From a virus: a stretch of 64,000 nucleotides of DNA. Both the position numbers and the translations under genes were made by a program. Each line of letters begins with the position of its first letter. The stretch's first letter is position 1. The stretch spans positions 1 through 64,000 of the IMG/VR virus record IMGVR_UViG_3300028549_000563, one strand, 5' to 3'. Below, piece after piece: positions 1 through 64,000 of the stretch. Below the pieces are notes generated by a model that saw only the letters and a program-made list of their open reading frames with translations, did no database searches and was not told the origin of the DNA.

Positions 1-424
1 CTATAGCATAATTACCACTAATAGCTATAGATCTACCAAAATTATCATTAAGACTAGTACCATATGCATTAGGATTATTTAACGTATGCAACAAAGTACC
101 AGTACTTACTTCAAATATATATACTTTACCACTATCATTACCACTAGCATCATCTTCTTGAATAGCACTAACTATAGCATAATTACCGCTAATAGCTACA
201 GAATAACCAAAATAATCACTATCACTAGTACCATAAGGATTAGGATTATTTAATGTACTTAATAAAAATGGAAGTATATTAGATTTATATGGTATTGCTT
301 CTATGTTACCTAATACACCATTTATAGTTATTCCTTGTTTAATATTACTTGGTATTAATAATGCTTTGTCAGCTGCAGATAAACCTCCGCTAGAATTTTG
401 TCCTTTTACTATTCCTTTAGCCAT
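1..424 (-). CDS. FG-GAP-like repeat (beta-propeller) protein, N-terminal part; gene runs off window start
   Basis: ATG at 424 preceded by GGAGGT. My translation MAKGIVKGQNSSGG... contains two copies of NNPN.YGTS..D.FG.S.AISGNYAIV...G.VYIF. Absent from the ORF track because there is no stop in the window. Confidence 0.55.
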   Translation of the reverse strand, partial: MAKGIVKGQNSSGGLSAADKALLIPSNIKQGITINGVLGNIEAIPYKSNILPFLLSTLNNPNPYGTSDSDYFGYSVAISGNYAIVSAIQEDDASGNDSGKVYIFEVSTGTLLHTLNNPNAYGTSLNDNFGRSIAISGNYAI

Positions 425-453
425 AATATGTTACCTCCTTATATGATTCTATT

Positions 454-465
454 TAAATAGATGTT
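454..465 (-). promoter_or_regulatory. AACA-N6-TA promoter-like motif
   Basis: aacatctattta, 30 nt before ATG 424. Confidence 0.45.
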
Positions 466-494
466 CAGTAAAAATAGATATATAAAAAGCTTTT

Positions 495-506
495 AACAGT
501 TATTTA
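495..506 (+). promoter_or_regulatory. AACA-N6-TA promoter-like motif
   Basis: aacagttattta, 24 nt before ATG 530. Confidence 0.45.
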
Positions 507-529
507 ATAAAATAATAGAGGTGATTAAT

Positions 530-1267
530 ATGGACATACTTAGTGCTATAGTGAACTATCCAGCAATAGATACTGATAGATATGTATTCAATGGACGAAA
601 TGTCCCAAGAATTACTGCAATATTATCTCAAATGCTTCATGAAGATTTTCTTATGAGTTGGTCTAATTCATTAGGATTCAAAAGACAAAGTTATAAACAA
701 ACACTACAACGTGCTGCAGATATAGGACAGCATGTACATGATTCTATAGAAAAGTTTCTAATGTCTGGTTATGTAAGTTTAGAATCTGTCCAAGATGATA
801 TGCTATTTGAAGTAACTAATGGATTAGAAAGTTTTATATCATGGTATAAATATATGAAAAATAATTATGATATAAAAGTTATAGGAATGGAACAAAAATT
901 AATATGCCCATACTATGGAGGCACATATGATTTACTATTAGAAGTAGATGGTAAATTATATTTGATTGATTTTAAGACATCCAATCACATAGGATATAAA
1001 TACTTTATCCAAGGATCAGTATATAAAAAAATGCTAGAGGATATAGGTTATATAATAGAAGGAATAGTCATACTACAATTAAATAAGAATGAAATAAAAT
1101 ATAATCAATATTTTCTTCTAAGCAATAATATAGAACATTCTAAATATATGGATACATGTATCCAAACTTTTAATGGATTAGTTTATTCATACTATGGTAG
1201 ATTACATTTAGAGCAAGGGTTTAACAATATATTAATGAAAGATCATGTAATAGAAATGAGGGAATAA
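530..1267 (+). CDS. PD-(D/E)XK nuclease (RecB/Cas4-like exonuclease fold)
   Basis: YGGTYDLLLEVDGKLYLIDFKTS (D...D-x-K core) then QGSVY (QxxxY). SD AGAGGTG sits 5 nt before ATG 530; the track start 521 is a GTG inside the SD. Confidence 0.55.
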   Translation: MDILSAIVNYPAIDTDRYVFNGRNVPRITAILSQMLHEDFLMSWSNSLGFKRQSYKQTLQRAADIGQHVHDSIEKFLMSGYVSLESVQDDMLFEVTNGLESFISWYKYMKNNYDIKVIGMEQKLICPYYGGTYDLLLEVDGKLYLIDFKTSNHIGYKYFIQGSVYKKMLEDIGYIIEGIVILQLNKNEIKYNQYFLLSNNIEHSKYMDTCIQTFNGLVYSYYGRLHLEQGFNNILMKDHVIEMRE

Positions 1268-1269
1268 AG

Positions 1270-1800
1270 TTGTTATTAGAATTTGTTGAAAAATACATTA
1301 CAGTTAAAACAAAACATAAGAATGAAACAAAAGTTATTAGAAAATTAGTTTTAGAGTTGGAATTAAATAGATTAAAAAAAATAATAATACGTGATATATA
1401 CAATGACTATGATGGATACATTTCTTCAAATAAATTAAAAGCAATATTCTTATTAATGATGATAAATTCTGATAAAAATATTCGCAGATGCTCTACATAT
1501 ACAATGGCATTACAATATGAATTAACTTTGGGAACTACATATATAGTATTTACTTATGGTCCTGAAAAAGATAGATATACCCTTAGAATAGTAGAAAAAA
1601 ATGGAGCACAAATAATATTAGCCAAATCAAAATTTAAAAATATTGAGTTGAATAATGCTGCATACTATTTTAACACAGATGAATTAAATGCACGGGTTAA
1701 CACTGTTATAGATAAAGATTATAATAGTACAAATAAATATTTTAAACATGTAACAGTATTACATAAATATATTAATGATATTATTAAATATATATTATAA
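1270..1800 (+). CDS. hypothetical protein
   Basis: 176-aa ORF tightly packed in a plus-strand operon; no recognisable motif. Confidence 0.5.
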   Translation: MLLEFVEKYITVKTKHKNETKVIRKLVLELELNRLKKIIIRDIYNDYDGYISSNKLKAIFLLMMINSDKNIRRCSTYTMALQYELTLGTTYIVFTYGPEKDRYTLRIVEKNGAQIILAKSKFKNIELNNAAYYFNTDELNARVNTVIDKDYNSTNKYFKHVTVLHKYINDIIKYIL

Positions 1801-1821
1801 TTATAAGAGGAGGAATAAAAA

Positions 1822-2112
1822 ATGAATACATTAAGAATAATATTTGAAATTGTAATAATACTATGCATAGTGTTTATTACAGTTGGAGGAAGGTATGAAA
1901 GTTTAGGAGACATTCTAAAACTATTAAAAAGATTAATAGTATTGTTTACTATGTATACGGTAGAGAAAATAGTTTTGCTACCGTTTACACCAGATAATAA
2001 TATGAATATTAGGATAGTCGCCATAGTAACATTATTACTATTTTTAGTTTTATTAATAATGACTAGAATAAAAATTTTGAAAGAGTATAATAGAAGAATT
2101 AAGGAAAGATAA
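1822..2112 (+). CDS. small membrane protein
   Basis: SD GAGGAGG upstream; hydrophobic segments IVIILCIVFITVGG and VAIVTLLLFLVLLIM. Confidence 0.6.
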   Translation: MNTLRIIFEIVIILCIVFITVGGRYESLGDILKLLKRLIVLFTMYTVEKIVLLPFTPDNNMNIRIVAIVTLLLFLVLLIMTRIKILKEYNRRIKER

Positions 2113-2132
2113 AATATTACGAGGTGATATAA

Positions 2133-3365
2133 ATGAATCTATATTGTCCGTTTGACATCGTAGAAGATCAATATAAGATTGAAGAAGAATTATATAATCT
2201 TAATCAAGAACGAAGAATATCAAGAACTCCTTTGGTGAATATATCTATAGCAGATATTCACTTTGGAGCTATGGATCCAGAATATCAATATCAAATATTA
2301 AAAGACCAATTTTTAAATAGAATATCAAATATTTATTTTGATATAATATCTATAAATGGAGATTTATTCGATCATAAATTCATGTCGAATTCAGAAGTAA
2401 TATTATATGCAATGAAATTTATTGATGATATATGTAATATATGTAGGACTAGAAATAATAGTCCTACATTAATTATCATCGCTGGAACATTATCACATGA
2501 TTCAAATCAATTAAAATTATTTTATCATTATATAACAGATAATAGTGTAGATGTACGTATAGTAGAATCAACAAGATTTGAGTATTCGCATGGTGCAAAG
2601 ATATTATGTATCCCAGAAGAATATTCTAAAGGTGAAAACTATTATAATAGTTTTCTATATCATTCTGGATTTTATGATATGGTATTAATGCATGGAACTT
2701 TAGATGGTGCTAAGTCATATCTAGCTCGTCAAGAATCAGGAATACATCTAGATAGAGCTCCGATATTTAATATAAGGCATTTTGATCAATGTACTGGGTA
2801 TATATCTTCTGGGCATTATCACACTGCAATGTGTTTAAATAGATACTTCTATTATTCTGGTTCGCCATTAAGATGGAAGTTTGGTGAAGAAGAAGAAAAA
2901 GGATTTATGATATTTTTATTTAATCCAGATCAAGGTACACATCACATGCAGTTTATACCAATAATATCTAAGACTTATAAAACTATGGTAATAGATGATT
3001 TATTAAATATAAATGCTATGACAGCAATACAACAAATAAAAAGTTTTTATGAAAATAATGGTATAGATAACTTAAGACTACATGTCCTAAACCTATCTAC
3101 AGACGAGCAATTAGCGAACATCGAGCTTATAAAAAAATATTTTAAACATAACAATAAGTTAAAAATATTAATAGACCGAAAGGCTATTGCTAGAAAAAAT
3201 TTAGATGGGCAAATTGAAGTCGAAGAGAATAATGAAATGGATGAATATAAATTTCTATTAGAGAATAGACCTGCTGATGAAAAATTGGTAGAGTATATAA
3301 ACTATAAAAAAGGATATGAATATATTTCATTAGAAGATTTCAGAAAAATACTTGCAGAGGGATAA
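2133..3365 (+). CDS. Mre11/SbcD (T4 gp47-like) metallophosphoesterase nuclease
   Basis: Ordered phosphoesterase motifs ADIHFG, NGDLFDH, GTLSHD, LMHGT, SSGHYH. The N-terminus carries LYCPFDIV. Confidence 0.75.
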   Translation: MNLYCPFDIVEDQYKIEEELYNLNQERRISRTPLVNISIADIHFGAMDPEYQYQILKDQFLNRISNIYFDIISINGDLFDHKFMSNSEVILYAMKFIDDICNICRTRNNSPTLIIIAGTLSHDSNQLKLFYHYITDNSVDVRIVESTRFEYSHGAKILCIPEEYSKGENYYNSFLYHSGFYDMVLMHGTLDGAKSYLARQESGIHLDRAPIFNIRHFDQCTGYISSGHYHTAMCLNRYFYYSGSPLRWKFGEEEEKGFMIFLFNPDQGTHHMQFIPIISKTYKTMVIDDLLNINAMTAIQQIKSFYENNGIDNLRLHVLNLSTDEQLANIELIKKYFKHNNKLKILIDRKAIARKNLDGQIEVEENNEMDEYKFLLENRPADEKLVEYINYKKGYEYISLEDFRKILAEG

Positions 3366-5160
3366 TGGTGATCATATGTTAGACATATCAAGACGGCAGA
3401 AATATTCAAATACTGGAAGTACAATTAATAAGTCACAAAAATACATTGATCTTAATTTTGATTTAGAATCATTGAATTTGATGTGTACATATGTAATATC
3501 AGAGAATGCAGCTATTAGACGTTCTCATTTATTAAATATGAGAAATTTATTCGCCATACTAAATCCAGATTTATATATGTCCGATAGAGATAAAATGTCA
3601 AGATATCAGTTTATTATAAAAGGGTTAGAAGCTAGACTTGTAGCTAATATATCTGGATCTTTTCTAATAATAAAATATGTTAATGGTGGACTATTAGATA
3701 ATAATTTAATAGATCCTGATAACTTAAAATACTTGTTATCCACTTCAGAAGTCGAATGGATACACCATACAATATCAAAATCATTGACCCATAGCTATTT
3801 GTATTATGGTATAAGTACTATGAGAAGCTTAGTTTCTAGATTTGATGCAGCTGATCCTTCTACTAGACATGAATTAGATAATGAATATGTAGAATTTATA
3901 ATGGGTGCATCTCACAGTATACGTCATTCTAGAGTAGAAGACAGATCAGAAGCAATGTTTTCATTAAGAGATAATTTTGATGATAATATGAGAGATATCC
4001 ATGCAGATCTATCGTCACCATCTAGCATACTTTATACAGGAATTCAGGGATTTAATGAAATTACTGGTGGAGGATTTCATAGCGCTAGAGCATATATGTT
4101 ATTCGGGTTACCAGCTGCTGGAAAATCAATAACATTATTAGATTTTGCAGTGCAAATTAAAAGACACAACAAAGGTATTAAAACCAAAGATCCAACAAAA
4201 ATACCATGTGTAGTATTATTAACCCAAGAGAATACAGTTAAAGAGTCAGTAGAACGTTTATTTAATCTAACTGTAATGGGTGATAATATTAGAAATTATA
4301 GTGCAGATGAAGTAATAAGACTATTAAAGCAAGATGGAGAATTATATCTTAGCGATGGTTCACCGATAGATATAATAATAAAATTCAAACCAAGTGGTTC
4401 TATAGATACTTCATATTTATATACATTAACAGAAGATTTGGAAGAAGATGGTTATGAATGCATATGTATGTTTCATGATTATATTAAGCATATTCGCCCT
4501 ATTAATAAAAAGGGAGACCTTCGCTTAGATCTTGGAGAAATTGTAAATGAGTATAAAGTATTTGCATCTATTAAAGATATTCCATTAATCGGTGTATCAC
4601 AATTAAATAGAGATGCCGCTAAGAATATAGATGCAGCCGCTGAGAATAATAAAGCTGATATGACTAGATTATTGGGTAGATCAAATATTGGAGAATCTAT
4701 GATTATGTTAGAAAATCTAGATTGGGCATGTATTATAAATAGAGATTATGATCAATATGGAAATATGTATATGGTATTTAAACGTATTAAGATACGATAT
4801 GCTGCAACTGAACGTGATTATATATGTCAACCATTTGTAAATGGTAGCAAAATACGATTGATAGAAGATATACATCTTCCTGTACCTTTATTTAAGGAAA
4901 CATTAAAAGCTGGAGCTGCAGAAAGTAATCTATATAACGGAACTGTAACTGCTAAAAAGATTATTACTAATACTGTGCGTCGCGATATATCTGAACTTAT
5001 AAGCGATCAGCGTAAGCATATTGAAGATACTAATGTATTTGATAAAAAGTTTCAGAGTATGGCCAGCTTTTCAGAATTTGATGATAATTATAATACCCAG
5101 CAATATATACAACCTCAACATCAAATGATAGAGATGTATTGTCCATTTTCAATAGCATAA
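3352..5160 (+). CDS. DnaB-family replicative helicase
   Basis: Walker A GLPAAGKS, Walker B CMFHDY, SQLNRDA motif. In-frame ATG at 3376 is an alternative start. C-terminus is MYCPFSIA-stop. Confidence 0.7.
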   Translation: MQRDNGDHMLDISRRQKYSNTGSTINKSQKYIDLNFDLESLNLMCTYVISENAAIRRSHLLNMRNLFAILNPDLYMSDRDKMSRYQFIIKGLEARLVANISGSFLIIKYVNGGLLDNNLIDPDNLKYLLSTSEVEWIHHTISKSLTHSYLYYGISTMRSLVSRFDAADPSTRHELDNEYVEFIMGASHSIRHSRVEDRSEAMFSLRDNFDDNMRDIHADLSSPSSILYTGIQGFNEITGGGFHSARAYMLFGLPAAGKSITLLDFAVQIKRHNKGIKTKDPTKIPCVVLLTQENTVKESVERLFNLTVMGDNIRNYSADEVIRLLKQDGELYLSDGSPIDIIIKFKPSGSIDTSYLYTLTEDLEEDGYECICMFHDYIKHIRPINKKGDLRLDLGEIVNEYKVFASIKDIPLIGVSQLNRDAAKNIDAAAENNKADMTRLLGRSNIGESMIMLENLDWACIINRDYDQYGNMYMVFKRIKIRYAATERDYICQPFVNGSKIRLIEDIHLPVPLFKETLKAGAAESNLYNGTVTAKKIITNTVRRDISELISDQRKHIEDTNVFDKKFQSMASFSEFDDNYNTQQYIQPQHQMIEMYCPFSIA

Positions 5161-5168
5161 TAAAAAGA

Positions 5169-5204
5169 AGAAGTATAGCGCAAGCTATACTTCTAAATTT
5201 TTTA
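5169..5204. terminator. bidirectional hairpin terminator between convergent genes
   Basis: agaagtatagc / gcaa / gctatacttct followed by a T-run. Confidence 0.65.
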
Positions 5205-5610
5205 TGTAATTAATATTATTAGTTAGATAATTAACTTCAGCATTTATAATCCTTCCAAGAAGATCTATATTCTTTGGATGTAATAATTTTATAATTTTAA
5301 ATTCAAAATCTTTTACATCGCATATATTATTTAAAATCATAATTATAAAATATAGATCAGTATAACCATAGACATCAAATGCTAATCTTCTTGGATTAAA
5401 TTGATATTTCATAAAATCCGCATCTGTTAATTTTACGCTAACTGAAGCATCAAGCAATTCAGCTTTGTAATCATGAAATATGTTATGAGATGCTATATAA
5501 ACATCTGTGGCTATTTTTTCTAATATCGCAGCTTTGTTATAAGATATATCATAACTTTTACCAACTGAAATAAATTGTTCTATTGTATATGTATCTGCAG
5601 GATTTGCCAT
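5185..5610 (-). CDS. hypothetical protein
   Basis: 141-aa ORF, second gene of a two-gene minus-strand unit behind an AACA-N6-TA motif. Confidence 0.5.
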   Translation of the reverse strand: MANPADTYTIEQFISVGKSYDISYNKAAILEKIATDVYIASHNIFHDYKAELLDASVSVKLTDADFMKYQFNPRRLAFDVYGYTDLYFIIMILNNICDVKDFEFKIIKLLHPKNIDLLGRIINAEVNYLTNNINYIKNLEV

Positions 5611-5612
5611 TT

Positions 5613-5981
5613 TTAATACCTCCCAATTACTCGTATATGGTTAATATCTCCACCTATAAACGTTATAATTATTTTTTTATTACCACTAACATTTCCATAC
5701 TCATCTTCAGATGGAAAGTACCGTCTTATCCATTGTGGTACATCTATGTATAAGTAATTGCATGTTGCTATTTTACCATTAGTCTTAATATCACTCTTTA
5801 CTTTATTCAATAAACTTGATGTTGATATTCTGGTATTCAATTCAATTATGCCATCACTAGGTATACCAGGCATTAATACAGGAATTCTGCACTTTAATTC
5901 ACCTGAACTATTTATATTAAATTGTTCTAATATGATAGCTATATGACTAGCATTCATATCTAGACCTTCCACATAATTCAT
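5613..5981 (-). CDS. hypothetical protein
   Basis: 122-aa ORF with SD GGAGGTG. Confidence 0.5.
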   Translation of the reverse strand: MNYVEGLDMNASHIAIILEQFNINSSGELKCRIPVLMPGIPSDGIIELNTRISTSSLLNKVKSDIKTNGKIATCNYLYIDVPQWIRRYFPSEDEYGNVSGNKKIIITFIGGDINHIRVIGRY

Positions 5982-6007
5982 AATTTACACCTCCTACAAC
6001 TATTATT

Positions 6008-6019
6008 TAAATAAGTGTT
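6008..6019 (-). promoter_or_regulatory. AACA-N6-TA promoter-like motif
   Basis: aacacttattta, 27 nt before ATG 5981. Confidence 0.45.
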
Positions 6020-6056
6020 ACGACATTAAATACATAACGAAAGGTAGAATACTACT

Positions 6057-6530
6057 ATGGGAAACATGTACGCAAGAAATCAAGATGATGTAATAGAGAT
6101 AGTAATGGGTCTTATGAACCTAGATTTTAACGAACAAGAATTTTTAATCGATGAAGATTATTTAATGGAGATTCAATTAAAGAGTAAGAAGATAACGTCA
6201 AAATACTCTACGCTAGTCGGCCCTCAATATATTCCATTTGACTTGATAAAAAATAAGTTATTAATGAAAACAATATTTGATTATTTTATTGAAAAGATCC
6301 ATAAACAAAATGGGGTATATGTAACTTCTATAACTTCTCAATCTAATAAAGAACAAAGAACTATATCTACAACAGTATCAATAGCAAGAGAAAATAATGA
6401 GATGCCTATACGAATTACTAGCAACTACTTTAACAATATTAATCTATCCTACATAGATCTAATATGCAAATTATCTAATATTGAATTGTCTATAGCTGAA
6501 GGTATAGACGGATTTACAAATGATATTTGA
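6057..6530 (+). CDS. hypothetical protein
   Basis: 157-aa ORF; internal YIPFDL at 6228-6245. Confidence 0.5.
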   Translation: MGNMYARNQDDVIEIVMGLMNLDFNEQEFLIDEDYLMEIQLKSKKITSKYSTLVGPQYIPFDLIKNKLLMKTIFDYFIEKIHKQNGVYVTSITSQSNKEQRTISTTVSIARENNEMPIRITSNYFNNINLSYIDLICKLSNIELSIAEGIDGFTNDI

Positions 6531-7713
6531 TAAAGACCAAGAAAAAATTATTAATGAAGCGGTAAACCATATCAAGTATGATACAGGTAGGCAAGTATAT
6601 GAGTTTGCCGGCAGAGCCGGTACTGGTAAATCTACAGTATTTGCAGAGATATTAAGAAGAAGTAATGTTCCACGTCATAGAGTTATAGCTATGGCATATA
6701 TTGGGCAGGCGGCTATAAATATGAGAATGAAAGGATTCCCTACAGCAAAAACTATACATTCTCATATTTACGATCCAATGCTTTTACCTTTATTAAAAAA
6801 TGGGTTACCTGTAATGGATACAGTATATAATAGACCTATAATGACTTTACAATTTGTGCCAAAAGCAGTTGATGGAGATTTAATGTTTATTGATGAAGCT
6901 GGTACTGTTCCTGAGGATATGAAGGCTGATATATTGAGTAAAGGTATAAAAATAATAGCCACAGGAGACCTTGCTCAATTACCGCCAGTAATTGGTAAAT
7001 CTGCATTTTTAAACGATCCAAACATTCCTGAACTAACTAAGATAATGCGTCAGGGTGAAGGATCAGATATATTATATATAGCAGATAGAGCTCGCAGAGG
7101 GTTACCAATACACCCTGGGGTATATGGAAATGTACTAGTTATATATCCACAGCAATTAAATAATAGAATGATAATGAGTTCTAATGTTATACTTTGTGGT
7201 ACTAATAAGACTAGGGATGCCATGAATAAACGAGTTAGAGAAGATTTGTTAGGCATTAACTCAGACTTACCAGTAAATAATGATAGAGTAGTTTGTAGAA
7301 ATAATAATTGGCAAATAGCTGTAGATGGAATCAATCTAGCCAATGGTCTTGCAGGTATTGTAACAAATAATCCAACTGTAAGAGGGTATAAGAATGAAGT
7401 ATTTACAATGGATTTTAGACCTTTTTTATTAGATTCTTCTTTTAAAGATTTAGAATGTGATTATAAATATTTAAATGCAAAACATATTGATAGACAAACT
7501 TTAAAGATGGATAGATATCGTCAAGGTGAAAAGTTTGAATATGGATATGCTTTAACTACACATATGGCCCAAGGTGCTCAATATAATAATGGTATATATA
7601 TCTCTGAATATATGGGAAAAGATATACAAAAGAATATTGATTATACTGGACCGACAAGATTTATAAAATCTATGATATACGTTATACCAAATAATGGTAA
7701 AACGTATTTTTAA
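6520..7713 (+). CDS. Dda/RecD-like SF1 DNA helicase
   Basis: GRAGTGKST (Walker A), MFIDEAG (Walker B), ATGDLAQLPPV (motif III), LTTHMAQGAQY (motif VI). Confidence 0.75.
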   Translation: MIFDKDQEKIINEAVNHIKYDTGRQVYEFAGRAGTGKSTVFAEILRRSNVPRHRVIAMAYIGQAAINMRMKGFPTAKTIHSHIYDPMLLPLLKNGLPVMDTVYNRPIMTLQFVPKAVDGDLMFIDEAGTVPEDMKADILSKGIKIIATGDLAQLPPVIGKSAFLNDPNIPELTKIMRQGEGSDILYIADRARRGLPIHPGVYGNVLVIYPQQLNNRMIMSSNVILCGTNKTRDAMNKRVREDLLGINSDLPVNNDRVVCRNNNWQIAVDGINLANGLAGIVTNNPTVRGYKNEVFTMDFRPFLLDSSFKDLECDYKYLNAKHIDRQTLKMDRYRQGEKFEYGYALTTHMAQGAQYNNGIYISEYMGKDIQKNIDYTGPTRFIKSMIYVIPNNGKTYF

Positions 7714-7716
7714 TCA

Positions 7717-7731
7717 TATATTATAACAATG
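7717..7731 (+). promoter_or_regulatory. TATATTATA-N3-ATG promoter-like box
   Basis: tatattataacaatg, 37 nt before ATG 7768. Confidence 0.45.
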
Positions 7732-7767
7732 TAAATATTATAAATTTTAATTAAAAGGAGGACTTAT

Positions 7768-8142
7768 ATGTCAGATATTAAGAAACAACAAGTACTAGAA
7801 AAGGAACTATATCAACCATTTGAGATAGTTCCTAAAGAACCAATGCGTCAACCATTTGAAATTGTAGAGAAAAAAGATCCTGAAGAAATCGAGTACCTTG
7901 TATTATACATAGGTGATTTCGATGGAGAAGAAATTAAATCTTTTGAAAAAGTTATAGGTAGGCTTAAGGTCTATGAATTTATCAAATCTATTATAGATCA
8001 TATCGATATCGAAGAATCTATGATACTAGCAGAAACGTCAATGCTTAAAGAAGCAATAACTATTCACATGTTCATGGGATATATTAAAGATACGTATTAT
8101 AAAAACGATAACTTTGATATCTCTGATTATGTGGTAGAATAA
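7768..8142 (+). CDS. acidic hypothetical protein with two N-terminal QPFEIV motifs
   Basis: SD AAAGGAGG; LYQPFEIV and RQPFEIV at 7807-7866. Confidence 0.6.
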   Translation: MSDIKKQQVLEKELYQPFEIVPKEPMRQPFEIVEKKDPEEIEYLVLYIGDFDGEEIKSFEKVIGRLKVYEFIKSIIDHIDIEESMILAETSMLKEAITIHMFMGYIKDTYYKNDNFDISDYVVE

Positions 8143-8158
8143 ATAGGGGGTATTTTTA

Positions 8159-8629
8159 ATGGCAAGAAAACCGCATACACAAAGTAACGGTAGATCAAAT
8201 AATTATTTTGAAAAGCAAAAGCAAAGATTTGGTCCTAATTTTCTAGAATCAACAAATGCAAGAAATTACCAGATAGAAGCACCTATGCTATTCAGAGATA
8301 TAGCCAAAGGGAATATAGATACTCAATTCTATAATAATTATTTCTCTGATCCTGTGTTTTTAGATGCACTTATTGCGGTATCTTACAATAACTTTACATT
8401 CCATACTATTTCGCATCGATCTATAATGGAAACAATGGCTAATTTAAATTACTCTGGTGCGGTATATGATTACAAATCATATCAAGCTGCATCGGAAAAA
8501 CATCGACTATCTTCAGAGGCATATAATATCTTATATTCTCATCTAGCGATGTTTAAACAACAGAACTGTAATCCGTCAGTATTAATTCCAATGGTTGCTA
8601 AACTTAGAAATTACAAATACGATATCTAA
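8159..8629 (+). CDS. hypothetical protein
   Basis: 156-aa ORF, SD AGGGGG. Confidence 0.5.
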   Translation: MARKPHTQSNGRSNNYFEKQKQRFGPNFLESTNARNYQIEAPMLFRDIAKGNIDTQFYNNYFSDPVFLDALIAVSYNNFTFHTISHRSIMETMANLNYSGAVYDYKSYQAASEKHRLSSEAYNILYSHLAMFKQQNCNPSVLIPMVAKLRNYKYDI

Positions 8630-8663
8630 CTATTAGATAAGTGTATTTATTTACTAAGTACAA

Positions 8664-8675
8664 AACATCTATATA
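8664..8675 (+). promoter_or_regulatory. AACA-N6-TA promoter-like motif
   Basis: aacatctatata, 20 nt before ATG 8695. Confidence 0.45.
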
Positions 8676-8694
8676 CTAGAGGAGGAATTAATAA

Positions 8695-9210
8695 ATGAAT
8701 AAAGAAAATATCAGTAGAGTCGTAGCTATGCTAGGCGGAGTAAGTAATATAGAACTTTTTGCAGATAACGGAAGACTATTTGTTTCTGATGATGCAAAAG
8801 GTGCTATAATATTTGATGATGTAAATGAAATTGCATATGTAGTAGAGACCAATAATACAGCAATACAAAATGGCAAACCAACAGTAGCCGCATTAGAGTA
8901 CGGTATATTACAATTTATAGATGCTACTTTGGAACCATCAGAACTTGAACATTTCTTTACAGAGCTCGGCACCAATATATCAGATTTTGATAAATTAAGA
9001 TTGCGAGCTGCTTATAACTACATACCAAAAGTAGAGGCCATTACACAATTAGAATTATTAGGCCTTCCAGTATATGAGCAACTTAGATACTCTATACTAT
9101 GGAAATTAAAAGATAAGAAAACTCTTGGTAGAGAAATTGAGGAGGCTATAGAAGTAATAGACATTGTAGCCGATCAAGCGGAATACTTGTATCAACTATT
9201 AAAACGGTAG
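8695..9210 (+). CDS. hypothetical protein
   Basis: 171-aa ORF, SD GAGGAGG, AACA-N6-TA motif 20 nt upstream. Confidence 0.5.
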   Translation: MNKENISRVVAMLGGVSNIELFADNGRLFVSDDAKGAIIFDDVNEIAYVVETNNTAIQNGKPTVAALEYGILQFIDATLEPSELEHFFTELGTNISDFDKLRLRAAYNYIPKVEAITQLELLGLPVYEQLRYSILWKLKDKKTLGREIEEAIEVIDIVADQAEYLYQLLKR

Positions 9211-9378
9211 TAGAAAAATAAACTTAAAACATAAAAATAACTATATATTATACTAGTGATTGGTATGAATAGTTTTATGCTTTAAGTAAAATAAACTAGT
9301 CTGAGTCGATTAGATTCAGACTAATATTCATACACAAAATTAAAAATTATTTTCATGAGATGGAAGGAGAAACAAATT

Positions 9379-10245
9379 ATGACTCAATTTTACAACAATC
9401 AATACGGGAACCAACCTTATCCACAGCAACAACAGTATGGGGCTATGAACTATAATGCACGTCCTATTATTCAACCTAAGATGACACAACAGTCAAAAGA
9501 TGAGATCGAATTGTTACGTCGCGATGGAGAAAGTAAATTCTCTTTAGCATTGACAGATCTTGAAATGACCAGATCAGGTTGCCCTCATAGGGAAAATGGC
9601 CGTTTAACTTATACTGATAATGCAGATGGTACCGTTACATGCTCGATTTGTAGAGAGACATTTAATTTAGTAGACGCATCAGCAGCTGATGTCGGAATGA
9701 AAGTTGCAGATATTATTGACGTTCTGCAAAGTGTTAAAGCTTTACACTTAGACATCCCAGAGGATGTATTAAGATCATTCATGCCAATCATTGAAATGCT
9801 TAAAAAGGTACCAAGACTTTACGAAATGGCTGTTAATACTTTCCAAAAATACGATGTACCTATTCACCAAAATGCAAATGATCAATATGGATTTTCTCAA
9901 TTTGCTAACATTATGGGTGCAGGTTTTGGTATGCCACCAATGCAAATGCCACAATACCCAGCATATGGTCAACAACCATACATGGGTCAAATGCAACAAC
10001 AACCAATGGGTAATTATGGTCAACAACCACAATTCTATCAACAACCACAAACTGGTTATGGTGTTGGTAATCCATTTGGCAATAATGGTGGTGATCCCAC
10101 AATGTATCAACAACCACAATATCAACAAGCACCACCAAGTTATCAAACAGCACCAGTTAATATCGGACAACCAGTGGATCCATCTATGATCCCTCCACAA
10201 CCAGGTGCACCAACATTAGAAAGTACTAAGACTTACCAAGTATAG
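9379..10245 (+). CDS. Zn-ribbon protein flanked by Q/Y/P/G-rich low-complexity (prion-like) tails
   Basis: SD GGAAGGAGA 8 nt before ATG 9379 (in frame with track ORF 9355). CPH...CSIC cysteine pairs. N-tail QFYNNQYGNQPYPQQQQYG; C-tail of about 110 aa rich in Q, P, Y, G, M. Confidence 0.65.
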   Translation: MTQFYNNQYGNQPYPQQQQYGAMNYNARPIIQPKMTQQSKDEIELLRRDGESKFSLALTDLEMTRSGCPHRENGRLTYTDNADGTVTCSICRETFNLVDASAADVGMKVADIIDVLQSVKALHLDIPEDVLRSFMPIIEMLKKVPRLYEMAVNTFQKYDVPIHQNANDQYGFSQFANIMGAGFGMPPMQMPQYPAYGQQPYMGQMQQQPMGNYGQQPQFYQQPQTGYGVGNPFGNNGGDPTMYQQPQYQQAPPSYQTAPVNIGQPVDPSMIPPQPGAPTLESTKTYQV

Positions 10246-10285
10246 TTTTTAGTCAATCTATAAAAAAATATAATATAACAAACTT

Positions 10286-10323
10286 ATGAGTGTAGAGAAT
10301 TATATTCTCTACACTCATATTTA
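10286..10323 (+). terminator. hairpin terminator
   Basis: 15-bp stem atgagtgtagagaat / attctctacactcat. Confidence 0.6.
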
Positions 10324-10355
10324 TCAATAAAATTTTTTTAGTGAGGTGACTAGAT

Positions 10356-11912
10356 TTGGTAGTGGTAAACAATATTAATAATGATATGATGAAAAAAATT
10401 AAAAACTATGAGAATGAAATAAAATCATTAGAAGGATTTCATCTTGTAGTACGCCGTACTCCTGCTAGATATATAGGTGGAGTAGGTAACAAAGGATTCT
10501 TAAATCTATTTAGAGAGATACTTCAAAACTCTCTAGATGAAATAATGAAAAAGAATTCTCTTACTAACGTAGTAAGAGTTTCATTTGACGTTAGAACACT
10601 TGCATCTATTATACAAGATACAGGTAGAGGTATACCATTTGCTAAGATGATAAAAATCTTTACAGATGATAAGACATCTTCAAATTATGAAAAACAAAAA
10701 GGCGAATTTAGTTCAGGTGCTCATGGTACAGGTTCTACTATAGCCAATGCATTATGTACGTTATTTATGGTTGAAAGTTTTATTACAAGTATTGATGATA
10801 AAACAAAAACTGTAGAGTATAATGGTAGAAAGATTACATTTGATAATTTTATACCAACTACACCAGAACCTGAAGTTATTGAAAATCCACAGCTACAAGG
10901 AACTAGAGTTACATTTATACCATCAACAGATGTTTTAGGTATGATTACTATAGACCATAAAGAAATAATCCATATGATTAGATCTTTATTACCATTAACA
11001 GATATAGGCACCACAGTAGAATTTTCTTATATTGATAAGAATGGTAAAGCTGGAAGAGAAATAATTACAAATAAAGATGGTATACTAAGTATACTTATAT
11101 CAAATACAAAGTCGCCATTGATGATGCCAATATCAATAAAAGCAAATAATGGTGATGTAATGACTGATATATTATTAACCTATGATACTGATGAAAATGA
11201 AGGCGAAAGTGTTATATCATTTAGCAACTATTGCCATACAGTCTATGGTGGAACACATGTAGATGGATTCATGGAAGGTATTAGAAAATTCTTTAAGAAT
11301 TATATGAATAAGATTTATTTAAAGAATAATGCAAAGCTATCTATATCTAATGCTGATATATCATCAGGGTTAAAAGCTGTTGTAAGTGTATTAGTTCTCG
11401 ACCCACAATTTACTTCACAATCTAAAGATGCACTAGGTAATCCAGAGATTGTTGATTATATGCGAGACTTAGTATATGATTCATTAGAAGAATGGTCTAA
11501 ACGTCAACCAAATGATTTACAGAAAGCTTGTAAGTATTTAAAAGGTATGGCAGAAATTAGACTTAAATCTGAAGCTGGAAAAGTTAAAATGAATAAGTTT
11601 ACAGCATCGACTATTACAGGGCTACCTGCAAAGTATGATGCACCTTCAGATATGTCCCTACCCGGATTAGAATTCATAATGTGTGAAGGAGACTCTGCGG
11701 CAGGTAAAGCTAGAACTAATAAAGGTAAAAATCAAGGAATACTTCCATTACGTGGAAAGATTTCTAATGCGTTTACTACAACTAGAGAAATGCTACTTGC
11801 AAATACAGAAGTCCAGGCTATTATAAATATAATAGGTGCTGGATATGGTAGATCCTTTGATATCTCTAAATGTAGATACGAGAAGATAATAATAATGGCC
11901 GATGCCGACCCT
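10356..11912 (+). CDS. type II DNA topoisomerase large (GyrB/T4 gp39-like) subunit, exon 1
   Basis: GHKL and Toprim motifs EILQNSLDE, DTGRGIP, GAHGTGS, QSKDALGN, EGDSAAG, PLRGKISN, IIIMADAD. TTG start with SD GAGGTG. The ORF continues only 6 codons past the proposed splice site. Confidence 0.85.
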
Positions 11913-12109
11913 AAACTTATTGGGGCATAATAGAGTGATCTATTATGGAAACACTTTTTGAATTGCTGGGAATCCCTTAGAGCCTATGTAACTACAACGT
12001 GACCTGTAAAGGTGAGCGTGAATGTTTGAAAATATATAGGATTGGGTTATCTATAGCAGCGAAGCTTAAATAATCATAGTCTCCTAAATTAATATAAGGA
12101 GGTGATATC

Positions 12110-12691
12110 ATGAAAGAATTATATACACCTTTTACTATAAAACCTTTTGAGTACTATAAAAAATGTACTTATCCGGGAGTGAAAGAAGATTTATATATTA
12201 TATCAGATGAAGGAAACATAATAAATACGAAGACAAACAAAACTAGAAAAACTAATATACTGGACAAAAATGGTTACCCTAGGCTAGAAATGGCCTGTAA
12301 AGAAAAAGGAAGACACATTCAGTTACATATATTAGTCGCACATGAATTTATAGGAATTCGACCAGAAGGACTTGTGATTAATCACAAGGATGGCGATCCT
12401 ACCAGATCATTTGCGGAAAATCTAGAATACATAACACAAAGCGAGAATGTAAAACATGCATATCGAATTGGATTGGCTACACCTCTTGCAGGTGAAAACG
12501 CCAATGGTAATGTATATAAAGAAAGTATGATTCGTGAAATATGTAAAATGTTTCAAGATGGTATAGATATAAAAGATATAAGAAAAACTTTTGGTGCTAG
12601 TAGAACTAATAATAGATCTACATACTCACTAATAGATGATATCAGAGCTAAAAGAACTTGGAAGTACGTTATACAAGATTATGATTATTAA
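12110..12691 (+). CDS. intron-encoded HNH homing endonuclease
   Basis: INHKDGDPTRSFAENLEYITQSENVKHA (HNH_3-type); SD AAGGAGGTG. N-terminus is LYTPFTIKPFEY. Confidence 0.8.
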   Translation: MKELYTPFTIKPFEYYKKCTYPGVKEDLYIISDEGNIINTKTNKTRKTNILDKNGYPRLEMACKEKGRHIQLHILVAHEFIGIRPEGLVINHKDGDPTRSFAENLEYITQSENVKHAYRIGLATPLAGENANGNVYKESMIREICKMFQDGIDIKDIRKTFGASRTNNRSTYSLIDDIRAKRTWKYVIQDYDY

Positions 12692-12740
12692 GAACGTTCA
12701 ACGACTATCGAAAGCTACACTATTTAAGAAATTAAATAAT

Positions 12741-12819
12741 TAATGACACTGATGCTGTAATAATTCGGTGGGTATAGAAATATACTTAAAGCTAGTAGAG
12801 TACACTCAAGTGAGTGGAA
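12741..12819 (+). repeat. 79-nt block identical to the reverse complement of 54258-54336 (shared intron core)
   Basis: Compared by eye, base by base: taatgacactgatgctg...caagtgagtggaa. A further 23-nt identical block lies at 12696-12718 and 54360-54382. Confidence 0.85.
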
Positions 12820-12937
12820 GCGGAAAGTATCTATTATATAAGCATAATAGATAATGATATAGTCTAGACTATAATGAAAATTATAGAAGTTCATAAGAGA
12901 ACTGGTTAGGATTAACGAACCTAATTGAATTGCCTCG

Positions 12938-13756
12938 GATGGGGCGCATATCGCTACTTTGCTATTGTCATTCTTTGTGTTATACATGCCCGATTTAATT
13001 CGGCACGGAAGATTATATAAAGCGGTCCCTCCATTATATGGAATACCAAAAGGTAAAGATAAGATGCAATACTTTACTAACAGAATAGAATACATCTCAT
13101 TTTTACAGAAAACATTTTCTCAGAAGAATGAAATTTCTAATTTAAGTAAAACTAAATTAGCTAAGAGTGAGATGTTAAACTTCATATACAAAAATGATGA
13201 TTATGTATATGAATTAGAAGCAATAGCTAATAGATTTGCACTTGATCCCAATCTACTAGAACTGGTACTATTTAATAAAGATTTACCAGTTGCTAAACTA
13301 TCTAGTGTAGTTAATAAAGAATTTAGATTTGTTAATGCACATTATGATAAGACTACTAAATGTATCATCGTAGAGGGGTTGATTGGAAGTAAGTATCAGT
13401 ATTTATTCTTAAATGATAAACTGATAAACGATTCAAAATTAATATTAGATTATATCTACACCACAAATGGTGGAGAACTTCACTATATCATGAATGATAA
13501 AATAGCATCAATATATGATATAATGAAAGCATTTGAATTAGCTAGCCCTAATGGTCTTAAACGATTTAAGGGTTTAGGAGAAATGAATGGAATACAATTA
13601 AAAACCAGTACACTAGATCCTGATGGAGATAGAACACTGATTAGGTACATGCTTGAAAATGCAAAAGAAGAGATAGAAGAAATTAGAGTTATACAATCTA
13701 ATAAATCTAGACTTCTAAAAGAAATCGGACGTGTAACGCGTTCTGAATTAAGATAG
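12938..13756 (+). CDS. type II topoisomerase large subunit, exon 2
   Basis: In-frame DGAHIATLLLSFF, PPLYG and RFKGLGEMN; the junction reconstitutes MADADPDGAHI. Confidence 0.8.
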   Translation, partial: DGAHIATLLLSFFVLYMPDLIRHGRLYKAVPPLYGIPKGKDKMQYFTNRIEYISFLQKTFSQKNEISNLSKTKLAKSEMLNFIYKNDDYVYELEAIANRFALDPNLLELVLFNKDLPVAKLSSVVNKEFRFVNAHYDKTTKCIIVEGLIGSKYQYLFLNDKLINDSKLILDYIYTTNGGELHYIMNDKIASIYDIMKAFELASPNGLKRFKGLGEMNGIQLKTSTLDPDGDRTLIRYMLENAKEEIEEIRVIQSNKSRLLKEIGRVTRSELR

Positions 13757-13769
13757 GAGAGCGGAATCT

Positions 13770-16133
13770 ATGTCGGAAATAATAGAAGTTTCTGCTTTAG
13801 AGCAGTATAAAAAAGATAGTATTGAATATGCTATAATGGTAAACCGCGTCAGGATGATACCTGACGTGAGGGATGGTTTAAAGACAATACATAGAAGAAT
13901 AGAAACTGCTATGTATTTTGACAATCCAAGAACACATACTGGCCATGTAAAATCTGCTAAAATTGTTGGAGATGTCATGGGTAAATATCACCCACACGGC
14001 GATGTTGGTATATATGGAGCATTTAAACCTATGGCCAATTGGTTCGAGATAAAACTTCCATTAATTGACCCTCAAGGAAATTTTGGTAACTTCTTAGGAG
14101 ATGGAGCTTCCGCTCCTAGATATACGGAAGTAAGGTTATCTCAATATTCTATGGAATGTATTATAGGTAGTTTAAAAGAAACAAAGAATGCAGTTGATTG
14201 GTATCCTAACTATGATAATACCGAAGTTCAACCAGAGTTTATGCCTGTAGAAGTTCCTAATCTACTAATAAATGGTGGCTTTGGTATTGGGTTTGGAATC
14301 AAAACTGATATACCAAAACATAATGTTGGAGAAGTAATAGATGCTACTATAGCATTAATGAAAAATCCAAATACAAAGATATTATTATATCCAGATCAGT
14401 GTATGCCTGTAGATATATTAAGTACAGAATTTAAACAGATATGTAATACTGGCCATGGTAGCTATGCTGCAAGGGCTGTTATAGATGTTGAAGACTTTAA
14501 GGGTGGAAGACAAGCTCTAGTAATAAAGTCTGTACCTGATATGGTATTTTTCGATTCAGTAAAAGAAAAGATTGAAAAATTAATGCAGGATAAAGTTCTA
14601 AGCCAAGTATCAGATATAATTGGAGAATCCTCAGACAATGAAATGAGATCACTTATTGTTCTTAAAAAAGGATCTGACCCGGAATTTGTAAAACAAATAT
14701 TATATCAGAAAACAGAGTTAGAGAAGAGATACACTGTAAACTTTGAAGTATTGATGGGTACAGAAAATATTAGATTATCCTATAAAGCATATTTAGAATC
14801 ATTTATTGATTTTAGAAGAATGACTAAGTTTAGGGTATATTGCAATAGACTTCAACCATTACAAACTAGACTACATCGTATAGATGCTTATATCAAAGCT
14901 CTAGAAAGTGGAGATATAGATATGATAATGGATACAATTAGAAAACAGAAGCAGGTAAATGATAATGAACTTGTAGATTTTCTAATTAAGAAGTTGAAGA
15001 TTACAGACATGCAAGCGTCATATATAATCAATGCACCTAATAAGACATTATCTATTGGATACTTCAAGAAATATAAAGAGGAATCTGCAGAGATTCTGGA
15101 AACTATAGATGGTATTATGAAAATTATTAATGATACTGATGCTATAGATTTAGAGATCATACAAGAGTTACAGATGTATAAGAAGAAATATGGTTCACCA
15201 AGGATATCAAGATTAGTCGATTCTGATACAGTCAGCGATATACCAAAAGGAGATTTTAACATTGTTATTACAGATGATAACTTTATTAAAAAGATGCCTG
15301 CAAGTATTGATATGGTAGGATCTGGGGCTGCACCTAAGTTCTTTATTAAAGGATGCAATAGCCAGAATATACTTTTGTTCAATGAAATGGGTAAAGTATT
15401 TAAATTACCTATAAGCAAAATTCCTATGAGCGATAAGTCTAGTGTGGGTACAGATATGAGATTTCTCATCAAGAACTCCACTGCTAATTTGATCTCTGTA
15501 GTCTATGAGCCTGTATTAGAAGACCTTGCTGGAAGAGTAACTAAGCATTTCTTGACTATAGTAACTGTATCTGGATTGATTAAAAAGATTGATCTGGACG
15601 ATATAACAAATACACCTCCTAGCGGAATAATATTTATAAAGCTAGATAAAAATGATAGAGTTGCTGCAACTAAGTTAACAGGATTAAATTCTGATGTCAT
15701 AGTATACTCTGATCATAGTGCACTTAGAATTAAAGTTAAAGACGTACCACATCAAAAGCGTAATACTAAAGGTGTACGATCAATGGCTATGGGTGAGAAA
15801 ATAGATGGAATGTCTATTGTTCATCCAGATACTAATAATATAATCGTCGTTACAGATAAAGGTTATGTTAATAGGTTCGATAGTGTTGCATTACCAGTAG
15901 TTGGTAGAAATAAATCAGGTTCTAAAGTTATTAAGCTAAAACAAGGTGATAGTATAAAATCTATTATTGCCATAGATGAGAGTGATAACATAATTATAAG
16001 AACCACCAAAGAAATTATTAAAATTCCAGTTAAAGACATTGCTAAAGGTAGCAGCGTATCAAGCGGGGATAAAATAATAACTTTGAAAAATGATACGATA
16101 CTAAGTGTTGGTAAACAGAAAGAGGTGGACTAA
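13770..16133 (+). CDS. type II topoisomerase A (GyrA/T4 gp52-like) subunit
   Basis: DGLKTIHRRI, HPHGD, APRYTEVRL (catalytic Tyr context). Confidence 0.85.
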   Translation: MSEIIEVSALEQYKKDSIEYAIMVNRVRMIPDVRDGLKTIHRRIETAMYFDNPRTHTGHVKSAKIVGDVMGKYHPHGDVGIYGAFKPMANWFEIKLPLIDPQGNFGNFLGDGASAPRYTEVRLSQYSMECIIGSLKETKNAVDWYPNYDNTEVQPEFMPVEVPNLLINGGFGIGFGIKTDIPKHNVGEVIDATIALMKNPNTKILLYPDQCMPVDILSTEFKQICNTGHGSYAARAVIDVEDFKGGRQALVIKSVPDMVFFDSVKEKIEKLMQDKVLSQVSDIIGESSDNEMRSLIVLKKGSDPEFVKQILYQKTELEKRYTVNFEVLMGTENIRLSYKAYLESFIDFRRMTKFRVYCNRLQPLQTRLHRIDAYIKALESGDIDMIMDTIRKQKQVNDNELVDFLIKKLKITDMQASYIINAPNKTLSIGYFKKYKEESAEILETIDGIMKIINDTDAIDLEIIQELQMYKKKYGSPRISRLVDSDTVSDIPKGDFNIVITDDNFIKKMPASIDMVGSGAAPKFFIKGCNSQNILLFNEMGKVFKLPISKIPMSDKSSVGTDMRFLIKNSTANLISVVYEPVLEDLAGRVTKHFLTIVTVSGLIKKIDLDDITNTPPSGIIFIKLDKNDRVAATKLTGLNSDVIVYSDHSALRIKVKDVPHQKRNTKGVRSMAMGEKIDGMSIVHPDTNNIIVVTDKGYVNRFDSVALPVVGRNKSGSKVIKLKQGDSIKSIIAIDESDNIIIRTTKEIIKIPVKDIAKGSSVSSGDKIITLKNDTILSVGKQKEVD

Positions 16134-16328
16134 ATGTCAGCAGCAGATGAAAACAGGAAAGTCACTGGAGCCTATAATAAAGGTCTTAGAGACGGCCGAG
16201 AAGAAATGAAAATTGCTATTCTTAAGAATATCAAATCTGATATTAAATGGGTTGGAGATTCTAGAATGGCCGAGTTATCAGCATATGTTAATGCTATCTA
16301 TAGCTCGATGAATTTATCTAATATCTAA
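16134..16328 (+). CDS. hypothetical small protein
   Basis: 64-aa ORF abutting the upstream stop. Confidence 0.45.
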   Translation: MSAADENRKVTGAYNKGLRDGREEMKIAILKNIKSDIKWVGDSRMAELSAYVNAIYSSMNLSNI

Positions 16329-16336
16329 AACAAAAT

Positions 16337-16376
16337 AAAAGTGTAGACCATAACGGTCTACACTTTTTATTTTTTA
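16337..16376. terminator. bidirectional terminator
   Basis: gtgtagacc / ggtctacac flanked by an A-run and a T-run. Confidence 0.75.
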
Positions 16377-17723
16377 TTTAGAAGGTCTTTTATCTTGATA
16401 TGTTTTATCTAGTAAGTTATATGATTGAGCTCCTAGATATGTAAATAATGCATTTCTAAAGTCTCCACCAAAGTTATCAGCCATCCAAAGATTATAAGAT
16501 TTTAGAATAAAATCTGGATCATCTAAATTTGTTATATCTGTAGATACATTGAGAGCTTTCCTTAAATCTACTAAATCTTCTTTAATAGCAGAAACCATCT
16601 TTTTGTCCATATCAGAACGATTCAATTCAGCCTCTAACATATCAATTTGATTTAATGTTCTAGCTACCGTTTCTGGATGAGATGATATCGGATGTAGGAC
16701 AAATGACATTACAGATTCAGTTACATCTCCAAGTTGTTTAAACACTGGAACACTTCTATATATTTTATTAGTCATATATCCATGATCGCTAAAAGTCATT
16801 TTGTTAAGTGCTGAAGATAAGTCTGCACCATAACCATATGCTGTAGCAAAGTTATCAGAAAGTTGTTCATTTCTGAAAGAAGGTATTGCTGCTAATTTAT
16901 TAATAATACCAGTACTTAAAAGTCGCATAATAATATTATATCCTATAAATATTGGATTGAAAATTGCTAGAGTTTTTACCACATTATTTATTCCAACAAA
17001 TACCTCTTTTATAAGGTTTCCAATAAAAGTATAACCAAAATTAATAGACTGTATCAGTGTTGTTAATAATACATTTTTTCTTATTGCATTGTCTATAGGG
17101 CTTAATACAAATTCTATAGCATTAATAGACCATACAGCAGAAGAAAATTTAGCAATATCTAATTCCTTATTAACAACAACATTTATTATTATTTCTTCAA
17201 GTAATGCGGCAAGTAATAAAACTTTATATGCACTACCAATAAGACTATTATTAGTATATGCCGTAGTAAATGAATGACCAACTTCATGTAATAGTATTGC
17301 TAATATTTCTCTATCTGTAAACTCTTTTCGCATAATTAATCCAGAAGTTATGTATGTAGAGACACAGTATATATTATTACTTTTAAATTTGAAACCTTTA
17401 TCACTAACTTCTAATTTCTTTCCTGGATTAATTATATCTAGTCTATTAGATACAGGCATAGTGAATGCATTAAATGTTCTATCTGGCAGAATATTTAATG
17501 TAAAAACTCTAAACCCAAACATCTTTTCAATCTTTCTGCTAAGTTCCAATACCTCAGGCATTGAATTTGCTTTTACTACATTTAGCATAGTAAGTTTAGA
17601 TCTAATTACTGTTACGAGTTTCTGTAATTCTTGAATCTCTGGAGTCTCGCCAAAATATACTTCTTGTATTATCTGTTGCGATTCTAATATTTGTTTTGCA
17701 GCATCTGGCATGTATATACTCAT
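16374..17723 (-). CDS. putative membrane-associated HEXXH zinc metallopeptidase
   Basis: LLHEVGHSF plus several hydrophobic stretches. SD GAAGGAG lies 8 nt before ATG 17723; the track start 17741 is a GTG inside the SD. Confidence 0.5.
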   Translation of the reverse strand: MSIYMPDAAKQILESQQIIQEVYFGETPEIQELQKLVTVIRSKLTMLNVVKANSMPEVLELSRKIEKMFGFRVFTLNILPDRTFNAFTMPVSNRLDIINPGKKLEVSDKGFKFKSNNIYCVSTYITSGLIMRKEFTDREILAILLHEVGHSFTTAYTNNSLIGSAYKVLLLAALLEEIIINVVVNKELDIAKFSSAVWSINAIEFVLSPIDNAIRKNVLLTTLIQSINFGYTFIGNLIKEVFVGINNVVKTLAIFNPIFIGYNIIMRLLSTGIINKLAAIPSFRNEQLSDNFATAYGYGADLSSALNKMTFSDHGYMTNKIYRSVPVFKQLGDVTESVMSFVLHPISSHPETVARTLNQIDMLEAELNRSDMDKKMVSAIKEDLVDLRKALNVSTDITNLDDPDFILKSYNLWMADNFGGDFRNALFTYLGAQSYNLLDKTYQDKRPSK

Positions 17724-17752
17724 TATTGTACGCTCCTTCACATAGTTTTATT

Positions 17753-17764
17753 TAATTATATGTT
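17753..17764 (-). promoter_or_regulatory. AACA-N6-TA promoter-like motif
   Basis: aacatataatta, 30 nt before ATG 17723. Confidence 0.5.
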
Positions 17765-17773
17765 TATCATGAA

Positions 17774-17785
17774 AACATATAATTA
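17774..17785 (+). promoter_or_regulatory. AACA-N6-TA promoter-like motif
   Basis: aacatataatta, 26 nt before ATG 17811; divergent twin of 17753-17764. Confidence 0.5.
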
Positions 17786-17810
17786 ATATAAATAAAAGGA
17801 GGTAAATAAA

Positions 17811-18995
17811 ATGCCTAAAGTAGATATAGAGGTAATATTAAAAGAACTTTACCCCAAAGTTAAAGCAAAGGCTACTCCAGCTATGCTTAAGAATTTTAAG
17901 AAATTAATGGGAGATTTTATCGAGACAAGATATATACAGCTATATGACATAGCTCCTTGCGATAGAATAGTATTTTCTAAGGAAGATGAATTGAAATTTT
18001 TTACAGCTATAGATATATCTGAAGAAGAGGTTGATGATATTATAAAGAAAACCTATTATGGAAATATATCAGCGTTCAGACCAAAAGCAGCAAAAGATCC
18101 ATTTACAGTATTATTACTGACATTTATTAGATATCTTATATTAGTAGATAAAGACAAGAAGAATATAGATTTAGCATTAATCTATATTTCATTCTCTGGA
18201 AAGTTCTATCCAAGTATTCATTATGGTAGTTATCCAACATTCACTCCATCTGAATATAGACATGTAATGGAATATGTTGTAAATAATGAGCTATCTCAAA
18301 AGTATGATATTAAAAGAGAAGGTTCTATTATAAAGGCAGTTGTCTCTGTAGCTAAAACATGGATGGAAACATATATGGATAGAATCAAAGACTTTAATGA
18401 TGAAGATATAGTATACCTTATTCAACAGCTTCATAATCGAATATCTTCGTTTACTCATAATATAGCTGAAATATATTATGATGTATATGAGAATAAAAAA
18501 GATTATATGACATATGATTCTGACAGTATGGATGAAGAAAATTATAGATTAGCTGATAGTGATTCACTTATGTTAGAACGTGCAGTTGAATCTACAATGA
18601 TTATGCTTACAAGTTCTAATGTAGATTATGCAAGATGCAAAACAGCAGCTAATGGTAGAGTTAAAACAGATGAGTTAAAAGGTATTATAGAATCAATACT
18701 TCAAGATAGTAAAAATATACCATTAATGCGTGAATTAGTGACATCTATAATTGCAGATTACTTTACTGTAAGTAAGACTAAAGATTTAAAAGATCAAAAC
18801 TTTTTAGCCACAGCAATGACAGCTAAACCTAATAGTAAGAATCCTAGAGTTGAAAGACAAAAAGAGATTTTAGAAGAATTTTTAGATGTCAATTCACCAG
18901 CTTATAGAAAAAAGAAAAATCGTTTAGCTACTAAATTAGCATATAATAAATCATTGCATTATTATATAATACTAACAATACATAAGGCTGCATAG
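17811..18995 (+). CDS. hypothetical protein
   Basis: 394-aa ORF, SD AAGGAGG. Confidence 0.55.
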   Translation: MPKVDIEVILKELYPKVKAKATPAMLKNFKKLMGDFIETRYIQLYDIAPCDRIVFSKEDELKFFTAIDISEEEVDDIIKKTYYGNISAFRPKAAKDPFTVLLLTFIRYLILVDKDKKNIDLALIYISFSGKFYPSIHYGSYPTFTPSEYRHVMEYVVNNELSQKYDIKREGSIIKAVVSVAKTWMETYMDRIKDFNDEDIVYLIQQLHNRISSFTHNIAEIYYDVYENKKDYMTYDSDSMDEENYRLADSDSLMLERAVESTMIMLTSSNVDYARCKTAANGRVKTDELKGIIESILQDSKNIPLMRELVTSIIADYFTVSKTKDLKDQNFLATAMTAKPNSKNPRVERQKEILEEFLDVNSPAYRKKKNRLATKLAYNKSLHYYIILTIHKAA

Positions 18996-19011
18996 AAGGA
19001 GTTGACTAATA

Positions 19012-19743
19012 ATGGCAATAACAAAAGCTGCAAGGGATAGAAGTGAAAAATTAATATATGAAGTAATGGATGCCCTTGATAAAACTAAAACCAATTCAGA
19101 TGCATATAAAAAACAGTTTTCTAAAATGGATGATGCTGCATTTGAAAAATTATTTAAAGGTAGATTTCCATTAAGATTTTATACAGATACATTTAATATA
19201 GAGCCAAAGCAACAAGATTTAGAAAGAGCTGCAAAGGTTTTAAAGATACCTTTATTAGAAAAAGTAAATCTTCCTCATATATATAGAAATGAAGAAGGTG
19301 TAGCAGTACAATCTAAGATCTGTCATGTAGGTTATATTCATATTAAGAAAGTTCAGCAATTTCTAACCAAAAAGAATAGTATGTCTACAAATATAGATTC
19401 TAGAGATATGAAAACTGGTTTGCTAATTAATTACGATAAAAATGGTAAAACATCAGATAAAGAGGCAGAGGCATTAATTACCATGGGATTAGATGCAACA
19501 GTTGCAGAATTTACAGGATTTAAAGCAGACTCAATTAATGCTAAAAATATAGCATATAATACTATAAATACCACTGGGCAGTTAAGTCTAAAAGATATTC
19601 CTTTTGATCAAGAGGATTCTCTAGCTAAGAAATTAATGGATGTATATATGATTGGTGCTATGCTTAAAACTAATGTAATTACCGATTCATATTTATTACC
19701 ATATTATGCTAAAGAAAAGAAAAATGCGGTTCAGAGAGCTTAA
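19012..19743 (+). CDS. hypothetical protein
   Basis: 243-aa ORF, SD AAGGAG. Confidence 0.55.
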   Translation: MAITKAARDRSEKLIYEVMDALDKTKTNSDAYKKQFSKMDDAAFEKLFKGRFPLRFYTDTFNIEPKQQDLERAAKVLKIPLLEKVNLPHIYRNEEGVAVQSKICHVGYIHIKKVQQFLTKKNSMSTNIDSRDMKTGLLINYDKNGKTSDKEAEALITMGLDATVAEFTGFKADSINAKNIAYNTINTTGQLSLKDIPFDQEDSLAKKLMDVYMIGAMLKTNVITDSYLLPYYAKEKKNAVQRA

Positions 19744-19764
19744 AGCTCTCTGAATTTATTTTTT
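19730..19764 (+). terminator. hairpin terminator overlapping the stop codon
   Basis: ttcagagagct / taa / agctctctgaa followed by a T-run. Confidence 0.7.
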
Positions 19765-19775
19765 AATCCTTGGGT

Positions 19776-19787
19776 AACAGTATATTA
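19776..19787 (+). promoter_or_regulatory. AACA-N6-TA promoter-like motif
   Basis: aacagtatatta, 26 nt before ATG 19813 and just after a terminator. Confidence 0.45.
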
Positions 19788-19812
19788 AATAATATTCAAT
19801 GAGGTGCCTATT

Positions 19813-20265
19813 ATGAAAATTTTAGAATGCTCTACTAAAGGAGATAAAAGATTCTCAGCATTACATGCAAAGGTATCTGTTAGTAACAAAATAGATACTA
19901 TAGAAAATTGGTATCAATTAAGTAAATCATTTAATGACGTAAGGCCAAAAGATTATAAAGAAGCCAAGTATTTACAGCATAGAGGTCATGAAGTAACATC
20001 TATATTTATAGGAGGAAAAGAATTACCTCCAGTATTTCTTACACAATGGTATACAATACTATGGCTTGGATATCTTGATAGTAATCCAGACCTAGTTGCA
20101 TATGCATCTACTTTTGATGATTTTACAGATTCTTTCTGTACACCAGATACTATTAATAATCAAGCTAATATAATAAAAGCTTATATAAAAGATAGACGTA
20201 GTTTGGTAAATAGTTCAATTGGTTTAATAGATATATTATTTCCAAATAAGGTACCTCAGATATGA
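19813..20265 (+). CDS. hypothetical protein
   Basis: ATG 19813 after SD GAGGTG; the track start 19804 is the GTG of the SD. Confidence 0.5.
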   Translation: MKILECSTKGDKRFSALHAKVSVSNKIDTIENWYQLSKSFNDVRPKDYKEAKYLQHRGHEVTSIFIGGKELPPVFLTQWYTILWLGYLDSNPDLVAYASTFDDFTDSFCTPDTINNQANIIKAYIKDRRSLVNSSIGLIDILFPNKVPQI

Positions 20266-20531
20266 TGACTAGAGTTGTTAATATAAACAGTGAGTCTTAT
20301 GATGTATATATTGGCAGAGGTAGTAAATGGGGTAATCCGTACAGAATTGGTATTGATGGTACGAGAGATGAAGTTATAGCAAAATTTAGAAGATACATAA
20401 TGAATCATATGTCATTAATGAACTCGTTATACGAACTTGAAGGTAAGGTTTTAGGTTGCCATTGCAAACCAGAGGCTTGTCATGGAGATGTATTAGTATC
20501 GTTACTCGATGATTTATCAACATTTATTTAA
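20262..20531 (+). CDS. DUF4326-like small protein
   Basis: YIGRGSKWGNPY ... LGCHCKPEACHGDVL resembles the DUF4326 signature as I recall it; ATGA start/stop overlap with the upstream gene. Confidence 0.4.
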   Translation: MMTRVVNINSESYDVYIGRGSKWGNPYRIGIDGTRDEVIAKFRRYIMNHMSLMNSLYELEGKVLGCHCKPEACHGDVLVSLLDDLSTFI

Positions 20532-20535
20532 ATTA

Positions 20536-20550
20536 TATATTATATAAATG
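20536..20550 (+). promoter_or_regulatory. TATATTATA-N3-ATG promoter-like box
   Basis: tatattatataaatgtagata, upstream of 20586. Confidence 0.5.
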
Positions 20551-20585
20551 TAGATATAAATTTTAACTTAAGGAGAAAGTTTATT

Positions 20586-20945
20586 ATGAAAGTACAAATC
20601 AGTTTTGCAGCAAATACAGATTTAGTTGCGGTAAAAGAACGTTTAATTGAATTGGTAGAGAAAACAGATTATGAATTCGTATCTTGTTTCTTACCAAGAC
20701 ATATAGTAAAAGAGAAAGGGTTTACAACTGATATAGTTGATATGCTCGATGAAGTTTTAGGAGATCGTCATAAATATGCTGGAATAGCAATGGAAAATTT
20801 TGATGATTTTATGGCAAACATTTATCAACTTAGATTTACTGTAGGTAAATCTGTTGATGTTGTATATCTTATCGGTTCTGGCATTGTTGGTGGAATCAAA
20901 GATGAAATCAATATCGCATCAAATGGTAAAATTATTTTATTATAA
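20586..20945 (+). CDS. hypothetical protein
   Basis: 119-aa ORF, SD AAGGAG. Confidence 0.5.
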   Translation: MKVQISFAANTDLVAVKERLIELVEKTDYEFVSCFLPRHIVKEKGFTTDIVDMLDEVLGDRHKYAGIAMENFDDFMANIYQLRFTVGKSVDVVYLIGSGIVGGIKDEINIASNGKIILL

Positions 20946-20959
20946 AAGGAGGAAATAAT

Positions 20960-21106
20960 ATGGCAGAGGAAATTAAATATGGCATTATTAATGAGATTGG
21001 GGATATGGGTCTTGGTTATGATGATCTCACTCCAGAAGAAAACAAAAAAGTAAACGAGGCTGTAGATAATAAGCAGACTAAAAAAGATAAAAAAGAAGAG
21101 CGATAA
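20960..21106 (+). CDS. hypothetical 48-aa protein (not in ORF track)
   Basis: SD AAAGGAGG 7 nt before ATG; translation MAEEIKYGIINEIGDMGLGYDDLTPEENKK...; terminator follows. Confidence 0.45.
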   Translation: MAEEIKYGIINEIGDMGLGYDDLTPEENKKVNEAVDNKQTKKDKKEER

Positions 21107-21117
21107 GCTCTTCTTTT
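21094..21117 (+). terminator. hairpin terminator
   Basis: gaagagc / gataa / gctcttc followed by TTTTT. Confidence 0.6.
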
Positions 21118-21140
21118 TAAATTTAGGAGGAAGTAAAATT

Positions 21141-22223
21141 ATGACAGAACGTAACGATGGTAAAAAATTAAATGCAATAGAAGATGCCCTGAAAAGTGGC
21201 AGCTCTCAACCGAAAAGTGTAGTCGAGACTTTTGAAAACAGAATAAGGGAAATAAAAAATTCCAATTATACAGAGTTACCTCCAGAAGAAAATGAAGATA
21301 TAGTGGAAGACTCAAAAGAAACTACATTAGATGATTCTAATACCAAATACTATGAAGCAAGGGTAGGCGAATCTATTAGATATTTAGAACCATCAGTGTT
21401 AAAAGTTGAAAATTCCAAAGCAGGAATTACTTTTAGAGTAAATAAATTTACATTAATACTATTAGTAGTATCAATGTTTGCATTAGGATTTAAAGTTGGC
21501 GAGTATATGACTAACGCCGAAAATACAAAATCTAGACTACAAGAAATACAAACGGAATATGATAAAGTAGGAGTTGTATTGGATGAATTAACTTTGGTTA
21601 AGGAATCCTCAGCAGCCCAAATAAATGAGCTTACGGAAGTTAATGCTAGTTTAAACGAACAATTAAATACTAGCAATCTAATGGTAGTGGAGAGAGATAA
21701 TATTATCTCTCTCTTTACTCAACGTGAAGAATTATTTGATAAGTATGAACATGCATTATATTTTGGTGATAAAAGAACCGATATAACTTATGATAAATTA
21801 GTATTTGGAATAAATGAAATGAAAGAAAGAGGATTAGATCCAGACCTTATGTTTGGATTGTTTAAATTGGAATCTGGATTTAGAGAAAAGAGTTTTAGTA
21901 AACTATCAAGTGCTAGAGGATTTGGTGCTTTCTTAAAATCAAGCGGAGAATTTGTATATGAAGAATTATTAAAATATGGTGAATATAACCATGATATGGC
22001 ATTTGATGGTTATATAAATATGGAAATGACAGCAGAGTTATTAGACTATAATATGAAGAAATACGATGGAGATATCATGAAATCATTGATAGCTTATAAC
22101 GGTAATGAATTAGGTCCAAGGTACTATGATATTATAGATACCTTTTTAAATACAGAAACTAATAAAACTTTAGCAAAAATGGAAGATGAATATAAGATAG
22201 GATTATCGACGAATGGAGGCTAA
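21141..22223 (+). CDS. membrane-anchored coiled-coil protein with lytic transglycosylase-like C-domain
   Basis: TM segment FTLILLVVSMFALGF, a heptad-like middle region, and KLESGFREKSFSKLSSARGFGAF (SLT-type E-S catalytic context). Confidence 0.45.
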   Translation: MTERNDGKKLNAIEDALKSGSSQPKSVVETFENRIREIKNSNYTELPPEENEDIVEDSKETTLDDSNTKYYEARVGESIRYLEPSVLKVENSKAGITFRVNKFTLILLVVSMFALGFKVGEYMTNAENTKSRLQEIQTEYDKVGVVLDELTLVKESSAAQINELTEVNASLNEQLNTSNLMVVERDNIISLFTQREELFDKYEHALYFGDKRTDITYDKLVFGINEMKERGLDPDLMFGLFKLESGFREKSFSKLSSARGFGAFLKSSGEFVYEELLKYGEYNHDMAFDGYINMEMTAELLDYNMKKYDGDIMKSLIAYNGNELGPRYYDIIDTFLNTETNKTLAKMEDEYKIGLSTNGG

Positions 22224-22228
22224 TAAAA

Positions 22229-22801
22229 ATGAAAATTATGGAACAACAGGTCGAAGAGATATATAATGATTTTAAAAATTATCCTTATAAACCTGGGATG
22301 TCAATTAAAGATACCATTAAAGGTAAAGGTGTTCTTTAAAGCAGAATCTATTACTGCATTTTTAGGATATGATAACAAGCCAGAAGATTTTATGAGATCA
22401 ATAATATCATCATTAAATTATGATGATATTAATGTAAAAGAACTATGTAACACGCCAAAGAATATACTATATATTTATACAGATTTCACCAACCTATGTA
22501 AAAGATCCTAATACAAAAATAATTCTATTTGATTTAGAGTATATTGTAGAAGATCCTAATATCGATATATTTAGCAATAGACTTGAAGTAAATATGATAT
22601 TAAATAGAATGCGTCATCGGTATATGCAATAGAGATATATCTATTTTTATCTATGATAATTATAGGAACTTTCAACAAGTCGGATTTTTCAAATATGAAA
22701 GATATACAAGAATTACATATATTTCAACTACAGTATTTACATGTGATATAAACGGTACTAAAATAATTAAGTCTGAAGTTGCAGATATAATCAAATTATA
22801 A
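22229..22801 (+). pseudogene. decayed gene: four consecutive ORF fragments in frames 2,0,1,2 (possible Bro-N-like domain)
   Basis: SD GGAGG then ATG 22229. Stops at 22337-22339, 22509-22511 and 22630-22632, each followed by open reading in the +1 frame. The fragment FFKAESITAFLGYDNKPEDFMRSI resembles Bro-N. Confidence 0.4.
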
Positions 22802-22809
22802 TATAATAA

Positions 22810-22824
22810 TATATTATATAAATG
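22810..22824 (+). promoter_or_regulatory. TATATTATA-N3-ATG promoter-like box
   Basis: tatattatataaatgaagta, upstream of the tubulin gene. Confidence 0.5.
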
Positions 22825-22875
22825 AAGTACATTAAATAAAAATTTAAATATGAAATTAAAAGGAGATTATTAATT

Positions 22876-24030
22876 ATGGTAAAATTTATTGGTATCGGTG
22901 CATGTGGAAACAAGGCTATTGCGGATTTGGTAACTAACAATGTTATAGCTAAAAAAGATGCACTAATGTTAAACAGCACAAAAGATGACATTCCAGTTGA
23001 CTTTCAAGACATTGCAGTCAAAGTTGGTTCAGGTCTTGGTGGCTGCGGTAAAGAAAGATCAAAAGGTAAAGAAGTATTTCTTACAGCAATACAAAAAGAT
23101 CAATTAGATCATTTAGATGAATTCATCACAACTGCAGATACAGTATATGTTATAGCTTCATCAGAAGGTGGAACAGGTTCTGGAGCAGCACCAGTTATTG
23201 CATCATATTACAAATCAGTATATGGTATTGAAGTACATATTGTAGTATTTACAGGATTTGAAGATGATGCAAGAGGATTAGCAAACACAATAGAATTCTT
23301 CCAAGAGATTCCAGAAAACACTGTTGTACATGCTATCTCTAATAAGAAATTCTTAGCTGAAGCTAATGGCAATAAACTTAAGGCTGAAAAGAAAGCAAAT
23401 CAGCATTTAAGAAATATGATTACCGTTTTGCTAGGTTCCATGATAGTTAATTCTGATCAGAATATTGATGAGACTGACCTATTCAAGGTTGTTAACACTC
23501 CTGGTTACTCTATTGTAGAAACAGCGATTATTAATAGGGAGATTAAAAATCACGAAGCATTTAACAAATTATTATCAGATACAATCGATGGCACAAAAGC
23601 TATCGATATAGAAGATCCAGCATGTAAAAGGATTGCATTTATTCTTAATATAAGTGACAAGACTGCAGATGCTATAGATTTTACATTTGATGTAGTAAAG
23701 CACAAACTTGGTACTCCATATGAAATATTCTATCATGTTCAAAATGAAGGCGATGCTGAATATGTATCAATGATTATTACCGGTATGGATATGCCTACTA
23801 CTGAGCTTAAAGAGATTCATAAACGATATCTTGAAGCTACTAGTAGGGTTAATCGAGAAGTTGATATATTCTCAAAAGTTGTTGGTAGTATGCTTACAGA
23901 TAACAACGAGTTTAATGTTACAGCAAATACTTCCAAACCTAAGATGGATAAATCTGCATTTCTAAATGGCTTTACGGAAACCAAAACAAATGATGTAGTT
24001 GTTAAAAAGGATGCATTTAAAAAATTCTAA
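22876..24030 (+). CDS. tubulin/FtsZ-superfamily GTPase (PhuZ/TubZ-like)
   Basis: GIGACGNKA (T1), SSEGGTGSGAAP (tubulin signature GGTGSG), NSDQNIDETD (T7-like NxDxxD). Confidence 0.8.
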   Translation: MVKFIGIGACGNKAIADLVTNNVIAKKDALMLNSTKDDIPVDFQDIAVKVGSGLGGCGKERSKGKEVFLTAIQKDQLDHLDEFITTADTVYVIASSEGGTGSGAAPVIASYYKSVYGIEVHIVVFTGFEDDARGLANTIEFFQEIPENTVVHAISNKKFLAEANGNKLKAEKKANQHLRNMITVLLGSMIVNSDQNIDETDLFKVVNTPGYSIVETAIINREIKNHEAFNKLLSDTIDGTKAIDIEDPACKRIAFILNISDKTADAIDFTFDVVKHKLGTPYEIFYHVQNEGDAEYVSMIITGMDMPTTELKEIHKRYLEATSRVNREVDIFSKVVGSMLTDNNEFNVTANTSKPKMDKSAFLNGFTETKTNDVVVKKDAFKKF

Positions 24031-24043
24031 GGAGTGGTTACCA

Positions 24044-24943
24044 ATGAGCGGATTTGAAGAGGTTCTTCGCCAAGTTAAAGAAGAAGCTAAGCATGTAAAA
24101 GAAGAACAAAAAACCAAAATCAACTTAAGAACAAATCCTGCATTGAATGTCAGCTATGCAAAAAATATGATAATTTATCATATAGAAGAATTAGATGATA
24201 ATGAGTTGCATGATTTACTTAGGCAATCCTACAAGCTATTATTACAAGATATATTCGAGAAGGATGAAACATCCTATCTAGATGTAATGATTAGCGAAAG
24301 ATTATTAACTCAGTTTATACGAGTTATAAATTCTGTTAATATCGATAATCTTGAAACTATGTATTGCAATAAGCTTGCATATGATTATCTAACAAGGAGT
24401 AGTAAAACTGATGGTATTAGAAAATTAATGCTAAGCATGTCTAAAGCAGTTAATAAGACGATGATTTCACAACTACACTCTATTGGGTTATCAGATGAAA
24501 TATCATCATACTTGGCATTATCTAGATCTAGCTCATTAAAAGAATTTGTTAATGTTAGAAGAGTAAATCATATACTCTTGAACTATAGTGTAGATATGAT
24601 GACACCTCAAATGATAATTAATATATTTGAGAAATTATTTGATGTGTTTTCTGATTTATTCTGTGCTACAATGTTTGATGTGTATGAAAGAGAAGTCCTT
24701 CATAACATAAGTTCTGATGCTAGTGAGATTTATTCAAATATAAACCTAGCATTGGTAACAATGCTAGAAGGGCAAGAATCTCAAGTTATACGAAAAGTAT
24801 TTCTTTCATATATTGGAAACTATTCGGTTAAAGATTTTACCGAAGTAAGATTCCCAATTAGATCTTTAGCTGTAGCGGATTTTAAAAGAATCCTACAAGT
24901 TGTTGATGATCTAGAAAGATATGAGATGCTATTAGTGCCATAA
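24044..24943 (+). CDS. hypothetical protein immediately downstream of the tubulin gene
   Basis: SD AAGGAG 8 nt before ATG 24044, in frame with track ORF 23999. Confidence 0.55.
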   Translation: MSGFEEVLRQVKEEAKHVKEEQKTKINLRTNPALNVSYAKNMIIYHIEELDDNELHDLLRQSYKLLLQDIFEKDETSYLDVMISERLLTQFIRVINSVNIDNLETMYCNKLAYDYLTRSSKTDGIRKLMLSMSKAVNKTMISQLHSIGLSDEISSYLALSRSSSLKEFVNVRRVNHILLNYSVDMMTPQMIINIFEKLFDVFSDLFCATMFDVYEREVLHNISSDASEIYSNINLALVTMLEGQESQVIRKVFLSYIGNYSVKDFTEVRFPIRSLAVADFKRILQVVDDLERYEMLLVP

Positions 24944-24951
24944 AAAAATAA

Positions 24952-24982
24952 TAAAGAGGAGAGTTATCTCCTCTTTATTTTT
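24952..24982 (+). terminator. hairpin terminator
   Basis: aaagaggaga / gtta / tctcctcttt followed by a T-run. Confidence 0.75.
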
Positions 24983-25024
24983 TTATCTATACATACTTGT
25001 AATGGTACTAATATTTATTTTTTA

Positions 25025-25033
25025 TATATTATA
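25025..25033 (+). promoter_or_regulatory. TATATTATA box (no downstream ATG element)
   Basis: After terminator 24952-24982, 40 nt before ATG 25073. Confidence 0.4.
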
Positions 25034-25072
25034 TAACAATTATTTAATAAACTATAAAGGAGGAACTATATC

Positions 25073-25468
25073 ATGGTAGATATAACGTTTTTAATATTAA
25101 CGATTTTATGCGGAGCATTTTATGATTGGATATTTCAATTAGAATGGGTATTTAATAATAAGAATAATATGCTGTCAAAACGATTTATAAGAATTTATAC
25201 ATTGCATCTACATTCTGCAGTATATGCTACACTTACTTATCTTACAGTATCTGTGTTGATTGGACATGGATTACCTTTGTATGTTTGGGTGGTATTATTA
25301 TTGTCTCATATATTTATAGATTCAAGACTTCCTATAAATGCCATACTAAAACTTAAAGGTATACCTGAAGAAGATTATTTGAATTGTGATCGCTATGGAT
25401 ATCTAATTACAAATGTAGATAATAGATTACATGAGTTAGTAATAATTATTTTAGCGATATTAGTATAA
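25073..25468 (+). CDS. integral membrane protein
   Basis: Four hydrophobic segments; SD AAGGAGG. Confidence 0.55.
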   Translation: MVDITFLILTILCGAFYDWIFQLEWVFNNKNNMLSKRFIRIYTLHLHSAVYATLTYLTVSVLIGHGLPLYVWVVLLLSHIFIDSRLPINAILKLKGIPEEDYLNCDRYGYLITNVDNRLHELVIIILAILV

Positions 25469-25489
25469 TATATCGAAGGGAGAAACACA

Positions 25490-26719
25490 ATGTCAATATT
25501 AGCACAAAAGTTTAGAGAAAAAGTTTCAAAAATGAAAGACTATAATATGAAGGTTGAATCAGAGGCGAATGTAGGTTATTCAACAGGATTCTTGGTATTT
25601 GACTTTCTAAATGGTACAATGATTCATGGTAAGGACGCTAATGGAGAACCAAATCCTTATTACTCTATTGGTATAACTGATGGTTCTATGGTAATGATTA
25701 TTGGACGTTCTGGTTCTGGTAAGACTACTTGGGCTGTACAAGCTGCTGCAAATATTGTGAGAAAATATACTACATCATGTATATATCATGATGATATTGA
25801 ATCTGGTGTATCGCACGACAGGATACGAACATTAAGCAAATTCAGTCCTGATAATATTAAAGATAGATATATTCATAGAAATACTGGAATTACTGCAGAG
25901 AATTTCTATGAACGTTTAAAATTAATCCATGACCTTAAAATGGAAAATCGTTCAGATTATGAATATGATACAAAATTATATGATGAGCATGGAAATAGAA
26001 TAATCAAGCTAGAGCCTACGGTATATCTATTAGATTCGCTTGCATTATTAATGCCATCAAAATATACAGAAGAAGAAGAGATGTCTGGGCAAATGGCAGC
26101 TACTGCAGCAGCTAAGATGAACTCTGCTTTATTTAGAAGAGTTATTCCTTTGTTAAAGAGCAGTAATATAATTCTTATGATAATCAATCATATCAATCAA
26201 AATGTAAATATCAATCCAATGGCACCTAAGAAAGCTCAAGTATCATACTTAAAACAAGATGAGACTTTGCCCGGTGGTAATATGGCTATATATCTTTCAA
26301 ACTTAATGCTTAAGTTTGAAGATCATAGTAAGCTTAAAGAAGAAGAGACTTTTGGTTTCTCAGGAAATCTTGTTAATCTATTAATAATTAAATCTAGAAA
26401 TAGTAGAGCCAATCAATCTGCTACATTAGTATTTAATCAGGTTGAAGGTTATGATGCTGAACTATCGATGTTTATGTTGCTTAAAGAAGCAGATAGGATT
26501 AATGGTGCTGGTGTAGGTTTATATTTAAGAGATAGAAGTGATATTAAATTTAGGCAAAAGAACTTTAAAGAAAAACTTCGAGAAAATAAAGAATTTAGAG
26601 ATATCTTTATGGAAGAATGTAGAGAAGTTCTAGAGACATTATTAACAAATTCTCTAAAATCTGAAGAGACTGAAGAATTCAATCTATCAGATGATATGCT
26701 ATCTCGCATCGCATGTTAA
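25490..26719 (+). CDS. RecA/UvsX-family recombinase
   Basis: STGFLVFDFLNG, GRSGSGKTT (Walker A), VYLLDSLALL (Walker B). Confidence 0.65.
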   Translation: MSILAQKFREKVSKMKDYNMKVESEANVGYSTGFLVFDFLNGTMIHGKDANGEPNPYYSIGITDGSMVMIIGRSGSGKTTWAVQAAANIVRKYTTSCIYHDDIESGVSHDRIRTLSKFSPDNIKDRYIHRNTGITAENFYERLKLIHDLKMENRSDYEYDTKLYDEHGNRIIKLEPTVYLLDSLALLMPSKYTEEEEMSGQMAATAAAKMNSALFRRVIPLLKSSNIILMIINHINQNVNINPMAPKKAQVSYLKQDETLPGGNMAIYLSNLMLKFEDHSKLKEEETFGFSGNLVNLLIIKSRNSRANQSATLVFNQVEGYDAELSMFMLLKEADRINGAGVGLYLRDRSDIKFRQKNFKEKLRENKEFRDIFMEECREVLETLLTNSLKSEETEEFNLSDDMLSRIAC

Positions 26720-26734
26720 ATTAGTTTCTAAATA

Positions 26735-26743
26735 TATATTATA
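26735..26743 (+). promoter_or_regulatory. TATATTATA box
   Basis: Upstream of RNAP beta-C; abuts a hairpin. Confidence 0.35.
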
Positions 26744-26780
26744 TATCTGATAGTATTTATTTACTATCAGATATTTTATT
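26743..26780 (+). terminator. hairpin (terminator or 5-prime leader stem)
   Basis: 13-bp stem atatctgatagta / tactatcagatat then TTTATT. It lies between a TATATTATA box and the beta-C SD, so its role is ambiguous. Confidence 0.4.
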
Positions 26781-26799
26781 AAATCTAGGAGGGTTATTA

Positions 26800-29007
26800 A
26801 TGGCAAAAAACATTTCATCATTAGGTATAATGGAAAAAGTAGAAAATGTTGCACAATCTGTAACAAAGATAGAAAAGATATTAGGTAAAGGATTATTACA
26901 GCCATTCAACAATACCAATTCAGCATCTAGAAAGTTGATGTATTCTTCTCAACTAGAACAAATATTACCAATCATGGATTCAGATATTCCTGATGTAACT
27001 ACAGGGTATGAAGTAGAATTTGCAAGTTATGCTTCATCTTTAATTACCGCAGAAGAAGACTATGAAGTTATTGCAATAGTTCCTAAATATTTGTATGATG
27101 AAAAAAGTCATTATACTATGGTAGTTAAAACCTCTGATAATCGTTATACGATAATCGAACGTATCGGATATGGTCATATATCCGAGTCTTATGGTTATAT
27201 TTTAGATAATCGAGAATTAGATTGTTTAAATGTTGGAGGGCGAATAAGAGCCGGCAAGACTGTACAGAAGAGTCAATCATTTGATAAGTATGGTAATAGA
27301 CAAGATGGGGTAAATATGCGAGTAGCATATATGGCCCACAATAAAACAACAGAGGATGGAATAATAATTTCAGCATCTGCAGCTAAAAGGTTAGCTTCGC
27401 CATTTGTTCATCAAATTTCTGTAGTAATAAATGACAATGATATACCTTTAAATTTATATGGTAATTCCGATATATATAAATCATTTCCAAATGTTGGTGA
27501 AAATATTAAAAATGGAATACTATGTGCTATACGAAGGGACAGAAAAGAAGAAAGTTTATATACACAATCATTTAATAGACTTTCTGAAATAATGATATCT
27601 GATGAAAAGTATCCTGTATCAGGTAAAGTTGTTGATATAAATATTAGATGTAATAATCCAGAAGGATTAGAAGCATCTTATTATAATGGACAACTAAAAC
27701 ACATCTATGATGAAAATATGGATTACCATAGAAGATTATTAGATGTACTAGATCCAATCATGGAGAATCCAGATAAATGTAGTTATGAATTAAAGAAACT
27801 CTTTATGCTTAGTGATAAAACATATAAAGGCGTAAAGCATATGAACGACAAAGTATTCTCTAATACTATATTAGAGATTACAGTATTACAAATTGACGAA
27901 CTAGCTGTAGGGGACAAACTTACAGATAGGTATGGTGGAAAAGGGGTTGTATCTGAGATTAGACCAGATGAACTCATGCCTCAACTTAATACTGCAAAAT
28001 CTATAGATATCATATTCAATATCTTTGGTTGTGTAAATAGAGAGAATCCAGGTCAGTTATTTGAAGTTAGTACTACATCTATGTCTAGTAGATTAGTAGA
28101 CTTATTCAGACATATTCAATATAATCCAGGAAGTAATACTGATGAGCTATTAGAGATGTATTATGACTTTATGTCGCAATTCTCACCAGCTATGAGTAAC
28201 TGGGCTAGAAAATATAATGAAGATATATCTGACGATGAGAGAGCAATCTTTATGGACCACATAATTGCAGATGAGGTTATAAAACTTACATTAGAACCAA
28301 TTTCAGAATCATTAAATGTAAATGCTCTAGATCGTATCTATACTAAATATGATTGGATGTGGATGGAGCCCTATACCATGACAGTTCCAATATTAGGCAG
28401 CGATGGCCAATATAGATTCGTAGAAGCAAGAAGAAAAGTATATTCTGGTAGAAAATATATTCATAGACTTAAACAATATCCTAAGGATAAATTTAGTGCT
28501 ACTAGCTTATCTTCAACTAATATACGAAGTGAACCAACTAAATCAAAAGCTAATAAAAATTATAAGTTTCCATATACCAAAACACCTATACGATTTGGAG
28601 AGATGGAAACTGGAGACTTTGAGCATATTGATGTATTGACTGTAGTTAAAAATCTTATGCTGCATTCTAGTTCTCCTATAGGAAGAAAACAAACTAAGAA
28701 TTTATATACCGATGATCCATTCAATGTAAATATAGAATTAACAGACGATGCTAGAAATAGAAACGTAGAAATTCTAAATGTATATTTGAAAACTATGGGG
28801 TTGAAGTTGGTATTCAAAACAATCGCAAAGAAATTATATACACCATTCACAGTTCATCCATTTACAATATCTAACCCTGAACTTACCTATTATACTCCAT
28901 TTGAGATAGAAGGTGCACCAGAAGATGAAAAGGTAAATGCAGTTTGTTTAAAGAATGAAGATGGATTATACTGTCCATTTTATGTAACACCATTTACAAT
29001 AGTATAA
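26800..29007 (+). CDS. multisubunit RNA polymerase beta subunit, C-terminal half
   Basis: SASRKLMYSSQLEQILP (compare ANRALMGxNMQRQAVP), HNKTTEDGIIIS, DRYGGKGVVSEI (compare RHGNKGV), IRFGEMETGDF (compare RFGEME). The tail holds five PF-x-I/V motifs. Confidence 0.8.
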   Translation: MAKNISSLGIMEKVENVAQSVTKIEKILGKGLLQPFNNTNSASRKLMYSSQLEQILPIMDSDIPDVTTGYEVEFASYASSLITAEEDYEVIAIVPKYLYDEKSHYTMVVKTSDNRYTIIERIGYGHISESYGYILDNRELDCLNVGGRIRAGKTVQKSQSFDKYGNRQDGVNMRVAYMAHNKTTEDGIIISASAAKRLASPFVHQISVVINDNDIPLNLYGNSDIYKSFPNVGENIKNGILCAIRRDRKEESLYTQSFNRLSEIMISDEKYPVSGKVVDINIRCNNPEGLEASYYNGQLKHIYDENMDYHRRLLDVLDPIMENPDKCSYELKKLFMLSDKTYKGVKHMNDKVFSNTILEITVLQIDELAVGDKLTDRYGGKGVVSEIRPDELMPQLNTAKSIDIIFNIFGCVNRENPGQLFEVSTTSMSSRLVDLFRHIQYNPGSNTDELLEMYYDFMSQFSPAMSNWARKYNEDISDDERAIFMDHIIADEVIKLTLEPISESLNVNALDRIYTKYDWMWMEPYTMTVPILGSDGQYRFVEARRKVYSGRKYIHRLKQYPKDKFSATSLSSTNIRSEPTKSKANKNYKFPYTKTPIRFGEMETGDFEHIDVLTVVKNLMLHSSSPIGRKQTKNLYTDDPFNVNIELTDDARNRNVEILNVYLKTMGLKLVFKTIAKKLYTPFTVHPFTISNPELTYYTPFEIEGAPEDEKVNAVCLKNEDGLYCPFYVTPFTIV

Positions 29008-31413
29008 ATGAGTATATATTATAATAGTAGAAAGGAGTGTGATTTTAGGATGAAATCTAAAAATTATATCGACAAAATGCTATACGAGATTAAAGATAGG
29101 TTATTACTAGGTGACCTAACAGCAATTCTCAGCTCTAAGGTTGTAGATGATATTAATCTACGATCCGTTGAGATTATACAAAAAAGAGACCTAGATAAAA
29201 TAGAGATTGATGAACTAAAACTAATATTAGAAATATCTAATATCGTTTATGAAAACTCAATCAAAGACTGTCCTTTAGAAGACGGAATATATGATTTGTT
29301 AATAGAATTATATAGAACGTATAATCCTAATATACCTATAGGTGCACAATATGTGGATTTTCAATCTTACGATAATGCTGCAAACTTTATCGAGAAAGAA
29401 CCATATGTACCTTTTACTATATTAGAAAATAGGGATAATATGTTATTTGATAAGTCTATATTGGGAGAATCCTATGCCATTCCAATAGACTATCAAATAC
29501 AAATAACAAGATCGCCATTTACGATAGATGGCAAAGAACCGCAAATTAAGTATGAGACAGTAAAGAAACGAATTGTTGGGGAATCTATTCATGAATACCC
29601 TAAACTTGTTGGGACTTTGGACAAATGTAAATTTGTCCTTAATTCCCAAGCAGAAGAAAAAGGTGTACTTAAAGATCCAACAGTAAAAATCTTTGAACGC
29701 GATTTTATTCATAAGCATATTAATATGGGAATTATACATCCCACAAGCAGAATAAAATTAATGTTAATGCTTAAGTATGATGGAATATCTGTTCCATCAG
29801 AAGTGTCAAATAGAGTCTTATCGGCTACAACTAGAGGAGATACGACAGATAATGTTGGTGCTGATTTAACACCAATACTTAAAGACTATCCCTTCCCAAA
29901 AGCTTTTAAGGCAGGAATACCAGATAATAATATATTTGGTATGAAATTTGAAGCTATAATGACGTATGAAGATTTATATAGATTTAATATCTTCAGAACA
30001 GATAAAGCATCAGATTATAAAAATGCTAGAACAGCAATAATAGGTTTATTTGGAGCGGGAGATGCGCCAAGCTATAGAGATTTTATAACTCTAGTACCAT
30101 TGGCTACATCTATCGAAATGGATAGACAGACTGAAGCGGATTTTATGAACAAGTATTATTCTACTAAAGAATCTTTACGCTATGAAATAATTGAAGGTGA
30201 TCTTACCGAGATAATGTTTATGGTCAAGAGATATGTAGAAGAAGCAGATTACATGAGAAGTTTTATGCCTTTCATGTATGATGGAGTAGTTGTATCATAT
30301 GTCGATTTAGACATAATAAATAAGTTAGGACGTATTGGAAGTATTAATCAATACGAAATAGCAATAAAGTTTAACCCTATGAAAAAGCAAACGACCTTTA
30401 GAGGTTATACGTTTAATGTAGGGCAAGATGGAACGATAACACCAATGATACATTATACTCCAGTAGAATTTTATGGAACTATACACCCTGTATCTAGTGG
30501 ACATTCGTATAACAAGTTTAAAGAATTAGATCTGCATATAGGTGATATATTAGACATAACGTATGTAAATGAAGTTATGCCATATGTATCTAAACCAGAT
30601 AATTCATTTAATGCAGAAAATGCTAGAAATACACCAGCTGTAATATTCCCAATACGATGCCCTGAATGTGGCATGGAATTGATAGAATCTGAATCTGGTA
30701 AAACAATGTTATGTACTAATATGGAATGTCCTGGACGTACAATATCTAGGATAGTAAACATGCTTAAAAAACTTAACTTTAAAGATTTTGCAGAGGAAAA
30801 TCTACGCAAAATTAATAAGTATAGTTTAGATGAACTTATCAATATATCTATTGAGGATATAGAAGCGATCGAATTCGGTCCTTTAATTAAAGAAAAGTTT
30901 ATTGAAAGAATTCAAACTATGAAAACCGAACCTACAGAAGATTTTAGAATTGTTGGTTCACTTGGATTTAATAATATAGGACGCCGTAATTGGAAGATTA
31001 TATTAAATGCAATATCATTAGAAGAAATTATTAATGATACAGCTGAAGTATTAAAGAGCAAACTTACATCTATTAAAGGTATTGGTAAATTAAAGGCTGA
31101 TACTATAATAGAAGAAAGATCTTTCTTCATGAAAGACCTAAAAACTATTTCAAATATGAACAATATTATACGTACTAAAGGAACTTATCTAGGCAAATCT
31201 GTCAGATATACTGGTGTGCGAAATAGTGCTTTAGATGAAATATTAAATGATTTAGGATTCGATGCCGATGGAGAAGGTTCAATTACTAAATCCACAGACA
31301 TTGTAATTGTACCGTATGCAGGATATCAAAGTGCTAAACTTTCCAAGATATCCGATACATGCATAGTCGTGCCTATAACTGATATTATGGCAAACCCTAG
31401 TAGCTACTTATAG
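29008..31413 (+). CDS. ligA: NAD-dependent DNA ligase
   Basis: KYDGIS (KxDG adenylation site), Zn finger CPECG...CTNMECPGR, HhH IKGIGKLKAD, BRCT-like C-terminus. Start is uncertain (ATG 29008 or 29050). Confidence 0.85.
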   Translation: MSIYYNSRKECDFRMKSKNYIDKMLYEIKDRLLLGDLTAILSSKVVDDINLRSVEIIQKRDLDKIEIDELKLILEISNIVYENSIKDCPLEDGIYDLLIELYRTYNPNIPIGAQYVDFQSYDNAANFIEKEPYVPFTILENRDNMLFDKSILGESYAIPIDYQIQITRSPFTIDGKEPQIKYETVKKRIVGESIHEYPKLVGTLDKCKFVLNSQAEEKGVLKDPTVKIFERDFIHKHINMGIIHPTSRIKLMLMLKYDGISVPSEVSNRVLSATTRGDTTDNVGADLTPILKDYPFPKAFKAGIPDNNIFGMKFEAIMTYEDLYRFNIFRTDKASDYKNARTAIIGLFGAGDAPSYRDFITLVPLATSIEMDRQTEADFMNKYYSTKESLRYEIIEGDLTEIMFMVKRYVEEADYMRSFMPFMYDGVVVSYVDLDIINKLGRIGSINQYEIAIKFNPMKKQTTFRGYTFNVGQDGTITPMIHYTPVEFYGTIHPVSSGHSYNKFKELDLHIGDILDITYVNEVMPYVSKPDNSFNAENARNTPAVIFPIRCPECGMELIESESGKTMLCTNMECPGRTISRIVNMLKKLNFKDFAEENLRKINKYSLDELINISIEDIEAIEFGPLIKEKFIERIQTMKTEPTEDFRIVGSLGFNNIGRRNWKIILNAISLEEIINDTAEVLKSKLTSIKGIGKLKADTIIEERSFFMKDLKTISNMNNIIRTKGTYLGKSVRYTGVRNSALDEILNDLGFDADGEGSITKSTDIVIVPYAGYQSAKLSKISDTCIVVPITDIMANPSSYL

Positions 31414-31470
31414 GCAGAAAATTAAATGTTTACAATGTATTAAACATTTAATTAAAGTGTATTATAATTA

Positions 31471-31485
31471 TATATTATTAATATG
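31471..31485 (+). promoter_or_regulatory. TATATTATT-N3-ATG variant box
   Basis: tatattattaatatg, upstream of 31542. Confidence 0.4.
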
Positions 31486-31541
31486 TATAATTTTAATAAT
31501 TATATCAAAAAACATAATAAAAAGATTCAGAGGAGGACATT

Positions 31542-32123
31542 ATGAAGTTAATGGAAACAAGTATCCCAGTGCAATTTACAGAAATTATTAAGGTGAGAGC
31601 GTTCAGTATATCCCCAACATTTGTTGAGCCTATTTATCAAATCGCTTTTACAACTATCGCGCATTTTCTTCAGCTTACTAAGGAGAAGAAAAAAGTAGCA
31701 TTAAAGATTTTTGATGAGAATGGAACATTCTTATTTGCAGCTGTAACTAATTATCATCCTAACGAAGATCCAGAAATGCCAGGTAACTATACCATGGAAT
31801 TCACATTTGATGAAGATGATCTAGACGGAGCAACCATCTATCAAGATTCAGATCAAAACTTTATAAAACTTTTAAAGCATACTGCATTTGACATTGCAAA
31901 CATGAACTTTAAGTTTGAAACCGATGTACTTGCTATGTTCCGTTACGCGTACAAAGCTTTACATGATTGGTTAAAGGTTAATACTGGAGAAGTAGTTGCT
32001 AGCACGTTTGTAGCTTCTGCTGGTGAAGAAGAAGGCGAAAGATTTATGTCTATCGTTCCAGATGGTATTCTGAAAAGATTAATCAAAGATGATGCGTCAT
32101 TAGAATCTGACGTTTCGGCATAA
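31542..32123 (+). CDS. hypothetical acidic protein
   Basis: 193-aa ORF, SD GAGGAGG. Confidence 0.5.
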   Translation: MKLMETSIPVQFTEIIKVRAFSISPTFVEPIYQIAFTTIAHFLQLTKEKKKVALKIFDENGTFLFAAVTNYHPNEDPEMPGNYTMEFTFDEDDLDGATIYQDSDQNFIKLLKHTAFDIANMNFKFETDVLAMFRYAYKALHDWLKVNTGEVVASTFVASAGEEEGERFMSIVPDGILKRLIKDDASLESDVSA

Positions 32124-32139
32124 AATACTAGTAAACCAC

Positions 32140-32183
32140 AAAACTTCATATGAATTAATTTTCATATGAAGTTTTCTTTTTTT
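32140..32183 (+). terminator. hairpin terminator
   Basis: 15-bp stem aaaacttcatatgaa / ttcatatgaagtttt followed by a T-run. Confidence 0.8.
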
Positions 32184-32210
32184 AATTAAATAAAAATGAG
32201 GTGATAGTAG

Positions 32211-32843
32211 ATGGATTTAAAGAAGGCTAAAGCTGACAACAAGATATATGAGGTTGTCAAAGAGGATGAGTTTGTAAAAGCAAAATCAGGATTTGCAGGA
32301 GCTACACTGGCTGTGGAGCAAGGCGAATTCTTCTACCCTGAAAGAAATATGGAAGATGCATTAACAAAGAAGCCAGGAATCTACGATTACGAGACATTCT
32401 TTTATTATGAGAAACCTACAAAACCAGAAGACATTGAAGAGTTGTCTATAAATAATATTATAGATTTCAATGGCAAGAATATAAAAGATATTATATTAAG
32501 TGATAAGTTATTGAAAGATAAGGAGCGCGAAATATTAATATCATCCGATAATATAGACATACTTACAATATCGGATAATGATGAACCTGAAATGAAAGGT
32601 CTTAAACTTGCTATAAATGCCAAAAAGATGGACATAGATACTTATGAAAGTAGATTTGGAGCAAACTTCAACAATGATAAAAGATTAATTACTAAGAATA
32701 CTATAAGTATGAAGAAACTTAAATCTATATGTGAAAATTTAGATATTAACGTTAAGATCGTACTAGAAGATTCTAATGATAATGTAGTTAATCCTATTGG
32801 AAAACCAATAGAAATATATCTAGTAAATGGGGAGAGTGAATAA
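32211..32843 (+). CDS. hypothetical protein
   Basis: 210-aa ORF, SD GAGGTG. Confidence 0.5.
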   Translation: MDLKKAKADNKIYEVVKEDEFVKAKSGFAGATLAVEQGEFFYPERNMEDALTKKPGIYDYETFFYYEKPTKPEDIEELSINNIIDFNGKNIKDIILSDKLLKDKEREILISSDNIDILTISDNDEPEMKGLKLAINAKKMDIDTYESRFGANFNNDKRLITKNTISMKKLKSICENLDINVKIVLEDSNDNVVNPIGKPIEIYLVNGESE

Positions 32844-32849
32844 TACTGC

Positions 32850-34634
32850 ATGGATCAATCTAAATTAGTATACGAATACTCAAAGGCCACGAGAGGTAAA
32901 TTTAATCAAGAATTATTAGACTTCTCGCATAATGACGAAAAAACTATAAATGAAATTATAAACATAATACGTGTATGCCAAAGAGATAGAGTTTACTCTA
33001 TAAAATTAGTAGGATATTATATAATGGAAGATCCTATTAAAATAGATATATATCTAAAAACATATACTGATATTAGAACCAAAAAGACAACAAGAAAAAA
33101 CAAAGATAATATGTATGATTATATACAATTAAAAGATACAGACGTTGTATTATTAATCGTTAGATATTATATTGAAGCTAGAGGAGAATCTAAAACAATA
33201 GAGGTTCCTATAGCTATACCAAAAACAGTTAACAAATATTATTATAGAATCGATGGTAACTGGTATTATTCTATGTACCAGATAGTAGATGGTTCTACTT
33301 ATAATAACTCTGGAGTTAATAGTAAGAAAAGCACTATTACACAAAAGACAGTATTTCAACCTATAAAAGTCTATAGAGAAATACTAGATTTAAAAACACA
33401 TAATCATGGTAAGAAACCTGCAACGGTGTATAAGACAAATGTATTTACAAAACCTTTATTGGGAATGGTATATATATTTGCTAAGAAGACTTTATTGCAT
33501 GGATTAGATTATCTAGGAATATCTAGATGCATTAGTTTCTCAGAGACAGCTCCTGTTGATGATGATACATATGCATTTGAAACTGGCAATGGTTTCTTTG
33601 TAACAACTCCCAAAATGTTATATGACAAAGAACCATTTATTCAATCTGCAGTTTATACTATAGTAAAATCTATTGGTAAGCAAACTCATTTTGAAGATAT
33701 ATTTAAAAATGATTATTGGCTTAAAGTATTAGGCTATACTTTTAATAATAAGTATAGTATTGAAAAAGGTATGGAATTATGTTATTCTCTTGAAGGGTTA
33801 TATGATATAACTACAAGGGAGACTATTAATTTGCCTGATAATCAAAAAGAAGATATCTATGCTATCCTTAGATGGATATTTAGAGAATATTCTCAACTCA
33901 AAGTTAAGGATAATCTTAATATTAGAGCTAAGAAAATTAGAAAGTCTGCCTACATAGCTTCAATATATGCAATGAAGTTGGCGACAGGATTACATCGTAT
34001 ATCAAAGCAAGGTAAAAATGTTAAAGTAGAAGATATTGAAACTATGCTTAATATTGCACCTATGCATATAGTAAAAAATGTAATCAAAACAAAACTTGTC
34101 ACATATCGAAATGCAGTTAATGATATGGATGCATTTGTAGCATTAAAGTATACATTTAAAGGACCTAGCGGTATTGCGGATAAATCTGCAGCATCCGTTC
34201 CAGATTCTTTAAAACTTATTGACCCTAGTATGATAGAAGTTATAGATATGGACACCTCTAGTAATTCAGATCCTGGATTATCTGGTATGTTGGCTCCATA
34301 TGCTAATATAAACGAAAAGGGTTATCTAGATGGAACGTATGAAGAACCTAATACTTGGGAACAGGATTTCAATGACCTTATGAACCAATATAATGATATC
34401 AAAGGTATAGAACAAGTTCTTAAGTTTAAACAATTATCTGGCGATCATACACCTATAGAAGAAGAACAGATTATTATTGATACCTTGAATACTTTTAAAG
34501 GTATGGGCGATACTCTACAAGAAGCAGATGCTACAGAAGAAGTTATATTAAGACAACCATTCACCATTACATATGGTATGGACTTATTAGATGGATTCAT
34601 ATATCTGGATGAAGACTCGCAAGGAGGAAATTAA
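32850..34634 (+). CDS. multisubunit RNA polymerase beta subunit, N-terminal half
   Basis: FKGPSGIADKSAASVPDSLKLIDPSMIEVIDMDTSSNSDPGLSGMLAPYANINEKGYL aligns by eye with bacterial beta LSALGPGGL...ETPEGPNIGLI..L..YA..N.YGF. The next conserved block starts the ORF at 26800. Confidence 0.6.
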   Translation: MDQSKLVYEYSKATRGKFNQELLDFSHNDEKTINEIINIIRVCQRDRVYSIKLVGYYIMEDPIKIDIYLKTYTDIRTKKTTRKNKDNMYDYIQLKDTDVVLLIVRYYIEARGESKTIEVPIAIPKTVNKYYYRIDGNWYYSMYQIVDGSTYNNSGVNSKKSTITQKTVFQPIKVYREILDLKTHNHGKKPATVYKTNVFTKPLLGMVYIFAKKTLLHGLDYLGISRCISFSETAPVDDDTYAFETGNGFFVTTPKMLYDKEPFIQSAVYTIVKSIGKQTHFEDIFKNDYWLKVLGYTFNNKYSIEKGMELCYSLEGLYDITTRETINLPDNQKEDIYAILRWIFREYSQLKVKDNLNIRAKKIRKSAYIASIYAMKLATGLHRISKQGKNVKVEDIETMLNIAPMHIVKNVIKTKLVTYRNAVNDMDAFVALKYTFKGPSGIADKSAASVPDSLKLIDPSMIEVIDMDTSSNSDPGLSGMLAPYANINEKGYLDGTYEEPNTWEQDFNDLMNQYNDIKGIEQVLKFKQLSGDHTPIEEEQIIIDTLNTFKGMGDTLQEADATEEVILRQPFTITYGMDLLDGFIYLDEDSQGGN

Positions 34635-34636
34635 TA

Positions 34637-34870
34637 ATGATTAATAAAGGTTTTGGTTATTTTCATTTCTCTAAACAACAACTAGACGAAAGAACAGTTG
34701 CTGAAGCTAAACTGGGTAATAAGTATTACCCAGGAACTGTAATTGTGAAAGGTAAAGAAAAATCTTTCACGGATATTATAGCAACTCCAGTATCAAGATA
34801 TAATGATGCTATACTCATTACTCAAGGTGAACTGGACAAGATCAAATATAATAAACCATACGCAGATTAA
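34637..34870 (+). CDS. hypothetical protein
   Basis: 77-aa ORF, SD AAGGAGG. Confidence 0.5.
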   Translation: MINKGFGYFHFSKQQLDERTVAEAKLGNKYYPGTVIVKGKEKSFTDIIATPVSRYNDAILITQGELDKIKYNKPYAD

Positions 34871-34878
34871 TAATATTT

Positions 34879-34890
34879 AACATAATATTA
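34879..34890 (+). promoter_or_regulatory. AACA-N6-TA promoter-like motif
   Basis: aacataatatta, 22 nt before ATG 34912. Confidence 0.45.
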
Positions 34891-34911
34891 ATCAAATTAT
34901 GGAGGTGAAGT

Positions 34912-35220
34912 ATGGAGAGTAATTTATACTGTCCATTTTCTATTAGTCCATTAGGTTCGTGCCCAAATTGTTTTGGTACTGACATGGTATTATTAGAAAA
35001 AGACATAGAAGCTTCAATGTTGTCACCACAAGGTGTTATAGAAAAGACCGTAAATATATCTAATGAATCTAAATTATTCTGTACTACATGTAATGAAGAA
35101 TTTGACTATATTAGAAGAGGACTATTCTATCAACCTATAAGTGAGTCTGGTAAAAGGCTCAATGAAATAATAAAAAATGATAATATAGACAAATCAACCA
35201 AAAACCCATTCTCTATATAG
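34912..35220 (+). CDS. small Zn-ribbon protein with PF-x-I motif at both termini
   Basis: CPNC...CTTC; N-terminal LYCPFSI and C-terminal KNPFSI-stop. Confidence 0.6.
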   Translation: MESNLYCPFSISPLGSCPNCFGTDMVLLEKDIEASMLSPQGVIEKTVNISNESKLFCTTCNEEFDYIRRGLFYQPISESGKRLNEIIKNDNIDKSTKNPFSI

Positions 35221-35244
35221 AGAATGGGTTACCTTTATTATTTT
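35203..35244 (+). terminator. hairpin terminator overlapping the last codons of the CDS
   Basis: aacccattctct / atat / agagaatgggtt then a T-rich tract. Confidence 0.7.
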
Positions 35245-35261
35245 CTTAGGAGGAAAATAAA

Positions 35262-35912
35262 ATGTTAAAAAATGTAGAAGAAATAACAGAACCAACACTT
35301 TCAGTAGAAGATACTATAATAATTAAAGAATCATATTGCCCATTTACAATAGACGAAAAACCTCGTTTTGTTGAAGATAAATATACTGCATCTAATGGCA
35401 TGGTTCTATCGTATAAGAAATTCAAAAATGCAAGAGCTATTGATACTAAGTCTGGCGATGGCGGAGGATTTATGCTAATTGATATTAATAGCTTTATCGT
35501 TGGTGATACTAAAACTCCGGCGATAGAATCGTTAGAAGATACAGAAATAATATGGATAATATCAGGAGGTGCTAATTCTAATGGTGTAAAGATTATATCC
35601 GGTAATACAGGAGAATATACTGTAGCTCTAAAAGAATTTGCTGCGCTACATCAAGATGCTTTAATATTAACTATTTCCGGAATTGTTGCAGAAGAGTCTT
35701 GTCATATTACTATTGACGATATTGCGGCTGATAATTTATATTATATTAGGGCCGGATTTGATAATGTAAATGATCACATTGCCCAATATGAATGCGGATA
35801 TGTATATCTATATCATAATTTACAAGGTGTTGAACTTAAATATAATCTAGATAAAAATGCTATATTAAAGTATGGTAACGATGTGATAAGAATGCGAGCA
35901 ATCTGCATCTAA
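35262..35912 (+). CDS. hypothetical protein with N-proximal SYCPFTID
   Basis: 216-aa ORF, SD AGGAGG. Confidence 0.55.
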   Translation: MLKNVEEITEPTLSVEDTIIIKESYCPFTIDEKPRFVEDKYTASNGMVLSYKKFKNARAIDTKSGDGGGFMLIDINSFIVGDTKTPAIESLEDTEIIWIISGGANSNGVKIISGNTGEYTVALKEFAALHQDALILTISGIVAEESCHITIDDIAADNLYYIRAGFDNVNDHIAQYECGYVYLYHNLQGVELKYNLDKNAILKYGNDVIRMRAICI

Positions 35913-35923
35913 GGAGGTACTAA

Positions 35924-36562
35924 ATGTTTAATAATATTTTAGAAGAAGTAAAAACAGTTATAAAAACAGCTGAGGGTAATCCTCTAAAAACAAAGATCCC
36001 TAATTATATTGAAGATTGGGTGTTTAATGATTTAGGTATATCTTTAACCGACACAGAGTATTACAAAATTATTATACCAAATAATCCAAATAGAGTATAT
36101 TTGATTATTAGGGATTTAGTAAAATACACGACATTAAAGAAAATGCTAGTGTATGAAATTCCACATACTGAAAGTATAAAACTTACAGATGTGGTAATAT
36201 TAGATCGGTCTACTCTTTTAAATGGAGATAGAGATTCATTTATATTTATGATGTATTTCTTGAATAAAATGTTAGTTGAAAAGGATATTAATTTTAAGAC
36301 AACAAACCCATTGTCTAAAGTAGTATTAAATCCAGCATTAATATCATTAAGAAATACGATACTTCTAGCGGCAGAATGTTTTCCGGATTTACCGGTAACT
36401 GGAACTAATTTTGAAAACTTATGTAAATCGTTGCCTGAATTGGGATTAAACTTAAGTCAGAACCATTTATTATTACTAGTAGATGAATTAGTAGATGATC
36501 CTAACATGCTATACACTGGAAGGATTAAAAGCGTAATTGTTGATCTGAAAAAAGAACAATAA
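35924..36562 (+). CDS. hypothetical protein
   Basis: 212-aa ORF, SD AAGGAGG. Confidence 0.55.
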   Translation: MFNNILEEVKTVIKTAEGNPLKTKIPNYIEDWVFNDLGISLTDTEYYKIIIPNNPNRVYLIIRDLVKYTTLKKMLVYEIPHTESIKLTDVVILDRSTLLNGDRDSFIFMMYFLNKMLVEKDINFKTTNPLSKVVLNPALISLRNTILLAAECFPDLPVTGTNFENLCKSLPELGLNLSQNHLLLLVDELVDDPNMLYTGRIKSVIVDLKKEQ

Positions 36563-36583
36563 AGCCTTCGGGCTTTATTTTTT
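36561..36583 (+). terminator. hairpin terminator
   Basis: aaagcc / ttcg / ggcttt followed by a T-run. Confidence 0.7.
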
Positions 36584-36603
36584 ATGTCGTGGAGGATTAT
36601 AAT

Positions 36604-36897
36604 ATGTTTAATATAGAAAGACCTGATTTTTGTCCACATTGCAAAACACAGCGATGTATAGAACTATATGATAGATTTGATAATCCTATTAGGTACACAT
36701 TATTTCTCAATTTATTTTTCGAGAAAAAAGTTACAGAATTGAGCAAAGGTTTCTATTATTTAAAATGTCGTAATTGTGGAGTATATACCGATACACCATT
36801 GTACACTTCAGATAGATTGCCATTTATGCCGATATCTAATATTAATTATAAATTATTTCTACTACAATATCATAAGGATAAAGGAGATACAATATGA
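36604..36897 (+). CDS. small Zn-ribbon protein
   Basis: SD GGAGGA 8 nt before ATG 36604; CPHC...CRNC. Confidence 0.5.
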   Translation: MFNIERPDFCPHCKTQRCIELYDRFDNPIRYTLFLNLFFEKKVTELSKGFYYLKCRNCGVYTDTPLYTSDRLPFMPISNINYKLFLLQYHKDKGDTI

Positions 36898-37889
36898 AAA
36901 AGTATTACTATTTTTATTTACGTGGACACAGTGAGCTTCAATGGAAATTGAATGCACTGGTACAATTGGCGAGGCATTCACTTATAGGGCATGGAGATGA
37001 TTCTAGCTTAGATGATATAATCAAAGCAATAAAACATGCTGGTAGTATACGATCGGTTATCAGTTCAGAATTAATGGAAAAAATTGTATCTGCATTTTTT
37101 ATATATTTTGAGCATAATGAAAGTTATAAATCTTTTCCAAGAGAAAAGATAGATTTCGAATACCTAGAAACTAAAGAATCTTTAGAAGCTATTGGTAATG
37201 CCATAAATGGAGGATATCAATATAGACGCACAGGAAAATTTATAGTACTGGAAGGTACTGATGGAATTGGAAAGAGTACAGTACAAGGTCTTGTTCCATT
37301 ATTATATGCATCGAATATGATAGAAACAAGAGAACCTGGAGGAACTCCTTTGAGTGAAGACATAAGAGATATGCTTCTTAGTAAAAAATATATTGATACA
37401 TTTTCTAATAAGGCTGAACTATTATTGTACTATGCATCCAGAGTACAACATATTGAAGAAAAGATTATTCCAGCTAGAGAAGCAGGATATGATATATTCT
37501 CCTCTAGATTTTATGATTCATCGTATGCATATCAAGTTGCAGGTAGAGGATTAGATAAAATACATGTTGATAATCTTACTGAATTTGTATGTGATCATTT
37601 ATTAAGTTATCCTACGTTAGTTATATCTATGTATGTTGATGATATTCAGACTGTACTGGATAGAACAGATATGCGTGGAGATGAAAGAGATAGATTAGAA
37701 TCTGCCGGATTAGATTTCTTAAAAAACACAAATGAATATTATAAGACACTACGCCGTCCATATGGCAGATCTTCAAGTCTTGTTGAATTAAATTATGAGA
37801 TTATTCCTATAGAATGTTCAGGCTCTAAAGAAAGTATTAGTGAAGCTGCTAGAACTTGTATAGATTGTCATTTAAGAATAAGAAGATAA
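36894..37889 (+). CDS. tmk: thymidylate (dTMP) kinase domain with about 110-aa N-terminal extension
   Basis: FIVLEGTDGIGKST (P-loop), TREPGGTPLSEDIR, ASRVQH...DIFSSRFYDSSYAYQ. Confidence 0.75.
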   Translation: MKKYYYFYLRGHSELQWKLNALVQLARHSLIGHGDDSSLDDIIKAIKHAGSIRSVISSELMEKIVSAFFIYFEHNESYKSFPREKIDFEYLETKESLEAIGNAINGGYQYRRTGKFIVLEGTDGIGKSTVQGLVPLLYASNMIETREPGGTPLSEDIRDMLLSKKYIDTFSNKAELLLYYASRVQHIEEKIIPAREAGYDIFSSRFYDSSYAYQVAGRGLDKIHVDNLTEFVCDHLLSYPTLVISMYVDDIQTVLDRTDMRGDERDRLESAGLDFLKNTNEYYKTLRRPYGRSSSLVELNYEIIPIECSGSKESISEAARTCIDCHLRIRR

Positions 37890-37900
37890 TAAATATGTAG

Positions 37901-37939
37901 AATACATACCTCTATTAGAGGTATGTATTTTTATTTTTA
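37901..37939 (+). terminator. hairpin terminator
   Basis: aatacatacctct / att / agaggtatgtatt followed by a T-run. Confidence 0.75.
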
Positions 37940-37982
37940 TAAGTATAATAACTCTATATTAATATATAAAGAGGTGATTAGA

Positions 37983-40709
37983 ATGAAAATAGAATATATA
38001 AAATTAATAAATTATGTTGGAATTTATAATGGTCTCGGTTTAGAGGATATAGAAATAAATCTATCTAAAGCTAAATCTAAAATAATATTAATTAGAGGAT
38101 TGAATGGTAGCGGTAAGACTACTATACTAAATTCTTTGTCTCCACTTCCAGATAATAATGACAGTATACTTAAGAATAGAGAAGGAGTTAAACTTATAAA
38201 AATATCTCATAATGATTTTTTATATAGTATTAGGATAGATCATCCTGTTAAGACTAATGGTGAGCGTGGAATCATTAGAGCAACTATACAAAAAAGCTAT
38301 GACGGCGGAAAAGATGTGGAACTAAATCCAAATGGAAATATAACCACATATAAAGAAATCATAAGTTCAGAATTTGGATTAGATTCTAATTTCGAAATAT
38401 TAAGTAGATTAAGTACTGAAGATAAAGGGATAGCTAGTAAGACTCCATCTGAAAGAAAATTATTTGTTAATAATATACTTGAAGAATTGAATGATTATAA
38501 TAATATTCATAAGACTATCGTTAAGCGTTCATCAATGTTTAAATCAATGGTCAATAGATTGGAATCTAAGATTGAGCGTATTGGTAACCCAGAAGAGTTA
38601 AAGTTAACTTTACAATCTATAGAGCATCGATTAGATTCTATGAATTCAGAGAGAGATAATATTAATAAAAGTATTGCGAATATATCTGCAGAAATAAATA
38701 TGGTAGACCCAGGTGGTAATGTACAAGCTAGGTCTCAAGATATTTATAATAAAATAGAAATTTTAAACAAAGCATTAGTAACCAACGATAAAGCTCTTTC
38801 CAAGTATACAGATTTAAAAGATATAGATAATATTCAAATGATTAAAGAAACAGATAGAATATCTAGACAGCTTACAATACTTGAAAATCAAATAAATAAT
38901 ATGGAAGAAGTAATTACAAGAAATCTTAGAGAACGAGAAGAAGATATGAAAGAAATACAAATAAAAACTTCTAAATTAAATTCACTATATGATCAAAGTA
39001 ATTATACTGTATTATTAAATGGTATAAATGAATTAGAAGAAAATATTAAGGAATGGAATTCTATACTCATTGAAATAGGTTATGATATAAAGGGAGAAAT
39101 TAATTTAACGAAAGATGAGTATCTTTTAGGTATAAACACCTTGAGAGATATAAAAGAGATTATTGATACATTTAGATCTGGCATGGAGTATAATGTAATA
39201 GAAACTACAATAAATGAATTTGTATTAAATGGTTTAAATCCTGATAAAGAGTATTATTCTAAGATGGATGATTTAGATAAAATCAAATTATCTATTGAAT
39301 CTTATAATTTAGAATTAAGCGGATGGAAAGCCAAACTTAATATAATGAAATCTTTAGAACTCAGACCAACTAATTGTAAAATAGATTCTTGTGCATTTAT
39401 AAAGGAATCTCTAGATATATCAAAAGAAAATCCAGAATCTAGAATTGCTAAGCTTGAGGATCTGATTTATAATGTCACAAATGATAAGATATTATGTGAA
39501 AATAATATAAGTATTATACGTTCGATATTAGAATGCTATAATTATATATCTAGAATAGTAAGACTTATCAATAGTAATAAGAGTATATTATTAAAATTGC
39601 CTACAGCTGAGATGTTTACAGATTCTAATGAATTCTTAAAAAGAATACTTAGAAATGATAAGTTTAAAGAGATTGAAACTATACAGCAATATATACAATA
39701 TTGTGACATATTTTCAATGTATAATATTTCTAAGAATAAGCTATATAGATTAAAATCCGATCTTAAGGTTTTCGAATCCAAAGAAGAATTGATAAATGAA
39801 ATTTTATTAGATTTGGATAAACTTAATTCTAGAGTAGATACTATGAGTAAAGATATAGAATCTATAAGAAATTCTATATTTGAAAAAAGAAAGTTGTATC
39901 AAGATACCGATGATAAGATTAAAATATATAAATCTATTATAGAAATAGTAGCTTCTAATGAAACAATAATTAGTGAAAAGAATTTATTATTAACAGAGTT
40001 TAAACTAATTAAAGACTCTATAGAAGCAGTATCCTCATTAAAAAATACATTAAATCTACATATGAATAGATTGAAGTCTATAGACTCTGATATACCATCT
40101 GTAACTGAAGATAGGGATACTATAAAATATAATTTAAGACAATTAAAAGAATTCAAGATCGAGTACGATGAATATTTATTAAAGTATAATAAAATACAAG
40201 AAATTAAATTTCATTCATCTCCTACAACTGGCATTCAATTAATATTCATTAAATTATATATGAGTAATACTATAAATCTAGCTAATAACTTATTAGCCAT
40301 GCTATTTGATGGAGAGTATTTTATAGAACCTTTTATTATAAATGATAGAGAATTTAGAATACCGTGTAGAGGTAATGGTGCACTTAATGATGATATATCT
40401 TCTATGTCAACTGGTCAAATATCTATGATAGCAATGGTATTAAGTTTTGTAATGCTTAAACAAGCCGCCACAGATTATAATATAATCAGATTAGATGAAA
40501 TAGATGCTGGGTTAGATAGTATAAATAGGGTTAAGATTCTATTACTTCTAGAAAAACAAATGGATTTACTACAAGTAGAACAATGTAACATGATTTCACA
40601 TAATCAAGAACTAGATATATCCAACTGTTCTATTATAATGCTTAAAATGGATGAAAGTGAGAAGGCTAGTATACACAATTCTGGAGCAAATATTATTTAT
40701 GAGTACTAA
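37983..40709 (+). CDS. Rad50/SbcC (T4 gp46-like) SMC-type ATPase
   Basis: GLNGSGKTT (Walker A), long coiled-coil middle, MSTGQISM (signature), IIRLDEIDAGLD (Walker B), MISHN (H-loop). SD AGAGGTG precedes ATG 37983. Confidence 0.75.
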   Translation: MKIEYIKLINYVGIYNGLGLEDIEINLSKAKSKIILIRGLNGSGKTTILNSLSPLPDNNDSILKNREGVKLIKISHNDFLYSIRIDHPVKTNGERGIIRATIQKSYDGGKDVELNPNGNITTYKEIISSEFGLDSNFEILSRLSTEDKGIASKTPSERKLFVNNILEELNDYNNIHKTIVKRSSMFKSMVNRLESKIERIGNPEELKLTLQSIEHRLDSMNSERDNINKSIANISAEINMVDPGGNVQARSQDIYNKIEILNKALVTNDKALSKYTDLKDIDNIQMIKETDRISRQLTILENQINNMEEVITRNLREREEDMKEIQIKTSKLNSLYDQSNYTVLLNGINELEENIKEWNSILIEIGYDIKGEINLTKDEYLLGINTLRDIKEIIDTFRSGMEYNVIETTINEFVLNGLNPDKEYYSKMDDLDKIKLSIESYNLELSGWKAKLNIMKSLELRPTNCKIDSCAFIKESLDISKENPESRIAKLEDLIYNVTNDKILCENNISIIRSILECYNYISRIVRLINSNKSILLKLPTAEMFTDSNEFLKRILRNDKFKEIETIQQYIQYCDIFSMYNISKNKLYRLKSDLKVFESKEELINEILLDLDKLNSRVDTMSKDIESIRNSIFEKRKLYQDTDDKIKIYKSIIEIVASNETIISEKNLLLTEFKLIKDSIEAVSSLKNTLNLHMNRLKSIDSDIPSVTEDRDTIKYNLRQLKEFKIEYDEYLLKYNKIQEIKFHSSPTTGIQLIFIKLYMSNTINLANNLLAMLFDGEYFIEPFIINDREFRIPCRGNGALNDDISSMSTGQISMIAMVLSFVMLKQAATDYNIIRLDEIDAGLDSINRVKILLLLEKQMDLLQVEQCNMISHNQELDISNCSIIMLKMDESEKASIHNSGANIIYEY

Positions 40710-40780
40710 CATATTATTACATAAAACCAACTAGTAGTGTGTATTATAAAACATAAATTATTAGACCTCCTTCCTTCTCA

Positions 40781-40989
40781 TATATTACCTTTCATGTGTT
40801 TTGATGATTTTCATGTGGGTTTTATAATGCACACTATTTTGATATAGAACATGGACCTAGGGTATTTCCCTAGGTCCATAAATTTGATCTTATAACATAC
40901 CTATAAGGAATTTGACATATGTTCCTTAACATTGGTTAGGATTTTCTTCTCATGAAAAGGGTGTTGCTATTAGCAACACCCTCCTTTTT
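40781..40989 (+). ncRNA. candidate small structured RNA (promoter-like box, three hairpins, terminator)
   Basis: TATATTACC-N4-ATG box at 40781-40796; 12-bp hairpin at 40851-40879; 7-bp hairpin at 40904-40928; terminator at 40959-40989. No SD-supported ORF. Confidence 0.25.
40959..40989. terminator. bidirectional terminator
   Basis: gggtgttgct / att / agcaacaccc flanked by AAAA and TTTTT. Confidence 0.75.
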
Positions 40990-40993
40990 ATGT

Positions 40994-41953
40994 TTAATAT
41001 TTTTCTAATGAACCGTCATTACCCACTACAATTAGTTTATATGTTGTATCTAGATTAGTATTACGTGCAATCATGTTATTAACATCGATCATTGTATCTT
41101 CTAGGAACATATTGTCTGGACGTTCTACGTCTGGAATAGATGCCCCAGTTCGTAAGTCCATAACATCAAACCATCTTCGTCCACTTGACCTATCATAAAC
41201 CACTACAGTTTTAATATTAGGGTCGGATTCATATCTCATAGTTTTCAATACAGGTGTCATATTTTGTTGATATTGTTGATAACCATATGCGCTATCTCCT
41301 AGAGGCGAGTTGTATACACCGTATCCTCCTGTAATATCCATAATGGATGGAGCGTTAAACGCTTGTGTTCCTCCTGGTGTAGATATAAATGCATTGTACA
41401 TATCCAATATAGCACCATCATCATTTTTCTTTTCAGATTGAATGGTATTGAGATCTTTAAGTCTTTTAAGTTCAAGATTATGTGCCTGACTAATAGAGCT
41501 ATTCATTTCACGAATAGCTGTAATTTTCGTGCTCATAAGACTACTGAGTGTATTGGCTAATTGTGGTATATAAACATACTTACCTTTAATTGTTTTTGAT
41601 GCCCTTACAGTATCTAGATCGTGTTTAACCTCTCCGGCTATCTGATCTATTTGGCCTACAGCATTTCGCAGCAAAGCAGAAGTCTCATCATATGTATCCC
41701 CATAAGATGCATTTGTTTCCACCATACCAAGAACTCTTGAACTTGTATGGTCCTCTGTATCTTCAACTGTAACTATTTCTGCTCCACTTGGAAGAGTCTT
41801 AGTAGTTTTTTTCTTTTTCGGTTTTGTTTCTTCTACTCTTGGCTCTACCGAAGTAGATGCTATTCGTCTAAAGTCTATTGGCGCTCTTTCAATTGTTATC
41901 TCTTCATTTGGACTGTTCTCGATTACTATTTCAAACGGTTGTCTTGGTACCAT
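40994..41953 (-). CDS. hypothetical protein with N-terminal RQPFEIV
   Basis: 319-aa ORF, SD AAGGAGGT. Confidence 0.55.
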   Translation of the reverse strand: MVPRQPFEIVIENSPNEEITIERAPIDFRRIASTSVEPRVEETKPKKKKTTKTLPSGAEIVTVEDTEDHTSSRVLGMVETNASYGDTYDETSALLRNAVGQIDQIAGEVKHDLDTVRASKTIKGKYVYIPQLANTLSSLMSTKITAIREMNSSISQAHNLELKRLKDLNTIQSEKKNDDGAILDMYNAFISTPGGTQAFNAPSIMDITGGYGVYNSPLGDSAYGYQQYQQNMTPVLKTMRYESDPNIKTVVVYDRSSGRRWFDVMDLRTGASIPDVERPDNMFLEDTMIDVNNMIARNTNLDTTYKLIVVGNDGSLEKY

Positions 41954-41981
41954 AATGTATTACCTCCTTATAGATTTCATT

Positions 41982-41993
41982 TATATGTATGTT
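41982..41993 (-). promoter_or_regulatory. AACA-N6-TA promoter-like motif
   Basis: aacatacatata, 29 nt before ATG 41953. Confidence 0.45.
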
Positions 41994-42111
41994 TAAAATA
42001 TTAAATTTAATATATGCAAAAACATATATATAATGAGTAATTGTACCATTTTAGGTATTATTAGATATATCTTTGGTATATGGTTTAAATATAATTTTAT
42101 GTATTATACAA

Positions 42112-42123
42112 AACATAAAAGTA
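42112..42123 (+). promoter_or_regulatory. AACA-N6-TA promoter-like motif
   Basis: aacataaaagta, 32 nt before ATG 42155; a second copy aacatatatata lies at 42021-42032. Confidence 0.45.
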
Positions 42124-42154
42124 ATAGATATTATAGAAAGAGGTGGCATATTTT

Positions 42155-44098
42155 ATGAAAGATTTAATTCCAGGTTATCCGGCCGGTTCGGAATTAATTT
42201 TATTAGATACGATATACTATAAATCAAAAAGACAGGAAGATGGAAAATATAGTAAAGATGCACTTACCTTAATACTGAAAGATCCAAATAAAAACATTAA
42301 ATTTCAGCATACAATGATTGAGCCTACATATGAATTTTATGTAGCAAAAGATGATGTTCCAATAGATCATAATATGTTATTTATTGAGTATAGTAAGGTA
42401 AATTTAGTTACTGTAAAATATAATAATTTGCTTAAAGAATTGGCAACTATTAGTGACAACTTAGAATTCTATTATGATAACTTGAAAAGTAGAAACTCTA
42501 GAGCTAATAATATATTATTCACATATAAAAGAGTATTCAATGCAGATATGGATATTGAAGATAATATTAGGTTTAGATTCAATAGAACTTATAGACAACC
42601 TATAGTACCTATAACAAAATCTTATTTTGACATCGAGGTAGATACAAAACATATGGCTTTAGACTTTCCAGAATTAGGGGAATGTCCTATAAACGCTGTA
42701 ACTATTTTAAATGATAATACTGGAAGTAAGCGTACAGACGTTTATACCTTATTATTAAGAGAAGATACTAATCCTCTAATAGCAGAGTTTGAGAGAAGTA
42801 TAGGTACCGCTAGTGGATTTAGAAAATTTATGGGATATGTAAAAAATAAATTATTGGCATCCTGTGATAATAATCCTGATACAATTAAAAAATTAGGACT
42901 AGATGATTTAAATATCAAAGTTAGATTCTATGATGATGAAATGGAATTAATTCAGGATACAATAGGATTATTTCATATGATTAATGCTGATTATATTTTA
43001 GCTTGGAATATGTCTTTCGATATTCCATATATAATTGAACGTATAAGAGCATTAGGATACATTCCTGAAGATATTATGTCTCATCCAGACTTTCCAATTA
43101 AATCTGCATATTATTTTGAAGATAAATTTACGATGGAAGGTGAAATGAAGAATCATGAAGATCGAGGAGACTTTGCCAGAATAAGTTCTTACTCAGTATT
43201 TCTTGATCAACTTATACATTTTACAAGTAGACGTAAAGGTACATCTAAATTTAAAACTAATAAATTAGATTATATCGGTGAAGTTATTGCTGGTATTAAG
43301 AAATTGGATTATAGTCATATAACAAGAAATATTGCTACACTTTGTTATGACAATTACAAGATATTTACAGTATATAATATTATAGATACATTGGTATTAA
43401 AAGGTATTGAAAAGAAGACTGGAGATATAGAATTCGTTGCAAGAAAGTCTGCAATGAATAACACAAGATATTCTAAAGTTCACAGGCAGACAATATACTT
43501 AACAAATAGAACTATTAAAGAATTCTATGCAGAAGGATTTGTTATTGGTAATAATGTCAATAAGTTTAAACCTAAACCTACAGAGAAATTTGTTGGCGCA
43601 GTAGTTGGAGACCCATTGAATTTCGAACAAGATTACATGTTAACAATTCATGGAATAGATACAAGACTATTGGCAAATGCGGATGACTTTGACTTCTCAT
43701 CTCTATATCCAAGTATTATGGATGAATTTAATCTTGCACCTAATACAGAGATAGCTAGAATAATCATGGTAGAACATCTCAATTCCGATTTCAATCCATT
43801 TGGAAATGATAAGTATACCACAGGCGGTTCATTTATTGAAGATTATATTTCTGAAAATATAATAGAATTCTGTAGGAGATGGTTTGGTGCTCCTGATATT
43901 AAAGAAATGATATGTTTAGTAAAAGAGTATTTTGATAATACTGGTAATAAAGATCAATATGGATATTATGATTATAAGACTGGATTGGTATCTCCATTTT
44001 ATATTGATAGTGCTGGATATTCTCCATTTGAAATAATTAAAGAAGAGTATAATCCATTCTTTATAAGCACTCAAATACCAGAAAGAGGTTATGTATGA
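42155..44098 (+). CDS. family-B DNA polymerase, N-terminal fragment (3-5 exonuclease plus palm motif A)
   Basis: FDIEVD (Exo I), AWNMSFDIPY (Exo II), YNIIDTLVL (Exo III), FDFSSLYPSIM (motif A). No motif B or C. SD AGAGGTGG precedes ATG 42155. The tail holds three PF-x-I motifs. Confidence 0.85.
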   Translation: MKDLIPGYPAGSELILLDTIYYKSKRQEDGKYSKDALTLILKDPNKNIKFQHTMIEPTYEFYVAKDDVPIDHNMLFIEYSKVNLVTVKYNNLLKELATISDNLEFYYDNLKSRNSRANNILFTYKRVFNADMDIEDNIRFRFNRTYRQPIVPITKSYFDIEVDTKHMALDFPELGECPINAVTILNDNTGSKRTDVYTLLLREDTNPLIAEFERSIGTASGFRKFMGYVKNKLLASCDNNPDTIKKLGLDDLNIKVRFYDDEMELIQDTIGLFHMINADYILAWNMSFDIPYIIERIRALGYIPEDIMSHPDFPIKSAYYFEDKFTMEGEMKNHEDRGDFARISSYSVFLDQLIHFTSRRKGTSKFKTNKLDYIGEVIAGIKKLDYSHITRNIATLCYDNYKIFTVYNIIDTLVLKGIEKKTGDIEFVARKSAMNNTRYSKVHRQTIYLTNRTIKEFYAEGFVIGNNVNKFKPKPTEKFVGAVVGDPLNFEQDYMLTIHGIDTRLLANADDFDFSSLYPSIMDEFNLAPNTEIARIIMVEHLNSDFNPFGNDKYTTGGSFIEDYISENIIEFCRRWFGAPDIKEMICLVKEYFDNTGNKDQYGYYDYKTGLVSPFYIDSAGYSPFEIIKEEYNPFFISTQIPERGYV

Positions 44099-44715
44099 TA
44101 ATATTAGAAACTCAAAAAGTATTATTAGAAATAATTAAGCTATCTAATTCAGGGATAGTCATCTTTAAAGATGACGAATCCCTTTTAGTAAACTTTATTG
44201 ATGTAGCATTTAATTCTTGCATGATACAAAAATTAAATGTAAATCCATTTAAAGGTTTATCTAATATAATATCTTTTACTACAGATAGTTTAGATTTATT
44301 AAAGTCACAAAAATCTGATATATATTTTGATGGACGTAATATAATATCAGGAGATTACATGGCTAAACCATTATCTGATAATAATAGTGTAGTTCTTAAA
44401 TATATACATAATTTTAATATTGATTATAGTCTGAGATCATTAGATGCAACTATTGAAGATATTAAAGCAGATAATGCATTCGTAGAAATAATTGGTGGTA
44501 GAGCCGACGATGGGGCCACTATGTATCGAGTTCAAGGAAAAAATAGATTATATTATATGTCTATATATTCAAATATGCTCCCGATAAATAAACCAGATAA
44601 AGCCTCTTTAGATATTTATGATGATGGAAATATATCATTTATAACTAAATTCACCATTAAAAAGAAATTATTTACGATAAGTGTATACGTTAGATATGCA
44701 CATATAAGAAGATAA
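44095..44715 (+). CDS. possible gp45-like sliding clamp
   Basis: ATGA overlap with the DNAP fragment. Its 206 aa matches the size of two-domain clamp protomers. LLEIIKLSNSGIVIFKDD resembles T4 gp45 LLKNFATINSGIMLKSGQ (from memory, weak). Confidence 0.35.
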   Translation: MIILETQKVLLEIIKLSNSGIVIFKDDESLLVNFIDVAFNSCMIQKLNVNPFKGLSNIISFTTDSLDLLKSQKSDIYFDGRNIISGDYMAKPLSDNNSVVLKYIHNFNIDYSLRSLDATIEDIKADNAFVEIIGGRADDGATMYRVQGKNRLYYMSIYSNMLPINKPDKASLDIYDDGNISFITKFTIKKKLFTISVYVRYAHIRR

Positions 44716-44734
44716 GGATATTCCTTATCTTCTT
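44706..44734 (+). terminator. hairpin
   Basis: 13-bp stem aagaagataagga / tccttatcttctt; weak T-run. Confidence 0.5.
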
Positions 44735-44761
44735 ATTAACACCATTATAATTAATGTCAAT

Positions 44762-44773
44762 AACATCATATTA
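44762..44773 (+). promoter_or_regulatory. AACA-N6-TA promoter-like motif
   Basis: aacatcatatta, 31 nt before TTG 44804. Confidence 0.45.
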
Positions 44774-44803
44774 AGATTATAAAATAAAAAGGAGTTGATT
44801 ATT

Positions 44804-46975
44804 TTGGCGGATAAGAAGGATAATAAATCCAATAGTAATGGTTTAGTTGGACGAGCTAATAATATCATAGCCATGCTAAATAATATCAGCAGAAAGACGT
44901 ATTATGCTAATAACGATGCTAAAGATGCATTAGAAGTTATTAGGCGTAATTCTGACGACGCTATAGATAGGATTATAGATAAGACCATTGATAATAATGG
45001 TACGCGTATAGCTGATCTGTATACAAGAGTAGAATTGAAGAATGGTACTAAGAATAAAGAAGTAGTTAAACAAATGGAAGCTCTCTTCGAAGATAAAGCT
45101 TCTATGGATAGTATTATGTCTACATATATGGAAAATAAATATATTAGAAATATGGATGCAGAGATTGATACTATTTTGAGATACATGCCGCAATTACAAG
45201 AAGCATTAGATGCTAAGAAAGATAGTATATTAGCATCAGATAGTTTTTCAAAAGATTTTATTAATATAAATAGTGATACTATTATCGGTAAAGATAATGA
45301 CCTTAATAGAAATGTAGATGAAATAAAAAATACTTATAAACTATCTGAACTCTTTGAAAATGCATATGATAATATAAGTAAATATGGAGAAGAGTTTATA
45401 TATACTGTGCCTTATGAAAAAGCCATATCTCAAATAATTAAGAATACTACCAATGGCAAATTCCAACCATATAAGGATAGGACTTCTATTAAAACAGAAT
45501 CTGTAGATGTAATGTTTGAAACTTCAACTATTAAGAATAATACAGAATTAATAACTGATGTAGCTGGAAAAATAACACTTAATTTTAACAAATCTGGATT
45601 TGTAGATTCCATTTTAAATGAGAGTACAGCTAAAGAAACGATTAAAAATGCACTTGTTAAAAAGGGTAAAGGAGATGATGCATTTGACTTTAAATCATTT
45701 TCGAACACTCCTGATGGTATCATAGACGCAGGCTCCAAACAACCAGAAATAAAAGTTAATGGTTGTGTTGTTAAAAAACTTAAGCGTGAAAATGTTATTC
45801 CTCTATATATTGATGAACTTTGTATTGGTTATTATTATATAGAAACAGATGGTAAAGATCTATTTGATTACATTGAAAATATTCATGATCCATTTAGTGG
45901 TATGAAAAATAATATGAAAAATGCCACATTTAGTACTAATAATATTAAAGATGATATTATTAAGAATCTTGCAAAAGACATATCTGAAAAGATAGATGCA
46001 GAATTCATCAATGCTAATCAAGATCTACGAAAAGAAATATATCTTATTCTTAAACATAATAAACTTAGTCAAAATCAAGCGAATAATATTACAGTTACTT
46101 ATATACCAGCTAATGAAATAAATCATATGTACTTTAAGAAAGATCCAAAAACAAACAGAGGTATATCTGATTTGATGGGAGCATTTATTCCTGCTAAGTT
46201 ATATGTAGCTATATATATTTCTAATGTAATAGGTATATTAACAAGGAGTCATGACAAGAGAGCATATTTTGTTAAACAGTTTGTAGATACAAATATATCT
46301 CAAAGTCTAATGAGTGTAATAAATCAAATTAAGTTATCTAACTTTGGTCGTAGAGAACTGGATAATCTTGATAATATCTTTAACATTGCCGGTAAATATA
46401 ATGACTTTGTAATTCCTACATCTCAGGGTGGAGAACGACCTATAGAATTTGAAGTTATTGCAGGTCAAGAGATCAATACAAATGATGAGTTGATGGAAAA
46501 ACTTGAAGATATGTCGATAAAAACTCTTAATGTACCAAAAGAGATATTAGATGCAAGTCAAGCTGTAGATTTTGCCACTAGACTTGTTATGTCTAATGCA
46601 AAATTCCTAAGACATGTATTAAAACGTCAATCAAGACTTGAAGATTTATATAGTATTGTAGCTACTAGAATATATAATGCTCATTATGCTACTAATGAAG
46701 AGATAACTATAACGTTGCCACCACCATCTCATTTACATTTAGGTAATATTAATGAATTATGGGTAAGTGCATCTACATTCATCGATGGTATTATTGAATT
46801 AGAAATGACTGATAAAGATGCTGAAAATGCAAGTTTTGAAAAGACTTTCAGAAAGAATCTGATGAGATACTATTTATCTACATATGTAAATTGGAAGATG
46901 ATAGAGTCTATAAAGAAACGCTCGATCCTAGAGGCTGCTATAATTAATGGTCCAACGGAAGCAGAAGAAGAATAA
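44804..46975 (+). CDS. large hypothetical protein (possibly structural or portal; function not supported by motifs)
   Basis: TTG 44804 lies 9 nt after GGAG (the track start 44795 abuts the SD); AACA-N6-TA 31 nt upstream; acidic C-terminus. Confidence 0.5.
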   Translation: MADKKDNKSNSNGLVGRANNIIAMLNNISRKTYYANNDAKDALEVIRRNSDDAIDRIIDKTIDNNGTRIADLYTRVELKNGTKNKEVVKQMEALFEDKASMDSIMSTYMENKYIRNMDAEIDTILRYMPQLQEALDAKKDSILASDSFSKDFININSDTIIGKDNDLNRNVDEIKNTYKLSELFENAYDNISKYGEEFIYTVPYEKAISQIIKNTTNGKFQPYKDRTSIKTESVDVMFETSTIKNNTELITDVAGKITLNFNKSGFVDSILNESTAKETIKNALVKKGKGDDAFDFKSFSNTPDGIIDAGSKQPEIKVNGCVVKKLKRENVIPLYIDELCIGYYYIETDGKDLFDYIENIHDPFSGMKNNMKNATFSTNNIKDDIIKNLAKDISEKIDAEFINANQDLRKEIYLILKHNKLSQNQANNITVTYIPANEINHMYFKKDPKTNRGISDLMGAFIPAKLYVAIYISNVIGILTRSHDKRAYFVKQFVDTNISQSLMSVINQIKLSNFGRRELDNLDNIFNIAGKYNDFVIPTSQGGERPIEFEVIAGQEINTNDELMEKLEDMSIKTLNVPKEILDASQAVDFATRLVMSNAKFLRHVLKRQSRLEDLYSIVATRIYNAHYATNEEITITLPPPSHLHLGNINELWVSASTFIDGIIELEMTDKDAENASFEKTFRKNLMRYYLSTYVNWKMIESIKKRSILEAAIINGPTEAEEE

Positions 46976-46986
46976 AAAACATAAAT

Positions 46987-47018
46987 AAGCCTATACCGTA
47001 ATGGTATAGGCTTTTTAT
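46987..47018. terminator. bidirectional terminator between convergent genes
   Basis: aagcctatacc / gtaat / ggtataggctt followed by a T-run. Confidence 0.8.
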
Positions 47019-47022
47019 TGTA

Positions 47023-47772
47023 TTATTTAGATACAGTAGTTCCAGTGTAGATGAATTTATCAGCATTTTTAACGATACTCATAGATCCTATCAAATCTTT
47101 TGCCATTGCATTAACAGCATCGCCTTGAACTACGAAACAGCTCATTTCCATTGTAACTTCCTTAGCATCATGAGCTCCTCTTTCAGAGTTATAGATGTTA
47201 AGTTCAGCTTTTGTTGGTTGAGCAGCTAAGATTAAGAATGCTTTTTCTACATCAAGACCAGTACTGTCAGTTACCCAGTAGATTAATGTAAATATTTCAT
47301 TCTCGAAACCAGCGTCTATAATACCATCTTCAATCAAACCATGATAATGTTTGAAACTTGAACGTGGGTCATATAAACCTGTTAAGAATAATTGGTTAAA
47401 TTTAGTAAGAGGCGCACCTGATTTCTCAGTATATCTCATACTAATAGTAGATGCGGATTGCTCTTTAACTTTGTTAATCAAGTTAAGTGTATTTAAACCG
47501 TCGTTGATTTCTAAAGTTTCAGAACTGATATCTTCGATACCATCCATACCTTTAAACTCATTTTGCATAATATGGACAGCATTATCGATTATAGCTTTGT
47601 ACGCTGCATCTTTTGAACCTAACTTTTCTAAGAAAGTAGGTATAGCTAATACCGTCAGAAAGGAATGACCAGATTCGTAGATATCGAATTGCTCCAAATT
47701 ACCAAAGTCAGTAATTCCTCTAAATAGGTTATATTTAGTTAACGATTTAGGTTGTTTTGAATTATTAAACAT
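47023..47772 (-). CDS. hypothetical virion protein (position suggests tail tube)
   Basis: Immediately downstream of the sheath-like gene; no motif support. Confidence 0.4.
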   Translation of the reverse strand: MFNNSKQPKSLTKYNLFRGITDFGNLEQFDIYESGHSFLTVLAIPTFLEKLGSKDAAYKAIIDNAVHIMQNEFKGMDGIEDISSETLEINDGLNTLNLINKVKEQSASTISMRYTEKSGAPLTKFNQLFLTGLYDPRSSFKHYHGLIEDGIIDAGFENEIFTLIYWVTDSTGLDVEKAFLILAAQPTKAELNIYNSERGAHDAKEVTMEMSCFVVQGDAVNAMAKDLIGSMSIVKNADKFIYTGTTVSK

Positions 47773-47790
47773 AGTCTATGTTCCTCCTTT

Positions 47791-49608
47791 CTAGTTTATA
47801 GCATAGATAGTGAAGTATTCACTCTCAGCGTAATCTTTGAATGATACCTGGATAGAAGCTTTAAATATTTTGTTCTGTAATGCAGTTGGATCTTTAATAT
47901 ATTCGAAAGTAATAGTTTTAAAGTTATCTGTAAATTTATTGATTACAGACTCAACATCTTTTCTATATGTTTCAAGATCTTCTCCATTTAAGAAGCTGTA
48001 TCTGATTTTAGGACACTTAGTTCTAATAGCTTTAATAACTTCTTGAACTGCTAATACGTTATTAATGTATGAGAATTGACTAAGTTTATCTTGTGAAGTA
48101 TATTGAGACTCGATAACAAGCTCATTATCAAAATATGATGCATAGTTGACTCTAAGATCAACTAAATCTTCTTTTTGATTTACTCCAGGTGTAATTCTAG
48201 GTAAATAGTTGATAGTACCTTTTATAGCATCAGCTATAATAGCACCATTAATTTTACCAGCAAGTGGTCGATGTCTACCATTTTTAAAATGCTCAACAAC
48301 GATTTTAGATAATGTATACCCAACAGTAACTTGAACTTGTTTCTTTGAATAAGGATCGATAACATCATAAGATAACATGTTTGATGAAGAGTACATAGAA
48401 GGATTAACCCCTAACTCTACAGCAGCAATTTCATCGAATGTATTTACGAAACCAGAGTCTCTGAAATAGAATAAATCTTGTCTGAATTCAACAAAATCTT
48501 CAATAGCTCTTTTAACTGGTTCTGGATAATTAGCATCTACGATTGCGTCGATTTTGTATTCGTCTAAATCATAGATATTGTTTGTGATTTGACCTGTGAA
48601 GAATTTTACTAATTCTTCTTCTAATGCAACAGTATTGATAGGCTTAGATCCAAATGTACCATTAGATCCGTTAGCTAAACTAATACCATATACATGAGAT
48701 AAAGATACAGATGCAGCAGATAAAGAAATAGCTTGAAGAGCTTTGTTAGCTTTAGTCTTGCCAAATAAAATATCTGTTGAATAAGGACTTTCCAATCCTG
48801 ATATTTCTGTAATTTCATCAATAAAGCTTTCAGTATAAACTTCTAATACTGAACAACGAACTTGGTTCGAGTAAGTATTTACTACTGAAGCTATAGAAAT
48901 ATTTCTATTTCCAGTGATTTGTGATGGGTTGAAGCTGAAGTTTAGAGTTTCTAAAACACTTGTGTTTTCGATAATCTCTAATTGGTATTGGACATAATCA
49001 TATCTTTTACTTTCAGCATAATCTGGAGAAATTCTAAATTTCTTATCTGAATCTCCACGACCAATATCAGTAACAACTATTAATGGGAATGTTTTATATC
49101 CATTAATATCTGGGGTGTCGCTGTACATAGCTTCAGCAGAAGCCATAACCTCAGTAATAGTTTTGATATTAGTTACAGATCTAACCTCGAATTTTAGATC
49201 TACTACATCTACCATTATAGCTGTTGCTCCAGTTGGAACAGTTGTTTCTGCTCCATCTAAAAGATATAAAGGTTGATTTAAAGAGTTTAATTTTTGTTGT
49301 TGAATAGCTTTTGTTTTTGCAACAATAACTGCATTAGCTAATAATGCATCTGGCGCTACTAATCTGTTAACTAAAACATTTGCTCCTGCCTGTAGCGATC
49401 TAGCTGTTTGCAGCATAGGTTGGCCATGTTTAACAAATGATACATTACCATATAGCTCTTGGAATTTAGCCCAAGCTACAGTATTTAATCCTTCTGGCCC
49501 TTTATCTGCTGTAATTGCATACATCATTAACGGTGCCCCAAGATTAGAATCAGCAGATTGACTAAACTCAGTGTTATCAATTACTTTGAACTCTGAATGA
49601 GGATACAT
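47791..49608 (-). CDS. tail sheath protein
   Basis: The N-terminal region (ITADKGPEGLNTVAWAKFQELYGN...LQAGANVLVNRLV) follows the pattern typical of contractile-tail sheaths; the 605-aa size fits. Confidence 0.55.
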   Translation of the reverse strand: MYPHSEFKVIDNTEFSQSADSNLGAPLMMYAITADKGPEGLNTVAWAKFQELYGNVSFVKHGQPMLQTARSLQAGANVLVNRLVAPDALLANAVIVAKTKAIQQQKLNSLNQPLYLLDGAETTVPTGATAIMVDVVDLKFEVRSVTNIKTITEVMASAEAMYSDTPDINGYKTFPLIVVTDIGRGDSDKKFRISPDYAESKRYDYVQYQLEIIENTSVLETLNFSFNPSQITGNRNISIASVVNTYSNQVRCSVLEVYTESFIDEITEISGLESPYSTDILFGKTKANKALQAISLSAASVSLSHVYGISLANGSNGTFGSKPINTVALEEELVKFFTGQITNNIYDLDEYKIDAIVDANYPEPVKRAIEDFVEFRQDLFYFRDSGFVNTFDEIAAVELGVNPSMYSSSNMLSYDVIDPYSKKQVQVTVGYTLSKIVVEHFKNGRHRPLAGKINGAIIADAIKGTINYLPRITPGVNQKEDLVDLRVNYASYFDNELVIESQYTSQDKLSQFSYINNVLAVQEVIKAIRTKCPKIRYSFLNGEDLETYRKDVESVINKFTDNFKTITFEYIKDPTALQNKIFKASIQVSFKDYAESEYFTIYAIN

Positions 49609-49656
49609 TGTCCTACCTCCTTTATTTGTATTTGCTTATAGATTAATCCTAAGCTT

Positions 49657-49668
49657 TATTATTATGTT
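49657..49668 (-). promoter_or_regulatory. AACA-N6-TA promoter-like motif
   Basis: aacataataata, 49 nt before the sheath ATG 49608. Confidence 0.4.
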
Positions 49669-49673
49669 ACTAT

Positions 49674-50405
49674 CTACTTACTCATGAATAACTTTTCTAA
49701 TGGGCTATATTTATGGTTTTTGTTGGTAATTGCATTGGCCATAGACTCATCCCAATTTTCACTAGTCACTGCTGTGTAAGGCGATATAATATTTGGAATC
49801 TCAACAATATTAATATTTTTGTATGCCGTCATATCTGTATTTTTAGAAAGTCTAAAAGGTACAGATAAATCATTTGGAGATCTGCTTAATTCTCCTGAAA
49901 CTATACCAACAAGAGATGCTGGAACTTGATAATTTTTACCATTAATTTCAGCATTTCTTAAAATATATTCATGCTTCTTATCATATGGTATATTGTTAGG
50001 CAGCACTCCAGTTATCATCATTCTAAAGAATACTTCTACATAGTCTGGAAGTTTTGGAACTTTAGTAGATACTATAACCTTATCGCCTTTTCTAAATACC
50101 AGCAATCTATAATCAGCAACTTCATTATTTTTAGTCAATTTCAAATTAGTCTGTTTTCTGATTTCACTAGGTTGACAATTGAATACACTTGGAAAATTAA
50201 ATAACTTTAATCCTCCAATAGGTTTATCATTTGCATCATAGATAGCATATGTAAATATACCAACTAATTTCATTAACTCTCCATCTTGTTCAGCATATCC
50301 ACTATCAAAATATCTTTCTGGTATATAATAAATAATAGATCCTTCATTGGCAAATAATATAGAATTCTTTTCTCCCTCTTTAAGAAAACTTGGTAAATTA
50401 GTCAT
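49674..50405 (-). CDS. hypothetical virion-module protein
   Basis: 243-aa ORF, SD AAGGAGGTG. Confidence 0.5.
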   Translation of the reverse strand: MTNLPSFLKEGEKNSILFANEGSIIYYIPERYFDSGYAEQDGELMKLVGIFTYAIYDANDKPIGGLKLFNFPSVFNCQPSEIRKQTNLKLTKNNEVADYRLLVFRKGDKVIVSTKVPKLPDYVEVFFRMMITGVLPNNIPYDKKHEYILRNAEINGKNYQVPASLVGIVSGELSRSPNDLSVPFRLSKNTDMTAYKNINIVEIPNIISPYTAVTSENWDESMANAITNKNHKYSPLEKLFMSK

Positions 50406-50442
50406 TTAAGATCACCTCCTTTATAATTATATGATAGTTAAA

Positions 50443-50480
50443 CAAATAAAATAGAAGTACACCTAAACGGTGTACTTCTT
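50443..50480 (-). terminator. hairpin terminator
   Basis: agaagtacacc / ggtgtacttct, with a T-run on the minus strand. Confidence 0.7.
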
Positions 50481-50486
50481 ATTTAA

Positions 50487-51737
50487 TTAGTTATTTTTCA
50501 TATCAAGTATAGTCTTCTCGATATTAGATACAAGAGTTTTTGAAAACTCTGTTTTCATTATATCGATATGATCTAATGTAGCAATACTGTTTATAAAGTA
50601 ATACATGTAAGTATGCTCATGTATTCTTGATGACTGCATTCTTTCACAAGTTTTACAGAATAAAATTACAAACTTCTTAATGTCATCTGAAGTTATACCT
50701 GATTCCATAGAGATCTTTCTTTCAAGTATTGGAGCTACTATTCTAATATCACTGATATTGAATTTTGATATAGCATATTCTCTACTAAAGTGATTGCAGA
50801 ATTTATTGTATTTCTTAAGATCACCATTAAGAATACCATTTAATCTACCACGACGACGATCAATTTCTCGATGTAATAATTCCATAGTATAGCTATACTC
50901 AAAGTATTTAGATACTAGTCTAAGCTGTGCGGCTTTTTCTGCAGCACCATTAGCTTCGATAATATCAGCCTTTTCTAGTAATTGTATTCCCATAATATCA
51001 GAAATATTTTGTGTATATAAATCTAAATATTCCGGTATATCCATCTCTACTGCAATGGCTTTTTGTAGGTCAATATAAGCCTGGTCCAATTTCAATTCAG
51101 TTTTCATCATATCTAAAAATGAATTAGCCATCATATCTCTAGCCATAGGAGTATTTTGATCTCTTGGTATTACTTCCATTATTTGTTTTTGTATTGGTTC
51201 TGGCATTCTAGAGTAAAGATTCTTAACTTTAGTTTCACTATCATCATTTATTAATGTTAATATAGATAGCATTTTTTCTAAATCGCTATCTTTTAAACCC
51301 TGCTCTTCAAAATAAGATTTCAATGTATCTTCATCTATTTTTACTGGATCTTGTGGTTGTTCTTCGCCATCTATAATATCTGATAAAGATACGCTCTCTA
51401 CTGTATCTGCCTTTTCATCGATAGAAGTTATATGAGAAATTCCAGTAATAGGATCTACAACTATAGTTGCTTCCATCTCTTTAGACTCATATTCTTTTTT
51501 ACTATCTTCTATAGATTGTAATTGTTCTGGTGACATATCTCTACCAGAATTTGATGGTAGTTCTTGATATTTTTTATCTTCTGGAGATATAGAATCTTCA
51601 ATAAAATCTGCAATTTTATTTAAATCCTGATCCATAGCTGTTGGTATAATTGGACCATTCAAGACTTCATTAATAACTCCTGTATCTATGGTCATACCTA
51701 ATTTATTTGCCATTTCTCTTACATCTTTTTCATTCAT
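50487..51737 (-). CDS. hypothetical protein (acidic N-half)
   Basis: 416-aa ORF. Confidence 0.5.
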   Translation of the reverse strand: MNEKDVREMANKLGMTIDTGVINEVLNGPIIPTAMDQDLNKIADFIEDSISPEDKKYQELPSNSGRDMSPEQLQSIEDSKKEYESKEMEATIVVDPITGISHITSIDEKADTVESVSLSDIIDGEEQPQDPVKIDEDTLKSYFEEQGLKDSDLEKMLSILTLINDDSETKVKNLYSRMPEPIQKQIMEVIPRDQNTPMARDMMANSFLDMMKTELKLDQAYIDLQKAIAVEMDIPEYLDLYTQNISDIMGIQLLEKADIIEANGAAEKAAQLRLVSKYFEYSYTMELLHREIDRRRGRLNGILNGDLKKYNKFCNHFSREYAISKFNISDIRIVAPILERKISMESGITSDDIKKFVILFCKTCERMQSSRIHEHTYMYYFINSIATLDHIDIMKTEFSKTLVSNIEKTILDMKNN

Positions 51738-51762
51738 AGTTAGTCTTCTCCTAAACTTTTTA

Positions 51763-52584
51763 TTATTCTATATTATCTTCTAATGATTCATCTTCAGCTT
51801 GTGGTTGAGATGAAAACATAATAGATTGTTTATCAGATTCTACCATAATATAATGTATTCTTAATCTAATGGCATTTATTAGATTAATCTTATTTGCAAA
51901 ATTATTAACAGTGAATGGTCTAACAAATATTTCTCTAAACATATCTCCTTTAGATTCTACAATCATAGATAGATGCCTAGCAATATTTTTATCATCACAT
52001 ACGATATTTAAGATATCATCAAATTTAATATCATATGTAAATAGATAATCAATAACAGATTCCAGATTAGACTGGATTACAGCAATCTTTACATTGTTGT
52101 ATGATTTCTTACCATAGATAGTTGAAGAGTCTTTATTTCTTTTCAATGCAGCCATCTCAAGGGCATTATATAAATTATTTTTTTCCTTTATTATTACGCC
52201 AGCATAGAATGAAATTAAATTCTCTTTAAATTTAGCAACAAAGAAATCAAATAAAGCCCAAGCTACAGAATAGTTATCAGTTATATCTGCTGTGGGTATT
52301 ATTGCTAGATTATGCGCCTCACATATAATCTTTATTATAGTATCATATGTACTTTGTCTTGCAATTCTTAATTCTTCTGCAATACTTGGATTATTGGCCA
52401 TTTCGCTATTAAATCCAAATTCTAATGACTGCACCGTATTTGGTAGCCCTATAAGATTATGACTGCATTTATTGATTATATTATCCTGAACAATATTCAG
52501 AATAAGATCTCTGTCAAAGTGCGCTAATATTATAGCAGACTCACCTTCACTTACCATATTGTAATTCTGCAAATTACTAAGCAT
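51763..52584 (-). CDS. hypothetical protein
   Basis: 273-aa ORF, SD AAGGAGG. Confidence 0.5.
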   Translation of the reverse strand: MLSNLQNYNMVSEGESAIILAHFDRDLILNIVQDNIINKCSHNLIGLPNTVQSLEFGFNSEMANNPSIAEELRIARQSTYDTIIKIICEAHNLAIIPTADITDNYSVAWALFDFFVAKFKENLISFYAGVIIKEKNNLYNALEMAALKRNKDSSTIYGKKSYNNVKIAVIQSNLESVIDYLFTYDIKFDDILNIVCDDKNIARHLSMIVESKGDMFREIFVRPFTVNNFANKINLINAIRLRIHYIMVESDKQSIMFSSQPQAEDESLEDNIE

Positions 52585-52617
52585 GATGTATTGCCTCCTT
52601 TTTAATGTCTTTATTTT

Positions 52618-52629
52618 TACTATATTGTT
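52618..52629 (-). promoter_or_regulatory. AACA-N6-TA promoter-like motif
   Basis: aacaatatagta, 34 nt before ATG 52584 and just after the terL terminator. Confidence 0.45.
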
Positions 52630-52672
52630 ACAAGCATAATAAATTCTGACATAGCCTAAACTATGTCAGAAT
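52630..52672 (-). terminator. hairpin terminator after the terminase gene
   Basis: attctgacatag / ctatgtcagaat. Confidence 0.65.
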
Positions 52673-52677
52673 GTTAT

Positions 52678-54132
52678 TTAGTTATCATTGTAAAAATCTG
52701 TAAATAAATTGGTTGGTAATTGGACAATTCCAGTATCACGTTCACTTAGATCTATATGATATTTATCCTCATATATTTTTCTACCGAGTTTAGTGTTTAA
52801 AAGGTTCTCCATAGCCTGATTATCTTTTGTAGTTTCTTCTGCTAAGAACTTATCATACAATTTAGATTTATCTTTTAATATCTCTAATTGTCTTTGAACT
52901 ACTTCATCAGATATTGTTTCTATTTCTACAGCAATATTAGTTTTATATCGCTCTTCAATCTTATCAATACCTTCTTCAAAATCGGCATCCGATTTAATAG
53001 ATTGTTTTCTGACACCATATCGTTCCATGATATCTTTACCTTCATACCAAACATATAGTGCCATTAAGTATGAGAATATCTGGTCGTCATGTGATTGTGA
53101 TGAATGTTCTATCTTACCGTTACGTTTTACTTCTAGACCTTCTAATTCGCTAAATATTATAGGAGCTATAAATTTATCTTTATGATGCTCCATACGCTCT
53201 CTTAGAATTTCCATTAATAAATTTCTTATTTCTTTACTAGAATCAAGACCATATACTTTGGTTCTTTGTGTAGTCTTAATAGTTGTTCCACCTTGACCAA
53301 CACGTTCTTCAATAACTTTATCTTTGATCTCATAAAATAGATTTCTCTTAATGGATGTCTTCATTAATTTACTAGTAACTGATGCTCCATATCCGCCGTT
53401 TCGCTCTATATTAACTACAGCATTTGGCATATATCTTGTTACTAATTCATATATAACTCTTGCCAAATCATCTGTACTTATATAATTACAATTCAATGTA
53501 GCTACTATTTTAGTAGTAGTGGAATCAATTATAGTTATTGCAGATGAGTCTCTCATATATCCACCAGAAACGTCTACACCTATAATTGGAGGATATTGTA
53601 AATTCATTTCTTCATAAATATGCATTTGATAATAGTTTGCTAAAGTTATAGTTCGTATAGGTTCTTTAATCAACCCTTTAACTATATTTATATCTTCTTT
53701 CTTGAAAGGAGAGTTATCTGAAGTTTTGGACCACTCTAATAAAACTTCTCGGCGGATTGCACTCCAATCTTTTCTCATTGTAATACATAATTTTCTAAAC
53801 CATTCTTCATTCTGTCCAAGTTGTTGATACGTATATCTAATATAAACAAAGTCACTATTAGTATTCTTACCAAGAAGATCTCGCAATTGATCTTCTCCTA
53901 AGTCATAGAATGATTCATCAAATCTAGTTGCTGATTCTTTAGTTTCATAAGCCTCTAGACCTTCAGTGGTAGTCATATCTCCAGGAGTTGTTGTTATCAA
54001 GATACCATATGGAGCATTGTTTCTAGCAGCATTTGATGCAGCTGTATTGAAGGCTGGTGTAGCTGATAAGTATACTATGCCTACATAAGGTATAAACGCA
54101 TATTCATCGTACCATTGAATAGGTTGTGTACA
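52678..54132 (-). CDS. terL: terminase large subunit, exon 2
   Basis: The frame is open from 54132: CTQPIQWYDEYAFIPY (Walker B-like WYDEYAF) runs into track ORF 52678-54000. Confidence 0.8.
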   Translation of the reverse strand, partial: CTQPIQWYDEYAFIPYVGIVYLSATPAFNTAASNAARNNAPYGILITTTPGDMTTTEGLEAYETKESATRFDESFYDLGEDQLRDLLGKNTNSDFVYIRYTYQQLGQNEEWFRKLCITMRKDWSAIRREVLLEWSKTSDNSPFKKEDINIVKGLIKEPIRTITLANYYQMHIYEEMNLQYPPIIGVDVSGGYMRDSSAITIIDSTTTKIVATLNCNYISTDDLARVIYELVTRYMPNAVVNIERNGGYGASVTSKLMKTSIKRNLFYEIKDKVIEERVGQGGTTIKTTQRTKVYGLDSSKEIRNLLMEILRERMEHHKDKFIAPIIFSELEGLEVKRNGKIEHSSQSHDDQIFSYLMALYVWYEGKDIMERYGVRKQSIKSDADFEEGIDKIEERYKTNIAVEIETISDEVVQRQLEILKDKSKLYDKFLAEETTKDNQAMENLLNTKLGRKIYEDKYHIDLSERDTGIVQLPTNLFTDFYNDN

Positions 54133-54506
54133 CGTGTTCTTCAGTTAGAGTCGTTAATTCTAACTCGTTCTCTTATGAACTGCTATATGTTACCATATAG
54201 ACGAGACTATATCTTCACCCTAACATATCTCTTATAAATATGTTAGGGGCTTCCCATTTCCACTCACTTGAGTGTACTCTACTAGCTTTAAGTATATTTC
54301 TATACCCACCGAATTATTACAGCATCAGTGTCATTAGAGCATTCAGTTTCTTGAATGACGTAGCTTTCGATAGTCGTTGAACCTTATTCCTAATAATTAT
54401 TAGGAATCTTGGCTGCTGATTGTCCCATTACATTTATTGGGAGTTCCCAGACAATTAAAGAAGTTTTTTACGCCGCATTACTACGACGAGAGGCAGTATT
54501 TAATTT
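54133..54506 (-). mobile_element. ORF-less group I intron in terL
   Basis: Exon 1 ends ..GAGGU, which can pair with GCCUC 13 nt into the intron (U.G wobble). The intron ends ..ACACG. It shares 79-nt and 23-nt identical blocks and a homologous 3-prime end with the topoisomerase intron. Confidence 0.75.
54258..54336 (-). repeat. 79-nt block identical to 12741-12819
   Basis: The reverse complement matches base for base. Confidence 0.85.
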
Positions 54507-55196
54507 ACCTCGACCTAAACTATTTGCTAGTATTTTATTACGTGCAGACGCTAACGTTCTAATCTTATTCTTATTCGATGGATGTTCCAATGTCTCGACT
54601 GTATCTTTTGGTTTGGTATATTTTCCATTATCTCCAGGAATAGAATCCATTATTAGATAAGATGGTAATGATCCACGAAGCTCTTTAAATCTAGCTAAGT
54701 TCATTTTTGAGTCTTCATGCTTCTTATTAATAAACATAAACTCTGAGTTAGATGTACCAAAATTAAATACCCATAAATAACGTATCAATGCAGATACGGT
54801 CTTACCATTCTGTCTAGGGAACTCTACAAACATATTCCAGTTTCTTACAAATCCAAAGTTTAATGCTAAGTTTCCTCTAGTAAGTTTATACTTAGCACCA
54901 GAACCTATAGCACCCCCTTGATCGGGAACTCTTACTACTTCACGAATAAAATACCAATAATTTAGTATACATTCTCTAAGTATTCTTGCTTTCATTTGTT
55001 GATTTAATCTTGGATCTCTTGGATCTACACCTTCTAAGCCTTTATCTAATAATGCTAAAAAGAATGCATTCTTTTTGATACCTCTATCTTTTAGATAGTA
55101 GTGTATATCTAAGAATGATTGATTATTGGTCGAAAGATGGGTATGTACTACGTATTTATACTGTGGTGCGCCATTAATAGCCATATCATGTACCAT
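54507..55196 (-). CDS. terL: terminase large subunit, exon 1
   Basis: FPRQNGKT (Walker A). The ORF continues only 13 codons into the intron. The start could instead be ATG 55184, because 55196 abuts the SD. Confidence 0.8.
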
Positions 55197-55215
55197 CTCC
55201 TTTCATATGTTTAAA

Positions 55216-55227
55216 TTACATATATGT
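55216..55227 (-). promoter_or_regulatory. AACA-N6-TA promoter-like motif
   Basis: aacatatatgta, 20 nt before the terL ATG 55196. Confidence 0.45.
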
Positions 55228-55266
55228 TCGGATTAATAGTTTTGTAATAGTACCACATTTCAATGG

Positions 55267-55281
55267 TATATTATAGATATG
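55267..55281 (+). promoter_or_regulatory. TATATTATA-N3-ATG promoter-like box
   Basis: tatattatagatatg, upstream of leader copy 1. Confidence 0.45.
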
Positions 55282-55311
55282 AAACTAATAATATGTATAG
55301 CAATATACATC

Positions 55312-55363
55312 ATTTTGCTATGATCCCGAAGATCTATAGCACACTTTCAAGGAGGACTTTAAA
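55312..55363 (+). repeat. 52-nt hairpin-plus-SD leader element, copy 1
   Basis: attttgctatgatcccgaagatctatagcacactttcaaggaggactttaaa; matches copy 2 at 51 of 52 positions. Confidence 0.8.
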
Positions 55364-55687
55364 ATGAAATATATTAACAAAATAAAATTAACATCAAAAA
55401 TCATGGCTAGCGATAATGATTTATTTTATGAAGAAGCTAGGAAAATTAAAGATTTATTAGAAGAGTTTGCTGCGAATCAAAACATGTTCATTACTAAGTC
55501 TTCCGTTGAAGAAGATTTTGAAAAATTCATGAATGATAATTGCGATTTATCGCTAATATCGATCCGTGTAATAGATAATTTAATGTATGAATTTATAAAT
55601 TCGTATGACGACAATCTATTCACTATGCCATCAACTCGACAAGTAATGATTATTCTTGCAAAAGTAGTTTATAGAGCTACTGCATAA
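55364..55687 (+). CDS. hypothetical protein
   Basis: 107-aa ORF behind leader copy 1. Confidence 0.55.
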   Translation: MKYINKIKLTSKIMASDNDLFYEEARKIKDLLEEFAANQNMFITKSSVEEDFEKFMNDNCDLSLISIRVIDNLMYEFINSYDDNLFTMPSTRQVMIILAKVVYRATA

Positions 55688-55703
55688 TTAGGAGGAATTT
55701 AAA

Positions 55704-55863
55704 ATGAAAAAAAAATTCTTTTGAAGAAGAATTACAAAGATTTGATGTAGAAGTAAAAAATACCAATGATGAATTAGACATCAAACTCAGAATTAGTAGA
55801 TATGCAACTTGCACTTGCTGTAAAGATTCAGCTAAGTGTAACGGAAACAGTAGGGTGCACTGA
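55704..55863 (+). pseudogene. Cys-rich small ORF whose body is out of frame with its ATG across an A9 tract
   Basis: SD GGAGGA, then ATG 55704, then A9 (55707-55715), giving MKKKFF-stop. The +1 frame is open 55708-55863 (..ATCTCCKDSAKCNGN..) and has no in-frame ATG. Confidence 0.45.
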
Positions 55864-55916
55864 TAGTGTATGCTATCAAGAAAAATTTGACCATTGTAAG
55901 AGAGGGAGGTTTAAAA

Positions 55917-56369
55917 ATGAATTATATAAAAGAATTCATTAATGATAATCCATTAGACATTTTAAAAAATGCAATTCTTAAAAGAGATTTAATTATTTCC
56001 AAAATAATTAAATCTCTCTTAGAAGAAGTCAATATCCAAAATTATAGTGGTCACTCAATTGATTCTGATAATGATAATTTGGCTATATTTTTAAAAATAG
56101 AGCAACCGTCAGATGAATTATTAAAAGTGAAAAAGCTATTAATTAAAAGAGGCTCCGAATATAATAATGAAATTAATTCTTTAATTGTATTACCAAAAGA
56201 ATTAAATTTCATAAAAGAATTAGCAGTAGATGGTTTAGAAATATCAACTATTATTGTTTCTACGATGGAAAAACCACCATCTAATATTCGCAATTACTAT
56301 TTAAGAATACGTAATATATCATTAGTAAAATTTATCGAATATGCATTCGATAATATCAAGGAGGTATAA
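55917..56369 (+). CDS. hypothetical protein
   Basis: SD GGGAGG before ATG 55917, in frame with track ORF 55866. Confidence 0.5.
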   Translation: MNYIKEFINDNPLDILKNAILKRDLIISKIIKSLLEEVNIQNYSGHSIDSDNDNLAIFLKIEQPSDELLKVKKLLIKRGSEYNNEINSLIVLPKELNFIKELAVDGLEISTIIVSTMEKPPSNIRNYYLRIRNISLVKFIEYAFDNIKEV

Positions 56370-56374
56370 ATAAA

Positions 56375-56880
56375 ATGATAACGACACATTTAACAGGACA
56401 CATGTATCGCAATTCGCCATATGAAACTGATAGTTCATGTGGAAATTGTAATGGGCAAGATGCGAAACCTGCACCAAAATATTCAAAGTCAATGGATTCA
56501 ATAATAAATTTGATTCTATTGATAATGCAAAAAGATACGAAGAATCAATACACGCATTAATCCCAGAATGGGATACACATCGATATTTTGATGTAGATTT
56601 TAACAGATTCTTTATTAAAGATAAAGAATTACATGTTTTGGTATCTGCTAGATCTACAGAAAAATGCATTGAAATAAAATGCAATGTAACCAATTCAGAT
56701 ACTTATAAAGAGATTTATAAGGAAGCTGAAAAACGTAGACTTAGATATGAAGCTTGCGTATGCACAGACAAAGATTCTGAAGAAGAATACGAATGCTGTA
56801 AATGTGTAGGTTGCACCGATAGTTCTTGTTATTATGAAATGATAGATGGTAAAAGAACTAAAAAGAAATGGTATATGTAA
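56375..56880 (+). pseudogene. Cys-rich protein gene with an internal frameshift near 56450-56456
   Basis: The frame-2 ORF (..SSCGNCNG) and frame-1 ORF (open from 56452: ARCETCTKIF...CCKCVGCTDSSC) join into CGNCNGARCETC if one G of the GGG run is removed. The downstream part has no ATG. Confidence 0.45.
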
Positions 56881-57042
56881 TAGCATAGTGTCAGGCATTT
56901 ACAAACCTAATAATATAATTAGGTGTAAGAGCCCATCTTAAACCATTGTCTGACACTATATTATTTATAAATGTATTTACTCTGATATAATGCAGAAATG
57001 TATTATGTTAGAGATAAGTATATTTGCGTACTTAATAAACCA

Positions 57043-57094
57043 ATTTTGCTATGATCCCGAAGATCTATAGCACACTTTTAAGGAGGACTTTAAA
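57043..57094 (+). repeat. 52-nt hairpin-plus-SD leader element, copy 2
   Basis: Same as 55312-55363 apart from one C/T difference. Confidence 0.8.
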
Positions 57095-57096
57095 TT

Positions 57097-57252
57097 ATGA
57101 AAAGAACAATGAATGCAATTGATATGACTGTGACTGTAGTATCTTCAAAACCTGAATCAGATCTAAAAGATGAGTTTAGAAAACTAGTCGCTATTAAATT
57201 AGCGATTATGGCATCAAAAGAACGTAATAATGGCATGTCAATAATATTATAA
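57097..57252 (+). CDS. hypothetical 51-aa protein (not in ORF track)
   Basis: ATG 57097 behind leader copy 2; translation MKRTMNAIDMTVTVVSSKPESDLKDEF... Confidence 0.45.
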   Translation: MKRTMNAIDMTVTVVSSKPESDLKDEFRKLVAIKLAIMASKERNNGMSIIL

Positions 57253-57267
57253 GAAGGAGATAATAGA

Positions 57268-57405
57268 ATGGCAACTTACATTAGATATGAAGGACGAGTG
57301 ATGAGCATAGAGGAAATAGATATCCTCTATGCTAAATTATTTGCAGATAACAATGAATCAGATAATGAATATACCGAGGAGGTGGATGATGTTACTGTCC
57401 ACTAA
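57268..57405 (+). CDS. hypothetical 45-aa acidic protein (not in ORF track)
   Basis: SD GAAGGAGA 8 nt before the ATG. Confidence 0.4.
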   Translation: MATYIRYEGRVMSIEEIDILYAKLFADNNESDNEYTEEVDDVTVH

Positions 57406-57568
57406 GATTCTAATATTACTTATTGCAACATCGACACTAATCATTTTACTAATCGGAATATTAATTTATGGTATAATAACTGAAATTATAATTCCAAGAT
57501 TAAGAATATCCAGAATTAGATATATTTACTATATCTGTAAAAATGGATACACCAAAAGGAGAAGATAA
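57386..57568 (+). CDS. small single-pass membrane protein
   Basis: SD GAGGAGGTGG before ATG 57386; ILILLIATSTLIILLIGILIYGII followed by a basic tail. Confidence 0.45.
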   Translation: MMLLSTKILILLIATSTLIILLIGILIYGIITEIIIPRLRISRIRYIYYICKNGYTKRRR

Positions 57569-57570
57569 AA

Positions 57571-57741
57571 ATGGACACTACAGCAATGGATAAAATTATT
57601 AAAGAATGTGAAGAGATGGCTAATAGACCAATTGGTCGTAAATCTGCAAAGATGCAAGAATATGATAATCAATTAGCTAATCTTACACTTGGTTTCAATA
57701 AAGTAACATCCGAATTAAATCGTATGTTAATAAAGAGATAG
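57571..57741 (+). CDS. hypothetical 56-aa protein (not in ORF track)
   Basis: SD AAAGGAGA; terminator follows. Confidence 0.45.
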   Translation: MDTTAMDKIIKECEEMANRPIGRKSAKMQEYDNQLANLTLGFNKVTSELNRMLIKR

Positions 57742-57766
57742 GTATTTCCTATCTCTTTATTTTTTA
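57732..57766 (+). terminator. hairpin terminator
   Basis: aaagagatagg / cctatctcttt followed by a T-run. Confidence 0.75.
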
Positions 57767-57817
57767 TAGAATCTAGTGTCAACTTGTAAATAACCAAAAA
57801 TAAAAAGGAGAATGTAT

Positions 57818-58078
57818 ATGATGTCAACAATATTAGTATATTCAACAACTGATTGTGTAAATTGTAAACGACTTGAACATTATTTGGATAGTAAGGGGAT
57901 CGATTACAAAATAGTAAATATTGACGATGATCCAGTAGAAAGAAGCTTTCTATTAAATGATCTTAAGGTTAGAAGTGTTCCCGTATTGTATAATAGCAAT
58001 ACACGTAACTATACTATAGGTTATGACGGATCCAAAGTGACACAGGATAAAATAGACAATCTGATTATAGATTTATAA
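57818..58078 (+). CDS. NrdH/glutaredoxin-like redoxin
   Basis: ILVYSTTDCVNCKRL (CxxC) ... RSVPVL; SD AAGGAG 7 nt before ATG 57818. Confidence 0.6.
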   Translation: MMSTILVYSTTDCVNCKRLEHYLDSKGIDYKIVNIDDDPVERSFLLNDLKVRSVPVLYNSNTRNYTIGYDGSKVTQDKIDNLIIDL

Positions 58079-58085
58079 AAAACAA

Positions 58086-58130
58086 AAGGGATGGTTGCCG
58101 TTAGGCAACCATCTTCTTTATTATTTTTTC
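58086..58130. terminator. bidirectional terminator
   Basis: gatggttgcc / gtta / ggcaaccatc followed by a T-run. Confidence 0.75.
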
Positions 58131-58324
58131 TTTTTAAAATGTAAATAAATATCAGAAAGCTTTTTTTCAATAATCTCGTTATCATCATAAACTCTTTTAC
58201 CATTGATATGACTAGTATCTCTAAGCGCCGGGGCACTACTGGTATACATCGCACCAGTTCCAGTTTTTACTAAATACATATTACCAGGTAATCTAAATAC
58301 ATTAGCTTCTAACATCTTAATCAA
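58121..58324 (-). CDS. hypothetical small protein
   Basis: 67-aa ORF, SD GGGAGGT. Confidence 0.4.
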   Translation of the reverse strand: MIKMLEANVFRLPGNMYLVKTGTGAMYTSSAPALRDTSHINGKRVYDDNEIIEKKLSDIYLHFKKKK

Positions 58325-58346
58325 ATACCTCCCATAAAAATTTTAA

Positions 58347-58568
58347 TTATTTTATATTATCAATACCAAAGAACTTTTCAGTTAATAATATCAATGTAGC
58401 TGGAGTATACATATTGATATAAATATTATGCAATGCGGCATATGCAAAAGGTTTACCTTCACGCATTCTAAGTTGCATTGTTCTTAATAGTATGTTACTC
58501 ATAGCAGTATATCCAGATTTTAAAAATATATTAACCATAATGCTATGAGTTTTATAATTTATAATCAT
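58347..58568 (-). CDS. hypothetical small protein
   Basis: 73-aa ORF, SD GGGAGG 8 nt upstream. Confidence 0.45.
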   Translation of the reverse strand: MIINYKTHSIMVNIFLKSGYTAMSNILLRTMQLRMREGKPFAYAALHNIYINMYTPATLILLTEKFFGIDNIK

Positions 58569-58581
58569 TTGATGTTCCTCC

Positions 58582-60666
58582 CTATAGGTTAATCACGTTA
58601 GTATAATTTATAGATTTGTTAACTAATTTAATTCCTAACGATTCTAATATAGATGAAAAGTTAGTAAGGTTATCATTTATAATAGTATTATAATCTATAA
58701 ATTCAAGTACCCAATCTGGAGTTGTAGTATTCAGCGGAATAGCTATAGCATTACAGTTTTTAAATTTATCATCACTCTTAAATAATTCAAGTATTCTTTG
58801 ATAAAGTTCTGGATATTTATCTATAACGCATTCTGCTGTTTTTGGTGTTAGATTAATTTTGACAATATCTATAGCATTTCTTATATTCATGTCTATAGCT
58901 TCATCCTTTGGATCTCTAAGTATATTCCATACTAGCGAAGCCTTTATTCCAGCAGACCTCATAGGATCATCATAATTACTTAATGACTTTATAGTAGCTG
59001 GCTTATAGAAGTCTTTGCTTTTATTCGATAATGAGTTAAAGATATCTTTCTCTACCACCATAAGCTTTCTTATGACCTTTGTAGGACTCATGTTAGGATC
59101 TTTTAATATATCATCGTATAAAATAGCTTGTAATGCTTTTTGTGTAGTTTCATTAACAGAAGCCTTATCAATTGTCATTCCTTTTATATCTAGTAAATTA
59201 TCTACTTTTACTCCTTCTTGTAGTTCTACAATAGAAGCATAGTTTTTCTTACCAGCAACAAGCAATAACGTTTTAAATAAGAATTCATTCTTCATATTTA
59301 ATTTACAAACTTTACCGGGACGATATGTACCAGTACATTTTGTATATTCTACCATTGCACTATTAACCATCTTATTCAAACAAAATGCTAATATATTAAT
59401 TATAGAATATCTTAATCCATCTTCTGCTAATATAGTTTCTTCGTCAAGAGATCTTCTTATCTCTAATATCTCATCATTAACGATATCATATTCTCTATCT
59501 ATCTTTTCTAATGTAAATGGAACATAGGAATCTACCTCATTACCATCAATATTTACTGTAAATTTAAGGTCATGATTTTTTATTTCCATTGGAATATCTA
59601 ATGTTCTCTCTCTCCAATATTTAAACCAAGGATCCAAAACAACTATATTAGAGTCTGTATCAATGATAGCTGTAACCTTTCTTGGAAGATATGTAAGTCT
59701 GTCTATTCTATCTATATAACCATGATTATAGAATACATACTCCTCTAACAATTCCCAGAATACTTCTAGTTCCACGCTTATCTCTTCTGGTATCTCATTA
59801 GGATTTAGATAAGGAGATTCTAGCATAGTTAATAATTTTATCATTGCAGTTTCCATAGAACTATTTTTCATAAATGCAAATAAATTACTTTTATAGAATA
59901 GTCTATTAAGATCTGTTTGTCCTAATTGGCACAACATCATCCATACAATAACTAAATCATCTTCTGTAGGTAAATAACCATGTCCACATGTTTCTATCAA
60001 TTTTTCAAATACTATATCTCTAGAGATATCAGTATCTAGTATATTATGATCGAAAAATTGTCTTTTCTCTTCTATTACATTAGTTATATATTTAGTAATC
60101 TCGTTTAATCTTCGGAACTTAACATTATTCGCTAAAAACGATTCGAAAGCCATAGCAGCTACAGATATAGCACTTTGTCCAGCTGATGTTATACTAGCGG
60201 CAACATTAAGATTATAGAATAAACACGATGCATTTCCAATTGCTCCATATGTACCATTAGCATCAACTTTAGAAAGTGTCTGAAGTAGGTTATAATGATT
60301 AAACATATCTGAACCTTTTGGATATGTAAACATTGTCTTTTTATGAATTTTACGTTCTGCTAAGAATTTACTTACCGTCAATTTAACAAGAAGATTTTCT
60401 TCTTCTTCAGGTTTCTTAAACATAACTCCAAATGGTGTTACTATAGGATCCCTAGATAATATATATTCCATAGTATCTAGTAATGTGCTATCTATATTTT
60501 TATCTTTATATTTATTCTCTAATATAACTGCACTGTTTTTCATTTTACCAATCATTACACATTCTATAGCCTCTATAATTTTATCTGTAGTGGCTTCTGG
60601 GAATGCTAATCTCATAACTGTAAGCATCTCATCTTTAAATATTTGCATTATTCTGTATTCATTCAT
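58582..60666 (-). CDS. family-B DNA polymerase, C-terminal fragment (fingers, palm motif C, thumb)
   Basis: KVDANGTYGAIGN...AASITSAGQ (motif B), AIIDTDSNIV (motif C DTDS), GKKNYA (KKxY). Confidence 0.85.
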   Translation of the reverse strand: MNEYRIMQIFKDEMLTVMRLAFPEATTDKIIEAIECVMIGKMKNSAVILENKYKDKNIDSTLLDTMEYILSRDPIVTPFGVMFKKPEEEENLLVKLTVSKFLAERKIHKKTMFTYPKGSDMFNHYNLLQTLSKVDANGTYGAIGNASCLFYNLNVAASITSAGQSAISVAAMAFESFLANNVKFRRLNEITKYITNVIEEKRQFFDHNILDTDISRDIVFEKLIETCGHGYLPTEDDLVIVWMMLCQLGQTDLNRLFYKSNLFAFMKNSSMETAMIKLLTMLESPYLNPNEIPEEISVELEVFWELLEEYVFYNHGYIDRIDRLTYLPRKVTAIIDTDSNIVVLDPWFKYWRERTLDIPMEIKNHDLKFTVNIDGNEVDSYVPFTLEKIDREYDIVNDEILEIRRSLDEETILAEDGLRYSIINILAFCLNKMVNSAMVEYTKCTGTYRPGKVCKLNMKNEFLFKTLLLVAGKKNYASIVELQEGVKVDNLLDIKGMTIDKASVNETTQKALQAILYDDILKDPNMSPTKVIRKLMVVEKDIFNSLSNKSKDFYKPATIKSLSNYDDPMRSAGIKASLVWNILRDPKDEAIDMNIRNAIDIVKINLTPKTAECVIDKYPELYQRILELFKSDDKFKNCNAIAIPLNTTTPDWVLEFIDYNTIINDNLTNFSSILESLGIKLVNKSINYTNVINL

Positions 60667-60777
60667 AGTAGTTACCCTCCTAATTATATTATTATTCTAA
60701 AGTTAACTATAGTATTAAATCCTATAATGATCTATATATGTATATACATGATTTGTAATACATTATATTTTCAAACA

Positions 60778-60792
60778 TATATTATAGTCATG
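60778..60792 (+). promoter_or_regulatory. TATATTATA-N3-ATG promoter-like box
   Basis: tatattatagtcatg, in the divergent region. The minus strand reads tatattata at 60795-60803, facing the DNAP C-fragment. Confidence 0.45.
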
Positions 60793-60849
60793 AATATAAT
60801 ATATTATTATATTCAAGTATTACCAAGTAGTTATTTTAAGGAGGAATTT

Positions 60850-61023
60850 TATGGTAGGTACTCTTAGTAAAAAAGAATTTGCAATAAAACTGATTAATAG
60901 CTTAGATATTAATGCTGTTAAAGTATTTTTATCAATGTTATCGCAACAACAAGATAGTTCTGAATTGGCTGCAGAACTATTTGAGGAATGTGGGTTACAT
61001 AATGAAGGAGGAAATGAATGTTA
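60850..61023 (+). CDS. hypothetical 57-aa protein (not in ORF track)
   Basis: SD AAGGAGG 7 nt before ATG 60850. Confidence 0.45.
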
Positions 61024-61275
61024 AATTATTTAGAAGAACGATTAGGGCTAGAAATGATCAATCGACCCACAGTAGGATCTACAGTATTATTAAAAATTAT
61101 CGGTTTTAATAATATAGGTTTATTATTAACTAATAATAATGTTGATGGGGAAGTAGTTGTACCCTGTGATATAAAAGATAACGCTATTACAAATATGCGT
61201 TTTAAAGAAATGCAGACTTTTGAAAATATTGATGATCTTGAAAAGATTATTAATATTTTAAAAGAAAAGAATTAA
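61018..61275 (+). CDS. hypothetical protein
   Basis: SD GAAGGAGG before ATG 61018. Confidence 0.5.
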   Translation: MLNYLEERLGLEMINRPTVGSTVLLKIIGFNNIGLLLTNNNVDGEVVVPCDIKDNAITNMRFKEMQTFENIDDLEKIINILKEKN

Positions 61276-61298
61276 TACTCTAATACATCTCTAAACCA

Positions 61299-61333
61299 TA
61301 AAGTAGGTTATTAAATACCTACTTTATTTTTTG
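61299..61333 (+). terminator. hairpin terminator
   Basis: taaagtaggt / acctacttta followed by a T-run. Confidence 0.7.
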
Positions 61334-61340
61334 TAGCATT

Positions 61341-61352
61341 AACATATAATTA
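61341..61352 (+). promoter_or_regulatory. AACA-N6-TA promoter-like motif
   Basis: aacatataatta (the same 12-mer as at 17753 and 17774), 49 nt before ATG 61401. Confidence 0.45.
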
Positions 61353-61400
61353 AAAATAAATCATTATGTTTATTAATAAAAGTCTAAGGAGGACAATGAT

Positions 61401-61847
61401 ATGTCAGTATTTGGTAGTGGTAGTGTTAATAATCAACCAGATTTAGTGTTAGAAGATGTAGAAGAGAAAGTGCTTCAGTCTATAGTTATGGCAGAAATAA
61501 CTGCTGGTCTTAATGAAGAAGAAATGGGCGCGTTCTTAGAATCAGAAGAATATGCTGTTTTAGCAGAAGCTAATAGATTCAAAAAGAATACTTTAATCCG
61601 TTTAAACAAATCTGATGATTTGGAAAGACGTACAAGTATGGCAGCTTTAGCTTTAGCTAAAGAGTCGAATTCTACTGCATACAAGCAGTATGAAAAGTAT
61701 ATGAAGTTAGCTAAAAAAGCTAAGAAACAAATACTTTTAAAATATGATAGCAAAGGCGAGCGTATTGCTAAAAAAGCTCAACAAGTGTTTATTAAGAATC
61801 CAGGCCTCGAAATGACTGCAGAGAAATTCAAATCTGCTAAAGCGTAA
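61401..61847 (+). CDS. hypothetical basic/helical protein
   Basis: 148-aa ORF, SD AAGGAGG. Confidence 0.55.
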   Translation: MSVFGSGSVNNQPDLVLEDVEEKVLQSIVMAEITAGLNEEEMGAFLESEEYAVLAEANRFKKNTLIRLNKSDDLERRTSMAALALAKESNSTAYKQYEKYMKLAKKAKKQILLKYDSKGERIAKKAQQVFIKNPGLEMTAEKFKSAKA

Positions 61848-61859
61848 ATAAAAAAAGAA

Positions 61860-61898
61860 AAGTAATGGGGCGACCCATTACTTCTCTTTTTGTTTTTT
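61860..61898 (+). terminator. hairpin terminator
   Basis: aagtaatggg / gcga / cccattactt followed by a T-run. Confidence 0.75.
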
Positions 61899-61903
61899 AA
61901 TTA

Positions 61904-61918
61904 TATATTATATTAATG
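61904..61918 (+). promoter_or_regulatory. TATATTATA-N3-ATG promoter-like box
   Basis: tatattatattaatgtagata, upstream of RNAP beta-prime C; near-identical to the 20536 copy. Confidence 0.5.
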
Positions 61919-61990
61919 TAGATACTTGATTTTAGAATCTTATAGTATCACTAACTTACTATTAATAAGACAAGATGGAGGGTTAATATA

Positions 61991-64000
61991 ATGCTTAATA
62001 AACTAAAGAATTATGGACCATACGCAGGATTTACAACAAGTGGTATAATGACAATAAATACTACTGAATTAAACATTGGAAATTGGAATTATCATTTCCA
62101 ATCTATTTTAAATGTATTTAGAGATGGGTTGGGTGAAAAGAATACTGTACTAGACAATGGATTTATTACCGTCATATTCAATCACGCAGCAAGTATTCAA
62201 CTTACCCCATATGATTATATTATTAATCTAATAATGTGGAGGCCTATACTATATATTGGACGTATTCAACCTAAGCATATAGTATTCGAGGAAAATATGA
62301 CTCGAGGAGTTATTCGTGATTATATAAATAAATATATCATAGATACTCAAAGAAGTATTTTATCAAATACTAAAATAAATAATTTAATAGATGATACATT
62401 AGCAGCTATTAAATTTATAGATGAATTTAGTATGTGGATAGCCAATACAATAGATCTTGAAAGTGATGTAGCTCTAATGAGAAAGCATCCTGAAGTTAGA
62501 GATATATTAAATTCAACTATGGCTAATATCCCTATTGGCGAAGTCAATTCTAAAAGTATGGAATTAACTAATAGACTTATAGGATATATAACAGCTGAAG
62601 ATAGTGACCATTGTATGAAGGATTATCTTCTTGCTCGTGAAGGTATAAAACCAAAGCAGTATAAGGAATATGCTGTAAATATAGGACCTAAGCCTGATGG
62701 ACGACAAGGTATATTTCCAGCTATTATTGATGGTAGTTTCATCAATGGTGGATTACGAACAATATCAGATTACTTTATTGAAAGTAGTGCTGGCCGTATT
62801 GCTCAAATATTATCTAAAAATAATGTTGGGGATTCAGGCCACTTTGCTAGATTACTAGGTATCAACAATTCAGATACAATATTACATAAAGATCCTAATT
62901 ATATATGTAATACTAGAAACTATGAAACAGTAATAATCCGTAATATAACTATGCTAAATAAGTTTAAGCATAGATATTATAAATTATCTGAAAATGGTGT
63001 TGAACGTAAAATAGTTCCAGAAGATGATAAAGATCTTATTGGAAGAGTAATTTATCTACGTTCCCCAATTACATGTGCGTCTAAATCCAGAGGTGAAGGT
63101 ATCTGCTATAGATGTTATGGAGATTTAGCATATACTAACAGAGATATTAATGCTGGTAAAATTGCTGCGGAAGAACTATCTTCAATATTAACACAAATAC
63201 TTTTATCTGCAAAACATTTATTAGAGGCAGCTGTAGAAGAGATTAAATGGCCAAGTAAATTCAGAGATGTATTTGATATCGATATTAATGTAATCAGTAT
63301 CATTGAAGATCTGGAAGAGAAGTACGATATAGTAATTAATCATGATGCTATCACTGCAGAGAATGAAGAAGATGATTTTGATTTCAATGAATATTTGATT
63401 GATTTCAAAATTCAAGATAAGCGTGGTAAGTTATATGATATAGCTACATCAGATGGTAGTAAACTTTATATAACCAAAGAATTTAATGAAATCATTAGAA
63501 CTCATATAGTTATAAATGAAGATACTATTATCATTCCAACCACTGAGCTAGCGGACTTATCATTATTTGTAGTTAAGATTACTAATAATGAACTTTCCAA
63601 GACTCTTGTTAAATTGCAAAACATCATCGACTTGGCTAGAGAGATTGTTCAATATGATAGAAATACTATATTGCAAGCTTTTATAGATACAGTTATAGAT
63701 GGAGATTTAACACTAGATGCTATTCATTGTGAAATCATAATATCAAATCAGATTAGATCTGGAGATGATATACTTGAATTTCCTAATTGGGAATTGCCAG
63801 GTCTAGATAATCTAAATCCTAAAGATAAAGATTACCAGATACTTACATTAAAACAATCTTTAGCTAAACATCCAAGTTTGGTAGTAACACTATCATTCCA
63901 AGATGTATCTAGGCAACTATATAATCCACTTAGTTTCATAAAGCATAAGACGTCTTTAATGGATGTATTTTTCCAAGTATCACCGCAAGTAAATATAGCA
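61991..64000 (+). CDS. multisubunit RNA polymerase beta-prime subunit, C-terminal part (runs off window end)
   Basis: My translation from ATG 61991 (SD GGAGGG) is open to 64000. GIKPKQYKEYAVNIGPKPDGRQGIFPAIIDGSFINGGL..DYFIESSAGR (compare GARG..Q..Q..GMRGLM..P.G.I...PI...F.EGL...EYFIS.HGARKG) and RSPITCASKSRGEGICYRCYGDLA (compare RSP.TC....GIC..CYG.DLA). Confidence 0.75.
   Translation, partial: MLNKLKNYGPYAGFTTSGIMTINTTELNIGNWNYHFQSILNVFRDGLGEKNTVLDNGFITVIFNHAASIQLTPYDYIINLIMWRPILYIGRIQPKHIVFEENMTRGVIRDYINKYIIDTQRSILSNTKINNLIDDTLAAIKFIDEFSMWIANTIDLESDVALMRKHPEVRDILNSTMANIPIGEVNSKSMELTNRLIGYITAEDSDHCMKDYLLAREGIKPKQYKEYAVNIGPKPDGRQGIFPAIIDGSFINGGLRTISDYFIESSAGRIAQILSKNNVGDSGHFARLLGINNSDTILHKDPNYICNTRNYETVIIRNITMLNKFKHRYYKLSENGVERKIVPEDDKDLIGRVIYLRSPITCASKSRGEGICYRCYGDLAYTNRDINAGKIAAEELSSILTQILLSAKHLLEAAVEEIKWPSKFRDVFDIDINVISIIEDLEEKYDIVINHDAITAENEEDDFDFNEYLIDFKIQDKRGKLYDIATSDGSKLYITKEFNEIIRTHIVINEDTIIIPTTELADLSLFVVKITNNELSKTLVKLQNIIDLAREIVQYDRNTILQAFIDTVIDGDLTLDAIHCEIIISNQIRSGDDILEFPNWELPGLDNLNPKDKDYQILTLKQSLAKHPSLVVTLSFQDVSRQLYNPLSFIKHKTSLMDVFFQVSPQVNIA

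Follow-up and report, generated by a model that had tools for sequence, protein, structure and literature searches.

The large terminase gene (terL) of this phage lies on the minus strand of the window, by which we mean the whole stretch of 64,000 nt that was analyzed, and it is interrupted by an intervening sequence whose boundaries we read from the sequence (Table 1; in what follows, a slash within a motif marks an intron insertion site). Exon 1 contains the Walker A-like motif PRQNGKT and ends with ...NSLGRG (...GGUCGAGGU, at 54507), exon 2 begins with UGUACACAACC at 54132, and the insertion point is just upstream of the Walker B-like motif. The exon 1 frame runs into a stop codon at 54468, 13 codons into the intervening sequence, and joining the two exons in frame gives ...NSLGRG/CTQPIQWYDEYAF. 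No sense-strand ORF of at least 40 aa was found within 54133-54506, where P6a is a plain hairpin; two antisense ORFs of 46 and 83 aa were judged spurious. The Rfam covariance model for group I introns (RF00028; gathering score, 50 bits) matches the minus strand from 54516 to 54183 with 98.4 bits (E = 3e-24), spanning model positions 1 to 253 of 253, and the fold of the segment has a z-score of -4.5. An earlier, sequence-only reading had proposed that an ORF-less group I intron splits terL at this junction, and the covariance score, the in-frame joining, and the absence of a sense ORF all bear it out; we regard the segment as almost certainly such an intron.

Also confirmed from the sequence is the P1 pairing that the same reading had put forward, in which exon GAGGU (54511-54507) and the IGS GCCUC (intron positions 13 to 17) form 5 bp with a U.G at the splice site, together with the G on which the intron terminates (it ends with CG). 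In the predicted reaction, the transcript would fold so that the exon GAGGU and the guide GCCUC form P1, guanosine attack would fall after the U of the U.G pair, and the terminal G would then direct exon ligation, giving back ...LGRG-CTQPIQWYDE.... Splicing is thereby predicted from the nucleotide sequence. The P9.1 and P9.2 hairpins called for in the IA2-like subgroup are both present, and this architecture, along with similarity to introns of AR9 and Staphylococcus phages, suggests an IA2-like label. From the end of the P7 5' strand (54370) to the P3 3' strand (54255) run about 114 nt, which comprise a P7.1 junction with hairpins A to C followed by P7.2.

Table 1. Positions of terL, its intron, and the paralogous intron of the topoisomerase gene in the window
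Feature	Position	Strand	Description
Paralogous group I intron	11913..12937	+	1025 nt, in the gyrB-like topoisomerase gene, inserted in Toprim motif DADP/DG
HNH homing-endonuclease ORF	12110..12691	+	193 aa, in P6 loop of the topoisomerase intron, own RBS AAGGAGG
terL exon 2	52678..54132	-	begins UGU ACA CAA CCU (CTQPIQWYDEYAF, Walker B-like hhhhDE motif), through the stop codon
terL intron	54133..54506	-	374 nt
Terminal G	54133	-	terL intron
P9.2	54143-54165	-	terL intron
P9.1	54167-54180	-	terL intron
P9	54183-54200	-	terL intron
J8/7 and P7 3' strand	54205-54217	-	terL intron
P8	54218-54249	-	terL intron
P3 3' strand	54250-54255	-	terL intron
79-nt block	54258..54336	-	= 12741-12819; UAAUGA through P7.2, then GAA
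P7.2 hairpin	54261-54274	-	in 79-nt block, followed by GAA
Junction UUAAAGCU and P7.1 3' strand AGUAGAGUA	54275-54291	-	in 79-nt block
Hairpin C	54292-54305	-	in 79-nt block; GAAA loop
Hairpin B	54307-54330	-	in 79-nt block, after junction UAAUGA
Hairpin A of the P7.1 module	54337..54359	-	61% identical to topoisomerase hairpin A (12719-12740); differences compensatory
23-nt block	54360..54382	-	= 12696-12718; J6/7, P7 5' strand, start of P7.1
J6/7 and P7 5' strand	54370-54380	-	terL intron
P6/P6a	54381-54413	-	terL intron
P4-P5	54414-54453	-	terL intron
P3 5' strand	54458-54463	-	terL intron
P2	54471-54488	-	terL intron
IGS GCCUC	54490-54494	-	terL intron
terL exon 1	54507..55184	-	ORF called from MAING (55184); upstream ATG at 55196

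Relatives of this terL carry the junction both with and without an intron. An uninterrupted LGRGxTxP...DE-type motif, colinear with spliced terL, is found in 117 of the 120 best full-length homologs (57-68% identity, ~708 aa), the intron-minus comparison that the sequence-only reading had proposed. The spliced motif LGRGCTQPIQWYDE is unbroken in two intronless relatives, the IMG/VR contig L008 and Bacillus phage Goe21 (LGRGCTVPIIWYDE), which read through the junction as LGRGCTQPIQWYDEYAF and LGRGCTVPIIWYDEFAF, respectively, and exon 2 is colinear with the intronless TerL of Goe21 and of contigs L008 to L012. On the intron-plus side, a search with the exon 1 ORF recovered six related N-terminal TerL ORFs (68-82% identity) that also break right after LGRG, and four sequenced loci have introns there. 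The distribution of introns at LGRG/ is therefore sporadic, as it is for mobile introns, and within the clade, introns are found time and again at this codon boundary next to the Walker B-like motif of the terminase.

The TerL of the phage is 38% identical to those of the Bacillus jumbo phages AR9/PBS1, and Staphylococcus jumbo phages are also distant relatives. By these similarities, the host of the intron is an uncultured jumbo phage, distantly akin to AR9/PBS1. Megablast searches against GenBank phages retrieved no close cultured relative: the terL region gave only an 85-nt match, to the 3' end of the intron, and the topoisomerase region gave none. The longest public contig with these genes measures 225,566 nt, and the window (~64 kb) amounts to about one quarter of the genome.

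The second intron concerned here splits a gyrB-like gene with the Pfam domains HATPase_c, DNA_gyraseB, Toprim, and DNA_gyraseB_C. The gene is broken at 11912/12938, and the alignment of the predicted joined product, ...IIIMADADP/DGAHIATLLLSFF..., with GyrB (...LVLMTDADVDGAHIRTLLLTLI...; ...MTDADVDGAHIRTLLL) is free of gaps. With RF00028, this intron reached only a subthreshold 27.6 bits, over its 3' part alone; its 580-nt ORF keeps it from passing the gathering threshold. The encoded HNH protein matches HNH_3 at 7e-8, above the curated cutoff, and NUMOD4 at 4e-4, with 21.1 bits, under the cutoff of 23.4 bits. No close ortholog of the intron was found, the best homolog of its HNH protein being 36% identical, and a search for gyrB relatives in IMG/VR returned none. 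It does group with introns of two contigs, L005 and L007, which have both an extended P5, like its own, and the same type of P7.1 module. We also considered whether its HNH protein could act on the terL site and discarded the idea, since the targets GCCGACCCT/GATGGGGCG and GGTCGAGGT/TGTACACAA bear no resemblance to each other.

Two blocks are shared between these introns. The reverse complement of the 79-nt block in terL is identical to its topoisomerase counterpart at 79/79 positions, and that of the 23-nt block at 23/23, so the identities noted in the sequence-only reading are real. Each copy is sense oriented in its own host gene; the copies are therefore inverted relative to each other, 41 kb apart. 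When up to three mismatches are allowed, the 79-mer has exactly two sites in the window, with 0 expected from 100 shuffles. It is the longest exact repeat in the window, and the only two inverted-repeat pairs of at least 28 nt reported there both come from the intron pair. No third member of the family turned up in the window with core-motif searches, nor did Rfam, run at a permissive E-value, add another intron. Outside the window, the exact 79-mer and a 26-mer taken from it are absent from IMG/VR, and in the JGI metagenome collection, the 26-mer occurs in one contig only, with the topoisomerase copy of the same phage. The exact 23-mer, in turn, is also present in three unrelated IMG/VR contigs, and its identity is explained by constraint, because this block is conserved across the family.

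The sequence-only reading had described the 79 nt as ribozyme core, and this does not hold. In the order AUCGAAAGCUAC, hairpin A, UAAUGA, hairpin B, G, hairpin C, UUAAAGCU-AGUAGAGUA (which closes P7.1), P7.2, GAA, and P3 3' strand, the block lies between the P7 5' strand and the P3 3' strand, of which it stops 2 nt short, and the Rfam alignment handles the region as a 112-nt insertion. It is a peripheral P7.1-P7.2 elaboration and not part of the catalytic core. The core elements themselves differ, with compensation: P3 is formed by CUUCUU and GGGAAG in one intron versus ACUUUUU and GGAAAGU in the other, the P8 sequences are unrelated, and the topoisomerase intron has a long P5 where that of the terL intron is short. 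P2 differs as well, and P9 and P9.2 differ by compensatory changes, in line with the earlier statement that the flanking stems are not the same. Outside the blocks, the introns are 61% identical in hairpin A, 71% from P3' to the end, and ~58% in the 5' part. What they have in common is P7, P9.1, and the 3'-terminal organization, including the final CG.

Is the sequence of the module so constrained that two introns would be expected to share it? A pattern built from its conserved joining nucleotides was matched by 19 IMG/VR loci, 14 of which were aligned with the two copies of the window. (The same pattern, scanned against a genome collection, gave two matches without intron context, which we took as chance.) In these 14 homologous introns of other phage contigs, 29/79 positions are invariant and 50/79 are variable, and the closest outside counterpart to the block has 73% identity. 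Hairpins A to D fold in nearly all aligned members with differing sequences, and each stem position of hairpins B, C, and D is filled by three to four kinds of pair. For hairpin B, pairing stands at 99%, double changes are present in 4/6 pairs, and the covariation score is 0.75, versus 0.20 in shuffles (0/500 reach the observed value) and 0.06-0.18 for slid partners. The nucleotides at the junctions are strongly conserved throughout the family, namely, UAAUGACA, UGG, UUAAAG, and AGUAGAGUA, and the loop of hairpin B is semiconserved. By our own arithmetic, the probability that 50 free sites all match at a background identity of ~70% is ~2e-8. Very strong ribozyme constraint, which had been offered as one reason for the identity, is therefore rejected: pairing partners in the stems change together freely, and 50 of the 79 positions are variable.

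The terL introns of related phages indicate which part of the intron departs from its orthologs. Introns from four contigs (L047, L048, L049, and L051) occupy the same site and share the same P1 and the same organization of P2, P9, P9.1, and P9.2. In L048, a 21-nt microexon lies between two introns, both without an ORF, and the first of these is inserted 1 nt downstream of LGRG/. The other three carry in P6 an HNH_3 ORF of 197 to 209 aa, whose products are 30-32% identical to the HNH protein of the topoisomerase intron; the terL intron studied here, with its plain P6a hairpin, encodes no homing endonuclease. An extended P5 is present in L048 intron 1, L049, and L051 and is absent here. Compared with the closest ortholog, L047, our intron is 80% identical from P1 to P6 and 83% identical from P3' to the end, but the interior of P7.1 is 79 nt here versus 34 nt in L047, and the two are not homologous. 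P7.1 is a simple single hairpin of ~34 to 40 nt in each of the five related terL introns, whereas here there is a 79-nt multihairpin module. The P7.2 of our intron is likewise the topoisomerase version (CACUC with GAGUG), not that of the terL orthologs (CAACUC with GAGUUG), and two bases past P7.2, the sequence reverts to the terL type (AUGGGAAGC versus AUGGAAAGC in L047). As far as these sequences go, no other terL ortholog examined has the large P7.1 module. The backbone, in contrast, must have been at this site since before the phages diverged, because relatives have an 80-83% identical backbone at the same position.

Gene conversion, one of the explanations first suggested for the identity, is thus supported and can be sharpened to the replacement of a module. 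We think it likely that a homing intron in terL has degenerated, losing its ORF, and that its P7.1-P7.2 module was replaced or homogenized by nonreciprocal recombination with a paralogous intron. That the 79-nt identity as such originated by recombination seems to us quite likely: the tract of identity is sharp, it is flanked by diverged sequence (79/79 versus 61-71%), and it extends over positions that vary in the family. The events would have been as follows. An intron lineage occupies LGRG/ in related phages, usually with an HNH homing endonuclease in the P6 loop; the copy in this terL would have lost its ORF and reached the degenerate stage of the homing cycle, and since the ORF is lost, it would be unable to home by itself. 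Short-tract gene conversion or a module swap between paralogous introns is the mechanism that we infer for the exchange, which may have been primed by flanking blocks common to both types (GUUCAACGACUAUCGAAAGC upstream and AGUAGAGUAC..CUCAAGUGAGU..GGAA downstream). The tract would end where a chimera would stop folding, that is, before the P3 3' strand, since this strand must match the 5' strand of its own intron, and after hairpin A, which is self-contained; selection presumably acted on these ends. The kinship of the topoisomerase intron with those of L005 and L007 favors a transfer of the topoisomerase type into terL, a direction suggested from the terL side only, and hairpin A differs between the copies. 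Such an exchange would be a natural example of paralogous introns homogenizing each other within one genome.

The repeat is also a possible substrate for recombination in the present genome, as had been pointed out in the sequence-only reading. Because the copies are inverted, a crossover between them would turn around the intervening 41 kb and fuse the first terL exon with the second exon of the topoisomerase gene. Only noncrossover products should therefore survive, and no terL/topoisomerase inversion junction was present in public contigs. All public copies of the phage are identical, and the population carries no signal on how recent the event is.

One part of the module does not follow from a single transfer. 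Hairpin A is only 61% identical between the two introns although it is bracketed by identical sequence; a single tract from the present topoisomerase intron cannot, therefore, explain the whole module. Two histories may account for this: either the module was acquired long ago and the 79 nt were converted recently, or the donor was a third intron. In its full form, the latter would mean that both introns received the 79 nt from another paralog, located elsewhere in the ~225-kb genome or in a coinfecting phage. The window holds only about one-fourth of the genome, so other paralogous introns may exist outside it, and many paralogs per genome are normal in this group, as illustrated by the AR9-like phage Internexus, which has 16 places matching the terL intron. 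Yet there is no third copy within the window, the search with the 26-mer found just the topoisomerase copy in JGI metagenomes and nothing in IMG/VR, and a third intron is not needed for the 79-nt identity itself. We therefore consider a third-party donor unlikely.

Selection could instead maintain the identity if the segment comprising hairpin B, hairpin C, and P7.2 were recognized by one phage or host factor (a splicing cofactor or a maturase-like protein) or had a second sequence-specific function. The strongly conserved junction nucleotides of the module family and the semiconserved loop of hairpin B, which could reflect a tertiary or protein contact, agree with this, and L007 likewise has two introns with an identical module. 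However, the stems of the family vary freely while their pairing is kept, related terL introns do with a simple P7.1 of 34 nt, and recombination would still be needed to create the identity initially; moreover, no maturase role is known for HNH intron endonucleases. Selection for identity is accordingly very unlikely.

Recent spread of the whole intron was another of the first suggestions: the terL intron would be a copy of the topoisomerase intron, or vice versa, that reached its new site by, e.g., reverse splicing and then lost its ORF. Both introns do belong to the same IA2-like family, with the common P7, P9.1, and 3' end described above, but their identity of 58-71% outside the blocks and their different P2, P5, and P8 speak against it, as does a backbone 80-83% identical to that of introns occupying this terL position in phages with a TerL identity of only 68-82%, and we reject this scenario as extremely improbable.

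Finally, it is hardly credible that an assembler collapsed or cross-threaded two similar repeats. Assemblers do have difficulty here, as shown by several short-read contigs that stop within the repeat or at its edge (L017 at 12770, L020 at 12772, and L024 at 54371). Nevertheless, both copies are in register in a valid intron structure, and seven contigs of diverse sample and assembler origin each cross one of the copies, with the same 79-mer and the correct unique exons. The topoisomerase copy is spanned with unique flanks by L014, L015, L016, L018, and L019, all 100% identical to the window, and the terL copy by L022 (100%) and L021 (99.8%); the underlying assemblies, made from at least five samples, are those of JGI, ENA (SPAdes and MEGAHIT k141), and Logan. 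Contig ends at the block are what a real repeat in a de Bruijn graph would be expected to give.

Replacement of the module by recombination between introns, the reading that we prefer, has parallels in known phages. The td, nrdB, and nrdD (sunY) introns of phage T4 are of the IA2 type, with P7.1/P7.2 extensions, and reside in essential genes of nucleotide and DNA metabolism. Spontaneous domain shuffling between T4 introns, with recombination at shared sequences giving rise to chimeric introns, was reportedly described by Bryk and Belfort in Nature in 1990; the exchange is said to have been selected in the laboratory and to have involved crossovers that deleted the intervening DNA. The case presented here would differ in being a natural noncrossover patch, deduced from comparative sequence, and in concerning a peripheral module rather than an intron half.

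Closer relatives are the group I introns in terL and gyrB of the Bacillus jumbo phages AR9, PBS1, and Internexus (Takahashivirus). In AR9, terL is annotated as five joined pieces and has four RF00028 introns around the Walker B region, the first of them inserted after KLG/, 6 nt upstream of the LGRG/ site. The 3' parts of these introns (P7', P9, P9.1 CAGUUCAUAAGAGAACG, and P9.2) are 80-85% identical to that of our terL intron, and among the four, exactly matching blocks reach 64 nt. The AR9 blocks, however, are shared by neighboring introns of one gene, whereas those described here link two genes 41 kb apart, in inverted orientation. Neighboring introns also share sequence in L007 (133 nt at 99%) and in L005 (190 nt at 98%). 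The gyrB gene of Internexus is split in the same Toprim motif, after DADDDG/, which is 6 nt downstream of the DADP/DG site. The introns of both AR9 and Internexus have another variant of P7.1 (ACCGACUUAUCAGAUCGUUGUGA...), not the UAAUGACA type.

Group I introns in terL are also known from the Bastillevirinae. According to one study, they split terL in 5 of 52 members, are mostly IA2/IA3-like, occur in twos or threes in some of the genes, and in many cases bear HNH or GIY-YIG ORFs; the terL transcript of SIOphi was demonstrated to splice both in vitro and in vivo (PMC11878797). The Bastillevirinae/Twortvirinae introns belong to another phage family and occupy sites other than that described here (PMC11878797). 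The text of the study does not mention P7.1 or gene conversion and gives no sign of discussing blocks common to introns of different genes (PMC11878797).

Against this background, the case is clear but ordinary; it extends what is known of T4, Twort-like, SPO1-like, and AR9-like phages without changing current understanding. It is unusual only in that the exchange connects unrelated genes 41 kb apart and in that comparative data pin it to one peripheral module. Overall, it depicts phage group I introns as mosaics in which P7.1-P7.2, the P5 extension, and the endonuclease ORF are gained, lost, and exchanged separately. A more general idea, on balance doubtful, is that the UAAUGACA-type P7.1 module, with its three-hairpin junction and conserved joints, forms a separate RNA domain that can pass from one group I intron to another without the remainder of the ribozyme. 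If so, the module may be kept for better folding or splicing or for the docking of a shared factor, and the same may apply to the P5 extension, which also comes and goes among orthologs. The phage would then represent peripheral-domain exchange between introns of unrelated genes caught in the act in nature, and the intron families of jumbo phages would evolve in concert, module by module.

The two introns also bear on the annotation of this widespread, uncultured jumbo phage, in which the shared block breaks short-read assemblies at both loci. Both terL and the gyrB-like gene need to be joined across their introns. The 242-aa exon 1 and 440-aa exon 2 forms of the terL ORFs gave no look-up match, gene callers having picked other start codons. 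What gene callers now give is a 238-aa fragment, the read-through ORF of terL exon 1, and the same ORF appears on 9 public contigs.

Homogenisation of the kind seen between the terL and topoisomerase introns of the window recurs in other phage contigs. The neighbouring introns of contig L007 have 133 nt in common at 99% identity (4-136 and 535-667), a tract that takes in the entire P7.1-P7.2 module, and those of contig L005 have 190 nt in common at 98% identity (4348-4537 and 4829-5018).

A second patchily distributed ribozyme module is the extended P5, carried by the topoisomerase intron and by some orthologues of the terL intron (compared across the phage contigs L048, L049, L051, L005, and L007); the terL introns of the window and of the related contig L047 are both devoid of it. 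L048 derives from a phage related to that of the window, the TerL N-termini being 79% identical, and a micro-exon of 21 nt, GTACCCAACCTATTCAATGGT, stands between its two terL introns. The site of the first is 1 nt further downstream than the one used in the window; the second is inserted after ...QW.

Insertion sites were also compared with those of AR9-like phages. In gyrB, the intron of the window (11910-11912) lies exactly 6 nt upstream of the Internexus site (L045 1369); in terL, it lies (54507) exactly 6 nt downstream of the AR9 site (L001 1091). Both cases represent occupancy of neighbouring sites inside the same catalytic motifs.

The repeat common to both introns breaks up metagenome assemblies at terL and gyrB. 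Short-read contigs of the window's phage (L017, L020, and L023-L025) end repeatedly at 12770-12772 or 54371-54394, that is, at the shared blocks or no more than about 12 nt from them.

Features of the window and of related contig L048
Feature	Location	Strand	Details
Extended P5, about 90 nt	window 11960-12060		topoisomerase intron; ...CCUUAGAGCCU...ACUACAACGUGA...GUGAGCGUGAAUG...
Pair of group I introns without ORFs, in terL	L048 about 940-1880		ENA ERZ23491059 scaffold_49652
296-aa ORF	window 9355-10245	+	immediately upstream of gyrB-like gene
38-nt AT-rich repeat, 4 copies	window 20516-20553, 22790-22827, 31451-31488, 61884-61921		core ATTATATATTATATAAATG
52-nt direct repeat, 98% identity	window 55312-55363, 57043-57094		
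95-nt direct repeat, 83% identity	window 1-95, 172-266		extreme start of window

Several repeats were found in the window. Both copies of the 52-nt repeat terminate in an AAGGAGG ribosome-binding site, and a plus-strand ORF begins just after each (e.g., ATG at 55364); this element looks like a common leader or promoter region, situated in the divergent intergenic space adjoining terL. With the copy at 20516 taken as reference, copies of the AT-rich repeat show 74-79% identity; the repeat may be an element of the promoter type in this jumbo phage. The 95-nt copies are spaced 171 nt apart.

The 296-aa ORF has low-complexity ends rich in Q/P/Y/M and a central pair of cysteine motifs, CPHR...CSIC. 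An Rfam match to the cow-rumen-3 RNA at 40850-40982 on the minus strand stays below threshold, with 30.6 bits where the gathering score is 86.7 (E=0.005), and is probably due to chance, since good alignment is limited to the two terminal hairpins.
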